From an uncultured Holophaga sp. (GTDB lineage: Bacteria > Acidobacteriota > Holophagae > Holophagales > Holophagaceae): 64,000 bases of DNA. Positions 1 to 64,000 of this stretch are shown here, piece after piece. Below the pieces are notes generated by a model. It had not been told where the DNA came from and made no database searches. It worked only from the letters and a program-made list of their open reading frames with translations. Location: positions 1,312,001-1,376,000 of the forward strand of contig OY761614.1 in assembly GCA_963664825.1 (NCBI GenBank), written 5' to 3'. A program made the translations under genes and the position numbers. Position 1 is the first letter of the stretch; the number at the start of each line of letters is the position of its first letter.

Positions 1-3000
1 GCGGCGCTGGAAGGAATCCAGGCTGCCCAGCAGGCCAGGATTGATGAAGCGGAACAGGTTCCAGAGTTCACCCAGGTGATTCTCCAGGGGAGTCCCGCTG
101 AGGATGAGGCGGAAGCCCGCCTGCAGTTCCATGGCAGCCTGGCTGCGCTTGGTGAAGGCGTTCTTGATGGCCTGGGCCTCATCCAGGATCACCGTGGACC
201 ATTCCACGGCCTTCAGGCGCTCGGATTCCGTGTGCAGGAGACCGTAACTGCAGAGCATCACATCCATGGACTCCAGGGAATTCAGAGTCTGTTCCCGGTC
301 CCCCTCGGCGAAGGGCCGCACTCGCAGGCTCGGAGCGAACTTCAGGATCTCCGAGGCCCAATTGGCGCAGACACTCGTCGGAGCCACCACCAAGGCGGGA
401 CCGCCCCGGCCACGTTGCAGGAGCAGCGCCAAGGCCTGGATCGTCTTGCCCAGGCCCATGTCATCGGCCAGACAGGCGCCGAAGCCCGCTTCGGCCAGGC
501 GCGCCATCCACTGGAAACCCTCCTCCTGGTAGGGCCGCAGCTCGGCCTCGAAGGCGCCGGGGACTTTCGGTACCAGGGACATGGCCGCGCGGATGCGCCC
601 CTGGTGGGCCTTCCAGCCCTTGTCCGACTGGAATTCCCCCCAGCCTTCTCCGAATTCGTTCATGGCCAGGGCCGCGATGGTGTGCAGCCGCAGTTCCTGG
701 CCACGGAACTCGCCAAAGCTGCGCAGATCCGAGAGTCGGCGGCGGAAGGTCTGGGTAAGGGAGAGGAAGCGCCCTTCCCCCAGGGGCAGGAAGCGGCCGG
801 GGTTCTGGTCCATCAGATCCAGCAGCGTCTTCATATCGAGCACGCGATCCCCATCGATCTGGATCTCCCCGCCGATGCCGAACCAGTCCTTCCCGCTGGC
901 CACCTTGAGGCGCATGGCGTCCATACCCAGGCTGCGGGGAGTCTGGAAACGCTGACCCTCGGGCCACTCCAGGGCAAGATCAGGGATTTTCTCGGCCTCC
1001 ATCAGGAGCTGGAGACAGCTCTCGGGATCCTCCAGGATCCACTCCCTATCGGGGTTGGAATCCAGGGTGGGCAGCTCGCTCAAGCGCTGTTCCGCATTCC
1101 GGAGTTCCCCGGGCAGATCCCGCTGCACCAGCATGCGGACGCCCCCATGTTCCAGCACCAGGCTGGCCCCCCCGCTGCCGGGCAGGTAGGCCGGGCCCTC
1201 CGGGAGGGGGCGCACCCGCATCCGCACCTGGAGCCCCTGCTGGTAGGGCAGGAGCAGCATTCGGGGCAGCACTTCGCCCACCACCGTCTCCAGGCCCGCC
1301 ATGAGGGGTGCCTGGTCCCCCAGCCCCACATTGGAATGGATCTCCGCCAGGGGCGCAATGGCGCCAAGGGTCTGCAGCACGCGGGCCTTGGCCTCCAGGG
1401 GCACGACGAGGCGTTCCCCCAGGATGGCGTCCAAGCGCCGGTGTTCCTCGGTGAAGGAATAGACGAGGCGCCTATTGGGGCCATCGGAGAGCACCAGCAC
1501 TCCGGACGTATTGGGGCGGGGGCTGAGGCAGAGCAGGAGCCGGGCCCCCTCCACATCCAGATGGAGTTCGGGGCGGCCCGCGGCCAGTTCCATGGGCTGG
1601 GGATCGCCTCCCTCCTCCGCCCAGAGGACATGCGGATGCCCTAGCAGGGCCTGAAGGGCCTGGGCATCGTCGAGCTCGAAGCGGAGCCCCTGCCAGTCCT
1701 GGCTCACCTGGACGGCCCCGAGCACCCGGTGATCCTGGGCGCTGAGGTATTCGTACTGGGCCGTCTCCTCCCGGAGTCGGCGGAGGCTCACCAGCCGCCC
1801 CTTGCCCCAGGCGCCCTTGGGACCTCGGCGCTGTTCCAGGGGATGGATCTCGAAGTGGGTGGCACTTGGGGCTAGGGGCTTCACGGACCAGGCCAGGCGC
1901 ACAGACCGGGCCGCGGCGGCGGAAGACGCGGGTCCGGCCACCTTCCCGAACTCCTGGAGGGCCTCCAGGGCGCGCTCCCAGGGCTCCACCCGGGGCACGA
2001 GATCCAGCAGGACATGGGCCTTGGCCACCCCGCCTCGATCCCGGGACTGGAGTTCCAGGGCGGCCCCCCGGAACCAGCCCAGGCACAGCTCCTTGGACTC
2101 CTCCAGGAAGCGCTCCAGGTAGGACAGCGGCACCTCTTCCCCCTCCAGGTGGGTGCAGAAGAGGGCGGCGATGAGCCCCATCTGGCGGGGTTCCCGGTGG
2201 TAGTCCCGCTGCAAGGGGGGCAGCTTGGCCCCGCTGAGGACCATGTGCAAACGCCTCAGACTCGCACCCTGCTTGGCCACGGGATCCAGGGTGGGACCCC
2301 GCTCCACCACTTCGATGCGCTCCAGGGCCGAGCGCAGGGCCAGGGGATCCCTCTGACCGAGGAGGGACAGGATGTGGAAGAAATCCATGGGCGCAGGCAG
2401 GGGCTGGATGCGCTTGCGGGTGATTTTCTTGAGCCGGGTGAGGGCCTCCTGGAAGCGGGCCGCCGCGCCCTCGGGCTTGCCCTGCATGAAGCGGAGGATG
2501 CCCTCCAGCCCCGCGAAGAGGGGGTGTTCCCGGTGATGGTTCTCCTGCGCCTTCAGCCAGGCCTGGGCCTCCTTGAGGCGGCCCTCCATGAGCAGGTAGA
2601 GGCAGATGGCCATGAAGAGGGACGTGGAACGCGGTTGCCGGGCCTGCCGGTCCAGCCAGGCGCAGAAAGCCGGATTGGGGTGGAAGAGCAGCACCTGATC
2701 CTTGACCAGACTCCAGGCTGCGGATTTCCGGAGCTCGCCCTCGAGACCCTCGAACCATTCCGCATCGAAGGGCTCCCCGCAGAGGAGGCAAAGGGGATCC
2801 CGGAATTCCAGGTTCTCGCTGTAGAGCTCCTGGATGCGCTGATGCAGGGGCCACAGTTGATCCCGGCGACCCTCCAGGAGCGCCAGCCGCAATTCGCTAA
2901 GCATGCGGGTGAAGGCCCCCTCGGTGACGTAGGGGGCCTGGCTGATGGCCATCAATTTCCGCAGCAGCCCTTCCCGGTGGGCCTGACGGGCGGCGAGTTC

Positions 3001-3255
3001 ACGGGCGGCGGGCGTGCATTCCCAGACGCCGGAGCGGGGCTCATCGACCCATCCCTCCTGGCGCAGGGCCTGGAGGTGGGGGCTCATGCCCTGGGGCTTC
3101 TGGGTCCAGTGCAGGGCCTCGGGCCAGAGCCCCGTGCGCACCAAGGCTTCCGCCAGATGAACCCGCGCCGTGGGGCGTCCGATGGAACCTAGACCGATGA
3201 GCAGGGCCTGCTGCACACGCGGCAGGGTGGAAAACACTTCGTGGGAAAACACCAT
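1..3255 (-). CDS. SNF2-family (DEAD/DEAH-like) helicase with long N-terminal region; 3' end lies beyond the left window edge
   Basis: Manual minus-strand translation of the ends: GACLADDMGLGKT (Walker A), LVVAPTSVCANW, ILDEAQAIKN (Walker B), LSGTPLENHLGELWNLF. ATG at 3255 is in frame with base 1. The middle was not fully translated. Missing from the ORF track because it has no stop in the window. Confidence 0.9.
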   Translation of the reverse strand, partial: MVFSHEVFSTLPRVQQALLIGLGSIGRPTARVHLAEALVRTGLWPEALHWTQKPQGMSPHLQALRQEGWVDEPRSGVWECTPAARELAARQAHREGLLRKLMAISQAPYVTEGAFTRMLSELRLALLEGRRDQLWPLHQRIQELYSENLEFRDPLCLLCGEPFDAEWFEGLEGELRKSAAWSLVKDQVLLFHPNPAFCAWLDRQARQPRSTSLFMAICLYLLMEGRLKEAQAWLKAQENHHREHPLFAGLEGILRFMQGKPEGAAARFQEALTRLKKITRKRIQPLPAPMDFFHILSLLGQRDPLALRSALERIEVVERGPTLDPVAKQGASLRRLHMVLSGAKLPPLQRDYHREPRQMGLIAALFCTHLEGEEVPLSYLERFLEESKELCLGWFRGAALELQSRDRGGVAKAHVLLDLVPRVEPWERALEALQEFGKVAGPASSAAAARSVRLAWSVKPLAPSATHFEIHPLEQRRGPKGAWGKGRLVSLRRLREETAQYEYLSAQDHRVLGAVQVSQDWQGLRFELDDAQALQALLGHPHVLWAEEGGDPQPMELAAGRPELHLDVEGARLLLCLSPRPNTSGVLVLSDGPNRRLVYSFTEEHRRLDAILGERLVVPLEAKARVLQTLGAIAPLAEIHSNVGLGDQAPLMAGLETVVGEVLPRMLLLPYQQGLQVRMRVRPLPEGPAYLPGSGGASLVLEHGGVRMLVQRDLPGELRNAEQRLSELPTLDSNPDREWILEDPESCLQLLMEAEKIPDLALEWPEGQRFQTPRSLGMDAMRLKVASGKDWFGIGGEIQIDGDRVLDMKTLLDLMDQNPGRFLPLGEGRFLSLTQTFRRRLSDLRSFGEFRGQELRLHTIAALAMNEFGEGWGEFQSDKGWKAHQGRIRAAMSLVPKVPGAFEAELRPYQEEGFQWMARLAEAGFGACLADDMGLGKTIQALALLLQRGRGGPALVVAPTSVCANWASEILKFAPSLRVRPFAEGDREQTLNSLESMDVMLCSYGLLHTESERLKAVEWSTVILDEAQAIKNAFTKRSQAAMELQAGFRLILSGTPLENHLGELWNLFRFINPGLLGSLDSFQRR

Positions 3256-3307
3256 GCCTTCAGTCTACAGGCTCTCGCCTGGCCTCTCGATGAGGGAGGT
3301 GATGGGG

Positions 3308-3317
3308 GCGCTAGACT
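3308..3317 (+). promoter_or_regulatory. Putative -10 element GCGCTAGACT upstream of thiG
   Basis: TAnnnT-type hexamer; near-identical GCGCTAGGCT precedes asnS (20193) and the ABC exporter (38012). Confidence 0.35.
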
Positions 3318-3329
3318 GGGAGCAGGAGA

Positions 3330-4112
3330 ATGACCATGCTCACCATTGCCGACAAGACCTTCGCGAACCGCCTCGTTCTGGGCACGGGCAAGTACAAGGA
3401 CTTCGCCACCATGAAGGCCTGCTACGAAGCCGCCCGCTCCGAGATGGTGACCCTGGCCGTGCGGCGCTTCGATCTCAAGGCCCAGGGCGGGGACAATATC
3501 CTCAATTGGATCCCCAAGTCCGTCCACCTCCTGCCCAATACCGCCGGATGCTTCACACTGGAGGACACGCTGCGGGTGGCGCGGCTGGCCCGGGAGGCCC
3601 TGGATAACCCCTGGATCAAGGTGGAGGTGCTGGGGGACACCAAGAGCCTCTACCCCGATGGGGAAGAGACCCTCAAGGCCTGCAAGGAGCTGGTGAAGGA
3701 CGGCTTCATCGTCCTGCCCTACCTCAACGCCGATCCCATCCTGGCCAAGAAGCTCTGCGATGTGGGCGTCCACGCCATCATGCCCCTGGGGAGCGCCATC
3801 GGTTCGGGCCTGGGTGTGCAGAACCCCTACGTGCTGCTGCTCATCAAGGAGATCTGCGAGAGCTATCACCTGCCGATGATCGTCGATGCCGGCGTGGGCA
3901 CGGCTTCCGACGCCGCCCTAGCCATGGAGCTGGGGGCCGACGCCATCCTCCTCAACACGGCCGTAGCCGAGGCGGGCGAACCCACCAAGATGGCCGAAGC
4001 CATGGATCTGGCCGTGCGGGCCGGGCGCCTGGCCTATGAATCAGGCCGCATGGCGCGGAGGCTCTACGCCAGCGCCTCCAGCCCCATGACGGGGATCGTG
4101 GGAAGGAACTGA
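3330..4112 (+). CDS. thiG: Thiazole synthase
   Basis: RLVLGTGKY, LLPNTAGC, WIKVEVLGD, MPLGSAIGSGLG, VDAGVGTASDAALAMELG, ASASSP motifs; GGAG RBS. Confidence 0.97.
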   Translation: MTMLTIADKTFANRLVLGTGKYKDFATMKACYEAARSEMVTLAVRRFDLKAQGGDNILNWIPKSVHLLPNTAGCFTLEDTLRVARLAREALDNPWIKVEVLGDTKSLYPDGEETLKACKELVKDGFIVLPYLNADPILAKKLCDVGVHAIMPLGSAIGSGLGVQNPYVLLLIKEICESYHLPMIVDAGVGTASDAALAMELGADAILLNTAVAEAGEPTKMAEAMDLAVRAGRLAYESGRMARRLYASASSPMTGIVGRN

Positions 4113-4283
4113 GTGGGCGGAAGGCCTGGGCGCCTCGCTCTGGGCAAGGACCTGACGCGGCTGAAGGCCAGGCGCTGGGCGGTGGTGCTGTTCCAGAGCC
4201 GATCCCCGGTTCCGAGTTTGCAAGGCCTTTGATCCCCCCAACGGGCACGTGCATCGGGGGGCAAGCCGTGTTTGAATCCATTC

Positions 4284-6296
4284 ATGCACGCCTCCCGCAT
4301 CCTGATCGATCTGGCCCTGGTGCTGGGCGTGGCCGGGCTTACGAGCCTGCTCTTCCACCGCCTGAAGCTGCCCGTGGTGCTCGGCTACCTGCTGGCGGGG
4401 CTGGTGGTGGGCCCCCACGTGCCCATTCCCATCGCCGTGGACGAAGGCACCGTGCAGACCCTGGCGGACCTGGGTGTGACGCTCCTGATGTTCAGCATCG
4501 GCCTGGAGTTCAGCCTCCAGCGCCTCTTCAGGGCCGGGCCCACGGCCCTGCTCATGGGTTCGGTGCAGGTGGGTTTCGCCATGCTGCTGGGCGGCATGGC
4601 GGCAAACGCGCTGGGGTGGAGCCCCGCCGAATCGCTCTTCACCGGTGCGGCCCTCGCCATCAGCAGCACCATGGTGGTGGCGAAACTCTTCGAGGAGCAC
4701 CGCCCGACCCGAGCAGTCAAGGAGGTGGTCTTCTCCGTGCTGGTCATGCAGGATCTCTATGCGATCCTCCTGCTGACGGCCCTGGGCACCTATGCCCGCG
4801 TGGGCGGGCTCCGTCCCTCGGACCTCGGCGGGACGCTCCTGCGCCTCACCATCTTCCTGGGCGTAGTGCTCCTGGCTGGACGCCTCGTAGTGCCCCGGTT
4901 CCTGCGCTGGGTGGCCGACCACACCCGGTCGGAGAGTCTGCTGGTCACCAGCACCGGGCTCTGCTTCCTCCTGGCCGCGCTCGCCGCCAAGGCTGGCTTC
5001 TCCGTCGCCCTGGGCGCCTTCCTGGCAGGCATGCTGGCTTCCGAGAGCGGCCGGATCCGGGCCATCGAACGCCAGGTCGCGCCCCTGCGGGATCTCTTCA
5101 CGGCGGTCTTCTTTGTGGCCGTGGGCATGATACTGGACCCCGCCGCCATTCCCTCCCGGCTCCTGCCCATCCTGCTGTTCTCCGCCCTGGTGATCCTCGG
5201 GAACGCGCTTTCGCTCGGCTCCAGCGGCCTGCTGGCGGGTCTCCCCCTGCGCACCAGCCTGCGCACGGGCCTGGCCCTGGGACAGATCGGGGAATTCGGC
5301 TACATCATCCTCGGCGTAGGCATCGCCGCCGGCGTGGTGCGGAAGGAGCTCTACTCGGTCATCGTGGCGGTGGGCATCCTCACGGCCTTCGCCTCGCCCT
5401 TCCTGCTGAAGCTCTCCGCGCCCCTCTTGGATGCTGTGGAATCGCGGCTCCCGGAGCGCTTCCGGACCAGCCTGGCCCTCTACCAGGCCTGGGCCGAATC
5501 CCTCCGGCACCACGGCATCCGCCGGGGCGAGGGTCGGGGCCTGCGCCGTCCCCTCGCCTTCCTGCTCCTGGACGCCCTGATCCTGGCGGCCCTGGTGCCG
5601 CTCTTCGGAAACCTCCTGGCCCGCTGGACCCCCTGGGTCGAGGGGCGCCTCCACTGGGGCCACATGCTGGCGCAGATCCTGGGGGCGTCCCTGCTGGGTG
5701 CGCTGGCCGCGCTGCTGGTCCTGGGAATCCTGCGCCAGGGGAGGATCCTGGCCCTGGATCTGGCCGTGCTCGCCCCGGGCCCTGCGGACGGGACCTTCAG
5801 CCGCCGGGGCCGCCATCTCCTCGCGGGGGGGCTGCGCGTGGCGGTCCTGCTCATGGTGGGCCTGCCCCTCGTGGCCGGGCTCCATCCCTTTTCACCTCAT
5901 GGTCCTCTCCTGGTGGTGGCGCTGGCGGTCTTTGTGTTCACCGTGGTTTTCCAGCTCCGCCGGGGCCGACGCTTCGCCCGGGAGCTGCCCGGCCCCATGG
6001 AGTGGCTGGCATCGAGGGTGCGCGATCCCTGGTCGGCCGAAGGGGAGGCGCAAGTCATGCCCCCTGGCACACTGCGCTCCCTGCGCCTGGGTGCCCGCTG
6101 CCCCCGCCTGGGTCGAAGGCTTTCGGAACTGGACCTGCCCGGCCGCGCGGGTGTCACCGTGGTGGCCCTCCTGCGGGAAGGCTCTGGCACCGTGCCCCTC
6201 CATCCCTCGCCTGAACTGCGGGAGGGCGATCTCCTGGCCCTGGCGGGGCCTGAATCCGCCCTGGACGAAGCCGAGGCCCTGCTGGGCGAGGAATAG
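4284..6296 (+). CDS. CPA2-family cation:proton antiporter with C-terminal TrkA-C (RCK-C) domain
   Basis: LMFSIGLEFS, AISSTMVV, ALGAFLAG, QIGEFGYII; C-terminal TVVALLR...LREGDLLALAG; start uncertain (4272 or 4284). Confidence 0.9.
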   Translation: MHASRILIDLALVLGVAGLTSLLFHRLKLPVVLGYLLAGLVVGPHVPIPIAVDEGTVQTLADLGVTLLMFSIGLEFSLQRLFRAGPTALLMGSVQVGFAMLLGGMAANALGWSPAESLFTGAALAISSTMVVAKLFEEHRPTRAVKEVVFSVLVMQDLYAILLLTALGTYARVGGLRPSDLGGTLLRLTIFLGVVLLAGRLVVPRFLRWVADHTRSESLLVTSTGLCFLLAALAAKAGFSVALGAFLAGMLASESGRIRAIERQVAPLRDLFTAVFFVAVGMILDPAAIPSRLLPILLFSALVILGNALSLGSSGLLAGLPLRTSLRTGLALGQIGEFGYIILGVGIAAGVVRKELYSVIVAVGILTAFASPFLLKLSAPLLDAVESRLPERFRTSLALYQAWAESLRHHGIRRGEGRGLRRPLAFLLLDALILAALVPLFGNLLARWTPWVEGRLHWGHMLAQILGASLLGALAALLVLGILRQGRILALDLAVLAPGPADGTFSRRGRHLLAGGLRVAVLLMVGLPLVAGLHPFSPHGPLLVVALAVFVFTVVFQLRRGRRFARELPGPMEWLASRVRDPWSAEGEAQVMPPGTLRSLRLGARCPRLGRRLSELDLPGRAGVTVVALLREGSGTVPLHPSPELREGDLLALAGPESALDEAEALLGEE

Positions 6297-6345
6297 ACCG
6301 AGGCCCTTCGGCCAAACGTGAACGACCCCAAAGTCCGATCTGGGT

Positions 6346-7044
6346 TCAGCGAAGGATCTGATTCAGCACGGGCACCAGGAGCTGGGTGCCCGCCAGGGCG
6401 TAGAGCCCCGCCACCACGTCATCGGCCATGATGCCCTGGCCCTCGGGCAATACCTGAATCTGATAGATGGGCCAGGGCTTCCAGATATCGAAGAGGCGGA
6501 AGAGCAGGAAGGGGGTTAAGACCATGGGCAGCATCCTCCAGCTCCCTGGTCCGAGGAGGCGCGGGAGGTCCAGAGCCAGCTCCCAGCGCAGGGGCCACAT
6601 GGCGATCCAAAGGCCCACCCATTCGTCCACCACGATGTAGCCCGGATCCCGAAGCCCCGTCTCCCGCACCACCCGATCCGAGGCCTTCACGCCGATCCAG
6701 GTCATCAGAAGGGGCATGAGGAGGAACAGGACTTCCAGGCCCCAGTATCCCAGGCCCAAGCCCGGCCCTCCCCGGGAAGACAGGGGCAGGCCCGAAAAGG
6801 GCGTGGTGATCTGGAGGGCGCCGTAACCCAGGAAGAGCCGCGACCCGCCGGAATGGCGCAGGGCCCAGGAGCCAAAGGGAGTGACCACCAGCCCCGTGAA
6901 GAGCAGCCAGGCCAATAGCGCCGCGAGGCTACCCCAGGTGCCTGGGGTCGGTTTCAGTCGGCCCGAGCCCAATCCCGTGGCGATCCACCAGGCCCAGCGC
7001 GGCGCGCGGGCAACATGCGATTGGGGGGAAGGGGCACTGTCCAT
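6346..7044 (-). CDS. pgpA: Phosphatidylglycerophosphatase A
   Basis: GLGSG..PGTWGS, DPGYIVVDEWVG, FRLFDIWKPWPI, GIMADDVVAG. Confidence 0.93.
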   Translation of the reverse strand: MDSAPSPQSHVARAPRWAWWIATGLGSGRLKPTPGTWGSLAALLAWLLFTGLVVTPFGSWALRHSGGSRLFLGYGALQITTPFSGLPLSSRGGPGLGLGYWGLEVLFLLMPLLMTWIGVKASDRVVRETGLRDPGYIVVDEWVGLWIAMWPLRWELALDLPRLLGPGSWRMLPMVLTPFLLFRLFDIWKPWPIYQIQVLPEGQGIMADDVVAGLYALAGTQLLVPVLNQILR

Positions 7045-7050
7045 GGGCCA

Positions 7051-9435
7051 TTATCGCCCGGGAAGGCCGGGGGCGGCCAAGACCGCCTCCAGGCTTTCCT
7101 TTTCGGGCCCCCGGGGTTCCCTGGCCAACACGGCGCGAAGGGCCTCCTGGCTCTCCCGGGTGTTCAGGCATATCAGGGCCTTCAGGGCCGCAGTCCGGAT
7201 GGGGAGCGGCTCCCGGTTATCGGTGAAGAAACCCCGGCGCCGGGCCATCAGCTCCACCAGGGCCGGGATGGAGGAGGCCGATCCCAGGCTGCCGAGCACC
7301 TCCAGCGCCCTCACCCGAACGCGCTCCTGCACGGCCTTGAAGCGGCCCTCCCGCTTCGCCATTTCGATGAGCGCGGGCACCGCCTGCTTGGTGCCCATCT
7401 CGTTGAGGATGAAGAGCACTTCCATCTGGATGCCCGGGTCCCGGTGGCCCAGGAGGGGAATCAAGGAGGTTTCCGCCGCTCTCCCCCCCATTCGGCCGAT
7501 GGCACGAATGGCAGCCCCTGCCACGCGCACATCCGAATGGCCCAGGAAGGGCAGGAGGTCCTGGACGCGCTCGGGGCCCGCGATCTCCCCCAGCACGATG
7601 ATCGCGTTCCGCAGGACGAACCATTCTTCGGATTTCAGGGATTCCAGGAGGGGAGCCTCGGCAATCTGGCCGCAGGCCTTGAGGGCCTCCAAGAGATGGT
7701 TCCTCCGGCCCCGATCCGGCTCGTCGGTGAGGCGCTCCACCAGATAGTTGGCGGCGGTGGGTCCCAGCATGCGGAGATAGGGATGGATCCTGGCGCTGCC
7801 CTCCTCCCGATCCATCTGGAAGAGCTGGGTGAGCACCTTGTTGAGGCGATCAGGCGCCCCCAGGCGGGCCAGGAGATCCCCAGTGGCCTGGGCCTTCCAG
7901 GGAGCCGGTAGGCTGAGCTCCGTGACCACGTCCTGCAAATCGGAGAACAGCTCGTGAGCCTTGGCCGGATTCCCGCTCTCCACCCAGAACCAGAGGATGT
8001 GCTCGACGGCCCTGGAGATGAACTGGTGGACCTCGGGATCCTTCTCGCGGCCGAAGGTCCTGGAGAGGAGTTCCATCAGCTCCTCCATCAGGGGCAAGGG
8101 CATGCCCGGGATATCCACCCAATCGGCGATCTGCTCGAAGGCCGAGGCCACTGCGGCCCGACGGGCCACCGCAGGCACGGAAAGGCCCGTGGAAAAATGC
8201 CGCATGAGCCGCAGAAATTCTAGGTTGCGCCCCCCTTCCAGCATTTCACGCATGAAGGCGAGCACCTTCTCCACCGGCATCTCGAAGATCCGCTGGCCCT
8301 CCAGGAGCTTGGCCAGCTTGACCTCAGGGGCCTGGCTTTCCCAACCCATGATATCGACCAGATTCCGCAGTTGGCCTTCGGTCATGCCCTCCTGGCGCAG
8401 GGCCTTCACCAGCTCATCCCGCCACTGTTCGGGGTTGGGACTCAAGGGATTGAGCTGCTCGGCGATCTCCCCGGCCTTCTCCTCGGAGATCGAGCCCCGG
8501 GCGTAGGCCGCCGCAAAGCTGGGAGCCGCCATGGTGTTCGAGAGTCGCGCGAACAGATTGCGCAGAGGGCCGGCATGAAGCCCAGCGGCCCCTCGAAAGA
8601 GCTCGATCTGCTGCTCCGGAGCCAGGGAGGCCAGGGCTTGGCGCACGGCCCCTTGAGTGCCCGGCTGCACGCCCTGTTGATCCATGCCCAGGCTCTGGAG
8701 ATAGCCCCCGAGCCCCGACAGATCCGGCGCACCCGGGGACCCCGCGATCCGACCCAACAGGAAACCCCTCATCTGTTCCACCAGGCTGCCCAAGCCGTGG
8801 CCCTGGGTACCCACGCCACTGGCGGCCTGGCCCGTGAGGGCCGGGGCTCCGGAAGGAGGCACCGGGATCCGTGGCCCAACGGATGCAGGACCGGGAGTCC
8901 CAGGTACAGAGGTGGGTGCCCCGGCCGCAGAAGCCTGGGCCCCCGGCGAAGGCATGGCCGCCGCCCACCCTGCCATGGATTCCAACAGGGCCGCTGGGAT
9001 CTCCCCCCGCTCCGAGACATCCTCCAGGCGCACCGCCAGGATCCGGATCCGGAGGACGCCCTTGTCCTCCAATAGCTTTTTGGCCCCCCCTTGAACCCGC
9101 ATCTGGGCCGGTTTCAGGCACAGCACATCGATGAGCGCCTGCAACTCTTCCAGGGTGGCCCCGGGGTAGAGCAGCAGGGCATGGATGCCATGCTCCTCGA
9201 ATTCGTTGGCCAGGGCCTTGATCTGGAGGTTCTGCGAATCCTCGATCACCTTATCGACGAACATCTTCCCGCTGCGGGCGGCGATCTGGATCTGCGCCTT
9301 GTCCTTGAGAAAACGCTGATAGCCCCCCTGCAGGGCGCTCACACCCTCGGCGTTCCGAGCATGGGTGGGGCCGTAGAGGCGGCAGGTCTTCAGAGCCCAC
9401 TGGAAGCTCACCAGGAAATCGAGGGAAGTGGTCAT
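7051..9435 (-). CDS. HEAT-repeat domain protein
   Basis: C-terminal HEAT-like repeats (WFVLRNAIIVLGEI, VRVAGAAIRAIGRMG, VRVRALEVLGSLG); likely start MTTSLDF at 9435. Confidence 0.8.
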   Translation of the reverse strand: MTTSLDFLVSFQWALKTCRLYGPTHARNAEGVSALQGGYQRFLKDKAQIQIAARSGKMFVDKVIEDSQNLQIKALANEFEEHGIHALLLYPGATLEELQALIDVLCLKPAQMRVQGGAKKLLEDKGVLRIRILAVRLEDVSERGEIPAALLESMAGWAAAMPSPGAQASAAGAPTSVPGTPGPASVGPRIPVPPSGAPALTGQAASGVGTQGHGLGSLVEQMRGFLLGRIAGSPGAPDLSGLGGYLQSLGMDQQGVQPGTQGAVRQALASLAPEQQIELFRGAAGLHAGPLRNLFARLSNTMAAPSFAAAYARGSISEEKAGEIAEQLNPLSPNPEQWRDELVKALRQEGMTEGQLRNLVDIMGWESQAPEVKLAKLLEGQRIFEMPVEKVLAFMREMLEGGRNLEFLRLMRHFSTGLSVPAVARRAAVASAFEQIADWVDIPGMPLPLMEELMELLSRTFGREKDPEVHQFISRAVEHILWFWVESGNPAKAHELFSDLQDVVTELSLPAPWKAQATGDLLARLGAPDRLNKVLTQLFQMDREEGSARIHPYLRMLGPTAANYLVERLTDEPDRGRRNHLLEALKACGQIAEAPLLESLKSEEWFVLRNAIIVLGEIAGPERVQDLLPFLGHSDVRVAGAAIRAIGRMGGRAAETSLIPLLGHRDPGIQMEVLFILNEMGTKQAVPALIEMAKREGRFKAVQERVRVRALEVLGSLGSASSIPALVELMARRRGFFTDNREPLPIRTAALKALICLNTRESQEALRAVLAREPRGPEKESLEAVLAAPGLPGR

Positions 9436-9560
9436 GGGTTGGGGTCCGCTGGAATGAACAATATTACCCAGCCCATCCGGGGCGGGGAGCCCGTTATGCC
9501 TTTTTGTCCTGCCCGGCTCGGAATTTCTTTTCAAAGTCCTTCACCGCCCCACCCAGGGCC

Positions 9561-9597
9561 CCCTCCAGCACCTCTCCCACGAGATCGTAGGCGTGGG
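9561..9597. repeat. Displaced duplicate of the rimO 3' end (direct repeat of 9769-9805)
   Basis: 25-bp exact match TCTCCCACGAGATCGTAGGCGTGGG at 9573-9597 and 9781-9805, extending to 37 bp with 3 mismatches; encodes HAYDLVGEV in both copies. Confidence 0.85.
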
Positions 9598-9758
9598 ACG
9601 GGGCCCCGTCCCTGAGCGCGCAGCGCGAAGGGGAGAAAGGCGCCGCGCGCCTTTCGATCCGGGGGTAGTCCTGGAGGCCCGGCGGCATCGCCGCCCCGGG
9701 GCCGAAGGCCCCGGAAAGCCTACGAGCGGCGCTTGATCCTGAAGGCCACCTCGAGGAC

Positions 9759-11090
9759 CTACGCCCCGCCCTCTACCACTTCTCCCACGAGATCGTAGGC
9801 GTGGGCCTCCGTGATCTTCACCGACTGGATGGTGCCCACCCGGGGTTCGCCTCCGACGATGAGCACGCTGCCATCGACTTCCGGGGCCTGGCCCCGGTGG
9901 CGTCCCTTAAATACCAGCTCGGTCTCCTCGTGGGCGCCCTCCACCAATACTTCCAGGGTCTGCCCCACCAGGGCCTGGTTCTTGGTGCGGCTGATCTGCT
10001 GCTGGAGTTCCAGGAGCCTCCGCTTGCGGCTCTGCTTGCTCCGCTCCGGCACGGGATCCCCCAAGGGAAAAGCGGGTGTGCCCTCCTCCTGGGAGTAGGT
10101 GAAGACCCCCACGTGCTCGAACTCGGCCTCCTTCACGAAATCGAAGAGGCCCTGGAAGGATTCCGGGGTTTCCCCGGGGAAGCCCACGATGAAATTGGAA
10201 CGGATGAAGACTCCGGGCACGAGGCGGCGGGCGCGCTCCAGCAGCTTGAAGAAGGCTGCCGCCCCGCCCCCCCGGGCCATGGTCTTGAGGATCAGGGGAT
10301 CGGCATGTTGGAGGGGCATATCCAGGTACTTGCAGCAATTGGACGTCTCGGCCATGGCGCGGAGGAGGCCGTCGGTGGTGCGGTTGGGGTAGCTGTAGTG
10401 GATGCGGAACCAGGGCAGGCCCTCCACCTGGCCGAGGGCCCGCACCAGCTTCTCCAGGGCATCCGGGTCCCCCAGATCCCGGCCAAAATCCGTCGTGTCC
10501 TGGCCCACCAGGCTGATCTCCAGGACCCCCTGGGCCACCAGGTTGCGGGCCTCGGCCAGGATGCTCGGGATGGAACGGCTGCGCTGGGGACCGCGGATGG
10601 AAGGGATGGCGCAGAAGGCGCAGGCATGGTCGCATCCCTCGCTGATCTTAAGGTAGGCCGTGGCCTTGGGGGTGGTGAGGAGCCGCGGGCTGGCTTCGCT
10701 ATAGAGGTAGGCCGGGTCCCGCTCGGGCTCGAAGAGGCGGTCATCGGCGCCGATGACTTCGGCGATGTGCTCGATATCCCGGGTGCCGATGCAGGCGTCG
10801 ATCTCGGGCATATCGGCCAGCAGCTCGTCCCGGTAACGCTCCACCAAACAGCCCGCCACGATCAGCTTCCTGCAGGCTCCGGTCTGCTTCATGGCGGCGG
10901 CCTCCAGGATGGCTTCGATGGATTCCTGCTTGGCGGGCTCGATGAAGGCGCAGGTGTTGATCACCAGCACCTCGGCCTCCTCCATGGAATGGGTGAGAGT
11001 GAAGCCCTTGAGCCTCAGATGGCCCAGCATGACCTCGCTGTCCACGAGGTTCTTGGGGCATCCCAGCGAAATGAAACCGACCTTGATCAT
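9759..11090 (-). CDS. rimO: Ribosomal protein S12 methylthiotransferase
   Basis: MIKVGFISLGCPKNLVDSE, INTCAFI..AKQESI, AYLKISEGCDHACAFCAIP (radical SAM), C-terminal TRAM domain. Confidence 0.96.
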   Translation of the reverse strand: MIKVGFISLGCPKNLVDSEVMLGHLRLKGFTLTHSMEEAEVLVINTCAFIEPAKQESIEAILEAAAMKQTGACRKLIVAGCLVERYRDELLADMPEIDACIGTRDIEHIAEVIGADDRLFEPERDPAYLYSEASPRLLTTPKATAYLKISEGCDHACAFCAIPSIRGPQRSRSIPSILAEARNLVAQGVLEISLVGQDTTDFGRDLGDPDALEKLVRALGQVEGLPWFRIHYSYPNRTTDGLLRAMAETSNCCKYLDMPLQHADPLILKTMARGGGAAAFFKLLERARRLVPGVFIRSNFIVGFPGETPESFQGLFDFVKEAEFEHVGVFTYSQEEGTPAFPLGDPVPERSKQSRKRRLLELQQQISRTKNQALVGQTLEVLVEGAHEETELVFKGRHRGQAPEVDGSVLIVGGEPRVGTIQSVKITEAHAYDLVGEVVEGGA

Positions 11091-11196
11091 GGAGCTTCTC
11101 CGGCCGACCCGAGCGGGATCGGAACTCCACAGAGTACCGCCTCGGGGCGAAAAGCCCCCGTGATAGACTCCTGCACACCCTGCTTGGACTCCCTGG

Positions 11197-12768
11197 ATGA
11201 AGATCACCCTCTTGGTGGAAGGCACCCGGCACTCCCTCGAATTGACCGAGGAGGGCCTGACCCTGGGCCGAGGCGACGCCGCCACCCTGCGCGTGCCCTC
11301 CAATGCCGTCAGCCGGGTCCATGCCCGCTTCTTCCTGAAGGATGGGAGGCCCCATGTGCTGGACCTCAAGTCCCTGAACGGAACCACCCTCAACGGGGTT
11401 GCCGCGAACACGCCCCTCCTCCTCCACCCCGGGGATAGCGTGCTCCTGGGGGAAGTCCCCATCCAATGGGTGCCAGAGGGGCCCATTGCTTTCGCGCCCT
11501 CGCCCGTGGTCCCCAAGGGCGCCACCGAATCGAGGATCGCCCTGGAGGACCGGGCCTTCGACGCCTCCGGCAGCATCCTGATTCCCCACGCCAGCCTAGA
11601 GGCCATGCTCCAGGCCGAGAAACCCCTCCTGGAGGTGGGGGCCCTCTTCCAGCGCCTAGCCACCATGGCCGGTCAGCTGCTGCGGGCCGCCAGCCTGCAG
11701 GAACTCCTGGATTCGGTGATGACCCTGGTGACGGGCCAGATCCCCTGCCAGCGAGGCTTCATCCTCCTCACGGGGCCTGCGGGGGAACTCGTCCCAGAAC
11801 TGGTCTGGGAGGAGAAGCCCGGCGCCCTCACCAGTCCCATCAGCCGCACCATCGCCCGCATGGCCATGCAAGACCGGGTGACCATCCTCACCACGGACGC
11901 CCGGGTGGATCCGCGCTTCGCCGCAGGGGAAAGCATCAGGATCCATGGGATCACTTCGGCGCTCTGCACGCCCCTCATCGTCGACGAGCAGGCTCTTGGG
12001 GTGATCTACCTGGAGACCAGCCTGAACAAGGGGGGCTTCAAGGAGGAGGACGAGCATCTCCTCTCGGCCATGGGCAATTTCGCGGCCGTGGGCATCCAAC
12101 GGGAGCGGGAGGCCCGCTTCCGACAGCGCCTGGAGCGCTATCACAGCCCCCAGGTGGTGAGTGAAATCCTGAAGGCCGCCCAGAGCCTGGACGCCCCCCT
12201 CCTCCAGGCTCGGCGCTGCGAGATCAGCGTGCTCTTCGCCGATATCTCGGGCTTCACGCGCATGAGCGAAGGGATGGAACCCCTCCAACTGGCCGCGATC
12301 CTCAACCGCTCCTTCGAGGTCATGACCGACCAGATCTTTGCCCGGGGCGGCACCCTGGATAAGTACATCGGGGACGCCATCATGGCCTTCTTCGGGGCGC
12401 CGGCTCCGGACCCGGAGCACGCCCGCCATGCAGTGGAAGCCGCCGTGGCCATGCAGCAGGCCCTGGAATTCATGAACGCGAACCGGCCCGAGGGCTATCC
12501 CGAGCTGCGCATGCGCATCGGCGTCAACAGCGGGGAGGCCTTCGCCGGCGATATCGGGTGCGAGAAGCGCATGGACTACACGGTCATGGGCTCCACGGTG
12601 AACTTGGCCTCCCGCCTGGAAAGCTCCGTGGCCCGGCCGAACCAGGTCATCATCGGCCCACGCACCGCGGAGATCCTGGGTCCCGAGCACCTGCGTCCAC
12701 TGGATCCCGTGAACCTGAAAGGCATCGACCACGAAATCCGCCCCTTCGAAGTGCTCTGGCAGGAGTAG
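11197..12768 (+). CDS. FHA-GAF-class III adenylate cyclase
   Basis: FHA (LGRG, VSRVHA, SLNGT), GAF (SALCTPL..LGVIYL), cyclase (LFADISGFT, DKYIGDAIMA, DYTVMGSTVNLASRLE) with the Lys/Asp pair typical of ATP specificity. Confidence 0.92.
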   Translation: MKITLLVEGTRHSLELTEEGLTLGRGDAATLRVPSNAVSRVHARFFLKDGRPHVLDLKSLNGTTLNGVAANTPLLLHPGDSVLLGEVPIQWVPEGPIAFAPSPVVPKGATESRIALEDRAFDASGSILIPHASLEAMLQAEKPLLEVGALFQRLATMAGQLLRAASLQELLDSVMTLVTGQIPCQRGFILLTGPAGELVPELVWEEKPGALTSPISRTIARMAMQDRVTILTTDARVDPRFAAGESIRIHGITSALCTPLIVDEQALGVIYLETSLNKGGFKEEDEHLLSAMGNFAAVGIQREREARFRQRLERYHSPQVVSEILKAAQSLDAPLLQARRCEISVLFADISGFTRMSEGMEPLQLAAILNRSFEVMTDQIFARGGTLDKYIGDAIMAFFGAPAPDPEHARHAVEAAVAMQQALEFMNANRPEGYPELRMRIGVNSGEAFAGDIGCEKRMDYTVMGSTVNLASRLESSVARPNQVIIGPRTAEILGPEHLRPLDPVNLKGIDHEIRPFEVLWQE

Positions 12769-12864
12769 CCTTCCCGAAGGGGGACACTTGCCCTGGGACG
12801 CGCCTCCGTCCAGAATTCAGATCCACGGCCGAAATGACCGATCGATCCATGAGGATCAGGAACC

Positions 12865-13260
12865 ATGTCTTCAGAACGCCGACAATTCACCCGCATTCCC
12901 CTGGGAGCCACCGTGGGCTTCCAGGAATTGACCTTTTCGGGGGCCCCGGAGCCTGCCCGAAGCGTCTTCAAGGATGTATCAGCCGGGGGACTCCTGCTGA
13001 GCGCCCCCCGGGAATATCCCTTGGGCACGCTCCTCAAGCTGGAGGTCCAGATCCCGGGCTGGGGAAGGCATCAGGGCGGCTTCGGCTCGGCCAGCGACAA
13101 GGACACCCGCCCCCTGGGGGCCATCGGGCAAGTCGTCCGGATCGAACAGATGGACGCCGGGGACTTCGAACTTGGAATAAAATTCATCAATGTCTACCCC
13201 GATGACTGGGCGGCCCTTCTAAAATTCATCGAGGCCGCCGCCCCTGCGGAAGCGAACTAG
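12865..13260 (+). CDS. PilZ-domain protein
   Basis: RxxxR (RRQFTR) and DxSxxG (DVSAGG) c-di-GMP-binding motifs. Confidence 0.88.
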   Translation: MSSERRQFTRIPLGATVGFQELTFSGAPEPARSVFKDVSAGGLLLSAPREYPLGTLLKLEVQIPGWGRHQGGFGSASDKDTRPLGAIGQVVRIEQMDAGDFELGIKFINVYPDDWAALLKFIEAAAPAEAN

Positions 13261-13285
13261 CCTGAACCTTTCGAAGGAGAATCCC

Positions 13286-13642
13286 TTGAAGATCCTGATC
13301 GTGGATGACTCATCGACGATGCGCCGCATCATCATCAACACCCTGTCCCGCATCGGCTATTCCGATGTGGTCGAGGCCGAGCATGGCAAGGTCGGCCTGG
13401 AAAAACTCAGCCAGGGCGGTGTGGAGATGATCATCACGGACTGGAATATGCCCGAGATGGACGGCCTGGAGTTCGTCACCACCGTGCGCACCACCAATGC
13501 CAATATCCCCATCCTCATGGTCACCACCAACGCCGCCAAGGAAGACATCGTGGCGGCCCTCCAGGCGGGGGTGAACAACTACGTGGTCAAGCCCTTCACG
13601 CCCGACACCCTGAAGGAAAAGATCGAGTCCTTGCTCGGCTAG
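13286..13642 (+). CDS. cheY: Chemotaxis response regulator CheY
   Basis: ILIVDDSSTMRRII, ITDWNMPEMDG, YVVKPFT; TTG start after AAGGAG. Confidence 0.93.
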   Translation: MKILIVDDSSTMRRIIINTLSRIGYSDVVEAEHGKVGLEKLSQGGVEMIITDWNMPEMDGLEFVTTVRTTNANIPILMVTTNAAKEDIVAALQAGVNNYVVKPFTPDTLKEKIESLLG

Positions 13643-13739
13643 AACCCATCGATCGCCAATCCCAGGGAAAGGCTCCGAAGGCCGTACCTGGGATCCGGAT
13701 GATAGGTTTAGATCATGACGCGTGCGGCCCGGGGGTTCC

Positions 13740-14312
13740 ATGGATCAGTCTGAAATCGATGCCCTGATGAAGCCCGGCGGCAAGCCCGCGGGCAAGGGGA
13801 AAAAGGCCCAGGAGCCCCCTCCCACGGAGGTGCCTGCGGTAGCCGCCGATAAGGACGGCCAGGTCATCTCCGAGATCGATACGGTCACCGCCGTCACCGA
13901 GCGCGAGACCAACAAGGTGATGGATCAGCTGGATCTGATCAGCCAGCTCGTCCTGAAGCAGCAGGAGCTCGTCATGAAGGCCATGGAGCAGCCCGGCGCC
14001 GAGGGGGCCTCGGCCCAGCAGGCCCTCCACGAGATCATGTCGGCGGGGAAGACCATCCAGGACAAGGTCTACGAGGCCATGGACCTGATGCAGTTCCAGG
14101 ACATCACCCGCCAGAAGCTCGAACGCATCGTCTACCATCTGCGTCAGATCCACGACTACATCGTGGATCTCCTGGGCACGGGCCTGAAGAGCGAAGGGGA
14201 GCGGGCCAATATCAGCCGCACCATCGCCCAGACCGGCACCACGCCCGATGAACGCAAGTTCCATGCGGACTCCGTGGTTGAGGAGTTCAAGCGCACCCAG
14301 CAGAAGAGTTGA
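13740..14312 (+). CDS. CheZ-like phosphatase
   Basis: Helical protein with MQFQDITRQKLERI (CheZ DxxxQ catalytic motif), between cheY and cheW. Confidence 0.7.
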   Translation: MDQSEIDALMKPGGKPAGKGKKAQEPPPTEVPAVAADKDGQVISEIDTVTAVTERETNKVMDQLDLISQLVLKQQELVMKAMEQPGAEGASAQQALHEIMSAGKTIQDKVYEAMDLMQFQDITRQKLERIVYHLRQIHDYIVDLLGTGLKSEGERANISRTIAQTGTTPDERKFHADSVVEEFKRTQQKS

Positions 14313-14315
14313 ACC

Positions 14316-15839
14316 ATGCCCACCGCGGATCTCCAGACTCGGAATGCCCAGGATCTCGTCCCCTCCGGCCAGCTCGTCACCTTCACCCTGGATTCGGTTG
14401 AGTTCGGCCTGGATATCGATCGGGTCCAGGAGATCACCCCTCGGGCAGGCATCACGCCCGTTCCGGGAGCCCCCAGCTTCGTGCTGGGGGTGGTGAATCT
14501 GCGGGGCATCATCATCCCCGTCCTCGATAGCCGCCTCCGCTTCCACTTGGCCCCGGTGGAGCCCACGCCCAAGACCCGGATCATCATCCTGGACCTGGCG
14601 GGCCAACCCACGGGCCTCCAGGTGGATTCCGTCGCCGAGGTGGTTCGCCTGGAGGACTTCACCCTCCGGGAGACGCCGCCCCTCGTGGCGGGCGTCCGCA
14701 GCGACTACCTGGCCGGCATGGTGACCGTGGGCAGCCGCCTCATCACTCTCATCAATCTGGACAAGATCCTCGATAGCTCCGAATTCAGCCAGCGGGAGCT
14801 GCTCCTGGAGGGCAGCGCCGGATCTCCAGCCTTCGGCGGCGCGGCTGCCGATAGCCTCCAGGACCAGGTGGATAACGAGATCCCCTACGTGACCTTCGCC
14901 ATGGGCCAGGAATCCTTCGGCATCAATCTCCAGCTGGTGGAGGAGATCATCGAGCGTCCCCCGGTGACCAAGGTCCCGGACGCCCCCGATTACGTGATGG
15001 GTGTCATCTGCCTGCGGGACCAGGTGCTGCCCCTCCTCGACTTCATCCAGTTGCTCCCCGTGGAGGACGATGGCACCGTGGTTCATCGGGAGATGGTCAT
15101 CCTGCTCTCCTTCGGCGAGGCGCGGGTGGGTATCGCCGTCGACGCCATCCAGGAGATCATCCGGGTCCGGGACGAGGATGTGCTGCCCCCTCCCCAGACG
15201 CTTTCGGAAGCCGAAGCAAGCAAGTTCGAAGGCGTGGTGGTGCGTTCGGATCGCATGGTCAGCCTCCTGAAGGTCCTCGATGTCATCGGCGGCGCCGATC
15301 AGGAAAAGATCGCCGCCATGGGCACGGCCCTGACGGAACGGCTAGCCCACGAGGTGGTGGTGGAGAATTTCGATCTCCCGCTGGTGGTCTTCCGCCTCGG
15401 AGACGAGTCATATAGCCTCCACCTGCAGGAGGTCCGCGAGATCATCATGGCGGGTCTCGTGACCCCTGTGCCCAGGGCCCCCTCCTTCATCGACGGCGTG
15501 CTGAACCTGCGGGGGGAGGTCATGCCCGTCATCGATCTCCGGGACCGCTTCGGCCTCCCGCGCCAGGAGCGCACCAGCCTCTCGCGCATCATCATCACCC
15601 CCATCGGCGGCGTCTTCACGGGCCTGGTGGTCGATTCGGTGGAGGAAGTGAAGAACGTGGACCAGCGCAGGCTCGAGGAGCCTCCCAAGGTGACGGCCGC
15701 CGGAGCCAATGCCTACATCACCAAGGTGGCCCGAACCGATACGGGGGTTGCCTTTCTCCTGGATATCCAGCACCTCCTCACGGACACGGAGGGCCGACAG
15801 CTCGACTCCTTCCAGGGCAGGAAGAGGACAGAATCATGA
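14316..15839 (+). CDS. cheW: Triple-CheW-domain scaffold protein
   Basis: Three repeats of T.VP.AP.(F/Y)..GV..LR..(I/V).P..D. Confidence 0.9.
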   Translation: MPTADLQTRNAQDLVPSGQLVTFTLDSVEFGLDIDRVQEITPRAGITPVPGAPSFVLGVVNLRGIIIPVLDSRLRFHLAPVEPTPKTRIIILDLAGQPTGLQVDSVAEVVRLEDFTLRETPPLVAGVRSDYLAGMVTVGSRLITLINLDKILDSSEFSQRELLLEGSAGSPAFGGAAADSLQDQVDNEIPYVTFAMGQESFGINLQLVEEIIERPPVTKVPDAPDYVMGVICLRDQVLPLLDFIQLLPVEDDGTVVHREMVILLSFGEARVGIAVDAIQEIIRVRDEDVLPPPQTLSEAEASKFEGVVVRSDRMVSLLKVLDVIGGADQEKIAAMGTALTERLAHEVVVENFDLPLVVFRLGDESYSLHLQEVREIIMAGLVTPVPRAPSFIDGVLNLRGEVMPVIDLRDRFGLPRQERTSLSRIIITPIGGVFTGLVVDSVEEVKNVDQRRLEEPPKVTAAGANAYITKVARTDTGVAFLLDIQHLLTDTEGRQLDSFQGRKRTES

Positions 15840-17992
15840 ACGAGTTCTCCCTGGACGATCCCAGCTTCTACGAAGACTTCCTGGTCGAGGCCGGCGAACA
15901 CTTCGAACTCATCGAACAGAACTTCCTGGTGTTGGAAGAGAACCCCCAGGATCTGGAGATCCTCAACGGCATCTTCCGCAGCGTGCATACCATCAAGGGC
16001 GCCTCGGGCTTCCTGGGCCTCACCAAGGTCCAGTCCCTCTCCCATATCGGCGAGAACATCCTGGACGAACTGCGCAAGGGCCGCATGACCGTCACGCCGG
16101 AAGTGATGGAACTCCTCTTCGAGACCGTTGATACCCTCAAGGTTCTCGTCGAAGACGTGGGCGTGAATCTCCACAAGCAGGGCACCCCGGCCGATCCCGA
16201 TACCGCCGATCTCATCTCAAGGCTGGAGACCCTTCGCGCGGGGGGGACACCTCCGCCCGCGGCCCCGGCTCCCGTCCAGGCCTCCGCCCCTGCGGGAGCC
16301 CTGGTGCTGCCCGAGGGGCTCCGCAACCTGGAGGCGGCTTCCTGCAAGCTCCTGGAGGATTTCAGCGCCCAGGGCATCACGCTGGTGGTCATCAAGGCCA
16401 CCCTGCTGCCCGAGATCATGGGCACTCCCTTCAACCCGCTCTCCATGCTTCCCATGGCCGAATTGGTGGGCAAGCTCGTCCATTCCTCCCACCTGATGGC
16501 GGAGGCCGCCGATCTGGAGAACTTCCAGCCCGATCAGTTCCCCTTCGATCTGGTGCTCTTCATCCAGCCTTCGGATTCCGTGGAGACGGTCCAGAAGATC
16601 TTCGATGGCGTGAAGCATGTCCACATCGAGTATTTCCTCGTGGGGCCCGATGGCGCCAAGGCCCTTTCGGCCCCGGTTCCGGCTTCGACTCCGGCTCCCA
16701 CGCCCGTCGCTCCAGCGCCCCAGGCGCCGGTAGAGACGGCCGCCAAGAAGGCCTCCGCGCCGGAAAAGGTAGATAAGGGCTCCGACACCATCCGCGTCAG
16801 CCAGGCCAAGCTGGATACCTTCATGAATACCGTGGCGGAATTGATCATCTGCAAGACGATGATCAATCACGTGGTCGAGCGCTTCGAAGTGGAAGTGACC
16901 GAAGGCGCCGCGGGAGATCTCGTCAAGGAACTCCGCAAGGGCAGCGTCTACCTGGACCAGGTCTCCAAGGAGATCCAGGCCTCGGTGCTGAGCATCCGCA
17001 TGGTGCCGGTGAAGACCATCTTCAGCAAGTTCCCCCGCATGCTCCGGGACCTGGCCAAGGCCAGCGGCAAGAAGATCGAGCTCCAGATGGTCGGAGAGGA
17101 AACCGAGATCGACAAGAGCCTGATCGAGGAACTCAGCGATCCCCTCATCCATCTCATCCGCAATAGCGCCGATCACGGCGTCGAGACGCCCGAGGCCCGC
17201 CTCAAATCCGGCAAGGCTGAAACAGGTGTCGTGATCCTCCGGGCCCGCCACGAGGGCGACTCCGTGCTGGTGGAGATCGAAGATGACGGCCATGGCATCG
17301 ACCCCGCCGTGATCCGGGCCAAGGCCGTCGAGAAGGGCATGATGAGCGCGGAACGCGCAGCCGCCATGTCCGACGAGGAAGCCATCAATCTGATCTTCCT
17401 GCCAGGCTTCAGCACAGCCGCCAAGGTGACGGATATCTCGGGGCGCGGCGTGGGCATGGATGTGGTCCGTTCCAATGTGCGCCGCCTCAATGGACACGTT
17501 TCGGTCCAGAGCGTGGTGGGCAAGGGTTCCATCTTCACGCTGAAACTGCCGCTCACCCTGGCGATCATCGACGCGCTCTTGATGCGCTCCGGGGGACAGG
17601 TCTTCGCCCTCCCCGGCACGGCGGTGGAAGAAACGCTCCTGGTCACTTCTGAAACCGTCTCCCATTTGACGAGGCGCAAGGCCATCAATCTGCGGGGCGA
17701 AGTGCTGGGTGTCACGCATTTGCGGGAACTACTGGCCTTCAAGGACACGTCGGAAGGCCAGGCGGGGGAGAACGAGGAACTTCCCGTGGTCGTCATCTCC
17801 ACCGGCGGCCGCCGCATGGGCCTCATCGTGGATGCCTTCATCCGGCGCCAGGAGATGGTCATCAAGCCCCTCGCACCCTATCTGGCCAGCCTGCCTGGCA
17901 TCTCGGGAGCCAGCGTCATGGGAGATGGAGGCATCGTTCTCATCCTGGATCCTGCCGAACTCATGACCCTGGCGGTGCAGGAGGCCCTGTGA
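15836..17992 (+). CDS. cheA: Chemotaxis histidine kinase CheA
   Basis: Hpt IFRSVHTIKG, DPLIHLIRNSADHG, DDGHGID, FLPGFSTA..SGRGVGMDVV, C-terminal CheW-like P5. Confidence 0.97.
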   Translation: MNEFSLDDPSFYEDFLVEAGEHFELIEQNFLVLEENPQDLEILNGIFRSVHTIKGASGFLGLTKVQSLSHIGENILDELRKGRMTVTPEVMELLFETVDTLKVLVEDVGVNLHKQGTPADPDTADLISRLETLRAGGTPPPAAPAPVQASAPAGALVLPEGLRNLEAASCKLLEDFSAQGITLVVIKATLLPEIMGTPFNPLSMLPMAELVGKLVHSSHLMAEAADLENFQPDQFPFDLVLFIQPSDSVETVQKIFDGVKHVHIEYFLVGPDGAKALSAPVPASTPAPTPVAPAPQAPVETAAKKASAPEKVDKGSDTIRVSQAKLDTFMNTVAELIICKTMINHVVERFEVEVTEGAAGDLVKELRKGSVYLDQVSKEIQASVLSIRMVPVKTIFSKFPRMLRDLAKASGKKIELQMVGEETEIDKSLIEELSDPLIHLIRNSADHGVETPEARLKSGKAETGVVILRARHEGDSVLVEIEDDGHGIDPAVIRAKAVEKGMMSAERAAAMSDEEAINLIFLPGFSTAAKVTDISGRGVGMDVVRSNVRRLNGHVSVQSVVGKGSIFTLKLPLTLAIIDALLMRSGGQVFALPGTAVEETLLVTSETVSHLTRRKAINLRGEVLGVTHLRELLAFKDTSEGQAGENEELPVVVISTGGRRMGLIVDAFIRRQEMVIKPLAPYLASLPGISGASVMGDGGIVLILDPAELMTLAVQEAL

Positions 17993-18915
17993 GCCTGCCC
18001 ACCCCACCGGATTCAGCCCTCGTCGTCGGCGAGCGGGGCACGCGCCAGTACCTCTCCTTCACCCTGGAGGATCGCACCTACGCCGTGCCCCTGCTCCAGG
18101 TGGCGGAGATCTCGACCTACCGCCCGCTGAACCGCATGCCCCACATGCCCAAGGGGGTCGAGGGACTGCTCGATCTGAGAGGCAGCGTCATCCCCGTGGT
18201 CAATCTCCGGGTGCGACTGGGACTACCGGCCCTGGAGGCCACGGAGGCCAACAATATCCTGATCCTCACCCTGGCCGGGAACCTCATCGGCGTGCTGGTG
18301 GACCACGTCGATTCGGTCGTCACCGCCACGCCGGAGCAGCACGCCCCTGCCGGGCCCATCCTGGCGGGCAAGGAAGGCGCCTGGGCCTCGGGCTTCCTCC
18401 TCCAGGACGAACGGGTCACCGTGCTTTTGGACACCTCCCTGATCATCGCGCTGGGCGGAGAGCGGGTCAGCCGCGTCAGCGCCCAGGATCTCGATCTCGA
18501 GGGGAGGATGGACGACACGCTCCGGGAGCTGATCGCGATGGCTCCGGCGAAATCCGAAAATCCCACCGGGCGGGTCATCCCCCAGATGGAAGCGGCGATC
18601 CAGCATACCGAAGTGGAGATGGGCAAGGTCATCGAGCGGATCGAGCTGATGCTCGCCGGGGCCGATGGATGCTTCCAAAGCCTGGTGCGCCTCAAGCAGG
18701 ACGCCAGCCTGGGCCACCTGAAGGGTCAGGAGGCTCTCCTGGCCGAACTGGAGCAGAACACCCAGGCCATCCAGGACCACATCTTCGACCTGCTCCAGCA
18801 GATCCAATTCCAGGATATCGCCCGCCAGAAGCTGGAACGGGTGCTCAATCACATCCGGGGCCTCCAGGCAGCCATCGGTCAGAAGTTCAGGGACATCGGC
18901 GATAGACCGGCCTGA
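17989..18915 (+). CDS. CheW domain fused to a CheZ-like helical domain
   Basis: N-terminal CheW (GLLDLRGSVIPVVNLR, IGVLVDHV); C-terminal IQFQDIARQKLERV. Confidence 0.8.
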   Translation: MSLPTPPDSALVVGERGTRQYLSFTLEDRTYAVPLLQVAEISTYRPLNRMPHMPKGVEGLLDLRGSVIPVVNLRVRLGLPALEATEANNILILTLAGNLIGVLVDHVDSVVTATPEQHAPAGPILAGKEGAWASGFLLQDERVTVLLDTSLIIALGGERVSRVSAQDLDLEGRMDDTLRELIAMAPAKSENPTGRVIPQMEAAIQHTEVEMGKVIERIELMLAGADGCFQSLVRLKQDASLGHLKGQEALLAELEQNTQAIQDHIFDLLQQIQFQDIARQKLERVLNHIRGLQAAIGQKFRDIGDRPA

Positions 18916-19008
18916 ATCGGGATTCCGCAGGCGGAGAAACGCTCACCGCTGGTGCGAGTTCGGGTGTCGGTCTTCTTCCGGGTCCTTTTGCGGATCCGAC
19001 ACAGGACT

Positions 19009-19692
19009 TCAGCGTGCCTTGGCTGTTTCCAGCAGGGCCCAATCCTGTTTCACCTGCCAGGCTGTGGCAAACGAACCGTAGGCCCGACGGGCCAATTCTG
19101 CGGCCGTCAAACTCGGGTCTCGATCCAGTTCGGACCACATATCCGCTCGGTAGCTGGGTCCCAAGAGAATGCGCCTCCGGTATGTTCGATGTCGCCTCGC
19201 GAGTTCGGCGGGGCTTAGCACATCCTCCTTCCGGTTCCGCAACACTCCCGCTGGAACGCAGAGGGTGCTGCCGAAAAAACGGGGATCTTCTCCCACACGG
19301 CGCAGGTGGAATGCGGTGCCCGTGGCCAGGAGATCCACAGGCGCACCCTGGTAGCTCTGGATCAGGCGGGCAAAGCGGCGGTCCTTGGAAAGCCAGTGGC
19401 CTACCGCCGCCCAGAACGCCCGCACACGCGCCCCAGGGTGTTCGGTCACCAGACGGGTCAGGCGGTCGGCGTTGATCCAACGGCTGTGCACCTCCAGCCA
19501 AGTCATGAGCATGGCCAACACCCGCAGGTCGTCCTGCTCCAGGCCCTCCACCGAAGCCGCCAGCAGCGTGTCTTCAATGTTGGGATCGGGCGAGCCCTCC
19601 TTCGCAAAGAGCATCCCAATGCCGACCATGGCCTGGGTGAGATCCTCCCCGCTTAGGGGTCTCTCCGGCGAAGATGCCCTCCTAAAGGCCAT
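19009..19692 (-). CDS. Putative antitoxin/DNA-binding partner of the upstream nucleotidyltransferase (C-terminal HTH-like segment)
   Basis: Overlaps the upstream NTase gene; C-terminal LTAAELARRAYGSFATAWQV is HTH-like. Confidence 0.55.
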   Translation of the reverse strand: MAFRRASSPERPLSGEDLTQAMVGIGMLFAKEGSPDPNIEDTLLAASVEGLEQDDLRVLAMLMTWLEVHSRWINADRLTRLVTEHPGARVRAFWAAVGHWLSKDRRFARLIQSYQGAPVDLLATGTAFHLRRVGEDPRFFGSTLCVPAGVLRNRKEDVLSPAELARRHRTYRRRILLGPSYRADMWSELDRDPSLTAAELARRAYGSFATAWQVKQDWALLETAKAR

Positions 19693-19975
19693 GGCCGAGC
19701 CTCCGGGCCAGGTCCTCCAGGAAGGAGGAAGGACCATTGTTCAGCCAATCATTTCGCAAAACGATGCCCCGCTCCCGAACCAACCCTGCGAAGGCCTGAG
19801 CGGCGCCCCGGACTGCCTCTGGGAGATCGGGCTCAATGACATCGAAGTCCCGCGTTTCGCGCTGCACGATGCCCAGCAGGGCCAGAGCGGCTCCCCCCGT
19901 GGCGATTGCCTCAAGGCGAAGCCCTCGTTCCGCAAGAAAGGCGTCAAACAGGGGGATGATCTGGGCGGGATTCAT
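19682..19975 (-). pseudogene. DUF6036/AbiEii-like nucleotidyltransferase, very short (97 aa), probably internally deleted
   Basis: GGAALALLG..RETRDFDV Pol-beta-type motif and WLN motif; too short for a complete NTase fold. Confidence 0.55.
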
Positions 19976-19992
19976 GGGGTCCTCAGTGCCTG

Positions 19993-20011
19993 GTATCAAT
20001 ATAACTGATAC
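19993..20011. promoter_or_regulatory. Inverted repeat GTATCA-N7-TGATAC, likely operator of the NTase pair
   Basis: AT-rich palindrome immediately upstream of the start codon. Confidence 0.5.
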
Positions 20012-20255
20012 TCGCTCAAACGCCAGATCACCCAGGGCGGCATCCGCAAGATGGACATGACCGCAGACACCTCTCCACCCTGGCCTCGCTGCCCCCCACT
20101 ATCCCGTTCCATTTGCCCCGACCGGGGGGGGACTGACATGGCGCTCTCGGCCTGAGCGTCCAAGGATCCGTGCAGCCATTCCCCCGGGAGCCGCGCTAGG
20201 CTGGAGAGGGATTCTGGCGGTCGCCCGGCAGGCCCATCCTCAATCCGGAGTATCC

Positions 20256-21647
<1,392 letters not shown>

Positions 21648-21733
21648 AGCGAGGGCATCCGGAAGCCAGAATCGGCAGACCCGCGGAGAGGGCCATGTCT
21701 CGCTCCAAGACCACGCCTTGAGGCTTGATCTGC

Positions 21734-21807
21734 AAGTTGAAACAAGGGAAGGTGTTATTTTACGGAAGGCCCACTCGCTAAAATAAGCCCGATCCTTGTT
21801 TTAACTT
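21734..21807. promoter_or_regulatory. Nested imperfect inverted repeat upstream of the Fic gene
   Basis: AAGTTGAAACAAGG...CCTTGTTTTAACTT (1 mismatch) enclosing TTATTTTA...TAAAATAA. Confidence 0.6.
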
Positions 21808-21818
21808 CCGAGGCATCC

Positions 21819-22979
21819 ATGAAGCGCGCCATGACGGGCCACTACGCAGTCCAAACCACGCAGGGCGAGAGCGTCCAGGCCTTCATCCCGAACCCCTTGC
21901 CTCCGGATCCCCCCATCCAATGGACACCGGACCTCCTGGCCGCCCAGCAGCGAGCCGCACTGGCCCTGGGAAGATTGGACGGCGTCACCACGCTGCTGCC
22001 GGACCCCGCCTTGTTCCTATACAGCTACGTGCGTAAGGAAGCCGTGCTTTCCAGTCAAATTGAGGGCACCCAATCCTCCCTCTCTGAACTGATGGCCTTC
22101 GAAAACCAGGGCGCACCTGGGGTTCCCCTTGATGATGTCGTCGAGGTATCCAACTACGTCGCCGCCATGAATCACGGAATCCAACGCCTTCGGGAAGGTT
22201 TTCCCCTTTGCCTCCGCCTCGTCAGGGAGATCCATGAAGTCCTCCTCGCCTCCGGGCGGGGGAGTGCCAAGCAACCAGGTGCGTTCAGGACCAGTCAGAA
22301 CTGGATCGGTGGGAGCCGTCCAGGAAACGCTAAGTTCGTGCCCCCTCCCCACGAGGCTCTTCCCGGATGCTTGAAGGCGTGGGAGGCCTTCCTCCATGGG
22401 GGTCCCGGGATCGCCGACCCTTTGACTCGCGCAGCCCTGGCCCATATCCAGTTCGAGACCATGCACCCGTTCCTGGATGGCAATGGTCGAGTCGGTCGCC
22501 TGATGGTCTCCCTGCTGCTCAGCGCGGAAGGCGTTCTTCGAGAGCCGCTGCTCTACCTCAGCCTTTTCCTCAAGCAGCACCGCGAGACCTACTACGAACT
22601 TCTCCAGTCCGTCCGCATGGAAGGAGACTGGGAGGCGTGGCTGGATTTCTTTTTCCAAGGTGTGACCGAGACTTCGGAGAGCGCCGTCGCCACGGCACAG
22701 CACCTCCTGCGCTTATTTGCCGAGGACCGGAAACGCATCCAGGGAACCGGACGGATTGCGGGTTCTGTTCTCCAGGTCCACCACCACCTCCAGGGACGCC
22801 CCCTTTGTTCAGCCTCAACGATCGGGCTTGCCGAGAATCTCTCCCAAGCAACCGTGAACAAAGCCCTCAAGACACTCGTGGAGATGGGCCTCGTCCGCGA
22901 AATCACCGGAGGGCAGCGGAACCGGCTCTTTGCGTACAGCCAAGCCCTGCAGATCCTGTCGGAAGGTACAGAGGCCTGA
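21819..22979 (+). CDS. Fic-family protein (N-terminal inhibitory motif, C-terminal HTH)
   Basis: HPFLDGNGRVGR catalytic motif; SSQIEG inhibitory (S/T)xxxE(G/N) motif. Confidence 0.93.
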   Translation: MKRAMTGHYAVQTTQGESVQAFIPNPLPPDPPIQWTPDLLAAQQRAALALGRLDGVTTLLPDPALFLYSYVRKEAVLSSQIEGTQSSLSELMAFENQGAPGVPLDDVVEVSNYVAAMNHGIQRLREGFPLCLRLVREIHEVLLASGRGSAKQPGAFRTSQNWIGGSRPGNAKFVPPPHEALPGCLKAWEAFLHGGPGIADPLTRAALAHIQFETMHPFLDGNGRVGRLMVSLLLSAEGVLREPLLYLSLFLKQHRETYYELLQSVRMEGDWEAWLDFFFQGVTETSESAVATAQHLLRLFAEDRKRIQGTGRIAGSVLQVHHHLQGRPLCSASTIGLAENLSQATVNKALKTLVEMGLVREITGGQRNRLFAYSQALQILSEGTEA

Positions 22980-23061
22980 TGGGGTTTCATGCACAACGAG
23001 AAACTCACGGATTCAGAACAGCATCCCCAGCCTCCAGTCCTGACACGGTTCTAGTGGCCCT

Positions 23062-23472
23062 TCAAGATATGCCATTGTCCGCGAGGTATTCCCTCGGAGA
23101 ACGCATGTCCACACCATCCCGGATCGCTTCGGGGAAATGTCCCAGGTTCCCCGTCACCAGCACGGCGCCCGTAGCTTTGGCCAGCGCCAGAAAGACAAGA
23201 TCATCGCTATCGGGTCCGTTCAGCGGCCAGGGAGCCGGTTCTGGCTCATGGAAGGCGACTTGGAGCAGGCGGGGCAGCCATGCCGGAGGAAATCCCTTTG
23301 GCCTGAACTTGGGACGGTTCAGCACCTCCCGGTACTCCGCCGCAATGGAGGCGCACACGTGAACCGGAGTCTGGCGCAACAGCACCTTTTCCACGATGCG
23401 GGCCAAGTCGCTTTCCGGCTTCAGTGCCGCCGATACAAGGATATTGGTGTCCAGGACAAGCGCCCGACTCAC
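23062..23472 (-). CDS. PIN-domain toxin
   Basis: LVLDTNILVSA, DSDDLVFLALA, LVTGN..HF. Confidence 0.9.
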   Translation of the reverse strand: MSRALVLDTNILVSAALKPESDLARIVEKVLLRQTPVHVCASIAAEYREVLNRPKFRPKGFPPAWLPRLLQVAFHEPEPAPWPLNGPDSDDLVFLALAKATGAVLVTGNLGHFPEAIRDGVDMRSPREYLADNGIS

Positions 23473-23768
23473 GCCGTGCGCCCCCGGCCCTTGGCGGCCT
23501 TCCGCGCCGCCCGAATTTCCGCGTCAATCTCATCAGCCGTGAGCTGGTCCAACCCGCTCTCCACGGCCCGAGCCTGGTCCTGGCGCAACGCCGCCACCGC
23601 CGCCAGGCCTTCCGCAAGGTCCAACATCCCCATACGGGTTTCAGGCGTCACCGGGAGCAGCAGGAACTCCTGTTCCCGACCCGCCAGCAGCCATGGTTCC
23701 GTGGAGACACCGGCCCCCAGGGCCTTGGCACCTTCACGTTGGAAATCCCGGAGGGGTATGGTCTTCAT
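23469..23768 (-). CDS. Cognate antitoxin (Phd/YefM-like N-terminus)
   Basis: MKTIPLRDFQRE..., C-terminal LTADEIDAEIRAAR; 4-nt overlap with PIN gene; GGAGG RBS. Confidence 0.75.
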   Translation of the reverse strand: MKTIPLRDFQREGAKALGAGVSTEPWLLAGREQEFLLLPVTPETRMGMLDLAEGLAAVAALRQDQARAVESGLDQLTADEIDAEIRAARKAAKGRGRTA

Positions 23769-23782
23769 GGGGCACCTCCATT

Positions 23783-23809
23783 CCATTGTCGTCGTTTCGG
23801 CGACAATGG
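23783..23809. promoter_or_regulatory. Inverted repeat CCATTGTCG-N9-CGACAATGG, likely TA operator
   Basis: Perfect 9-bp arms just upstream of the antitoxin RBS. Confidence 0.55.
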
Positions 23810-23984
23810 CAACCCGTGAAGGAAACCGGGCCTCACGCCGGTGCTGGAATTCCAGGGCAAGCTGTATTGGCCGGGGATTCACGGGGATGGACGAGGATAA
23901 AAGCAAGCCGGGAATTCGTGAGATTTGATCCCGAAACGTCATCCCCGGCTAAGGGCGGTTGGCACGGTAGCTTGCCATTTTTGT

Positions 23985-24014
23985 GACCTGCCATATATTT
24001 GATTATGGCAGGTC
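23985..24014. promoter_or_regulatory. Inverted repeat GACCTGCCATA-N8-TATGGCAGGTC, likely vapBC operator
   Basis: Perfect 11-bp arms with AT-rich spacer upstream of the AbrB-type antitoxin. Confidence 0.6.
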
Positions 24015-24093
24015 TTGTGGTGGCCTTGCCATGAACATCAACCGTTGTCCCGATGGGACCACCATGCCGCTGATGCTGGCGAAGGTGACACAA

Positions 24094-24345
24094 ATGTCCT
24101 GCTCAAACTTCACTCTTCAGATCGCGCAGGGAGGAAGGGTTGTGATTCCGGCCAAGGCCAGACAAGCGCTGGGGTTGGCTGAAGGGGTACGTGTGACGCT
24201 GGAGGTTTACAAGGATCGCCTCACGATCGTCCCTTTGGATCGGGCTCTCGATGTAATGCTGGCGAAGGCCAGGAGCCTTCTCCAGGGTCCATCGCTTGCA
24301 GACGAGCTGATGGCGGAACGACGCAAGGAGGCTGAACGTGAATAA
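24094..24345 (+). CDS. AbrB/MazE/SpoVT-family antitoxin
   Basis: GGRVVIPAKARQALGLAEG motif; overlaps downstream PIN gene; start uncertain. Confidence 0.88.
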   Translation: MSCSNFTLQIAQGGRVVIPAKARQALGLAEGVRVTLEVYKDRLTIVPLDRALDVMLAKARSLLQGPSLADELMAERRKEAERE

Positions 24346-24727
24346 AGTCGTGCTCGATGCGAGTGCCGTCTTGGCCCTTCTTCAGGGCGAGGAGGGAGCG
24401 AATCGGGTCCGTGATGCGCTGCGCTTGTCGGTGTGCTACATCAGCGCCGCAAACCTTGCCGAGGTCGCGGGGAAGTTGTTTGAGCGCCTCGGTAAGAGGG
24501 ATCAGGTTCGGGAACTGCTCACGATTCCGGGGCTGGAGGTGCTTCCGGTGACGGAAGAGGATGCCTTTCTAGCAGCGGAATTGACGGTCCAAGCGAAGGC
24601 CTTGGGACTCTCGCTGGGGGATCGTTTGTGCCTCGCATTGGGCATGCAGGAAGGGGCGAAAGTGCTCACGGCAGATCAGGTTTGGCTCCAGCTCAAGGTG
24701 GGCCCGAAGGTGGAGTCGATCCGGTGA
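24338..24727 (+). CDS. VapC-family PIN toxin
   Basis: VVLDASAVLALL, ISAANLAEV, GLSLGDRLCLALG, VLTAD. Confidence 0.92.
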   Translation: MNKVVLDASAVLALLQGEEGANRVRDALRLSVCYISAANLAEVAGKLFERLGKRDQVRELLTIPGLEVLPVTEEDAFLAAELTVQAKALGLSLGDRLCLALGMQEGAKVLTADQVWLQLKVGPKVESIR

Positions 24728-24826
24728 GGCTCTTGATTACGGGAGCCAGCTTCCGCTGAACCTATCGGCCTCTCCGTGCCATCCGCGACTCCGCGTGGAT
24801 TTCTCTCGTTTTGATACGGCTCGCCT

Positions 24827-25321
24827 TCACTCCAGTTTCGAGAAGCCTGAAGCATCGGTCAGGAGCCCCTTCCATCCACATTCCATGCTCACGCTCATCT
24901 TCCGGCCGGGGCGCAATATGCCGCTGCGCCAGTCCTGGACAAGGGGCAGGGCCAAGTAGCGCGGCGCTTGGCCGGGGGCCTGGAAGCTCAACACCACCAG
25001 GTCCGCCGTGCGGCGGGGAATGGTGTCCTTCACCCAGCGGCGATAGGCCACGGACAAAGGCAGGGCGTTCACGATCACGTTTTCGTCCGTGGGGTGGAGT
25101 TCCAGCGGTGTCCAGGCCGCTTTCGGCCATCGCCCCCGGGGCCCGGCCCAGACCTTCACCAGCGTCTGAGGCGGCAACTCCTTCACCCTCACCCGCAGGT
25201 TGAGCTTGGACGTGCCCGAACGCCTCGGAGTCTCCCAGGCCACCAGGGCGGCGAGGCTGGCCAGCAGCAGCCCGCACCAGAGCACGTAGAACCAGCGGCG
25301 GCGGTAATGGATGGATTCCAT
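24827..25321 (-). CDS. Hypothetical protein with N-terminal membrane anchor
   Basis: GGAGG RBS, hydrophobic FYVLWCGLLLASLAALVAW, host-like codons. Confidence 0.6.
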   Translation of the reverse strand: MESIHYRRRWFYVLWCGLLLASLAALVAWETPRRSGTSKLNLRVRVKELPPQTLVKVWAGPRGRWPKAAWTPLELHPTDENVIVNALPLSVAYRRWVKDTIPRRTADLVVLSFQAPGQAPRYLALPLVQDWRSGILRPGRKMSVSMECGWKGLLTDASGFSKLE

Positions 25322-25329
25322 GGTTCCTC

Positions 25330-25716
25330 CTAGACTGCTCCAGCCCGCAGAACCGCGGCCAGTTCCTCACGGCTGGCTTCCGCCTTGGCCGCCTTCCATG
25401 CATTCGCATCGAGTTCGCCGAGCCAGGCCACATCTTCGCGGAGCATCACGCCATTCATCTCCAGGGTCACAGCGGCGGCCAGGGTGCCCACCCGCTTATT
25501 CCCATCCACGAAGGGATGGTTGAGGATGAGGGAGAACATGAGCGCGGCCGCGTAATCGAACAGGTCTCCCCCACCGTAAAGGTAGTGGTGCTGGGGCGAA
25601 GCCACCGAGCTTTCCAAGGCCCCAGCGTCCCGGAGCCCATGGGAGCCTCCCCATGCCTCGATCTGGCTGTAATGGAGGGCCTCGATCTCCTCCGAGGTCA
25701 GGAACAGGGGTATCAC
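25330..25716 (-). CDS. Death-on-curing (Doc) family toxin
   Basis: GLRDAGALESS, HPFVDGNKR Doc-type motif. Confidence 0.92.
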   Translation of the reverse strand: MIPLFLTSEEIEALHYSQIEAWGGSHGLRDAGALESSVASPQHHYLYGGGDLFDYAAALMFSLILNHPFVDGNKRVGTLAAAVTLEMNGVMLREDVAWLGELDANAWKAAKAEASREELAAVLRAGAV

Positions 25717-25946
25717 CTGGCGAGACTCTTGAGCACAGGGGCCAGTTTCCGCTCCGTGCTTTCCTTGGCCTTGAGGAACAGAGCCAGACGTTCGGCAGCC
25801 GGAAGCGCCACAGGAGTCACGATCAGCGATTTCCCATCCGTCCGCACCTCGAGCGGCGTCTCAGGCGTGAGGCCAAGCAGTTCCATGACGTTCTTCTCGA
25901 CCACAAGGGCATATCCATTGCCGTGTCGCTTCAGATTGCGGAGCAC
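25713..25946 (-). CDS. AbrB/MazE-family antitoxin paired with Doc
   Basis: LKRHGNGYALVVEK..LGL..TDGKSLIVTP; 4-nt overlap with doc. Confidence 0.85.
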   Translation of the reverse strand: MLRNLKRHGNGYALVVEKNVMELLGLTPETPLEVRTDGKSLIVTPVALPAAERLALFLKAKESTERKLAPVLKSLAR

Positions 25947-25957
25947 ATCGCACCTCG

Positions 25958-25975
25958 GTAATACAAGTGTATTAC
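25958..25975. promoter_or_regulatory. Inverted repeat GTAATAC-N4-GTATTAC, likely operator
   Basis: Perfect 7-bp arms just upstream of the antitoxin start. Confidence 0.55.
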
Positions 25976-26010
25976 ATCCGATTCCGTCGGCAAGACGGCC
26001 CGCAGGAACC

Positions 26011-26280
26011 CTATAACTGCATCACATAGCCCGGCAGGGCCAGGATCGCCTCCCGCAGGGGCCGTTCGGCCTGTTCACTAGGCAGGGTCACCCAGAAGGT
26101 GTAGGCGATGTAGGCGCCGTGTTCGTGGGCCGCGTGAATACCATCCCCCGCCGCTTGAGGCCCCAGATGCTCAAGGATCAAGGCCTCCACGCGAGCGGGC
26201 TCCAGTACGCCGGCCTTGCCGATCACCTTGAGCGGCACGCGTGTGGGATAGGTGATCTCGGGGCGGGGGCAGCTTTCCAT
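26011..26280 (-). CDS. DUF493/YbeD-like protein
   Basis: ITYPTRVPLKVIG, G.Y...T, size 89 aa. Confidence 0.7.
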   Translation of the reverse strand: MESCPRPEITYPTRVPLKVIGKAGVLEPARVEALILEHLGPQAAGDGIHAAHEHGAYIAYTFWVTLPSEQAERPLREAILALPGYVMQL

Positions 26281-26317
26281 GGACCCAGCTTAGCAAAAAC
26301 GCTGCTTCATCCGAGCT

Positions 26318-26333
26318 TGGCACTGCCTTCGCT
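26318..26333 (+). promoter_or_regulatory. Putative sigma54 (-24/-12) promoter of pilin 1
   Basis: TGGCACTGCCTTCGCT: GG-N10-GC spacing with TGGCAC. Confidence 0.6.
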
Positions 26334-26367
26334 TTTACGTACAGTTGGACCAGCATCGGGAGGGCAT

Positions 26368-26790
26368 ATGCGTCATCGCAGCAAGGCTCAAGGGTTCAGC
26401 CTCATCGAACTCCTGCTGGTCCTGGCCATCATCGGCATTATCTCTGGCATCGCCATCCCGGCCTTCCTGGGTCAGCGCCGCCGGGCCCGGGTCATCGGGG
26501 ATGCCATGGCCAACGCCAAGGTAGTCAGCATGCAACTGGAAGCCCGCAAGGCCGATAACGGTGTCTACGGAACTGCCGGGTCGACCTTCACCTGGATCGC
26601 CGGTTCCGCATCCGATCCCACGTTCCTGCCGGGATTCTCCCCAAGCGGCAATAGCAAGATGAACTACAGCCTCGACATCGGCACCAGCGGGCTTGCCTAC
26701 ACCCTGACCGTTGTCGATCCCAGCCTGCCAGGAAGCCCCACGGCCTACCAGACCGATCAGACCGGGGCCGAACTGGCGCGATTACACTAG
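26368..26790 (+). CDS. Type IV pilin 1 (prepilin N-terminal cleavage/methylation motif)
   Basis: MRHRSKAQG|FSLIELLLVLAIIGIISGIAIP. Confidence 0.9.
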   Translation: MRHRSKAQGFSLIELLLVLAIIGIISGIAIPAFLGQRRRARVIGDAMANAKVVSMQLEARKADNGVYGTAGSTFTWIAGSASDPTFLPGFSPSGNSKMNYSLDIGTSGLAYTLTVVDPSLPGSPTAYQTDQTGAELARLH

Positions 26791-26993
26791 CCGCTTATCT
26801 ATGGTGCAGACACTCAGCGTGCTATATAATTTTACAACCAACGACGCTCCTCGACACGTGCCTGCCCCAATGCGTCACTTTTGGCACCCAGGGAAACCGG
26901 TCTTGCGAATCAGGCTTCCATTGACGTGTATCTTTCCCCACAAGATATTGGTTCCCTGCGTTAACATCCCCCCCTTCACTCTTCACCGAACCT

Positions 26994-27009
26994 TGGCCTG
27001 TTTCCTGCA
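26994..27009 (+). promoter_or_regulatory. Putative sigma54 (-24/-12) promoter of pilin 2
   Basis: TGGCCTGTTTCCTGCA: GG-N10-GC, about 40 nt before the ATG. Confidence 0.6.
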
Positions 27010-27047
27010 TTCAGAGCCAATGTTCCATTTCCCCAAAGGAGAACCAC

Positions 27048-27500
27048 ATGAAGAAGCAGTCAGGCTTCACCCTCATCGAGCTGCTGCTGGTGCTCGCCAT
27101 CATCGGCATCATCTCCGCCATCGCCATCCCGGCCCTCCTGGGCCAGCGTGAGCGCGCCAAGGCCAAGGCCACCCAGGGCAACGCCGACGCCATCGCCGGT
27201 GAGCTCGCCCGCATTAACGACACAGCCAAGGAAGCAGGGACGACGCTAAATGCCACTGAGGTGGTTACCTCGGCGCTCCTGCTCTCGAATTACAACACTC
27301 CGAATACAATGAATCCCTACAATGGTGGCAGCGCGCCCTTTGTTTCCGCTGCTACGGCTGGTACCGGCCAAGTAGCTCTCGAAGGCACGGGGTATGTGGA
27401 TCCTACCACCAATCAGTCTTACTCTGCCGTCATTGTCCGAGCCCTTTACCTTCAGGGTGGTGTATCAAAGACCACCACTAAGGTCATCGCACTCGACTAA
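27048..27500 (+). CDS. Type IV pilin 2, probable major pilin
   Basis: MKKQSG|FTLIELLLVLAIIGIISAIAIP; strong AAAGGAG RBS, own promoter and terminator. Confidence 0.92.
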   Translation: MKKQSGFTLIELLLVLAIIGIISAIAIPALLGQRERAKAKATQGNADAIAGELARINDTAKEAGTTLNATEVVTSALLLSNYNTPNTMNPYNGGSAPFVSAATAGTGQVALEGTGYVDPTTNQSYSAVIVRALYLQGGVSKTTTKVIALD

Positions 27501-27518
27501 GTTTTGGGGTATCCCATC

Positions 27519-27551
27519 AAGCACCCCCGGAGCCCTGGGGGTGCTTTTTTG
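27519..27551 (+). terminator. Rho-independent terminator after pilin 2
   Basis: AAGCACCCCCGG-AGC-CCTGGGGGTGC followed by T-run. Confidence 0.8.
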
Positions 27552-27654
27552 TCGATACGGGTGGGGTGCTCACGCATCCTGCCCACTCCATGCGTCGATA
27601 GGTGATCTCACAGAAACCCGCTAACCTTTCCATGGATTCTGCTGTAGGAACGAT

Positions 27655-29970
27655 ATGCCATTTACAAAACTCCTGGGGCTAGGCAATGGGGGCCCTTCCG
27701 GTCAAACATCACTCTTCCGCAAGGATCGGGTATGGCCGCCCTGGACCCTGGGTCTTCTGCTGGCTGTGGCGGTCATTCTGGCCTACTCCAATAGCCTCAA
27801 TAGCCCCTTCACCTATGATGATTACTCGGATGTGTTGGAACAGGTGACAATTCGCCACCTTTGGCCCTTGAGAGATGTCTTCTACCTCCCTGGCAAGGGC
27901 TTCATGAACCGCCCTCTCGTCAACCTCAGTTTCGCCCTTGATTATGCGCTGGGCGGGCTCCGTCCCTTTGCCTTCCATCTCACCAACCTCGCCATCCATA
28001 TCTGCGCCTCCCTGGCCCTCTTGGGCGTCATCCGGCGCAGCCTTTCTCTGCCGGTCTTCGGGGAGCGTTTCAAGGCCCACATTTCGGCGCTGGCCTTGGT
28101 GCCAACAGCCTTTTGGGCTTTGCACCCGCTTGCGACAGAATCTGTGTCCTACATCACCCAGCGCTACGAATCCATGATGGCGCTCTTCGTGCTGTGCACC
28201 TTTTATACGGTGCTCCGAAGCGTGACATCGCCCCGACCTCGCCTATGGCAGGCCTGGGCGGTTCTGAGTTGTCTGCTGGCTTTGGGCAGCAAGGAGGTGG
28301 CGGTTTCCTTGCCTGTGCTGGTGCTACTCTTCGACCGCTTCTTCCTTGCCGGATCCTTCCGGGAGATATGGAGGAAACGGAAACTGCTTTATATCGGAAT
28401 GCTCCTGAGCTGGGGCATCTTCGCCTATATCCAACTGCATGCTGTGCCACGAACCTTCGCGGCCTCTGGGTTCACAATTCCCTGGTGGCGCTATGCCCTC
28501 AACCAACCCAAGGTGATCCTCCACTACCTGCGTCTGGCTGTATGGCCCCATCCCCTGGTCTTCGACTACTTCTGGCGGCCGGAGACGGCTTGGAAACCCT
28601 TGGTGCCGGGGATGCTGATGCTGGCAGTGCTCCTGGGCTTGACCCTTTGGGCCTTGATCCGAAGCCCCCGGTTGGCCTTCCTTTCCATCTTTTTCATGGC
28701 CATCCTCGCCCCCACGTCCAGCGTCATGCCCATCCTTGATCTGGCGGTGGAGCACCGCATGCACTTGCCCCTGGTGGCCGTGATCCTTGCAGTGGTCCTC
28801 GGCCTGTTCGCTCTCCTGATGCGCCTAAAGGCGCGGATCCCGAAGGCTTCCACACTTGCGCGCCACCTGCTCCTGCCTGGGCTGGCCTGCATCCTGGCTT
28901 GTCTAGGGATCCTGACCTTCCTCCGCAACGAGGACTATCGGGATCCCCTTGATCTCTGGCGCAGCGTGACCCTCGCGGCTCCCAACAACCCTCGAGGTTA
29001 CAATAATTATGCATACCAGTTGGCGGAGCGGGGACGCCAGGTGGAGGCGGCTCAGGCCTACGACAAAGCCGTGGCTTTGGCTCCCAACATGGGGCTCTTC
29101 CAGTCGAACTATGGCCTCACTCTTGCCAAGCTTGGGCGCTACCAGGAAGGTCTGGAGCACATGCGCATCGCCGTGAAGTCGGAACCATCCAATTCCAAAT
29201 ACATCAATAACCTTGGATTCGTATTATTAATGAAAGGGTCTTTGGATAATGCCGCTACCTGCTTTAAAACGGCACAGCAGGTCAACCCTCAAGATGAGGT
29301 GTCCCTAGCAGGCTTGGCATCGGTTCTCTATGTGCAAGGGGATTTGGCCAAAGCCCTGGAGTATATTCAGAAAGCCATCAGAATCAATCCTTACGTTCCA
29401 AATCTACGAGAGCATCAGGCTCAGATCCTCATAAAAATGGGAAACACGGAGGATGCCCGCAAGGCCTTCCAGGCCACTATCCGACTCCAGTCCAGCGCAG
29501 AAAAGATCTCAGATATTGGATGGTCCATGCATGCCCACGGTTTGGAGCCCGACGCCTTGGCAGCTTTGCGGCAAGCCCTGGCGATGGTGCCGACCCACAT
29601 TAAGACCCAGATCCGTCTCGCTTGGTTGCAAGCCGCCAGTTCCGATCCTTCCGTCCGCAACGGTACTGAGGCGGTGCGTCTGGCCAAAGCGGTGCTTCAC
29701 ACCCAGCGCCCCATCCGATCTCCAGAAACCTTAGATCTGCTTGCAGTGGCCCAGGCAGAGGCTGGGCGCTTCCCGGAGGCCCAAGCTTCCCTCCGAGAGG
29801 CGCTAGCCAACTCCAAGGACCGGAAGGAGCCCTGGATTCCGAGTTTGGAGGGGCATTTGGCCCTTTTTGAGAAGAACCAGCCGTACCATGAGAATCGTCT
29901 ACCCAAGTCGGCTCACGTTGACCAGCCGGGCGGTTCCGTAATGGTTGCATCCACAAAGAGGAACCCATGA
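27655..29970 (+). CDS. TMTC-like GT-C membrane glycosyltransferase with C-terminal TPR repeats
   Basis: AYSNSL..PFTYDD, RPLVNLSFALDY..GG..P..FHLTN..IH, LHPLATESV, SKEVA, LRLAVWPHPLVFDY, EHRMHLP, RNEDY, followed by several TPRs. Confidence 0.8.
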   Translation: MPFTKLLGLGNGGPSGQTSLFRKDRVWPPWTLGLLLAVAVILAYSNSLNSPFTYDDYSDVLEQVTIRHLWPLRDVFYLPGKGFMNRPLVNLSFALDYALGGLRPFAFHLTNLAIHICASLALLGVIRRSLSLPVFGERFKAHISALALVPTAFWALHPLATESVSYITQRYESMMALFVLCTFYTVLRSVTSPRPRLWQAWAVLSCLLALGSKEVAVSLPVLVLLFDRFFLAGSFREIWRKRKLLYIGMLLSWGIFAYIQLHAVPRTFAASGFTIPWWRYALNQPKVILHYLRLAVWPHPLVFDYFWRPETAWKPLVPGMLMLAVLLGLTLWALIRSPRLAFLSIFFMAILAPTSSVMPILDLAVEHRMHLPLVAVILAVVLGLFALLMRLKARIPKASTLARHLLLPGLACILACLGILTFLRNEDYRDPLDLWRSVTLAAPNNPRGYNNYAYQLAERGRQVEAAQAYDKAVALAPNMGLFQSNYGLTLAKLGRYQEGLEHMRIAVKSEPSNSKYINNLGFVLLMKGSLDNAATCFKTAQQVNPQDEVSLAGLASVLYVQGDLAKALEYIQKAIRINPYVPNLREHQAQILIKMGNTEDARKAFQATIRLQSSAEKISDIGWSMHAHGLEPDALAALRQALAMVPTHIKTQIRLAWLQAASSDPSVRNGTEAVRLAKAVLHTQRPIRSPETLDLLAVAQAEAGRFPEAQASLREALANSKDRKEPWIPSLEGHLALFEKNQPYHENRLPKSAHVDQPGGSVMVASTKRNP

Positions 29971-30932
29971 CCTTGGAGGCCGAGACACCTGAGGGGAAGC
30001 CCCTCATCAGCATTGTCGCTCCCTGTTTTAACGAGGAGGGGAATGTCGAACTCCTCCATGAACGGATCGATGCTGCCATGGCTGGGCTTCCGGGTTATCG
30101 CTACGAGTTGATCTTCATCGATAACAAGTCCCAGGATCGGACGGTCGAAAAGATCAAGGTCATGGCCGCCAAGGACAAACGCGTCAAGCTCATCGTCAAC
30201 GCCCGGAACTTCGGCCATATCCGTTCGCCCCATCATGCCCTCCTCCAGGCCAAGGGCGATGCCGTGGTCATCATCGCTTCGGATCTCCAGGACCCCCCTG
30301 AACTCCTTCCGAAATTTGTCCAGAAGTGGGCGGAGGGCTTCAAAATCGTGGTTGGAGTCAAGACCTCCAGCCAGGAATCCCGCCTCATGTGGCTGGTGCG
30401 CCGAGCCTATTACCGACTTCTTTACCGCATCGCAGATATCCAGGTGGTGGAAAATTTCACGGGCTTCGGGCTCTATGACCGACAGGTGGTGGAGATCACC
30501 CGCCAGTTCGAAGATCCCTATCCATATTTCCGCGGGATCATTTCAGAGATCGGATTCGACCGGGCGGAAATACCTTTTGAGAAGCCCCAGCGCCATCAAG
30601 GCATCACCAAGAACAATTTCTATACCTTGTACGATATCGCCATGCTGGGAATCACCAGCTACTCCAAGCTCCCTATCCGGCTGGCCACCATGGCGGGATT
30701 CGCCTTGGCTTTTTGCAGCCTATTGGTGTCCATTGCCTACTTGGCTCTGAAACTGGTTTTCTGGAACCGCTTCAGCTTCGGTATGGCGCCCGTGCTTATT
30801 GGCCTCTTCTTCTTCTCCTCGGTGCAGCTCTTTTTCATCGGACTCCTCGGCGAGTATGTGGCTGCCATTCATACCCAAGTGATGAAGCGCCCCCATGTCG
30901 TGGAACAGGAGCGGATCAATTTTGATGACTGA
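29967..30932 (+). CDS. GT2 polyprenol-phosphate glycosyltransferase (GtrB/DPM-synthase-like)
   Basis: ISIVAPCFNEE, IFIDNKSQD, RNFGH, SDLQDPPE, two C-terminal TM helices, IGLLGEY. Confidence 0.92.
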   Translation: MTLEAETPEGKPLISIVAPCFNEEGNVELLHERIDAAMAGLPGYRYELIFIDNKSQDRTVEKIKVMAAKDKRVKLIVNARNFGHIRSPHHALLQAKGDAVVIIASDLQDPPELLPKFVQKWAEGFKIVVGVKTSSQESRLMWLVRRAYYRLLYRIADIQVVENFTGFGLYDRQVVEITRQFEDPYPYFRGIISEIGFDRAEIPFEKPQRHQGITKNNFYTLYDIAMLGITSYSKLPIRLATMAGFALAFCSLLVSIAYLALKLVFWNRFSFGMAPVLIGLFFFSSVQLFFIGLLGEYVAAIHTQVMKRPHVVEQERINFDD

Positions 30933-31350
30933 ATCGAAAGGCCTCATTGAATGGTGCCGTCTGCAATGGGATGGCAGCGAGAAGGCCCGATTCCTGGTGG
31001 TAGGGGTCTACAACACGCTTTTTGGGTATGTCGTTTTCGCGGGGCTCTACCTGCTTCTCGGGCACCGAGTCCACTACTTGGTGGTCATGGTGATAGCCCA
31101 CATACTGGCGGTATGCAATGCATTCGTCGGCCACCGCATTCTAACCTTCCGCGTCAAGGACCATCTTCTCAGGGACTTCCTTCGTTTCAACCTCAGTTAT
31201 ACAGGGGTGTTGGTCTTCGGCATCTTTGCCCTTCCCGCCATGGTGGAAGGGCTTCACGCCCATCCCCTCTCGGCGCAGGCGGTCGTGATCGCCCTTACCA
31301 CTCTGGGTAGTTACATCCTGCACAAACGGATTTCCTTCCACCGCAGCTAA
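30925..31350 (+). CDS. GtrA-family lipid-linked sugar flippase
   Basis: RFLVVGVYNT, AFVGHRILTF, SYILHKRISF; 4 TM, 141 aa. Confidence 0.88.
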   Translation: MTESKGLIEWCRLQWDGSEKARFLVVGVYNTLFGYVVFAGLYLLLGHRVHYLVVMVIAHILAVCNAFVGHRILTFRVKDHLLRDFLRFNLSYTGVLVFGIFALPAMVEGLHAHPLSAQAVVIALTTLGSYILHKRISFHRS

Positions 31351-31370
31351 GGGCTTATTGTGGCCTTTCC

Positions 31371-31508
31371 CTACTTCTTCAGATCTTCCTTTAAGTTCCT
31401 CGCTCCCTGATGCCCGGAATCGATCTTGAGGGCTTTGTCGGCGGCCTGGCGGGCTTCATCCTTCTGCCCCAAGTCCTTGGGGATCTGCCCCTTCCGCCAC
31501 CAGGTGCC
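31371..31508 (-). pseudogene. Orphan 3' fragment homologous to the C-terminus of the TPR gene at 33323-34405
   Basis: WWRKGQIPKDLGQKDEARQAADKALKIDSGHQGARNL vs WWRKGQILKDLGRKQEAKAAAWEALKLDPKHPGARKL; 43 bp with 4 mismatches (31466-31508 vs 33412-33454). Confidence 0.8.
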
Positions 31509-31685
31509 CAATAGCCCATTGCAGATGGTCTCCACCACTCTCGCGTAGGTCTTCACAGGACCCAATAGGCGTTGGCCAAACGGCGCTTCTGGTCCAAGCC
31601 CCCACAGCCAAAACCAAGCACGGGGGAATGCACGTGCTTCGCGAGGCGATAACACCATCGTGTCGCCTCGCCGAAAATCAGTCTT

Positions 31686-32081
31686 TCAGCCCTTCAAAAG
31701 CACGGCACGCCCCGTCTTGGCGAAACGGGTATCGAAGGTCAGCAGCCTGGAACAGCCCCGATGGCGGGCCACAAGGGCAATGAGGTTGTCGGAAAGCCCG
31801 GTCCCAGGGGTGGCCAGCTCCAGGGCCTCGCGCACCAGGGGCGCGGCTTCCACTTCGATCCCTGCGGTGTTGAGCAAGCGGCCCAGGGCTTCATGTACGC
31901 GGGTGGCATCCCACCCAGGAGCCCCCTTCAGCACCCATCCCAGTTCAACGAATACGAGGATGGGCAGGAAGAGGCCCGGCCCGCTGGAGGCTTCCATGAT
32001 GGCTTTCTGGGCCAGACGGCTTTGCTTGGGATCATCCCCCAGGATGGCCCTGGCCCAGAGATTGGTATCCACCGCGATCAT
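31686..32081 (-). CDS. VapC-family PIN toxin
   Basis: MIAVDTNLWAR, VFVELGWVL, LSDNLI, LLTFD. Confidence 0.9.
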   Translation of the reverse strand: MIAVDTNLWARAILGDDPKQSRLAQKAIMEASSGPGLFLPILVFVELGWVLKGAPGWDATRVHEALGRLLNTAGIEVEAAPLVREALELATPGTGLSDNLIALVARHRGCSRLLTFDTRFAKTGRAVLLKG

Positions 32082-32326
32082 CGGCGGGCACCGGCCCTCT
32101 TGGCGGCCTCCATGTCCTCGAAGCTCATCCGGCGGGCCCCCGGAATGGCCAAATCCCACAGGTCTTCCGCGCGATACTTCACCGGCCCCATGGCGGCCTT
32201 GGCCTGCGTCGAATCCATCTCAAAGCGCACCTGGTCACCCTCATGCAAGCCAAGGGCCTCCCGGATGGCCTTGGGAATCGTCAACTGCCCTTTGCTGGTC
32301 ATGGTTGCGATGGCGGCATGGAGCAC
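32078..32326 (-). CDS. AbrB/MazE/SpoVT-family antitoxin
   Basis: MTSKGQLTIPKAIREALGLHEGDQVRF; AAGGAGG RBS. Confidence 0.92.
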   Translation of the reverse strand: MLHAAIATMTSKGQLTIPKAIREALGLHEGDQVRFEMDSTQAKAAMGPVKYRAEDLWDLAIPGARRMSFEDMEAAKRAGARR

Positions 32327-32513
32327 GGTCTCACCTCCTTACCAGAATACGATTTCGTCCTTACTTGTCCACGGACATCTCCGGGAGAACTTGCTCCCAG
32401 CCCTTCCGCTAGGCAGGGTGGCCTCCTGGCAAACCAGAAAACGCTGCGTGTTCGCTTTTGGCCTGGGCAAGCCGATAATGCAGGCATTGGACTGTACCAA
32501 CGGGAGTGGAATC

Positions 32514-33059
32514 GTGAGCCTGCCTCCATTGAAGCACCCTGGCTACACCCTGGAGGATTGGCAGTCCTGGGAGGGACGCTGGGAACTCATCAATGGCCAG
32601 GCCTTTGATCTGACGCCCGCCCCTTCCACGGAGCACCAGGAGATCTCCTCCAATCTCCATGCCAGGATCTGGAATGCCCTGGTAGCTGCCAAGCGCGGGC
32701 CTGGAGGCGGGGATTGCAAGGTCTTCGCGGCTCCCGTGGATGTCTATCTGGAAGCCGGTGTGGTCCAACCCGATCTTCTGGTGGTCTGCGACCCTGCCAA
32801 GATCAGTCCTCGCGGCATCGAAGGCGCCCCCGATCTGGTGGTGGAGATCCTGAGCCCGAGCACGGCCGGGAAGGATGTCACCCGGAAATGGTGGCTGTAC
32901 GAGGCCGCAGGGGTGCAGGAGTACCTGATCGTCGATCCTGCGGAAAAGGTGGGAAGGCTGCTCCACCTGGTGGCCGGACGCTACGAAGAGGCCGCCCGGG
33001 TGGAATGGGGCACGGTGGTGGCGCTCCTGAGCGGAAGGGTGGAGATCACGCTGGGCTGA
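32514..33059 (+). CDS. Uma2-family (PD-(D/E)XK) putative endonuclease
   Basis: WELING, P...HQ, VVQPDLLVVC, GAPDLVVEILSPST, GVQEYLIVDP; GTG start inferred. Confidence 0.9.
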   Translation: MSLPPLKHPGYTLEDWQSWEGRWELINGQAFDLTPAPSTEHQEISSNLHARIWNALVAAKRGPGGGDCKVFAAPVDVYLEAGVVQPDLLVVCDPAKISPRGIEGAPDLVVEILSPSTAGKDVTRKWWLYEAAGVQEYLIVDPAEKVGRLLHLVAGRYEEAARVEWGTVVALLSGRVEITLG

Positions 33060-33322
33060 GGGATTCCGAGCGCATTCCGCATCCTGGGCCCCTCGGGAAT
33101 AAAGAGGCCAAAAAAGCAGAACGCGAAGAGCGCGAAGGAAGCGAAGACCGCGAATGGGACATCTGGAAAAGGGGAACCTGGTTGTCGGCTTGGCTCAGCC
33201 AGAAAAGTTCATCACGGATGAACACGGATCGATTCACGCGGCGGGCAGGCCCGGATTCATCGGCATTCATCAATGTTGAAACCCAGGACCGATTCACCGC
33301 CGGGTGGGAAGATGAGCCGCCT

Positions 33323-34405
33323 TCACAGCCCTTCCATCAGTTTCCTCGCCCCGGGGTGTTTGGGATCCAGTTTGAGGGCCTCCCAGGCGGCGGCCTTGGC
33401 TTCCTGTTTCCGCCCCAGGTCCTTGAGGATCTGCCCCTTGCGCCACCAGGCGCCGGGATATCCCGCCGATCCTCCCTCCAGGGGCTCCCGCAGCACCTGG
33501 TCCAGGAAGGCCAGGCCCTCCTCCCGGTGCAGGCCCGAACGGGCGGCCAGCTTGCCGAGCTGGAAGCGCACGAGACTGGGGGCATCGGCCTGGCCGAGGG
33601 CCTCCCGGGCGATTCTCCAGGCCTCTTCCGCCTGACCGGCGTCCAGCAGGGCGTCGCAGATGGCCTCCAGGGCCCGGGCGCGTTTTTTCACGGGAGGCAG
33701 CAGGCGCCGGGCCTCCGCGGCCAGGCGACGCTTCTGCTCCCGATCCCCCAGCTGCTTACGCGTCTCCCGGCTGCCCAGGGCATCCAGGTATCCGTAGACC
33801 ACCTCGGGATCCCAGGGGGCCAGGACCAGGGCTCGGCCGAAGAAGGGCTCCGCCTCCTTCCAGCGCCCCTCCATGGAGAGCACCATCCCCTGGAGGAGAT
33901 CCCCCCGGGGGGGGCTGACCCTGCGCAGGCTGGCGGCGCAATCCAGGGCCTTCCGGGTGGAACCGCCCAGGAGGCCCGGGAGCTGCTCATAGGCCAGTCC
34001 CAGGCTCATCCAGGCCGTGACCAGGCGCGGGTCGGCCTGGGTGGCCTCCTCCAGATCATCCAAGGCGCCCGAGGCATTGCGAAGGCTCGAGAAATTCCGC
34101 TGCTGCACGGCGGTACCCGCCCGGGCGAGCCCTCGGGCCAGGATGGCATCGGCCAATCCCCCTTGAAGGGACAGGGCCTTCTCGGCAGCCCCCAGGCCTT
34201 CCCCGAAGCGCTGGAGGGAACTCAGGGCCTGGGACTTGGCCGCCCAGGCCAGGGAGTTGCGGGGATTGGCCTGGATCTGGGCCTCCGCTTCCCCCAGGGC
34301 TTTGAGGTAGCGCCCGGCCTCCAGATCCGGCCTGGGATCGTAAGCAGCGGCCACCAGGGCCGTCGCGGCAAAGAGAGGAATGAAGCGGCGAAAATACATG
34401 GACAA
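33323..34405 (-). CDS. Secreted TPR-repeat protein
   Basis: Signal-peptide-like N-terminus, multiple TPR-like helices. Confidence 0.75.
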   Translation of the reverse strand: MSMYFRRFIPLFAATALVAAAYDPRPDLEAGRYLKALGEAEAQIQANPRNSLAWAAKSQALSSLQRFGEGLGAAEKALSLQGGLADAILARGLARAGTAVQQRNFSSLRNASGALDDLEEATQADPRLVTAWMSLGLAYEQLPGLLGGSTRKALDCAASLRRVSPPRGDLLQGMVLSMEGRWKEAEPFFGRALVLAPWDPEVVYGYLDALGSRETRKQLGDREQKRRLAAEARRLLPPVKKRARALEAICDALLDAGQAEEAWRIAREALGQADAPSLVRFQLGKLAARSGLHREEGLAFLDQVLREPLEGGSAGYPGAWWRKGQILKDLGRKQEAKAAAWEALKLDPKHPGARKLMEGL

Positions 34406-34409
34406 CCCT

Positions 34410-34955
34410 TTAACCCAGCTTGATTTCCAGGCTCCCCTCCAATAGCCGGAGGGTGCCCTCCCATTCCACCCGGGAGACCGTCTGGTAGATGCCGTTGCCC
34501 CCCAGCAGGAGGAGCTCCGCTCGGCGTTCCTCGGGATAGACGATCAGGTACTCCGGCACACCGGCGGCCTCGTAGCACCAACGCTTGGTGGTGAGATCCT
34601 TCTGCCCGGTGCTGGGGCTGAGGATCTCCACCACCAGATCCGGGGCGCCCTCGATGCCGCGCTCGGAAATCTTGGCGGGATCGCAGACCACGAGCAGATC
34701 GGGAACCACGACGCCCGTACCCAGGAACGCATCCGTGGGGGCGCTGAAGAGCCGACAGCTGCCGCCCCCCTTGCGCTTGGCTTCCAGGAGCGCGCTGCCG
34801 ATGGCCACGTGAAGGTCCGAAGAAATACTCTGATGCGCGATATTCGGGGAGGGCGTCATGTCATAGGCCACACCCTCGATCAGCTCCCAGCGCCCCTCCC
34901 AGGACTTCCAGTCCTCGAGGGTATAGCCAGGATGCTTGAGTTCAGGGAGGGGCAT
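34410..34955 (-). CDS. Uma2-family putative endonuclease (paralog of 32514-33059)
   Basis: LKHPGYTLEDW.SWEGRWELI, PDLLVVCDPAKIS.RGIEGAPDLVVEILSPST. Confidence 0.92.
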   Translation of the reverse strand: MPLPELKHPGYTLEDWKSWEGRWELIEGVAYDMTPSPNIAHQSISSDLHVAIGSALLEAKRKGGGSCRLFSAPTDAFLGTGVVVPDLLVVCDPAKISERGIEGAPDLVVEILSPSTGQKDLTTKRWCYEAAGVPEYLIVYPEERRAELLLLGGNGIYQTVSRVEWEGTLRLLEGSLEIKLG

Positions 34956-35073
34956 GGAGGTTCTCCAGGAGCGCTTCGTATTTTCGCATGCAAATGAACG
35001 GATTCACCACGGAGGCGGAGAAAACAGATGGAGCAACTCGTGGCCACCCATGTCCTCGGGTGCATCTCCCCTT

Positions 35074-35787
35074 TCATGCCTCCTGCCCGGCATTTTTGGG
35101 TATCGAAAGGGCCGCCAGCATGAGCACCACGGCAAGGGAGGCCCAGCCCAGGGCCGTGCCATCCGTGGAGAGGCGGGGCAACTCCTCGTGAAGGAGCAAG
35201 CCCAGGGAATCGTACTGGGGACCCGGTCCCAGGCCCAGGAGCCGGAGGGTGGACTCGCCCCAGAGGGCTCCCAGCCAGACTGTGGGAAATAGGCAGGCCG
35301 CCTGCTCCCCCACCCAGGGAGCCCAGACCCTGGCGCGGTGTAGGCGGCTGCCCCCCAACACCCGGTTCATGGCCCAGGCCGGCCCCCGGCGGAAGGGATC
35401 CAGCCGAGCCCGAAGGGGAGCTTCCAGTTGCAGGGCGAGGAGAAGGCCGAGCACCAGGCCCAGGGCCATCCAGCCCAGACCGCCCCAGGCAGCGGCCAGG
35501 GGCAGCAGGAAGAGCAGGGGCGGTATGGCCCTCAGGGCGGAACGGGCCCCCTTGAACCGCTCCGCGCCCAGGGCCGCCAAGGCGGCCAGGAGGAGGGCCA
35601 GGAGGGCTACAGCGGTCGCAAAACCCAGGCTGCGGGCCCCGCCCTGGAGGAGCCGCAGGCACCCGTCCCGGCCCAGGGCGTCCGTGCCCAGCGGATGGCC
35701 CCAAGAAACACCCAGATCCCCTCGGAAGGGATCCAAGGGCAACTCCGGCCAGAGGAGGGCCAGGAGAAAGACCAGGCGGACCTTCAT
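35074..35787 (-). CDS. Divergent DppC/OppC-like ABC permease
   Basis: HPLGTDALGRD...GGARSL, ESTLRLLGLG. Confidence 0.75.
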   Translation of the reverse strand: MKVRLVFLLALLWPELPLDPFRGDLGVSWGHPLGTDALGRDGCLRLLQGGARSLGFATAVALLALLLAALAALGAERFKGARSALRAIPPLLFLLPLAAAWGGLGWMALGLVLGLLLALQLEAPLRARLDPFRRGPAWAMNRVLGGSRLHRARVWAPWVGEQAACLFPTVWLGALWGESTLRLLGLGPGPQYDSLGLLLHEELPRLSTDGTALGWASLAVVLMLAALSIPKNAGQEA

Positions 35788-36434
35788 GCCTCAGCCTCCG
35801 TCCGTTGAGCCAGTGTCCAGAGCGTGGCGTAGACCAGGATCCAGACCCCCAGGCCCCACCGGTCCTGGGCCGCCACCCGCCCCATCCAGTCCGAACCCAG
35901 GCCACGGATGGCCAGGATGCGCTCCAGCACGAGGGTCGCGGTCATCCAGAGAGGCAACCTCGCCGCGATCCAGCGGGGCAAGAGGCTCCGCAGCGAGAGC
36001 CCCCTGGAAAGCCACAGCGCCCGGTGCCCCCAAGCCGCCGGGAAGGGGTGCTCCGGAGGCAGGGCCTGGGCCAGCCAGCGCAGTTCGGTGGGAAGGGCCG
36101 CCAGCAGGAAGGCCAGCGCCCAGGCCCCCTTTCCGGGAGGGCCCCAGGCCGAGGGCCAGACCCCAAGCGCCAGCCCGCCCCAGAGCAGTTCCGGCGGAGC
36201 CTCCCAGAGGGCCAGCGCCCGGCTGCGCGCAGCCGAGGGTCCCAGGAGCCAGGCGAGGCCCAGGGCCGAGACCACCAGCGCCCCCAGCAGCAGAGCGCTC
36301 ATGGGCAGGATCTCGAAGGGGAATTCCGGGGCCCGAGCCCCTCGCCAGGGAACGCCGGGCAGAGCGAAGGCCGCGCCCAGGGCCAGGATCCAGAAGGCCC
36401 AGCCCTGGGCGAGAAATTCGGCCTTCCGAACCAC
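35784..36434 (-). CDS. Divergent DppB/OppB-like ABC permease
   Basis: Hydrophobic; TLVLERILAIRGLG resembles the E.IF..PGLG motif; probable GTG start 36434 (the longer ORF call runs into a palindromic element). Confidence 0.6.
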   Translation of the reverse strand: MVRKAEFLAQGWAFWILALGAAFALPGVPWRGARAPEFPFEILPMSALLLGALVVSALGLAWLLGPSAARSRALALWEAPPELLWGGLALGVWPSAWGPPGKGAWALAFLLAALPTELRWLAQALPPEHPFPAAWGHRALWLSRGLSLRSLLPRWIAARLPLWMTATLVLERILAIRGLGSDWMGRVAAQDRWGLGVWILVYATLWTLAQRTEAEA

Positions 36435-36448
36435 ACCACTGAAAAACG

Positions 36449-36561
36449 GAACCACAGAGCGCGCAGAGCATGACAGAGGGCGCAGAGGAAAATACGAAGG
36501 GAAGCTGCGCTTATCTTTCCTCTGTGCCCTCTCTTGTAATTCTCTGCGCCCTCTGCGGTTC
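36449..36561. repeat. Palindromic MITE/REP-like element (copy A)
   Basis: 20-bp terminal inverted repeats GAACCACAGAGCGCGCAGAG / CTCTGCGCCCTCTGCGGTTC (2 mismatches) plus an inner inverted repeat. Confidence 0.75.
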
Positions 36562-36587
36562 ATTCTTTTGTCCCCCATCGCCCGGAT

Positions 36588-37943
36588 TCAGGGCTTCCAG
36601 CTCCAGCCCGCCGCTCCCGGCGTGGATAGGTAGAGCCCCAGGGCGCTGGGCGCCACCTCCAGGCGGCGGTCCACCCAGACGCCGCCCATGAAATCCAACA
36701 GCGGCAAGGAGGTGGGCTGCTCGGCCCAGAGGGCCTGGAGTTCCTCCCAGGGCCACCCCTTGGCCTCCGTGAGCCTGGGCAGGAGGCCCGCCAGCTTGGG
36801 GTGGCGCCATCCCGAAAAGTTCATGCCCCCCTTTTCCGTGAGCAGATCCAGCACGGACCAGGGGTGGGGCGCGAAGACATTCACCGCGCAGGCCACCTGG
36901 AAGTCCCCCTTGCTGAGCCGCTGGAAGAGCAGGGCCGCTTCCACCGGCCGGGGCTCCAGGAGGACCCCCTCCCGCTTGGCCCGCTCCCGCAGGGCCAGCA
37001 TGTACTTCCCCACCAGTTCATCCCCGGCCGTGTAGAGGATCTCCCAGCGCGTCCCCCGGGGCGGCACCCCCTGGCCCACCATGGAACGGACCGGGAATCC
37101 CAGGCTCTCGGGGAAGAGCCCCCGACTGGGCCGGGCCTGCCCCCCGAAGATCCCCTCGGGGATGGCCTCGCCGCGCCAGCGCTCCAGACAGGCCAAGGGC
37201 ACGGGCCCCACCCGGCTCCAGACCAGGAGCTGGGCATGGAGGGGCTGGTGGATCTCCCTGTGGCTGGCCGGAGGCTTTAAACCCCTCCGTGGCGGCGGCA
37301 CGCCGATGGTGAGCCAGCCCTTCTGGAGGTTCTGGAGCAGGGCCTGCTCATCGGGGATGAGGCGGAAGCGCAGCCCGGCAATGCGGGGATGGAGGAAGTG
37401 GGGCCTGGCCGTGAGTCGCCATTCGCCTGCCTGCGTCTTCAGCGAGAAGGGCCCGCACCCTTCGCCAGGGTGCCCGGCCTTGGCGATAGGCACCAGGGTC
37501 AGCTCGTAGAGCAGGCGCTCCGGGGCGCGATCCCCCTTCAGTTCGAGCACACCCTGGCTCAGGCTGGCTCGGACCCCCTCCAGGATGCCGCGTTTGGTGG
37601 GGCTGGCCTGGGGATCCCGCTGAAGAGCCTGGAGGGTCCAAAGGGCGTCCTCGGCCCGCACCGGGCTGCCATCCCCGAAACGGGCATCCCGGCGCAGGTA
37701 GAAGCGGAGCGCCCCGGCCTTCACCTCCCAGCGCTCAGCCAGCCGGGGCTGCAGGTGCCCTCGCGCATCCAGGCCCACCAGGGCATCCCCCGCGAGGGAC
37801 TGGAGGATGGCCTGTTCGAAGCCTTCTCCCCGGACGAAATCCAGGGGGCCCGGATCCCGGGCGAAGGATTCCTGCACCACCTGGGCGGCCAGACTCAGGC
37901 AGGCCAGTGCGGATCCCAGGGCAAGAGCGGCGAGAGGCTTCAT
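36588..37943 (-). CDS. ABC transporter substrate-binding protein, family 5
   Basis: Signal peptide; PRLAERWEV, FYLRRDARFGDGSPVRAEDALWT, G.GPF. Confidence 0.85.
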   Translation of the reverse strand: MKPLAALALGSALACLSLAAQVVQESFARDPGPLDFVRGEGFEQAILQSLAGDALVGLDARGHLQPRLAERWEVKAGALRFYLRRDARFGDGSPVRAEDALWTLQALQRDPQASPTKRGILEGVRASLSQGVLELKGDRAPERLLYELTLVPIAKAGHPGEGCGPFSLKTQAGEWRLTARPHFLHPRIAGLRFRLIPDEQALLQNLQKGWLTIGVPPPRRGLKPPASHREIHQPLHAQLLVWSRVGPVPLACLERWRGEAIPEGIFGGQARPSRGLFPESLGFPVRSMVGQGVPPRGTRWEILYTAGDELVGKYMLALRERAKREGVLLEPRPVEAALLFQRLSKGDFQVACAVNVFAPHPWSVLDLLTEKGGMNFSGWRHPKLAGLLPRLTEAKGWPWEELQALWAEQPTSLPLLDFMGGVWVDRRLEVAPSALGLYLSTPGAAGWSWKP

Positions 37944-38035
37944 GGCATCCCCCGATGGGACAGTGGTGCCTCAAGGGTGGGCGATCGGGACCCCTCCGCC
38001 ATGGGACTTTCGCGCTAGGCTTGCCGGGGGGGCGC

Positions 38036-39802
38036 ATGACCGAGACCCGATCACGTTTTTTCTGGTGGTGGAAGCTGTTGGCGCCCCATCGGGGAACTCT
38101 CATGGCGGGTCTGGGGGCGACGGTGCTCTGCAGCGTCTCCGCGGCCTGGGTGCCCTACTGGAGCGGCCGGGCCGTCCACGCCCTGGAGCTGACCCAGTAC
38201 GCCAGGTCCCGCAGGCTCCTCCTGGTCATGCTCGCCTTCACGCTGGCGGCGGGTCTGGGCCGCTACCTCATGCGCAACACCCTCATCGGCCTCAGCCGGA
38301 ACATCGAGAAGGAACAGCGGGAGGGGCTCTATGCCTTCCTCCTCTCCAGATCTTTCGCCTTCTTCGAACGCCAGCGGATCGGGGACCTCATGAGCCGCAT
38401 CGGGGATGACGTGGGCTCGGTGCGCATGGCCACCGGCCCCGGACTCATGAGCTTCCTCCAGGCCTTCAGCCTGCTGCCCGTCACCCTGGGCCTCATGTTC
38501 CACGATAGCCCCAGGCTCACCTTCGCCGTCATGGCCCCCTTCGTCCTGCTGGGAGCGAGCTTTTACGGCATCGGCAAGGCCAGTCATCGCGTCCAGCAGA
38601 GGCTCCAGCTGGTGACGTCGGATCTCAACACCTTCAGCCACGAGACCATCTCCGGCGAAAAGGTCGTCCAGGCCTTCGGCCTCGAGGAGCGGCGCATCGA
38701 GGGTTTCCTGGCCCTGAGCCGGAAGCAGGCCAGGCTCAGCATCCAGCAATCGGCCATCTTCAGCGCCTACGGCCCCCTCTCCATGCTCATGGGCGGACTG
38801 GCGGCCCTGGTCCTGGTCTCCTTCGGCGGCGCCCTGGTCCTTCGCCACTCCTTGAGCCTGGGGGATCTGACGGCCTTCACCGGATACCTCGCGGCACTCA
38901 TCTGGCCTGTGATGTCCCTGGGCTGGGCCGCCAATCTCTTCCAGCGGGCCCGGGCGGGACAAGAGCGCATCGATCAGGTGCTGGCCAGCCCCGAGGCGGC
39001 CCTGCCGGAGCCCGGCCTTCCCTTGGCCGCAGAGCACACGTCCGGTCAACCCGTGGGCCTATGCCTGGAAAACCTCAGCCACCGCTTCGAGAGCGGCCGG
39101 GGCCTGGGGCCCTTGAGCCTGAGTGTGCCCTCCGGAGGCAGCCTGGCCATCCTGGGAAGCATCGGCGCGGGCAAGACGATCCTCCTCCAGATCCTGGCGG
39201 GACTGCGGGAGGCCCATTCCGGCACACTGGAGGCGGACGGCCTGCCCCTAGCGCACGAGGGGCTCCGCCGACACTGGGCGGATCTGGGCTGGGTGCCCCA
39301 GGAGGCCTTCCTCTTCTCCACGACCCTGCGCGAAAACCTGGCCATGGGGAGGCCCCAGGCCACCGAGGCAGAAATCTGGGAAGTGGCCCGCACCGTCTGC
39401 CTGGACGATCTCATCCGGCGGCTCCCGGGTGGCCTGGATACGGTCGTCGGCGAGCGGGGCGTCGCCCTCTCCGGGGGGGAGCGCCAGCGCGCCGCCTTGG
39501 CCCGCGCCCTCCTGCGCCATCCCCGGCTGATGCTGCTGGATGACGCGCTATCAGCCGTGGATTCTGAAACGGAAAGCCGCATCCTGGAGAACCTGAAGGC
39601 ATTCCTTGGACACAGCACACTGGTCCTCGCCACCCATCGTGTCTTCGTCGCCGAACTCTGCGACCAGGCCCTGGTCCTGGAGGAAGGCCTGCAGGTCCAA
39701 TACGGAAGCCCGACTGCGCTGGCCGCCCAGGAGGGCACCTTCGCCCGGCTCAAGCGGCTTCAGAGCCTGGAGAAGGAACTGGCCAGGGACCTGGCGAACT
39801 GA
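38036..39802 (+). CDS. ABC exporter, fused TMD + ATPase (MdlA/MsbA-like)
   Basis: IGDLMSR, GSIGAGKT, VPQEAFLFS, LSGGERQR, LLDDALSAVD. Confidence 0.93.
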   Translation: MTETRSRFFWWWKLLAPHRGTLMAGLGATVLCSVSAAWVPYWSGRAVHALELTQYARSRRLLLVMLAFTLAAGLGRYLMRNTLIGLSRNIEKEQREGLYAFLLSRSFAFFERQRIGDLMSRIGDDVGSVRMATGPGLMSFLQAFSLLPVTLGLMFHDSPRLTFAVMAPFVLLGASFYGIGKASHRVQQRLQLVTSDLNTFSHETISGEKVVQAFGLEERRIEGFLALSRKQARLSIQQSAIFSAYGPLSMLMGGLAALVLVSFGGALVLRHSLSLGDLTAFTGYLAALIWPVMSLGWAANLFQRARAGQERIDQVLASPEAALPEPGLPLAAEHTSGQPVGLCLENLSHRFESGRGLGPLSLSVPSGGSLAILGSIGAGKTILLQILAGLREAHSGTLEADGLPLAHEGLRRHWADLGWVPQEAFLFSTTLRENLAMGRPQATEAEIWEVARTVCLDDLIRRLPGGLDTVVGERGVALSGGERQRAALARALLRHPRLMLLDDALSAVDSETESRILENLKAFLGHSTLVLATHRVFVAELCDQALVLEEGLQVQYGSPTALAAQEGTFARLKRLQSLEKELARDLAN

Positions 39803-39897
39803 ACCAATTGGGGCCACCCGCGCCGATTCCGGGGCAGACCGAGGCGCTTTCCCCTTTCCCGGATGGCATGCTTCATCCAGGTCTCCCTGGACGTTCC

Positions 39898-41229
39898 ATG
39901 CGCACCCTGATCCTCGCCTGCCTCCTCTTCCACTCGGCCTTCGGACAGTCCCCGCTGCCCCGAGGTGAAGTGGTCCCCCGTGTGGCCTGCCGGGCCGAGC
40001 CGAACTTCAGCTATGCCCTCTATGTGCCAAGCGGGTACCGGGAGGACCACACGTGGCCCGTGCTCTTCGGGTTCTCCCCCGGGGGCTCCGGGGAAGAACC
40101 CGTGCGCCTCTTCCAGAAGGCCGCCGAGCGCTTCGGATGGATCGTCGCAGGTTCCAACGATGCCCGCAACGGCCCCCTGCGCCCGGCCCTGGAGGCCTCG
40201 GAGGCCCTGTGGAAGGATGTCCAGTCCCGTTTCAAGGTGGATCCCAGGCGGAGCTGCGCCGTGGGTTTCTCGGGAGGGGCCCGCATGGCACTCCGTCTGG
40301 CCCTGAGGCACCCCAAGAGCTTTGCGGGCGTCATATCCTTCGGCGCCTTCGGCACAGGCGATGGCCTGCTCACCGGACTGGGGCACCTTCACTTCTTCCT
40401 TGCCTGCGGACAGGAGGACTTCAACCACTGGGAGCTCCTGGAGGGACGCGAGGAGCTGCTCTCCAGGAAGTGGAAGGCCATGGCGGATCGTTTCGAGGGG
40501 GGGCACCAGTGGCCTCCGGAAGAGATGGCGGCCACCGCCCTGGCCTTCGTCCAGCTGGGAGCGAACCGGGAGGGCCTTTCCCCTGCGGATCCGGCGCTGG
40601 AATCCGAATTCCGCCAAGGGCTGCTGAAAGCCGCGAGGAAATCCGGAGAGACCCTGCTGGGACTGCGCCGCTGGCAGGAACTGGCCCGGATCTTCCCGGA
40701 TGCCCCGGAGGGGCGCGCGGCCCTGCTGGCCGGGGCAGCCGTGGCGGAAGAACTGAGACTGGAGCGGCACTATGGGCAAGCCTCCCGGGAATTGTCCGGG
40801 ATGCCTCGGGACAGGCAGTACCTGGCGGAACTGAAGCACTACATCGGCCTCCTAAAGAAGGCTGCCCCCCCGGAGAAACTCATGCTCCGGCGGCTCCTGG
40901 GAGGCCCGATCCTCGAATACCAGATCGCCCTGGGCGAGGCCCTGGAGAAGAAATCCTGGGAGCGCCTCCTGGCCCTCAGCACGAGCCTTGCGGCCCTGGA
41001 CGAGCGGGTGGGCTGGCCCTCCATCTATGCTGCGGCCGCCCTCGTCCAGCTGGGCAGGCCCGACGAGGCCCTTCCCCACCTGAAGGCTGCCCGGGACCGG
41101 GGCTACCGGAAATCAGAGCGCATCCGGGAGCTGCCGGAGCTGAGGCCGCTCCACGGGCGGGAGGATTTCGAGGCCCTCCTCAGGGAAATGAAGGGGGAGC
41201 CGCCCCGGGAGTTCAGGCCCCTTCCCTGA
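39898..41229 (+). CDS. Secreted alpha/beta-hydrolase with C-terminal TPR-like region
   Basis: Signal peptide, YALYVP, GFSGG nucleophile elbow, G..D, GGH. Confidence 0.75.
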   Translation: MRTLILACLLFHSAFGQSPLPRGEVVPRVACRAEPNFSYALYVPSGYREDHTWPVLFGFSPGGSGEEPVRLFQKAAERFGWIVAGSNDARNGPLRPALEASEALWKDVQSRFKVDPRRSCAVGFSGGARMALRLALRHPKSFAGVISFGAFGTGDGLLTGLGHLHFFLACGQEDFNHWELLEGREELLSRKWKAMADRFEGGHQWPPEEMAATALAFVQLGANREGLSPADPALESEFRQGLLKAARKSGETLLGLRRWQELARIFPDAPEGRAALLAGAAVAEELRLERHYGQASRELSGMPRDRQYLAELKHYIGLLKKAAPPEKLMLRRLLGGPILEYQIALGEALEKKSWERLLALSTSLAALDERVGWPSIYAAAALVQLGRPDEALPHLKAARDRGYRKSERIRELPELRPLHGREDFEALLREMKGEPPREFRPLP

Positions 41230-42874
41230 AGGTCACCTTGTTGATCTCGGCGAAGGTCGTGACGCCCTGCCGCACCTTCTCCAGGGCGCTCTCCCGCAGG
41301 GTCTGCATGCCCAGGCGCCGGGCGACGGCCTTGATATCCCGGGCGGAGGCCCGCTTGATGATCAGCTCCCGCAGCTCGTCGTCCATGCCCATGAATTCGA
41401 TGATGGCCTGCCGACCCCGGAAGCCCGTGCCATTGCAGTCCACGCAACCCACCTTCTCGAACACGGTGGCCCTGGCGGCCCAGGCCGCGTCCACGCCGTT
41501 GTCCTTCAGCTCCTGGGCGCTGGGGGTCGGCACCGGGCGCTTGCACTTGGTGCAGAGGCTGCGCACCAGGCGCTGGGCCAGGATGCAGTTGAGGGCGCTG
41601 ACGAAGTTGTAGACCTCCACCCCCATGTGCTGGAAGCGGCTGATGACGTCCAGGGTGTTATTGGCGTGGACGGTGGTGAAGACGAGATGGCCCGTGAGGG
41701 CCGACTGGATAGCGATCTGGGCGGTCTCATTATCGCGGATTTCCCCCACCAGGATCTTGTCGGGATCGTGGCGCAAAATGCTTCTCAGCCCCACGGCGAA
41801 GGTGAGGCCCTTCTTCTCGTTGACCGGGATCTGGGTGACGCCCTCGAGCTGGTACTCGACGGGGTCCTCGATGGTGATGAGCTTGTCCTCAGAGCTGCGG
41901 ATCTCCGTGAGCACGGCGTAGAGCGTTGTCGTCTTGCCCGATCCCGTGGGGCCCGTCACCAGGAACATGCCGTAGGGCTCCCGGGCGTAGCGCCGGATGC
42001 GGGCCAGCTCCTCAGGGGAGAACCCCAGGATCTCCAGGCTCAGGGTCTTGAACTCCTCGGAGAGGTTCTCCTTATCCAGGATGCGGATGACGGCATCCTC
42101 GCCATGGATGGTGGGCATGATGGAAACGCGGAAATCGATGGCCCGGCCCCGGACTTTCAGCTTGAAGCGCCCGTCCTGGGGCTTGCGCTTCTCGGCGATA
42201 TCGAGCTCGGACATGACCTTGATGCGGCTGATGATGGGCGAGGCGAAGCGCTTGTCGATGGGCTCGGCGGCGGCGTAGAGGCTGCCATCGATGCGGAACT
42301 TGATCTGGAAGCCCCCGGCGGTGGTCTCCATGTGGATATCCGAGGCCCGGCGCTGAAGGGCGTTGAAAATGGTGGTATCCACCAGCCGGATGATGGGCGC
42401 CTCGTCCTTGTCGGTGATGCGCGCCAGATCCAGCACCTCATCGTCCAGGTCCTCTTCCCGAAGCACCTGGACCTTGAGGGCCTCTCCCGCCTCGTCCAGC
42501 ACCTTCTGGCCCGATTCGGAACGCTTGAGCACTTCCTGGATCTGGGCCTGGCGAGCCCCGGCGAAGCGCAGGGGGCGCTTGAGCTGCATCCGCAGCAGAT
42601 CCTGGGTGACCACGTCCAGGGGATCGGCCATGGCCACCCAGAGGACGCCCTCCTTCTCATGCACCGGCACGAAATGGTGGTTGAGCATGAGATCCAGGGG
42701 AATGGCCTGGAAGAGCGCGAAATCCACCGGCTCCTTGGTGAGATCCAGGGTCGGGTAGAGCTGGGGCGGCCGGTAGTCGGTCTTGGAGAGTTCGCCGGGA
42801 TCCAGCACCTGTGTGAGATCGCCCGGCACGGTGGGCTTTTCGGGTTCGGTGGGGGGCGTGTTGGGGGAGGCCAT
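41213..42874 (-). CDS. GspE/PilB-family assembly ATPase
   Basis: ASDIH, LDIAEKRKPQDGR, GPTGSGKTTT, TIEDPVE, LRHDPDKILVGEIRD, TGHLVFTTVH, CxxC..CxxC. Confidence 0.94.
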   Translation of the reverse strand: MASPNTPPTEPEKPTVPGDLTQVLDPGELSKTDYRPPQLYPTLDLTKEPVDFALFQAIPLDLMLNHHFVPVHEKEGVLWVAMADPLDVVTQDLLRMQLKRPLRFAGARQAQIQEVLKRSESGQKVLDEAGEALKVQVLREEDLDDEVLDLARITDKDEAPIIRLVDTTIFNALQRRASDIHMETTAGGFQIKFRIDGSLYAAAEPIDKRFASPIISRIKVMSELDIAEKRKPQDGRFKLKVRGRAIDFRVSIMPTIHGEDAVIRILDKENLSEEFKTLSLEILGFSPEELARIRRYAREPYGMFLVTGPTGSGKTTTLYAVLTEIRSSEDKLITIEDPVEYQLEGVTQIPVNEKKGLTFAVGLRSILRHDPDKILVGEIRDNETAQIAIQSALTGHLVFTTVHANNTLDVISRFQHMGVEVYNFVSALNCILAQRLVRSLCTKCKRPVPTPSAQELKDNGVDAAWAARATVFEKVGCVDCNGTGFRGRQAIIEFMGMDDELRELIIKRASARDIKAVARRLGMQTLRESALEKVRQGVTTFAEINKVTFREGA

Positions 42875-43005
42875 GGCTAATAGTAATGCGTCTTTGAACC
42901 CGAAGGATCCAGAGCCAAGAGGGACCCTCCCTTCGGAATCCACCGTTGACCCCGTGCACCCCCAACGCCCACAATGAAATACCCTAGCGACAGCCCGGAG
43001 GTTCC

Positions 43006-43359
43006 ATGCGTGGGTACGCACCCATCCTGCTCCTGATCCTTGTGGCCGTAGCACTGCCAGTCATCATCTGCAATTTGTCCTGGCTGCTCCGACCCCACTG
43101 GCCCACAGCGGCCAAATATTCAACTTATGAATGCGGTATCACCGCCGTCACCGAGGCCCGGGAGCAGTTCTCGGTGCGGTACTACCTCGTGGCCGTCATG
43201 TTCCTCATCTTCGATGTGGAGACCGTGTTCCTCATGCCCTGGGCCATCCAGATGAAGGAACTGGCCACCTTCGGATTGATCGAGATCGGCATCTTCCTGT
43301 TCCTGCTGCTCTTCGGATACGGCTACATCTGGTCCAAGGGAGCCCTCACATGGGAGTGA
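43006..43359 (+). CDS. nuoA: NADH-quinone oxidoreductase subunit A
   Basis: YECG, FLIFDVE, KGALTWE. Confidence 0.95.
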
Positions 43360-43393
43360 GTCTGATGCAGGAACGGACCCCAGGAGGTGTCGC

Positions 43394-43926
<533 letters not shown>

Positions 43927-43927
<1 letters not shown>

Positions 43928-44787
43928 TGGCGGACGCCAATATCCCCGAGAGCGCCCAGGGTCCCTACGTCTACGACTACAAGACCGCCCCGAACCGCCA
44001 GATCATCCTGCCCCAGACGGTGCCCCTGCCGGGGTTCAAGGCCTACGCCGCCGAGCAGGAGGCCGAGACCCAGGCTGTTGAAGCCAAGTGGCAGAAGCAG
44101 CTCGCGGATTTCGAGGCCGCCAAGCTCCAGGCCGAAGCCGCAGGCAAGGAAGCCCCCAAGGCTCCCCTGAAGGCCGCGCCCAAGCAGGGCGATGGCGACC
44201 TGAAGTTCCCGGCGCCCACCGAGGCTGCCGATCCCGATCTGCTGCGCCTTATGGAACTCCTGGGGGACCGGGTCGAGGAAGCCTTCGAACAGGGCCCCGA
44301 ACACACCTGCCAAGTCGGCAAGGACCACATCCTGGAGGCCCTGCGGCTCTGCCGGGAGGATGCCGCCCTGAAGTTCGAGATGCTGGCCGACGAAACGGCC
44401 ACCCACTATCCCGCGGCCGAGGGCTTCGCCTTCAGCGTGGTCTATCACCTGACGAGCATCTGCCGCCGCAAGCGCCTGCGCCTGCGCATCCTGGTGCCCG
44501 AAGGCTTCGAACCCGAGAGCGCCACCCAGGTCTACCCTTCGGCCAACTGGATGGAGCGCGAGATCTGGGATATGCAGGGCATCCGCTTCGCGCACCACCC
44601 GGACATGACCCGCATCCTCTGTTCCGAGGACTGGGAGGGCCACGCCCTGCGCAAGGATTATCCGGTGGTGGGCTGGGGCCAGCGCGATATCGATTTCCGC
44701 GAGGACCGCAGCGGCATGCTCAACCGCATCGCCCTGGAAAAGGCCGGCCAGCTCGGCATCAACCTCAAGCGCCCCACGGCGGAGTGA
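43927..44787 (+). CDS. nuoC: NADH-quinone oxidoreductase subunit C with N-terminal extension
   Basis: VVYHL, ANWMEREIWDM.GI.F..HPD, GHALRKDYP. Confidence 0.93.
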
Positions 44788-44790
44788 CCG

Positions 44791-45891
44791 ATGTTCAAGA
44801 ACGAGGAGATGGAAATCAACCTGGGCCCGCAGCACCCGTCCACCCATGGCGTGCTCCGGGTCAAGGTGCGGCTCGAGGGCGAGACGGTCAAGTACTGCCG
44901 TCCCATGATCGGCTACCTGCATCGGGGCGTGGAGAAGATCTGCGAGAACAAGACCTTCTTCCAGGGCCAGGTCTGGACCGATCGCATGGACTACACCTCC
45001 GCCATCGCCAATAACCTGGGCTGGGCGGAAGCCAACGAGAAGCTCTTCGGCATCACCGTTCCCCGCCGGGCCCAGTACATCCGCACGCTGCTGGCCGAGT
45101 GCAACCGCATTTCGAGCCACCTGATCTGGCTGGGCACCCACGCCATGGATATCGGCGCGCTGACGGTCTTCCTCTACGCCTTCCGGGAACGCGAAGACAT
45201 CCTCGATATGTTCGAGGCCTACTGCGGCAGCCGCCTCACCACCACGGCCCTCCGCATCGGCGGCCTCCCGGCGGACCTGCCTGCGGGCTTCGAAGCCAAG
45301 GTCCGGAAGTTCCTGGCCAAGTTCCCGGCCTGCCTCGATGAGTACGAAGGCCTCCTCACGGAGAACCGCATCTGGAAGAAGCGCACCCTCGGCGTGGCCA
45401 AGCTCAATGCCGAGGACGCCATCGCCCTGGGCGTGACCGGGCCCCTGCTCCGCGCCGCGGGCGTGCCCTACGATATCCGCAAGGCCTTCCCCTACGCGGC
45501 CTACGCCGAGATGGATTTCGAGATCCCCACCCGCACCGAGGCCGATACCTACGCCCGTTACATGGTGCGCCTGGCGGAGATGCGCCAGAGCGCCCGCATC
45601 ATCCAGCAGTGCCTGGACGGCCTGCCCGAGGGCCCCATCATGGCCAAGATCCCCAAGATCCTGCGCTCCGAGGTCAACGAGGTCTACCACCCCACCGAGG
45701 CCCCCAAGGGCGAGATCGGCTACTACCTGGTGGGGGAGAAGGGTTCCACGACCCCCTACCGCTTCCACGTCCGAGCTCCGGGCTTCGTCAATCTCCAGTC
45801 CCTGCCCAAGATGGCCGAGGGTGGCCTGATCGCCGATATCATCGCGGCCATCGGCACCCTGGACGTGGTGCTCGGCGAGATCGATCGCTGA
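44791..45891 (+). CDS. nuoD: NADH-quinone oxidoreductase subunit D
   Basis: GPQHPSTHGVLR, GYLHRG.EK, DRMDY, EAPKGE, DVVLGEIDR. Confidence 0.97.
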   Translation: MFKNEEMEINLGPQHPSTHGVLRVKVRLEGETVKYCRPMIGYLHRGVEKICENKTFFQGQVWTDRMDYTSAIANNLGWAEANEKLFGITVPRRAQYIRTLLAECNRISSHLIWLGTHAMDIGALTVFLYAFREREDILDMFEAYCGSRLTTTALRIGGLPADLPAGFEAKVRKFLAKFPACLDEYEGLLTENRIWKKRTLGVAKLNAEDAIALGVTGPLLRAAGVPYDIRKAFPYAAYAEMDFEIPTRTEADTYARYMVRLAEMRQSARIIQQCLDGLPEGPIMAKIPKILRSEVNEVYHPTEAPKGEIGYYLVGEKGSTTPYRFHVRAPGFVNLQSLPKMAEGGLIADIIAAIGTLDVVLGEIDR

Positions 45892-45905
45892 AGAGGAACT
45901 GATTC

Positions 45906-47060
45906 ATGCCCACACCGACCCTGACACAGTCCCTCCTGATCGCCCTCATCCAGGCCATCCTGGTGGTGATCTTCATCTTCGTGGTGGTGCCCCTCACCAT
46001 CTTCGCCGAGCGCAAGGTGCTCGGCCATATCCAGGATCGCCTGGGCTCCACCCGCATCGCCGGCCATCTCACGGGCCTGACGGGTTGGATGAACCGCGGC
46101 ATGTGGAAGATGGGCAAGGTGCCCGTGCTCTCCTACTGGCGCGGGCTGCCTGGCCTGGTGGGCGATATCCTCAAGATGCTCCTCAAGGAAGACATCCTCC
46201 CGACGAAATCCGACAAGTTCGTGTTCTGGATCGCACCGGCCCTGAGCTTCGTGGCTTCCGTTGTCGTCTTTGCCGCCATCAGCTTCGTGCCCGGAACCTT
46301 CTTCACCCTGCCGTCCTGGGTGCCCCTCATCGGCGGCCTGCCGGTGACCGGCGCCATCGCCGATATCAACGTGGGCCTGCTCTGGATCCTGGGAGTGGCC
46401 ACCGTCGGCGTCTACGGCATCGTGCTGGCGGGCTGGGCCTCCAATTCCAAATACCCCCTCCTGGGAGGCCTGCGCAGCGGCGCCCAGATCGTGAGCTACG
46501 AAGTGCCCTTGGCCCTCAGTCTCCTGGCGCCGGTGCTGATGTCGGGCAGCCTCCAGTTCAGCGAACTCTCCCGAAGCATGGCGGTGGGCCAGCCCTTCTG
46601 GGCGGTGGTGCCCCAGTTCCTGGGCTTCTTCCTGTACCTCACATGCGGCTTCGCGGAGACGAACCGCCTGCCCTTCGATATGCCCGAGGCCGAAAATGAA
46701 CTGGTGGCGGGCTTCCACACCGAATATTCCGGCATGAAGTTCGGATTCTTCTACCTGGCAGAATACATCAACATGACCGTGGTGGCCGCGCTGGCCTCGG
46801 CCTTCTTCCTGGGGGGGCCCTGGCTCCTGCCCTTCGGCCTCCAGGGCGTCCTGATCCCCTCGACTCTGCCCTTCATCGGCCAACCTCACGCCATCTTTTT
46901 CGTCGCGAAGATCGTATTCCTCCTCTTCACCTACATCTGGGTCCGCGGCACGATTCCCCGCTACCGCTACGACCAGATCATGGCGGTGGCCTGGAAATAC
47001 CTGATCCCGGTGGCCCTCGTCAACCTGCTCCTGGCGGCAGCCGTCCGCTACTGCGCCTAG
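45906..47060 (+). CDS. nuoH: NADH-quinone oxidoreductase subunit H
   Basis: ERKVLGHIQDRLG, GWASNSKY, AETNRLPFDMPEAE.ELVAGFHTEYSG, PRYRYDQ. Confidence 0.97.
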   Translation: MPTPTLTQSLLIALIQAILVVIFIFVVVPLTIFAERKVLGHIQDRLGSTRIAGHLTGLTGWMNRGMWKMGKVPVLSYWRGLPGLVGDILKMLLKEDILPTKSDKFVFWIAPALSFVASVVVFAAISFVPGTFFTLPSWVPLIGGLPVTGAIADINVGLLWILGVATVGVYGIVLAGWASNSKYPLLGGLRSGAQIVSYEVPLALSLLAPVLMSGSLQFSELSRSMAVGQPFWAVVPQFLGFFLYLTCGFAETNRLPFDMPEAENELVAGFHTEYSGMKFGFFYLAEYINMTVVAALASAFFLGGPWLLPFGLQGVLIPSTLPFIGQPHAIFFVAKIVFLLFTYIWVRGTIPRYRYDQIMAVAWKYLIPVALVNLLLAAAVRYCA

Positions 47061-47069
47061 GGGGGAAGC

Positions 47070-47579
47070 ATGAACAAGTTCCTGAAGACACTCATCCCCT
47101 TCGATATTGCCAAGGGCCTGAAGACCACCGGCACGCACTTCGCGAAGGTCTTCTTCACGGCCAATCGCCGGAAGGTGCCCTTCCACGTGGTTTCCGAGTA
47201 CCCGGAGGTGCCCGCCAAGGTGGAGCCCCGCTTCCGCGGGCGCCTCCAGTTGCTGAGGGACGAGGCCGGCGAGGTCAAGTGCGTGTGCTGCATGTCCTGC
47301 GTGAAGATCTGCCCCACCCAGGTGATCACCATCGAGGCCACCAAGAAGGAGGGCCGCAAGGCCAAGCTGCCCGCGCGCTACGACTTCGAGATGGAACGCT
47401 GCATCTTCTGCGGTTTCTGCGTGGAGAGCTGCCCCTTCGACGCCATCATCCTCAACGATCAATTCGAACTGGCCGTCTACGACCGCGAGGAACTGGCCCT
47501 GGGTGTGGACGGGCAGTACCAGAACATGTTCAGCCCCTCCCCGGTGGCCAAGTTCTCCGTTGCAGAACCAGAGGATTGA
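47070..47579 (+). CDS. nuoI: NADH-quinone oxidoreductase subunit I
   Basis: RFRG, two CxxCxxCxxxCP motifs. Confidence 0.95.
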   Translation: MNKFLKTLIPFDIAKGLKTTGTHFAKVFFTANRRKVPFHVVSEYPEVPAKVEPRFRGRLQLLRDEAGEVKCVCCMSCVKICPTQVITIEATKKEGRKAKLPARYDFEMERCIFCGFCVESCPFDAIILNDQFELAVYDREELALGVDGQYQNMFSPSPVAKFSVAEPED

Positions 47580-47589
47580 GGGAAAAACC

Positions 47590-48138
47590 ATGGAACAACT
47601 GCTCTCAAAGCTCGGACAGAACCTCTTCCTGATCTTCGGCCTCATCGCCCTGGTGGGCGCGGGGATCATGATCTTTGCCAAGAACGCCATTCATAGCGTC
47701 ATGGGCTTCCTGCTGGCCATGCTGGCCGTCTCCGGTTGCTACCTCAGCTTCGGCGCCGAATTCCTGGGCGTGGCCCAGCTGCTCGTCTACGCCGGAGGCA
47801 TCGTGGTGCTCTTCCTCTTCGTGGTGATGCTGGTGGAAATGAGCAAGGCCAAGGAGAAGGGAGTCTTCCAACGCCAGACTCCCTTTGCCCTTGTCCTGGT
47901 GCTGGCCGGTGCCGTGGCCTTCGTGGGCGTCTTCTGGAGGACCCTCTTCGGACCCAGTGCGCCGGTATCGCTCACCCTTTCACCGGGACTGGTGGAACAG
48001 GGAGAAAAGCTCGGCAATGCCCAGTTGGTGAGCCGCGGCCTCTTTGCGGAGAATCTCCTGCCCTTCGAGATCCTCTCGGTGATCCTCCTGGTGGCCCTGG
48101 TGGGCGCCGTGGTCTTGGCTAAAACGGAGCGTGTGTGA
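47590..48138 (+). CDS. nuoJ: NADH-quinone oxidoreductase subunit J
   Basis: QLLVYAGGIVVLFLFVVML, PFEILSVILLVALVGAV. Confidence 0.95.
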   Translation: MEQLLSKLGQNLFLIFGLIALVGAGIMIFAKNAIHSVMGFLLAMLAVSGCYLSFGAEFLGVAQLLVYAGGIVVLFLFVVMLVEMSKAKEKGVFQRQTPFALVLVLAGAVAFVGVFWRTLFGPSAPVSLTLSPGLVEQGEKLGNAQLVSRGLFAENLLPFEILSVILLVALVGAVVLAKTERV

Positions 48139-48245
48139 TGCGAAACATCCGATCAGCCACGGGCTCGGATTTCGGACAGGCCTTGCATGTTGAAGTCTCG
48201 TGTATCCGCGCAGCGGATGCCGAGAGAACGGAGCGTGTGTGATGC
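48123..48245. repeat. 19-bp direct repeat (48123-48141, 48227-48245) flanking an 85-bp hairpin-rich insert between nuoJ and nuoK
   Basis: AACGGAGCGTGTGTGATGC occurs twice, exact. Confidence 0.9.
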
Positions 48246-48544
48246 CGGCGATGAACCAGGTTCTCCTCATCTCCTTCCTGCTCTTCTCGGTGGGTGTCGC
48301 CGGTGTGCTCATCCGGCGCAACGCGCTGATCATCCTCATGTGCGCCGAGCTCATGCTCAACGCCGCCAACATCAACCTCATCGCCTTCGCCCGTCACAGC
48401 GGCACCGTCGCCGGACAGGCCTTCGCGCTGATGGTGATGGGGCTGGCCGCGGCGGAAGTGGCCATCGGACTTGCCATCGTGGTCGCCCTCTACCGCAGGA
48501 AGAACACCATCGCCGTCGACGAGATCAATCTACTAAAGGGCTGA
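48242..48544 (+). CDS. nuoK: NADH-quinone oxidoreductase subunit K
   Basis: RRN, ELMLNAANIN, AAAEVAIGLA. Confidence 0.96.
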   Translation: MPAMNQVLLISFLLFSVGVAGVLIRRNALIILMCAELMLNAANINLIAFARHSGTVAGQAFALMVMGLAAAEVAIGLAIVVALYRRKNTIAVDEINLLKG

Positions 48545-48548
48545 AACA

Positions 48549-50753
48549 ATGCTAATGGAACCCGCAGCCAGCGCAGCCCTCTCCACCCCGGTTCCCGCCT
48601 CGGTGCTCTGGCTGATCCCCTTCCTGCCCCTCTTCGGCGCCCTGCTCAATGGCGCCTACGGGCTCTTCTGCAAGTCCACGGGCCGCAAGGCCCCCAGCAC
48701 CAAGCTGGTGGATTTCATCGCCCTGGGCTCGGTGGGCGTGGCCTTCCTGCTATCGATCACCTACTTCGTCACCCTGCTGGGCCAGAGCCCGGCCAACCGC
48801 TCCATCACCCAGTCCGTGTGGACCTGGATCGATCTGGGCGGCGCCCGGGTGATGGATGGCCTGGCCCGCAATACCGTGGCCTGGGCCTACAAGTTCGATA
48901 CCCTCTCGGGCGCCATGGCGCTGCTGGTGACCGGGGTGGGCTTCCTGATCCACCTGTTCTCCACGGGCTACATGCAGGAGGAACGCCAGGACGGCCGGTA
49001 CTATCGTTTCATGGCCTACATGAACCTCTTCGTGTTCTCCATGCTGAATCTGGTGCTGGGCGCCAATATCCTCATGATGTTCCTGGGCTGGGAGGGGGTG
49101 GGCCTCTGCTCCTACCTGCTCATCGGCTTCTACTTCGATAAGGAATTCGCCGCCACCGCCGGGAAGAAGGCCTTCGTCACCAACCGCATCGGCGACTTCG
49201 GCTTCATGCTGGGTTTCTTCCTGCTCTTCCAGATCTTCGGCAGCGTGGACTTCGACACCCTCATGGGCATGACACGCGCTGTCATGGCGCGGCCCGAGCT
49301 CACCATCTTCGGCGTGACCCACGCACCCACCTGGTGGTTCAACCTGGCCGGCATCGCCCTCTTCCTGGGGGCCTGCGGCAAGAGCGCCCAGATCCCCCTC
49401 TATGTCTGGCTGCCGGACGCCATGGCGGGGCCCACCCCCGTGAGCGCCCTCATCCACGCCGCCACCATGGTGACCTCCGGCCTCTACATGATCTGCCGGA
49501 TGAATTTCGTTTATGCCAACGCGCCATTGGCCCTCTCCATCGTGCTCTTCATCGGCGCCCTCACGGCGCTGGTGGCCGCCAGCATGGGCCTGGCCCAATA
49601 CGACATCAAGAAGGTGCTGGCCTATTCCACCGTCTCCCAGTTGGGCTTCATGTTCATGGGCATGGGCGCCGGAGCCTACACGGCCGGCATGTTCCACGTC
49701 TTCACCCATGCGTTTTTCAAGGCCGCCCTCTTCCTCGGCGCGGGCTCCGTGATCGTGGCCTGCCATCACGAGCAGGACATGCGCAATCTCGGGGGCCTCC
49801 GGTCGAAGATGCCCTGGACCTACGCCTCCATGCTGATTGCGACCCTGGCCATCGCGGGCATCTTCCCCTTCTCGGGCTTTTTCTCCAAGGACGAGATCCT
49901 CTGGAAGGTCTTCGAGGGCTGGCAGACGGGTGGCCACACCCTGAGCCTGGTGGCCTGGATCATGGGCATGGTGGCCGCCTTCATGACAGCCTTCTACATG
50001 GTCCGCCTGATGGTGATGACCTTCGGCGGAGAATACCGCGGCGCAGGCCTGGACCCCCACGGCCACACCGTGCCCACTGAGGCCCATTCCCACGGCCATG
50101 GCCCCCAGGAAGTGGTCTGGAACATGTGGGTGCCCGTCTTCATCCTGGCGATCCTGGCCCTGGTGGGCGGTTTCCTGAACATCCCCCACAGCCTGCACTG
50201 GATCGGTTCTTCTCACTTCAGCCAATGGCTGGCCCCCCTGCTCTACCAGAAGGAGGCCCTCCACGCTAGCCACGAGGCGGCCCCGGCCATCGAATACGGC
50301 CTCATGGCCTGGACCACCCTCATCTGGGCCCCGGGCGCCATGCTGCTGGCCTACCTGTTCTACGGCCTGGATCCTACCTGGGCCCGTCCCCGCGCCTTCG
50401 TCAAGGGCTTCCCCGGCCTCTTCCGCTGGGTCCACAACAAGTATTTCGTCGACGAGTTCTTTGAAATGGCCTTCATCGGCCCCTGCAAGCAGCTGGGAGC
50501 CCAGCTCTGGGCCTTCGATACCTGGGCGGTGGATGGCATGGTGAATGGCGCCGCCCGCTTCACCCTCATCTGGGCCCGCCTCAGCTTCTGGTTCGATTCG
50601 CATATCGTCGATGGCCTAGTGAACCTGGTGGCCTATTTGATCCAGCAGCTCTCCGGTGGCTTCCGCAAGCTCCAGAGCGGCCGCGTGCAGAACTACGCCT
50701 TCGTGATGTTCCTGGGCTTTTTGATCTTCGCGTTCTGGAAGTTCCTGGCCTGA
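48549..50753 (+). CDS. nuoL: NADH-quinone oxidoreductase subunit L
   Basis: GWEGVGLCSYLLIGF, KSAQIPLYVWLPDAMAGPTPVSALIHAATMV, SGRVQNY. Confidence 0.97.
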   Translation: MLMEPAASAALSTPVPASVLWLIPFLPLFGALLNGAYGLFCKSTGRKAPSTKLVDFIALGSVGVAFLLSITYFVTLLGQSPANRSITQSVWTWIDLGGARVMDGLARNTVAWAYKFDTLSGAMALLVTGVGFLIHLFSTGYMQEERQDGRYYRFMAYMNLFVFSMLNLVLGANILMMFLGWEGVGLCSYLLIGFYFDKEFAATAGKKAFVTNRIGDFGFMLGFFLLFQIFGSVDFDTLMGMTRAVMARPELTIFGVTHAPTWWFNLAGIALFLGACGKSAQIPLYVWLPDAMAGPTPVSALIHAATMVTSGLYMICRMNFVYANAPLALSIVLFIGALTALVAASMGLAQYDIKKVLAYSTVSQLGFMFMGMGAGAYTAGMFHVFTHAFFKAALFLGAGSVIVACHHEQDMRNLGGLRSKMPWTYASMLIATLAIAGIFPFSGFFSKDEILWKVFEGWQTGGHTLSLVAWIMGMVAAFMTAFYMVRLMVMTFGGEYRGAGLDPHGHTVPTEAHSHGHGPQEVVWNMWVPVFILAILALVGGFLNIPHSLHWIGSSHFSQWLAPLLYQKEALHASHEAAPAIEYGLMAWTTLIWAPGAMLLAYLFYGLDPTWARPRAFVKGFPGLFRWVHNKYFVDEFFEMAFIGPCKQLGAQLWAFDTWAVDGMVNGAARFTLIWARLSFWFDSHIVDGLVNLVAYLIQQLSGGFRKLQSGRVQNYAFVMFLGFLIFAFWKFLA

Positions 50754-50793
50754 GCCTGCCATTCCTTTTGCATTGATGTCCGCTGGAGTTGAT

Positions 50794-52404
50794 ATGAGTC
50801 CGACCCTGATCCCCTGGTTCAAAAACCTGCCGCTGTGGGTCACCTTCATCCCGCTGCTGAGCGCGCTGTGCCTGCTCTTCGTGCCCAAGGAGAAGCGCCG
50901 GGTCTTCGAACTCGGCGCCCTGGGCATTACCATCCTGGACTTCGCCCTCAGCGTGCCCCTCTGGTTCCAATACGACCGGGCCAATTCCGCCGTCCAGTGG
51001 CCTACCGTGATGGACTGGATCCCCAGTCTCGGGGTGCAATTCAATATCGGCATGGACGGCATCAGCCTGGTGCTCTTCCTGCTGACCACCTTCATCGGCT
51101 TCATCGCCGTATGGTCCTCCTTTAGCGCCATCCAGGAACGCCACAAGGAGTATTACATCTGGCTGTTGGTCATGCAGACCTCCATGCTGGGCGTCTTCAT
51201 CTGCCAGGACATGTTCCTCTTCTACCTGTTCTGGGAACTGATGCTGGTGCCAATGTACTTCCTCATCGCCATCTGGGGCGGCCCCCAGAAGCTCTACGCG
51301 GCCATCAAGCTCTTCCTCTACACCCTGGCCGGCTCCGTGCTGATGCTGGTGGGCATCCTGGCCATCTACTTCCTGCAGAAGAAGGCCGGGCTCACCCCCA
51401 GCTTCTCCATCGCCTCCTTCCAGGCCATGGCGCCCGTCATCGCCCAGCAGACCAAGAGCTTCCAGATCCTCTTGGCCCTGGCTCTGTTCGTGGGCTTCGC
51501 CATCAAGGTGCCCATGTTCCCCTTCCATACCTGGCTCCCGGACGCCCATGTGCAGGCGCCCACGGCCGGTTCGGTGATCCTGGCCGGTATTCTCCTGAAG
51601 ATGGGCACCTACGGCTTCGTGCGTTTCCTGCTGCCCATCCTGCCGGACGCCACCCGCATCCTGATGCCCTATCTGCTGACCCTCACCCTCATCGGCATCA
51701 TCTACGGCGCCCTGGTGGCCATGGTCCAGAAGGACATGAAGAAGCTCGTGGCCTACAGCTCCGTGAGCCATCTGGGCCTCTGCATGCTGGGCATCTTCGC
51801 CATGAATCCCAACGGGATCATGGGCGGCATGTTCCAGATGATCAATCACGGCATCTCCACTTCCGCGCTCTTCCTCATCGTCGGCATCGTCTACGAGCGC
51901 CGCCATACGCGCCTGATCGCCGACTTCGGCGGCCTGTCCAAGACCATGCCCGTCTACGCCACGATCTTCATGATCATGACCATGAGCTCCATCGGCCTGC
52001 CGGGCCTCAATGGCTTCATCGGCGAGGCCGCCATCCTCATGGGGGCCTTCCAGGTCCATCCCTGGTGGGCCGTGGCGGCCTGCAGCAGCCTGATCCTGGG
52101 TGCGGCCTACATGCTCTGGCTCTACCAGCGCGTCATGTTTGGGCCCATCAACCCAACTAATGAGCAGATGCCCGATCTCAAGGCCCGGGAGATCGCCTAC
52201 TTCGTGCCCCTGGTGGTGGCCGCCTTCTGGATTGGCCTCAATCCCACCCCCCTCATGAAGGTGCTCGACAAGCCCGTGGAGAAGCTCGTGCGCCAAGTGG
52301 ACCCCACCTACTACGAGGCCCAGGATCTGAGGGCTCGCCAGAAGGCCGCCGCCCGAATCGGCATGGCGGGCATGCCGGCTGAAGCAGCCCACGGAGGTCA
52401 CTGA
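50794..52404 (+). CDS. nuoM: NADH-quinone oxidoreductase subunit M
   Basis: FWELMLVPMY, KVPMFPFHTWLPDAHVQAPTAGS, LLKMGTYG; start uncertain. Confidence 0.96.
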   Translation: MSPTLIPWFKNLPLWVTFIPLLSALCLLFVPKEKRRVFELGALGITILDFALSVPLWFQYDRANSAVQWPTVMDWIPSLGVQFNIGMDGISLVLFLLTTFIGFIAVWSSFSAIQERHKEYYIWLLVMQTSMLGVFICQDMFLFYLFWELMLVPMYFLIAIWGGPQKLYAAIKLFLYTLAGSVLMLVGILAIYFLQKKAGLTPSFSIASFQAMAPVIAQQTKSFQILLALALFVGFAIKVPMFPFHTWLPDAHVQAPTAGSVILAGILLKMGTYGFVRFLLPILPDATRILMPYLLTLTLIGIIYGALVAMVQKDMKKLVAYSSVSHLGLCMLGIFAMNPNGIMGGMFQMINHGISTSALFLIVGIVYERRHTRLIADFGGLSKTMPVYATIFMIMTMSSIGLPGLNGFIGEAAILMGAFQVHPWWAVAACSSLILGAAYMLWLYQRVMFGPINPTNEQMPDLKAREIAYFVPLVVAAFWIGLNPTPLMKVLDKPVEKLVRQVDPTYYEAQDLRARQKAAARIGMAGMPAEAAHGGH

Positions 52405-53873
52405 TGCCCTTCGCCCAGAGCCTGCTGGAATCCCTCACTCGGGATCTCCCCTTCCTGTATGGGCCCCTCTTCCTGGTCCTGGCCGCCACGCTCATGCTCT
52501 GGCCCGGCGATCTTCTGGTCGGCAAGGACAATAAGCGCGTCTGGTCCGTGGTGGCCTTCCTGGTGCTGGTCTCCGGTGGCACGCTGGCCCTCCTGGCCCC
52601 TACGGGCACAGGGTTTGCCGGCATGTTCAAGGTGGATGGCCTCACCAAGGGCTTCCAGTTCCTCTGCGTGCTGGGGGGCCTCATCACGATCCTCCTGAGC
52701 CAACCCCAGCTCAACGCGCTTCGGGAGCAGACGGTCGAATACTACGCCCTGATCCTCTTCTCCATCAGCGGCATGATGCTGCTGGTGGGTGCGGCCGACC
52801 TGGTGTCGGTCTACTTCAGTCTCGAACTGATGGCCCTCTGCATCTACATCCTGGTGGCCTACCTGCGCACCCACGAACGCAGCATCGAAGCCGGCCTGAA
52901 GTACTTCCTGCTGGGGGCCTTCTCCAGCGGCATCCTCCTCTACGGCATCAGCCTCCTCTTCGGCGCCGCCGGTGGCACCACCACCAATCTGGCCGAGCTC
53001 AACGACAAGCTGGCCCTTGTGAGCCCCAATGGCAGCCTGATGGTCTTTGCGGGTGCCCTGATGGTGCTGGTGGGATTCGCCTTCAAGGTGGCCGCCGTGC
53101 CCTTCCACATGTGGAGCCCGGACGCCTACGAGGGCGCTCCCACCCCCATCACGGCCTTCATGTCCATGGCTCCCAAGGCCGCGGCCCTGGGCGCTTTCCT
53201 GCGCGTCTTCGGCACGGGCCTCCGGGGAGTATCGACGGAATGGGTCCTGCCCCTCTCCTTCATCGCCGGGGCCAGCATGATCCTGGGCAATGTGGCGGCC
53301 CTGCGCCAGCAGAGCTTGAAGCGCCTCCTGGCCTACAGCTCCATCGCCCACGTGGGCTACATGCTCCTGGGCGTGCTCAGCGGCGATGTGCAGGCCGGGG
53401 CCCAGGCCATCTGGCTCTACATGTTCACCTACCTGCTCATGCAGAGCGGCGCCTTCGCCGTGATCATCTACCTCCAGGGCAAGGGCGAAGGAGAGCGCAT
53501 CGACGATCTCCGGGGCCTCGCCAAGCGCCAGCCGGTGCTGGCCTTCGCCATGATGGTCTTCATGCTGAGCCTGGCGGGCATCCCGCCCCTGCTAGGATTC
53601 TTCAGCAAGTTCTACCTCTTCAAGCTGGCCATCGAGCAGGGCTATGTGACCCTCACGGTGCTTGCCCTCCTCACCAGCGCCATCGGCGCCTGGTACTACC
53701 TGAACGTCGTGGCCACGATGTATTTCAAGGAACCCGCTGAAGCCAAGGCTGATGCGAGACCCCTGAGCAAGACCTTCACCTTCATTCTCACCGTCTCTTG
53801 CGCCCTGATCCTGGTGGGTTCTCTCTTCGGGCGCCACCTCCTGGACTGGACGGCCAGGATCGTGCTGGGCTGA
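52404..53873 (+). CDS. nuoN: NADH-quinone oxidoreductase subunit N
   Basis: EAGLKYFLLG, FKVAAVPFHMWSPDAYEGAPTP, SLAGIPP..GF..K. Confidence 0.96.
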   Translation: MPFAQSLLESLTRDLPFLYGPLFLVLAATLMLWPGDLLVGKDNKRVWSVVAFLVLVSGGTLALLAPTGTGFAGMFKVDGLTKGFQFLCVLGGLITILLSQPQLNALREQTVEYYALILFSISGMMLLVGAADLVSVYFSLELMALCIYILVAYLRTHERSIEAGLKYFLLGAFSSGILLYGISLLFGAAGGTTTNLAELNDKLALVSPNGSLMVFAGALMVLVGFAFKVAAVPFHMWSPDAYEGAPTPITAFMSMAPKAAALGAFLRVFGTGLRGVSTEWVLPLSFIAGASMILGNVAALRQQSLKRLLAYSSIAHVGYMLLGVLSGDVQAGAQAIWLYMFTYLLMQSGAFAVIIYLQGKGEGERIDDLRGLAKRQPVLAFAMMVFMLSLAGIPPLLGFFSKFYLFKLAIEQGYVTLTVLALLTSAIGAWYYLNVVATMYFKEPAEAKADARPLSKTFTFILTVSCALILVGSLFGRHLLDWTARIVLG

Positions 53874-53890
53874 GCCCGATTTTCAAGAAG

Positions 53891-54007
53891 ATGAACCACA
53901 GAGAGCGCAGAGGAAAGGGCTGAGAGCACAGAGAAAAAAACAAAGAGGATAAAATCAGTTTTCCTCTCTGCCCTCTCTTTTATTTTTCTGCGCTCTCTGT
54001 GGTTCAT
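53891..54007. repeat. Palindromic MITE/REP-like element (copy B)
   Basis: Perfect 21-bp terminal inverted repeat ATGAACCACAGAGAGCGCAGA / TCTGCGCTCTCTGTGGTTCAT, AT-rich core. Confidence 0.8.
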
Positions 54008-54022
54008 TTTTCAGGACGCTGA

Positions 54023-54316
54023 ATGATCTTTCGCCCCAAACCCAGCCAGGATGCCGACCCCCAGGAGCGGGCCCTCTGGGGGGAGCTGACCTCCCTGGGC
54101 ATGGTCTTTCCCATCGCCATCATGCTGGGCTTCTTCCTGGGGCGATGGATCGGGCGGGCCTGGGGGCATCCCCAAGGGGGCCAGTGGGTCGGAATGGCCC
54201 TGGGCATCGCCACCGGCTTCTGGGAGCTCTACAAGGTCACCAAGCATCTGGAGAGCCTGGATCCGCCCCCTCCCGGAGAGACACCCCCGAAGGACCCCCA
54301 TGATCCCCGAGACTGA
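54023..54316 (+). CDS. AtpZ/AtpI-family small membrane protein
   Basis: Two TM helices with G..LG.WI...G..LG..GF pattern, upstream of atpB. Confidence 0.75.
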   Translation: MIFRPKPSQDADPQERALWGELTSLGMVFPIAIMLGFFLGRWIGRAWGHPQGGQWVGMALGIATGFWELYKVTKHLESLDPPPPGETPPKDPHDPRD

Positions 54317-54695
54317 GGATCCCGGTACCCACCATCTGGTCTGGATCGGACGTTTCATGCTGATCCTGTGGCCCCTGGGCGCCCTGGCGTGGCTCCTGCG
54401 CTCGAGATGGGCGGCCTTGGCCTTTGCCGTGGGAGCCTCTAGCAGCCTCGTCTTCTGGTCCCTCCACCGTTGGACCGTACGACGTATGCTCACGCCCTCC
54501 GTGCGTCGACGCTGGTTCTTTGCCTTGCTGGGAATCCTCAAGCTGGCGTTGATCGTCCTGGTTCTGCGTGGGATGATGGCTTGCCTCCCTCGGGAGGCTC
54601 TCCCCCTGGCGACCGGCATCCTGCTCTTCGTCGGAGCCATCCTGCTGGAGGCCTTGCGCCTCATTCTGCGGCCGGAAGCCGGAGCCCGAGATTGA
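54300..54695 (+). CDS. ATP synthase protein I-like
   Basis: Four TM helices, directly upstream of atpB. Confidence 0.7.
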   Translation: MIPETEDPGTHHLVWIGRFMLILWPLGALAWLLRSRWAALAFAVGASSSLVFWSLHRWTVRRMLTPSVRRRWFFALLGILKLALIVLVLRGMMACLPREALPLATGILLFVGAILLEALRLILRPEAGARD

Positions 54696-54716
54696 ACGCG
54701 TCGGAAAGGAAGAACG

Positions 54717-55457
54717 ATGGAACACCATGCGTCGTACCTCGCCACTCTCCTGACGAATCTCCTGGTCTACCTGGGCGTCTTGACCCGGCATCCCTGGGGC
54801 ACCTTCGCCCACGGCCAGGCCCTGTCCCTCCTGGAGCGCTACGACCATCTCTTCGCGGCCGTGCTGGCCACCCTGGTGATCATGGGCCTGGTGCTCGCCA
54901 CCCGGATCAAGCTCTCCCGCATTCCCGGCCCCTTCCAGCAGACCATGGAATTCCTCGTCACCTTCGTGCGGAACCTGGTGGGCGATAATGTGGCCCACCA
55001 TCCCGAAACCTATGTCCCGCTGATCGGGACCCTGGGCCTCTTCATCGTGCTGAACAATCTCTTCGGCATCGCCCCAGGCCTGCCCAGCGGCACGGGCAAC
55101 TGGAACGTGACTCTGGGTTGCGCGCTGCTGGTCTTTTTCTACTACAACTTCCACGGCATGAAGTCCCAGGGATTCTGGAAATACCTGGGGCACTTCGCGG
55201 GCCCCGTTTGGTTCCTCTGGTGGCTGATGTGGCCGCTGGAGATCCTGGGCCTGCTCTCCCGCATCCTGAGCCACTCCCTGCGCCTCTTCGGCAATATCGC
55301 CGGCGAACACGTGGTCTCGCTCATCTTCTTCAGCCTCGTGCCCCTGCTGGTGCCCATCCCGCTGATGGTCATGGGCCTCTTCTTCGGCCTGATCCAGGCC
55401 TTCGTGTTCATCATGCTGGCCACTATCTACGTCTCAGGCGCCGTATCACACGATTGA
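54717..55457 (+). CDS. atpB: ATP synthase F0 subunit a
   Basis: [28 protein letters not shown]. Confidence 0.96.
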
Positions 55458-55516
55458 CCCGCTCCCACTCCGGCATCGGGATTCCGAACCCCAATGCCCT
55501 TTTTCCGAGGTGTCCC

Positions 55517-55816
55517 ATGAAGAAGTTCCTCACCACCGCCTTCCTCTTCACCCTGGCCGTGGCCGCCTTCGCCCAGGTGCCCACCGGCGCCCCCGCCAAG
55601 AGCCTCTTCGAAGGCCAGTTCCTGGCTCATATCTCCCTCGCCATCGCCGCCGCCGGCTGCGGTCTGGCCCAGGGCAAGGCCGTCGTGGCTGCCTGCGAAG
55701 GCATCGCCCGCAATCCCCAGGCTGCCGGCAATATCCGCACCACCATGATCATCGGCCTGGCCCTCATCGAGGCCCTGGTGATCTATGTGCTCGTCGCCGC
55801 CTTCGCGGTGAAGTAG
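55517..55816 (+). CDS. atpE: ATP synthase F0 subunit c with signal-peptide-like N-terminal extension
   Basis: [24 protein letters not shown]. Confidence 0.94.
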
Positions 55817-55831
55817 GCCTGAAGCTTCCTG

Positions 55832-55865
55832 AAGCGGGGCGTTCCATAGCGGCGCCCCGCTTTTT
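55832..55865 (+). terminator. Rho-independent terminator after atpE
   Basis: AAGCGGGGCG...CGCCCCGC followed by TTTTT. Confidence 0.75.
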
Positions 55866-55899
55866 GATTTCCGCAGTCCCGCCCAAAGCCCTGAGGTCC

Positions 55900-57075
55900 A
55901 TGTTGAAGCCCCACCTGTTCCCGCTGCCTTCGGATATCACCCGCGTGATTCTGGGCGGCGTTCCATCCGTGGACCAGAAGGGGATGTCCCTGCCCACCCT
56001 TGAGATGGCCAGGGATTTCGCCCTCGGGTACGGCTATGACATGGATATCCCCCACCACCGGGATCATCTGGTGGAGGTCTTCGAGGATGCCCTGGCCTTC
56101 CTGGAGGAAGTGATCCTCGAGGGCACGGGCATGGATATTCCGCCGGAATTCTTCGAACTGCAGGATCCCCTGGAACTGCTGGTCTGGGCCTCCGTGCGCC
56201 CCCAGGACCAGCGAGCCCGCTGGGCCTGCGCGCTCCTGCGGGTGATGCACACCCTCTTCCACGTGGACAATAACGTCTACTTGCGGTTCCTCCCCGATAT
56301 CCAGCAGCAGATCTTCGACCGCTACGAGCGTTTCCTGGTGCCCACCCCCAACGGCGGATGGCTGCTCAAGGGGCGCTACGAAGTGCCCCTGCTGGCCATC
56401 AAGCGCAAGGAGAGCAAGGATCGCGTCTCCATGCTCCTCAAGCTGCTCCACAAGCCCGAGAACGTGGCAGAACCCATTTACGACCAGGTGGGCCTGCGCT
56501 TCATCGCTGAGGACCTCCTGGGCGTGTTGCTGGTGATCCGCTTCCTCCTGGATCACCACATCCTCATGGCCAACCACATCAAACCCAGCCGGACCCGGAA
56601 CCTGATGGTGAATCTGGAGGAGCTGGAACGCTGGATGGCCTCGCTGCCGGAGGGTTTCTCCCTGGATAGCCTCAGCGCCGAGGAACGGGCCCGCATCTCC
56701 GAGAGCCTCACCCTCTCTAGCGGAAGGGCGGAAGTCAACCCTTTTTCAAGCAGCAGCTATTCCGCCGTCCAGTTCACCGCCCGCACCCTCATCCGCCTGC
56801 CCAACCCAGCAGCGGCGGTCCTTGAGAAGGTCCAGGCCCGCTTCCAGCAGGTGGGTCGGCCAGAAATCGGCGATCTATTGCACATTCCGGAGTTGATCCA
56901 GGAGCAGGACGAGTTTACCTTTTTCTTTGCACACGAAGTCCAAGTCATGGAAAGATCCGGGTTCGAAAGTATCGTCTCAGGTCCGGCCTCGCATTCGGAG
57001 TACAAACTCCGGCAGCGAGATGCAGTCAGGAGACGTGTTCTGCAAGGCATTGCGCCGCAGGAGGGCTCATGTTGA
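55900..57075 (+). CDS. TIGR04552-like protein with RelA/SpoT-type nucleotidyltransferase motifs
   Basis: KDRVSMLLKLLHK, IYDQVGLRFI, SYSAVQF, HEVQVM, SHSEYK parallel the Rel synthetase motifs. Confidence 0.7.
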   Translation: MLKPHLFPLPSDITRVILGGVPSVDQKGMSLPTLEMARDFALGYGYDMDIPHHRDHLVEVFEDALAFLEEVILEGTGMDIPPEFFELQDPLELLVWASVRPQDQRARWACALLRVMHTLFHVDNNVYLRFLPDIQQQIFDRYERFLVPTPNGGWLLKGRYEVPLLAIKRKESKDRVSMLLKLLHKPENVAEPIYDQVGLRFIAEDLLGVLLVIRFLLDHHILMANHIKPSRTRNLMVNLEELERWMASLPEGFSLDSLSAEERARISESLTLSSGRAEVNPFSSSSYSAVQFTARTLIRLPNPAAAVLEKVQARFQQVGRPEIGDLLHIPELIQEQDEFTFFFAHEVQVMERSGFESIVSGPASHSEYKLRQRDAVRRRVLQGIAPQEGSC

Positions 57076-57407
57076 ACATCCAGACACGCCAGGAAGCCAA
57101 TGCTTCTGTGGTGACCATCCAAGGGAAGGTCAACTTCGAGGTGACGGCCCAATTGCGCGACGTGATCCGGGATACCGTCACCACGCATCAGCCCAAGCTC
57201 CTGGTGATCAACCTCGAAGGCGTGAGCTTCATCGATTCCTCGGGCCTCGGGCTCCTGGTGGCCGCACGCAATAGTGTCGACAAGAATAACGGGAAGCTGC
57301 ACCTCTGCGGCCTGCCTGCCCAGGTGAAGAAGACCTTCGATCAGACGAATCTGACGAACTACTTCTCCATCTTCGCCACCGAGCAGGACGCGCTGCGTGG
57401 GGCCTGA
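57069..57407 (+). CDS. STAS-domain anti-sigma factor antagonist
   Basis: NLEGVSFIDSSGLGLLV with phosphoacceptor Ser. Confidence 0.92.
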   Translation: MLNIQTRQEANASVVTIQGKVNFEVTAQLRDVIRDTVTTHQPKLLVINLEGVSFIDSSGLGLLVAARNSVDKNNGKLHLCGLPAQVKKTFDQTNLTNYFSIFATEQDALRGA

Positions 57408-57542
57408 TCTGGTCTAGGGGAGACCACCCAGGGTGGCCTGCTGTTCTCTGTGATCGCGATATCCCTCCTTTGACTCCACGTGGTGTCCTGGCATCGCCCG
57501 GGCACCGCGTTTTTTTGGTACGATTTCCACCCCGGAGTCGAC

Positions 57543-58722
57543 ATGAATAACGGCGTTGTTCTGGTCGTCGATGACGAGGTCCAGATCCGGGATATCCTCA
57601 GCTTCTACCTCAAACGGGCGGGCTACCAAGTGCTCGTGGCGGAGAACGGCGCCAAGGCCCTGGAGGTCATGGAAAAGATCCATGTCCTCGCGGCCACCCG
57701 ATCTCATCCTTTCCGATCTGCGGATGCCGGAGATGGCCGGAGATGAGTTCTGCCGCATCATCAAAGGGACCGCGGAAACCCGCGATATCTACTTCGTGCT
57801 GGTCTCGGCCATGGACGGCACGGCCTCCAAGATCGGCGGCCTGAATCTGGGCGCCGACGACATGATCGCCAAACCCTTCCACGCCCAGGAAGTGATGGCC
57901 AAGGTCGAGAGCGCCTTCCGCATCATCGAGATGCAGAAGGAGATCAAGCGGCAGAACCAGCAGCTCACCCGCTTCCAGGACCGGATGACCAGCGAACTGG
58001 CCCTCGCCGCACGACTTCAATTCGGCCTCCTGCCTCCGCTTCCGGGCACCGCGCCCAGTTTCAGCTACACCCACCGCTACCTACCAGCCGAAGGCATCGG
58101 CGGCGATATCTACACCATCCTGCCCATGGCCGGGGGCTGCCTGGCCCTGATGATCGCGGACGTGAGTGGACACGGCGTGACTGCCGCCTTGATCTCGGCC
58201 ATGGTCAAGACCTCCTTCGAGAGCCAGGTCCGCCTGGGGGGAAGCCCCCTTGCCTGGGCCCAGGGCATGAACCGGGATCTCGCCCACAACACCCTGGCCG
58301 AACAGTTCGCAACGGCCTTCCTGGCCCGCTTCGACCCGGCCCAAAACACGATGCGCTACGTGGCCGCAGGCCACGACGCGCCCTTCCGCATCCCCAACGG
58401 TGCCAAGGGCGGCCTCCACCATCCCCAGGTGCTGAGTGGGCACGGATTCATGCTGGGCATCCAGGAGGACCTCCCCTTCGAGGAGAAGGAGTCGCCCTTC
58501 GAGATCGGCGATCGTCTCGTGCTCTTCACCGATGGCCTAGTGGAAGTGGAACGGGAGGACCGCCAGCTTCTGGGCGAAGAGGGCCTCCTCCGCTTCTGCG
58601 CCGAACTGCCCGCCAACGAGGACGAGGCCGCCGATCATCTGGTGGCCAAGGCCAAGGCCTTCAATGATCCGGCCCCCTTCGTGGACGATGTGACGCTGGT
58701 GATCCTGGACCGCACCCGATAG
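57543..58722 (+). pseudogene. Receiver-domain + PP2C (SpoIIE/RsbU-like) phosphatase, frameshifted near 57684-57696
   Basis: Frame 1 (57543-57746): VLVVDDEVQIR..AENGAKALE. The +1 frame continues PDLILSDLRMP..KPF, then GGDIY, ADVSGHG, FTDGL, DDVTL. Confidence 0.8.
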
Positions 58723-58735
58723 GGAAGCGATCGCC

Positions 58736-59689
58736 TTAGCCCAGGGCCTCCTCGGCGCCGGATCTGGATTTCAACCACCGGGGACCGATTTCGGCCAACA
58801 ACATGGCGCTGAAGAGCAGGGCACCCCCCACCAACTGAAGGGCTCCCAGGCGCTCATGGATGCCGGGAACCCAGCCCGACATCGCCAGGAGCGCGGTGTA
58901 GACGGGCTCCATGGAACAGATGATCGCGGTCTCCGTGGCCCCCAGATAAGCCTGGAAGGTGGACATGCCCCAGAAGGCCAGGGCCGTGGCCAGGAAACCC
59001 TGGTAGGCCAGGGCGATCCACACACCCGGATCCGAGAGGGGCTGGAGGATGCCCTGGAATCCCAAGGGGGCCGGGAGGAAGGCTGTAATGGTCAATGAGA
59101 TGATGGCCACCACGGCCACCTGGGTGGTGGCCAAGACCCATCCGCTGGAACGCCTGGCATAGCGCCCCGTCAGCACGATATGGAAACCGCAGGCCACCGC
59201 GCAGAGCAGCGTCTCCGAATCCCCCAGGGTCCATCCGCCCAGGCGCACGCCGGGTTCATGGACCAGCAGGTAGAGCCCCGCCGCAGCCACCAGAGCCCCG
59301 AGTCCGTGGGAACGCTTGAGGCGATTCCCGAACAGGAGGCTCACCACCGGCGTGAAGAGCACGTAAAGGCCCGTAATGAAGCCACTCTTGGAGGTGGTAG
59401 TAAAGCGCAGCCCATCGGCTTGCAGCCAGAAGACTGCCGTGAGCCAGAGCCCCAGGATGGCGCCATCCCGCACGGCCTGGCGCGGAAAGGGAATCCGGAA
59501 GGCCCGGGCCAGAATCCCCAGGGTCAAGGCCCCCAGGATGAAGCGGAGGGTGAGCATGGCCCCCACGCTCAAGCTCGAATTGAGGGTGAACTTCATGGCC
59601 GCGAAGCTGCCCCCCCACACCAGGGCGAAGGCCGACATGGCGAGGACGGCGGCCAGATGCTTGGCCGGATCGGGCTTAGGAAGGGACAC
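58736..59689 (-). CDS. DMT/EamA-family transporter
   Basis: WGGSF..MK, RF, about 10 TM, EPV..A. Confidence 0.9.
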   Translation of the reverse strand: MSLPKPDPAKHLAAVLAMSAFALVWGGSFAAMKFTLNSSLSVGAMLTLRFILGALTLGILARAFRIPFPRQAVRDGAILGLWLTAVFWLQADGLRFTTTSKSGFITGLYVLFTPVVSLLFGNRLKRSHGLGALVAAAGLYLLVHEPGVRLGGWTLGDSETLLCAVACGFHIVLTGRYARRSSGWVLATTQVAVVAIISLTITAFLPAPLGFQGILQPLSDPGVWIALAYQGFLATALAFWGMSTFQAYLGATETAIICSMEPVYTALLAMSGWVPGIHERLGALQLVGGALLFSAMLLAEIGPRWLKSRSGAEEALG

Positions 59690-59700
59690 GGGATATTCGA

Positions 59701-60669
59701 CTAGCGGAGCACGGCTGAAACGCGGATCTCCATCTCGGGCTGTTCAGGATCATCCAGGCGCAGGATCACGCGCTCGTTGTAGTTGCCTGCCCGGGCCTGG
59801 GCTCCCAGGGTGATGGTCAGCTCCTGCTGGAGGGCAGCGGCCTTCCCGACCCCCTCCACGCGAAGCAGGGGATGGGTGGGCTTGGCGGAAAGCACACGGA
59901 AGGGCCTCCCGTCCGTGTGCTTGAGGGTGAGGGTGGCGCGGAGTTCCTTCCCGGCCTTCTCCACCCAGGCCACCCGGGCGGGCGTGGCCGTGACGGAGGG
60001 ACGCAGGGCCCACTGCACATTGACGGGGATGATGGGCATCCGCTCGCTGCGGGTCCGGATGCTGAGCACATCGACCCCACTGGCGTGATTGGCGGGCACC
60101 TTGTGGCCATCCAGCAGGACCTCCACCACCACATCCTTGCCTTCGCTGTGGAAGGAAGCACTCAGATAGGGCGCGCCAGGAGCCTTGGCATCGATGACAT
60201 GCACAGGCTGGCCGTTCCCGGAGGCGAGCCGCAGGGTCGCCCTCCGGGGGGCGCTGCGCAGCACTTCGTCGAAGAACAAGGCCGTGGTGCTGGGCATGAT
60301 CTCCTGGATCACCTCGGCCTCGAAGGAGAGCGTGATCGAAGGACTGACGGGGTCATCGGAGAGGACCTGCATCGACTTGCGCACCATCCCCCGCATCCCG
60401 GCGGGGTTGAAGGTGGCCTCGATCTCCGTGGATTCCCCCGCCTTCAGGTACCACTGGCCCACCAGGGTATAGGTGCATCCGCAGGAGGGCACGACCTGTT
60501 TGATCTGGATGGGCGCCGTGCCGGTATTGGTGGCCTTGAAGCGGTACGACACTTTGCGGTCCGCCGAGATCCGACCGAAGTCGTGGTGCAGCTTGGCGAA
60601 CTTGAGCACGGGCTGCTGGGCCTGGGCCATACACACACAACAGAGGGCAAAGGGGACGATTCGACGCAT
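59701..60669 (-). CDS. Secreted DUF1573-domain protein
   Basis: Signal peptide; DFG, F...NTG..P..I..V.PSCGCT. Confidence 0.8.
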   Translation of the reverse strand: MRRIVPFALCCVCMAQAQQPVLKFAKLHHDFGRISADRKVSYRFKATNTGTAPIQIKQVVPSCGCTYTLVGQWYLKAGESTEIEATFNPAGMRGMVRKSMQVLSDDPVSPSITLSFEAEVIQEIMPSTTALFFDEVLRSAPRRATLRLASGNGQPVHVIDAKAPGAPYLSASFHSEGKDVVVEVLLDGHKVPANHASGVDVLSIRTRSERMPIIPVNVQWALRPSVTATPARVAWVEKAGKELRATLTLKHTDGRPFRVLSAKPTHPLLRVEGVGKAAALQQELTITLGAQARAGNYNERVILRLDDPEQPEMEIRVSAVLR

Positions 60670-60698
60670 GGCAACCTCGCCTTCAATTCTAGAGGAAG

Positions 60699-61598
60699 TC
60701 AGTAGCGGGGGTCTCGCCCGTTTTGCCCACGATGGGCGGCCCAGACTCCGTGCCAAGCCGCCCGAAGAAGACTCGGCTTCCCCTGGAAGATCCGCATTTG
60801 AAAGACATATAAGGCGATGCAGAGGCGTTCCAGGGAACCGCGAGGGTGCAGCTCCCTGTGCAGCAGGAGGCGATTCCGAGCGCTATAGAAGGCTTGCAGT
60901 GGGCTGCGTTTCCCCACCGTGCGGGCGCTGCGGTGGAGGATCTGGAGATCGGCGAGGACGATGGGAAGCCCGAGGGCATGGATCCTCCGACACCAAGCCG
61001 CATCCTCCCAGTAAAGGAAATACCCCCTGGGCCAGGGACCAATGCGCCCCCAGGCCTCCCGGGACACAAGCATCGATGCTCCACTCAAGGTTTCACGAGG
61101 TTCGAGCTGACGGCACCCAGGAGGCAGAGCCATCCTGTGGGAACCAAGCCCGCGGCAGAACCACCCGTCCATGCGATCGGCCCCCTGCCGCCGCCGCCCG
61201 TTGACCTGGTGCGTCCCCCAGAGGCCCACTTCCGGGTGGGCCTTCGCAAGGTTCAGAAGAGGCGCAAGGGTCGGGCCCTCCAGCACGGCATCGTTGTTCA
61301 GGAACCACACGGCTGGCGCCCCTTGGGCGAAGGCGAACTCCGCCCCCCGGTTGCACCCACAACCAAAGCCGGGATTAGTGAAATCCTCCAGGATCGTCAG
61401 GTGCGGATGGGCACCCTCCAGGCTGCGCCCGAGGCCCGGCCCTGGGCCATGATCCACCACAACCACGGCGTGGGGTTCGGCCTCGATCTCGCGCAAGGAT
61501 TCCAGACACCTGCGCGTCAACTCCGGCGAACCGTAGTGGATCAACACCACCGTGGGCAGAGCCCCGTCAGAGGCCTGGAATTCATGCAAGAATATCAC
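60699..61598 (-). CDS. GT2-family glycosyltransferase (WbbL-like)
   Basis: VVVDHG, NPGFG.GCNRG, FLNNDA, SGASML, FLYWEDA. Confidence 0.88.
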   Translation of the reverse strand: MIFLHEFQASDGALPTVVLIHYGSPELTRRCLESLREIEAEPHAVVVVDHGPGPGLGRSLEGAHPHLTILEDFTNPGFGCGCNRGAEFAFAQGAPAVWFLNNDAVLEGPTLAPLLNLAKAHPEVGLWGTHQVNGRRRQGADRMDGWFCRGLGSHRMALPPGCRQLEPRETLSGASMLVSREAWGRIGPWPRGYFLYWEDAAWCRRIHALGLPIVLADLQILHRSARTVGKRSPLQAFYSARNRLLLHRELHPRGSLERLCIALYVFQMRIFQGKPSLLRAAWHGVWAAHRGQNGRDPRY

Positions 61599-61631
61599 CT
61601 CAAGACGAAGGTAGCGCCAACCGGGGGGGAC

Positions 61632-62381
61632 ATGCGAGTCAAAGGTGTTGTTCTAGCGGGTGGCACGGGTTCCCGCCTCTTCCCCCTCACGAAGGTGACC
61701 AATAAGCACCTGCTGCCGGTGGGATACGCGCCCATGATCTGGCATCCCGTGTGGAAGCTTAAGGAAGCTGGCGCCGAGGAGATCCTCATCGTCACCGGCA
61801 CCGAACACATGGGGGCCGTGGTGCAGTGCCTGGGGTCCGGCAAGGACTTCGGATGCCGCTTCACCTACAAGGTCCAGGACGAGGCCGGCGGCATCGCCCA
61901 GGCCCTGGCTCTTGGAGAAAATTTCGCAGGCGGGGATTCCCTCTGCGTCATCCTGGGGGATAACGTCTTCCAGGATAGCCTGGCGAACGAATTCCAGGCC
62001 TTCGAGCGCCAGGGCGCGGGCGCCCGCATCCTGCTCAAGCCCGTCTCCGATCCCCACCGCTTCGGCGTCGCCGAAGTCGTGGGCGACAAGGTGGTGGGCA
62101 TCGAGGAGAAGCCCAAGGCTCCCAAGTCCAATCTCTCGGTGACGGGCATCTACTTCTACGACCCTCAGGTCTTCGATATCATCCGCCGCCAGAAGCCCTC
62201 GGGCCGGGGCGAAATGGAGATCACGGACGTGAACAACGCCTATATCGAGAAGGGCCGGATGAGCTTCGGCACCTTCCAGGGCTGGTGGTCCGACGCGGGC
62301 ACCTACCCCAGCCTCTCCCATGCCAATGAACTCGCCCTCGGGGAGGCCATGCCCTTCCCGGATATCCCGAGGAAGATCTGA
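61632..62381 (+). CDS. rfbA: Glucose-1-phosphate thymidylyltransferase (short form)
   Basis: GVVLAGGTGSRLFPLT...KHLLPV, ILGDN, EEKP..PKS, SGRGEMEITD. Confidence 0.92.
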   Translation: MRVKGVVLAGGTGSRLFPLTKVTNKHLLPVGYAPMIWHPVWKLKEAGAEEILIVTGTEHMGAVVQCLGSGKDFGCRFTYKVQDEAGGIAQALALGENFAGGDSLCVILGDNVFQDSLANEFQAFERQGAGARILLKPVSDPHRFGVAEVVGDKVVGIEEKPKAPKSNLSVTGIYFYDPQVFDIIRRQKPSGRGEMEITDVNNAYIEKGRMSFGTFQGWWSDAGTYPSLSHANELALGEAMPFPDIPRKI

Positions 62382-62881
62382 TGGAATTCAAGAAGGGCCC
62401 CATTCAAGGGGTCAAACTGACGCCTCTCAAGAAGTTCGTGGACGAGCGGGGCTGGCTGGCGGAGATCTTCCGGCACGACGAGCTGGAGCCTGAATTCCAC
62501 CCGACCATGTCCTACGTGAGCGTGACGCTGCCCGGCGTGCTGCGTGGGCCCCACGAACACGTGGACCAGGCGGATCTCTTCGCCTGGGTGGGCCCCGGGG
62601 ACTTCAAGCTGACACTCTGGGACAACCGTCCCACGAGTCCGACCTACCTGAACCGCATGGAACTCTGCCTGGGCATCAACAATCCGGGCTCCGTGGTGGT
62701 GCCCAAGGGCGTGGTGCACTGCTACCGCTGCGTGAGCCAGGAACCCGGCTTCGTCATCAACTGTCCCAACCAGCTCTTCGCCGGGGAAGGCAAGAAGGCG
62801 CCCATCGACGAAATCCGCCACGAGGATGATGCCGAGAACCCCTTCGTGCAGGACGAACTGGCCCGCAGGGTCCGCCCCTGA
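62381..62881 (+). CDS. rfbC: dTDP-4-dehydrorhamnose 3,5-epimerase family protein
   Basis: DERGWLAE, GVLRGPH.H, DNRPTSPTY, VPKGVVH. Confidence 0.88.
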   Translation: MEFKKGPIQGVKLTPLKKFVDERGWLAEIFRHDELEPEFHPTMSYVSVTLPGVLRGPHEHVDQADLFAWVGPGDFKLTLWDNRPTSPTYLNRMELCLGINNPGSVVVPKGVVHCYRCVSQEPGFVINCPNQLFAGEGKKAPIDEIRHEDDAENPFVQDELARRVRP

Positions 62882-63732
62882 TGCGCGTCGTCGTCGCAGG
62901 GGGAAGCGGCCAGCTGGCCCGGGCGATCCGGGAAACCTGGACCGGTCACGAGTTGATTTTCCCGCCGGAAACGGAACTGGATCTCTCCCGCCCGGAAACC
63001 ATTCAGAAGGTGCTCCGGGAACTCCAGCCCCAGATCCTCCTCAACTGCGCCGCCTTCACCCAGGTGGACCGCTGCGAGGCCGAAGAGGCCACGGCCGCCC
63101 TCATCAATGGCAGGGCCGTGGGCTGGTTGGCGGAGGCCTGCGATGAGCTGGGCGCCAAGCTCGTGCAGATCAGCACGGACTACGTCTTCGACGGCATGGG
63201 CGCCCGGCCCTACAGGGAGAGCGATCCCACAAATCCCGTTTCGGCCTACGGCCGCACCAAGCTCCTGGGGGAGCGGGCTGCTCTCTCTGCAAGGCGCCAT
63301 CTGGTGGCCCGCACGGCTTGGCTTTTTGAGGCCTGGGGCAAGAACTTCTTCCTCACCATGGTGAACGCTGGCCTTCAGGGCCGCGCCCTGCGTGTGGTGG
63401 ACGACCAGAGGGGCACGCCCACCAGCTGTCGGGCCCTGGCCCGCCAGCTGCAGGCGGCCGTGGAGGAGGACTGGCAGGGGCTGGTGCATGTCACCTGCTC
63501 GGGTGAAACCACCTGGCACGACTTCGCCGCGGAGATCTTCCGCCAGACGGGCATCCAGGCCCATCTCAGCCCCTGCGCCAGCACCGAATACCCCACACCC
63601 GCCCGCCGTCCCGCTTATTCCGTGCTGGATGGTAGCCATCGCAGTGAACTGGGCACGGACCGGATGCCCCCATGGCAGGACGCGCTGGAAGAAGTGGTCC
63701 TGGCGTGGCGACAACCCGAACCCAAGGTCTGA
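62881..63732 (+). CDS. rfbD: dTDP-4-dehydrorhamnose reductase
   Basis: GGSGQL, NCAAFTQVD, ISTDYVFDG, YGRTKLLGE, VDDQRGTPT, RPAYSVL. Confidence 0.95.
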   Translation: MRVVVAGGSGQLARAIRETWTGHELIFPPETELDLSRPETIQKVLRELQPQILLNCAAFTQVDRCEAEEATAALINGRAVGWLAEACDELGAKLVQISTDYVFDGMGARPYRESDPTNPVSAYGRTKLLGERAALSARRHLVARTAWLFEAWGKNFFLTMVNAGLQGRALRVVDDQRGTPTSCRALARQLQAAVEEDWQGLVHVTCSGETTWHDFAAEIFRQTGIQAHLSPCASTEYPTPARRPAYSVLDGSHRSELGTDRMPPWQDALEEVVLAWRQPEPKV

Positions 63733-63742
63733 AGAGGCACCC

Positions 63743-64000
63743 ATGGCAGAAACCATCCTCATCACGGGCGGCGCCGGTTTCATCGGTTCGAACCTCGTCC
63801 ACCGCTGGCACCGGGAGCATCCCCAGGATCGCATCCTGGTGCTGGACAAGCTCACCTACGCCGCCGATCGCACCCAGATCGAAGGCCTTGAAGGGGTCGA
63901 ACTCGTCGTTGGCGACGTGCAGAACCTGGAGCTGGCCCGGCACCTCATCGAGCGCCACGGCGTGAGGAAGCTCTTCCATCTGGCCGCGGAAAGCCATGTG
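63743..64000 (+). CDS. rfbB: dTDP-glucose 4,6-dehydratase, 5' part (runs off window)
   Basis: ILITGGAGFIGSN, LDKLTYAA, HLAAESHV. Confidence 0.93.
   Translation, partial: MAETILITGGAGFIGSNLVHRWHREHPQDRILVLDKLTYAADRTQIEGLEGVELVVGDVQNLELARHLIERHGVRKLFHLAAESHV

Follow-up and report, generated by a model that had tools for sequence, protein, structure and literature searches.

A transferase gene in the genome of an uncultured Holophaga sp., followed by genes for a GtrB-like and a GtrA-like protein, stands directly behind two pilin genes and belongs to a very large protein family in which its own branch, and this branch specifically, is strongly linked to the gene for the major pilin. From the observed gene order, the predicted fold and motifs and the linkage to genes for pilin, GtrB and CDP-sugars across the branch we infer an enzyme activity, the pilin as its acceptor, a donor, a role for the TPRs and possible phage protection. 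The reading that we favour, giving it somewhat better than an even chance, is that this cassette glycosylates the upstream-encoded major type IV pilin with a CDP-derived deoxy-sugar that is carried on undecaprenyl phosphate.

Pilin genes and the three-gene cassette

The window, i.e. the whole stretch of 64,000 nucleotides that was analysed, carries a run of five open reading frames on its forward strand, encoding pilin 1, pilin 2, a 771-aa membrane/TPR protein, a GT2 and a GtrA-like protein (Table 1). An earlier reading, made from the sequence alone, had described this gene order with overlaps between the last three genes; every frame was recovered where it had been placed, the overlaps are 4 and 8 bases and the Pfam matches of the last two proteins bear out their naming as GtrB-like and GtrA-like. 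The reading frames of all three cassette genes are intact, and an alternative upstream ATG at 30895 would extend the GtrA-like protein to 151 aa. Third-position GC content of these three genes (0.70–0.72, against 0.90 in the nearby asnS) is in line with an acquired cassette. At the right edge, the gene remnant (74% identity over 127 nt to positions 33331–33454 of the window) and then toxin-antitoxin/Uma2-type genes occupy the place after gtrA where the nearest relative, G106, has sugar genes. A single Logan contig, possibly from the source sample, covers the whole stretch with zero differences. There was no Rfam match in 25000–33000 and the membrane domain of the transferase had no homolog in the plasmid or phage collections.

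Table 1. Coordinates (positions in the window) of the genes and sequence elements of the pilin locus
Feature	Position	Strand	Remarks
Sigma-54-type -24/-12 motif (GG-N10-GC) upstream of pilin 1	26318..26332	+	Pattern match
Pilin 1	26368..26790	+	140 aa (131 mature); PF07963 33 bits, above cut-off
Sigma-54-type -24/-12 promoter motif of pilin 2	26994..27008	+	Pattern match
Pilin 2	27048..27500	+	150 aa (144 mature); PF07963 39 bits, above cut-off; predicted acceptor
Intrinsic-terminator-like hairpin, 12-bp stem and T run	27519..27546	+	Between pilin 2 and transferase, right after pilin stop
TMTC-like GT-C glycosyltransferase	27655..29970	+	771 aa; 11 predicted membrane helices, then TPRs
GtrB-like GT2, predicted polyprenyl-phosphate sugar synthase	29967..30932	+	321 aa; PF00535
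GtrA-like small membrane protein, predicted flippase/helper	30925..31350	+	141 aa; PF04138
Remnant copy of the 3' end of a TPR gene (33323–34405)	31385..31508	-	Rearrangement scar, cassette's right edge

Pilin 2 is likely to be the major type IV pilin, since it has its own promoter motif and is followed by a strong terminator after its stop codon, and pilin 1 is likely to be a second or minor pilin. Orthologs of pilin 1 are often found directly 3' of pilT-pilC, and in several relatives pilT, pilC and pilin 1 stand ahead of pilin 2; here pilT and pilC are located elsewhere in the genome. The sigma-54-type motif of pilin 2 lies 72 nt upstream of the mature start and is found 70–77 nt ahead of it in all 15 branch loci examined, against a chance level of 9% of random 170-nt windows. 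Its counterpart at pilin 1 is weak: the orthologs of pilin 1 in the branch loci are not preceded by such a motif at that position. The hairpin behind pilin 2 has the longest stem in the region, where the number of terminator-like sites is not above that in shuffles; the counts from the sigma-70 and terminator scans are likewise not clearly above shuffles. The model of pilin 2 (pLDDT 89.7) shows a long N-terminal helix and beta strands. In Foldseek this model retrieved nothing at E ≤ 0.001 (the top row was a Neisseria pilus, E 0.16), so that the identification as a pilin rests on Pfam, the promoter and secondary structure. A count of about 25 Ser/Thr among the 144 mature residues of pilin 2, noted earlier, is exact (17%), but we rejected it as evidence because such a content is ordinary, the range being 11–18% in the 12 prepilin-motif proteins of the same genome and 8–22% in the major pilins of relatives. 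We also rejected a pilin inversion switch, suggested by the reversed pilin 2 of G004: the intervening gene encodes a fused MFS/spermidine-synthase-like protein, not a recombinase.

Fold, motifs and TMTC kinship of the transferase

The structural model of the transferase (pLDDT 95.8) has a membrane part at approximately residues 29–428 with 11 predicted helices, as read from the model (a simple hydropathy scan gave 9 segments), of which helices 7 and 8 are joined by a long loop; Pfam TPRs begin at approximately residue 420 and continue onward. In a structural search (VIA, 48,161 chains), the top 20 matches all had the GT-C fold, with Z scores from 9.7 to 20.3, and the next, unrelated one scored 5.7. 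The best match was AglB (Z 20.3, rmsd 4.9, 323 residues aligned), and Pmt2 scored 19.0. Foldseek ranked ArnT first (E 2e-3), with none at E ≤ 0.001, and the membrane domain alone had no match in sequence searches of Pfam or the PDB; a profile search of the PDB listed only TPR proteins among the best 60 of 454 matches. The structural comparison thus supports a GT-C fold for the membrane domain, as had been proposed from the sequence.

The DD motif that had been noticed in the first loop is D55-D56, located after the first membrane helix, and each of the two residues is conserved in 121 of 123 and in 56 of 56 aligned rows. Ten residues of catalytic type (D55, D56, R86, H157, R170, E172, K213, E214, D304 and R368) are invariant in all 56 close homologs, and the R86-P87 (RP) and H157-P158 (HPxxT) motifs are kept. 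Residue 370 (codon 28762–28764) is His in this protein only (121 of the 123 rows and 55 of the 56 have Tyr); in TMTC models, according to the available part of their description (PMC7801869), the counterpart of this Tyr sits near the donor phosphate. General decay of the gene was considered and rejected, since the transferase departs from the consensus at 4 of 127 highly conserved columns, which is normal (0–10 such columns in homologs, median 3).

Animal TMTC1-4 (CAZy GT105; PMC7801869, PMC11292533), as far as described in the accessible portions of these papers, share with the transferase the 11 helices, the long loop between helices 7 and 8 and the C-terminal TPRs, as well as the loop-1 DD, RP, HP-x-x-T, an acidic residue in loop 2 (E172), Lys in loop 3 (K213) and Arg before helix 10 (R368), these motifs being placed by position against the descriptions in PMC7801869 and not through an alignment to a TMTC sequence. 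Unlike TMTC, the transferase has DY for DW, retains only RP of SHKSYRP, has His370 in place of the M7 Tyr and gave no match to PF08409 (DUF1736), nor was there one in the rest of the genome. A protein from G030 that does match PF08409 over the cut-off is, however, recognized by the profile of the transferase family over the full domain (E 1e-26), with its DUF1736 stretch aligned to loop 4 of the transferase, and a eukaryotic DUF1736 cluster shares 196 features with the family at an Atlas score of 0.93. These two observations support a kinship to TMTC, though not strict GT105 membership. The earlier description as TMTC-like therefore stands with respect to motifs and kinship but not with respect to a direct DUF1736/PF08409 match, DW, SHKSYRP or the M7 Tyr. 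The label 'eukaryote-type' is misleading: the family comprises 44,780 clusters at 50% identity and the nearest Atlas clusters are bacterial. Prokaryotic TMTC homologues are already mentioned in PMC7801869, and TPR-based recruitment of substrates by the TMTCs is itself a proposal (PMC11292533), both papers being available in part. Some sources label homologs as 'protein O-mannosyl-transferase'. A TMEM260-type enzyme was rejected, there being no PF11028 (TMEM260/GT117) match in the transferase domain or the genome and an Atlas score of 0.81, which is lead level only.

Distribution of the transferase at pilin loci

Linkage was scored on 208 homolog rows, from which the window and one duplicate had been dropped while other duplicates and tandem paralogs were left in. 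Most of the family is not pilin-linked. A pilin gene was found within 3 kb of 14 of the 19 homologs with at least 50% identity, 1 of 55 with 40–50% and 13 of 134 below 40%; for homologs with at least 3 kb of flanking DNA on both sides, the respective fractions were 5/9, 0/24 and 10/76. In the trees (191 and 49 rows), the protein of the window falls into one branch (SH-aLRT 100) of 17 rows, or 18 with G106 added. The neighbourhood of pilin, TMTC-like and gtrAB genes pictured in the sequence-only reading recurs in part in this branch: for 16 of the 18 members the major pilin gene is no more than 0.5 kb away, GtrB is found near the enzyme in 8 of the 17 other branch loci and GtrA in 3 of 17 at a strict cut-off, with a fourth at 38%. 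The remaining two members are L075, which comes without flanking DNA, and L159 (genome G124), an exception in which the branch enzyme and sugar genes are part of a polysaccharide-type cluster approximately 260 kb from the genome's own pilins. The nearest rows outside the branch are from Planctomycetia and have no pilin nearby; as the trees are midpoint-drawn and unrooted, a transfer from Planctomycetota cannot be read from them.

The branch enzyme is present in 8 of 133 genomes of the family Holophagaceae, in 4 genera, these related genomes not being independent samples. The pilins that it adjoins are of different types (the label changes 4 times on their tree) and the arrangements vary from tandem to divergent to flanked, so that the link between enzyme and pilin exceeds a single inherited block. 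In relatives that lack the branch enzyme, the slot by the major pilin holds other surface-modification genes, such as an O-antigen-ligase-type gene (G012), gtrA with an STT3-like gene (G037), genes for more distant PMT_2/TPR proteins (G009, G015 and G029), GT2s, methyltransferases and unnamed membrane proteins. The patchy occurrence of the branch and its alternation with other genes in the pilin slot fit a modifier that is dedicated and exchangeable better than a housekeeping system. G059 and G060 encode pilins that are 60–62% identical to pilin 2 and have no branch enzyme, which means that pilins of this type do not require it.

Proposed sugar donor and pathway, and alternatives

The best NCBIfam models for the GT2 were PgfS (197 bits) and an ArnC-type model (119 bits), both under their cut-offs, and its GtrB motifs match those of its orthologs; the GtrA-like protein is the sole PF04138 match in the genome. 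Close GtrB orthologs are found in 9 of the 133 family genomes, six of them with and three without the branch enzyme, an overlap whose hypergeometric p of 3e-7 is overstated, given linked genes and related genomes. For eight of the nine, a major pilin gene is at most 7 kb away, and the ninth is on a short contig with no pilin match. For mycobacterial DPM-synthase-like GT2s, a role as makers of polyprenol-linked donors has been proposed (PMC4403928, available in part).

In the nearest relative (67% identity in the enzyme, 80% in GtrB and 79% in the pilin), a run of about 11 kb on one strand (G106:C1, about 379500–390650) has the order pilin 1-pilin 2-GT-gtrB-gtrA-rfbF-rfbG-like-rfbH-methyltransferase-radical SAM-epimerase, in which RfbF and RfbH score over curated cut-offs, the RfbG-like dehydratase scores under its cut-off and the methyltransferase is C-methyltransferase-like. 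Homologs of RfbF, RfbH, TPP enzymes or epimerases, i.e. of genes for CDP-dideoxyhexoses or acyl-branched sugars, lie in the available DNA around 10 of the 17 other branch members, and of the seven without them four have less than 5 kb of DNA. Because sugar genes form one run with the cassette in G106 and stand beside these 10 members, the donor is likely, as judged from the gene context, to be a CDP-deoxy-sugar and not mannose or glucose, which departs from the mannose-type donor that the parallel with TMTC had suggested. In the genome of the window, a CDP-sugar cluster (G000:C1:1653971–1663817) is unlinked, approximately 310 kb from the cassette, and encodes a GT2, a TPP enzyme, a reductase, a DHQS-like protein, an aldolase/citrate lyase, RfbF, RfbG, RfbH and an epimerase. 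Its RfbF, RfbG and RfbH all score over curated cut-offs; the RfbG shares only 32% identity with its G106 counterpart. RfbH is found in 7 of 8 genomes of the same genus, only one of these having the cassette; given the distance, the cluster's own GT2 and the nearly genus-wide presence of RfbH, the cluster may serve LPS only.

In the proposed pathway, one sugar would be transferred from its nucleotide donor to undecaprenyl phosphate by the GtrB-like enzyme, and the GtrA-like protein would assist in the passage of the lipid-linked sugar to the periplasmic face. There the GT-C/TPR enzyme, whose DD loop and TPRs would face the periplasm, would pass the sugar on to Ser/Thr of a pilin that the TPRs are predicted to hold. 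The sugar would likely be a CDP-3,6-dideoxyhexose derivative, tailored in each strain by thiamine-dependent branching, methylation or radical-SAM chemistry; in the window's genome, the unlinked cluster would have to supply it. We put forward more tentatively, at somewhat less than an even chance, that the Holophagaceae branch was recruited to the major pilin gene, that pilin Ser/Thr directly receive, from an undecaprenyl-phosphate donor, one CDP-derived sugar of a 3,6-dideoxy, acyl-branched or methylated kind and that this sugar is swapped between strains as an anti-phage camouflage of the pilus. Pilin glycans block pilus-specific phages in Pseudomonas, according to the available excerpts of that literature, and by analogy the exchangeable genes at the pilin locus may serve this little-studied group as a camouflage system driven by phages. 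Several observations count against the pilin model: the lack of pilin linkage in most of the family, the ordinary Ser/Thr content of the pilin, the distance of the CDP-sugar cluster, the terminator between pilin 2 and the cassette, the presence of GtrA in few branch loci, three GtrB orthologs without a branch enzyme, the G124 enzyme away from pilins, the similar pilins of G059 and G060 without the enzyme and His370.

The architecture is not new: a GT-C enzyme with TPRs, encoded behind pilA and assisted by a GtrA-like helper, is already known from TfpW of Pseudomonas aeruginosa/paraeruginosa (group IV, Pa5196, PA7), so that the earlier view of the pathway as one not known to be characterised does not hold. 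According to the available part of its description (bioRxiv 10.1101/2020.04.19.049825), TfpW is a GT-C/TPR protein whose gene comes right after pilA, it modifies Ser/Thr of the pilin and its reconstruction in E. coli required a GtrA-like protein. Compared by these described features, and not by sequence similarity, the two enzymes have in common 11 predicted helices, an acidic (DDX) first periplasmic loop, a C-terminal TPR, a gene behind the major pilin and, as predicted for the present enzyme, a lipid-linked donor and a GtrA-like helper. The YX6PFX7P motif of TfpW is absent here (there is no Y-x6-P-x5..8-P in residues 1–450), and whereas TfpW is described as using D-arabinofuranose, made via DprE1/DprE2 and polymerised, the GtrB-type synthase and the CDP-sugar genes here suggest a single deoxyhexose. 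TMTCs take Dol-P-Man as the donor and cadherin/Ig domains as acceptors, whereas in the present case a donor other than mannose and pilin as the acceptor are likely. The GtrABC systems (PMC11127046, available in part) and streptococcal GtrB/PgtC2 and Pgf protein glycosylation similarly combine a GT2 lipid-sugar synthase, a small flippase-like membrane protein and a GT-C enzyme, but the classical systems glucosylate O-antigen or Ser/Thr-rich disordered regions, whereas the one described here has TPRs and a tie to pilin. The clusters for acyl-branched sugars, namely yersiniose (YerE/YerF), erwiniose and caryophyllose (MMAR_2331–2333), resemble the G000 cluster in bringing together genes for a TPP enzyme, a reductase, an aldolase/citrate lyase and a CDP-keto-dideoxy-glucose (PMC9306805, PMC4403928, both available in part); a gene set like that of G000 is described for acyl-branched sugars such as erwiniose and caryophyllose (PMC9306805), and such genes are also partly found beside many branch enzymes. 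In those described systems, however, the sugar ends on LPS or LOS, whereas here it would be used on pilin.

What is new here is the donor-specific reading, which the CDP-sugar genes beside the branch enzymes make likely. In the accessible literature that was searched, we found no paper joining TMTC, bacteria and pilin, no experiment on any member of the family and, for some 45,000 clusters related to human TMTC, no bacterial member with a tested function. The branch points to a specific acceptor, the adjacent pilin, and to a specific donor pathway, both predicted; if these are correct, a bacterial relative of TMTC would for the first time have a named substrate and donor, and a class of sugars known from LPS would be O-linked to protein. 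A dideoxy or branched sugar as the donor would widen the known chemistry of protein O-glycosylation. The G106 run of about 11 kb could be moved to a laboratory host, which would make TMTC-type catalysis and TPR-based choice of substrates testable in bacteria.

An unlikely but not negligible alternative is that the GT-C enzyme adds a side-branch sugar to a glycan, be it O-antigen or a glycan that a separate OTase has already attached to pilin, and not to protein. O-antigen is the usual periplasmic target of GtrABC systems (PMC11127046), LPS and LOS are known to contain dideoxy and acyl-branched sugars (PMC9306805), both papers again being available in part, a Wzy_C ligase/OTase-type gene is present in the genome along with two further PMT_2 matches, and the G124 enzyme is part of a polysaccharide-type cluster away from the pilins. 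However, TPR tails, which are also found in TfpW, have been proposed to recruit the protein in TMTC and TMEM260 (accessible text of PMC11292533), and an LPS modifier would have no reason to stay, in 16 of 18 cases, no farther than 0.5 kb from a pilin gene. Modification of the pilin itself is also favoured here over a general O-glycosylation of several periplasmic or surface envelope proteins, of the kind that most of the family must perform, in which the pilin locus would collect surface-modification genes. This second alternative, which we regard as quite unlikely, would account for the lack of pilin genes near any of the 24 fully flanked homologs at 40–50% identity and near the Planctomycetia sister branch, and streptococcal GtrB/PgtC2 are described in the available literature as acting on many Ser/Thr-rich proteins; it fits poorly with a branch that is confined to 8 of 133 genomes in 4 genera and alternates with other genes of the pilin slot. 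Finally, we consider it improbable that the copy in the window has been orphaned or weakened, i.e. that its pilin is unmodified, although relatives glycosylate theirs, through loss of sugar genes by rearrangement and a damaging Tyr370His: the post-gtrA sugar genes of G106 are indeed replaced here by the remnant and the toxin-antitoxin/Uma2-type genes, and His370 is unique among the 123 and 56 aligned rows, but all three frames are intact, the 4 of 127 deviating columns are normal, the GtrB motifs match those of the orthologs and RfbF, RfbG and RfbH are encoded over their curated cut-offs elsewhere in the genome.

Membrane protein families beside the major pilin

A recurrent family of membrane proteins of ~520–680 aa is encoded directly 3' of the major pilin gene in many Holophagaceae, and searches of its members against Pfam and NCBIfam returned no matches. 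One member contains the stretch G-L-D-G-L-R-A-D, which we take to be reminiscent of sulfatase/phosphoform transferases. The family is a candidate for an uncharacterised pilin modifier.

The second unnamed family, membrane proteins of ~550 aa, lies divergently upstream of major pilins and has the motif Q-x-D-E just past helix 1; GT2, gtrA or methyltransferase genes come next in these loci. This family is probably another GT-C.

Coordinates of the features described (G, genome, with G000 that of the window; C, contig; L, locus in its own coordinates)
Feature	Genome	Coordinates
~520–680-aa family		L060:10069-12027; L061:3732-5774; L063:10874-12436; L064:7096-9054; L065:7276-9219; L066:5727-9548; L041:14751-16694; L045:5213-7123; L243:8555-10510; L244:5660-7615
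~550-aa family		L045:9590-11269; L062:4753-6357; L064:9877-11526; L065:10233-11885
Fused MFS/spermidine-synthase-like gene	G004	L031:4984-7191
Fused MFS/spermidine-synthase-like gene	G015	L041:16726-18000
Fused MFS/spermidine-synthase-like gene (resemblance only)	G124	L247:10879-13131
Pilin/gtrA/STT3-like run	G037	L068:3183-9258
Distant GT-C/TPR genes	G033	L033:7419-14415
Distant GT-C/TPR genes	G029	L036:7224-14577
Orphan major-pilin-type gene	G093	G093:C133:74561-75004
CDP-sugar cluster	G000	G000:C1:1653971-1663817 (L227:8972-18818)
Toxin-antitoxin-like and Uma2-type-like genes	G000	window 21819-25946; 31686-34955

Other gene sets beside pilins

G037 has a candidate for a different pilin glycosylation set: after a pilin gene come gtrA and genes for an STT3-like protein (TIGR04154, 114 bits, below cut-off), a further membrane protein and an FAD oxidoreductase. 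Fused MFS/spermidine-synthase-like genes lie between or adjoin pilin genes in G004 and G015, and a gene resembling them is so placed in G124. G033 and G029 each have three distant GT-C/TPR genes adjoining 3–4 pilin genes, one of the G029 copies being broken into two ORFs. G093 has a second, orphan major-pilin-type gene (61% to pilin 2), ~25 kb from its pilin locus; this copy has no evident glycosylation genes as neighbours.

Surroundings of the window's pilin locus

Genes that we take, from their sequences, to resemble Fic, PIN/VapC and Doc/AbrB-type toxin-antitoxin pairs and Uma2-type proteins are dense on both flanks of the locus, which suggests that it may be an insertion hotspot. Elsewhere in the same genome lies a complete-looking, acyl-branched (caryophyllose/erwiniose-type) CDP-sugar cluster that includes its own GT2.
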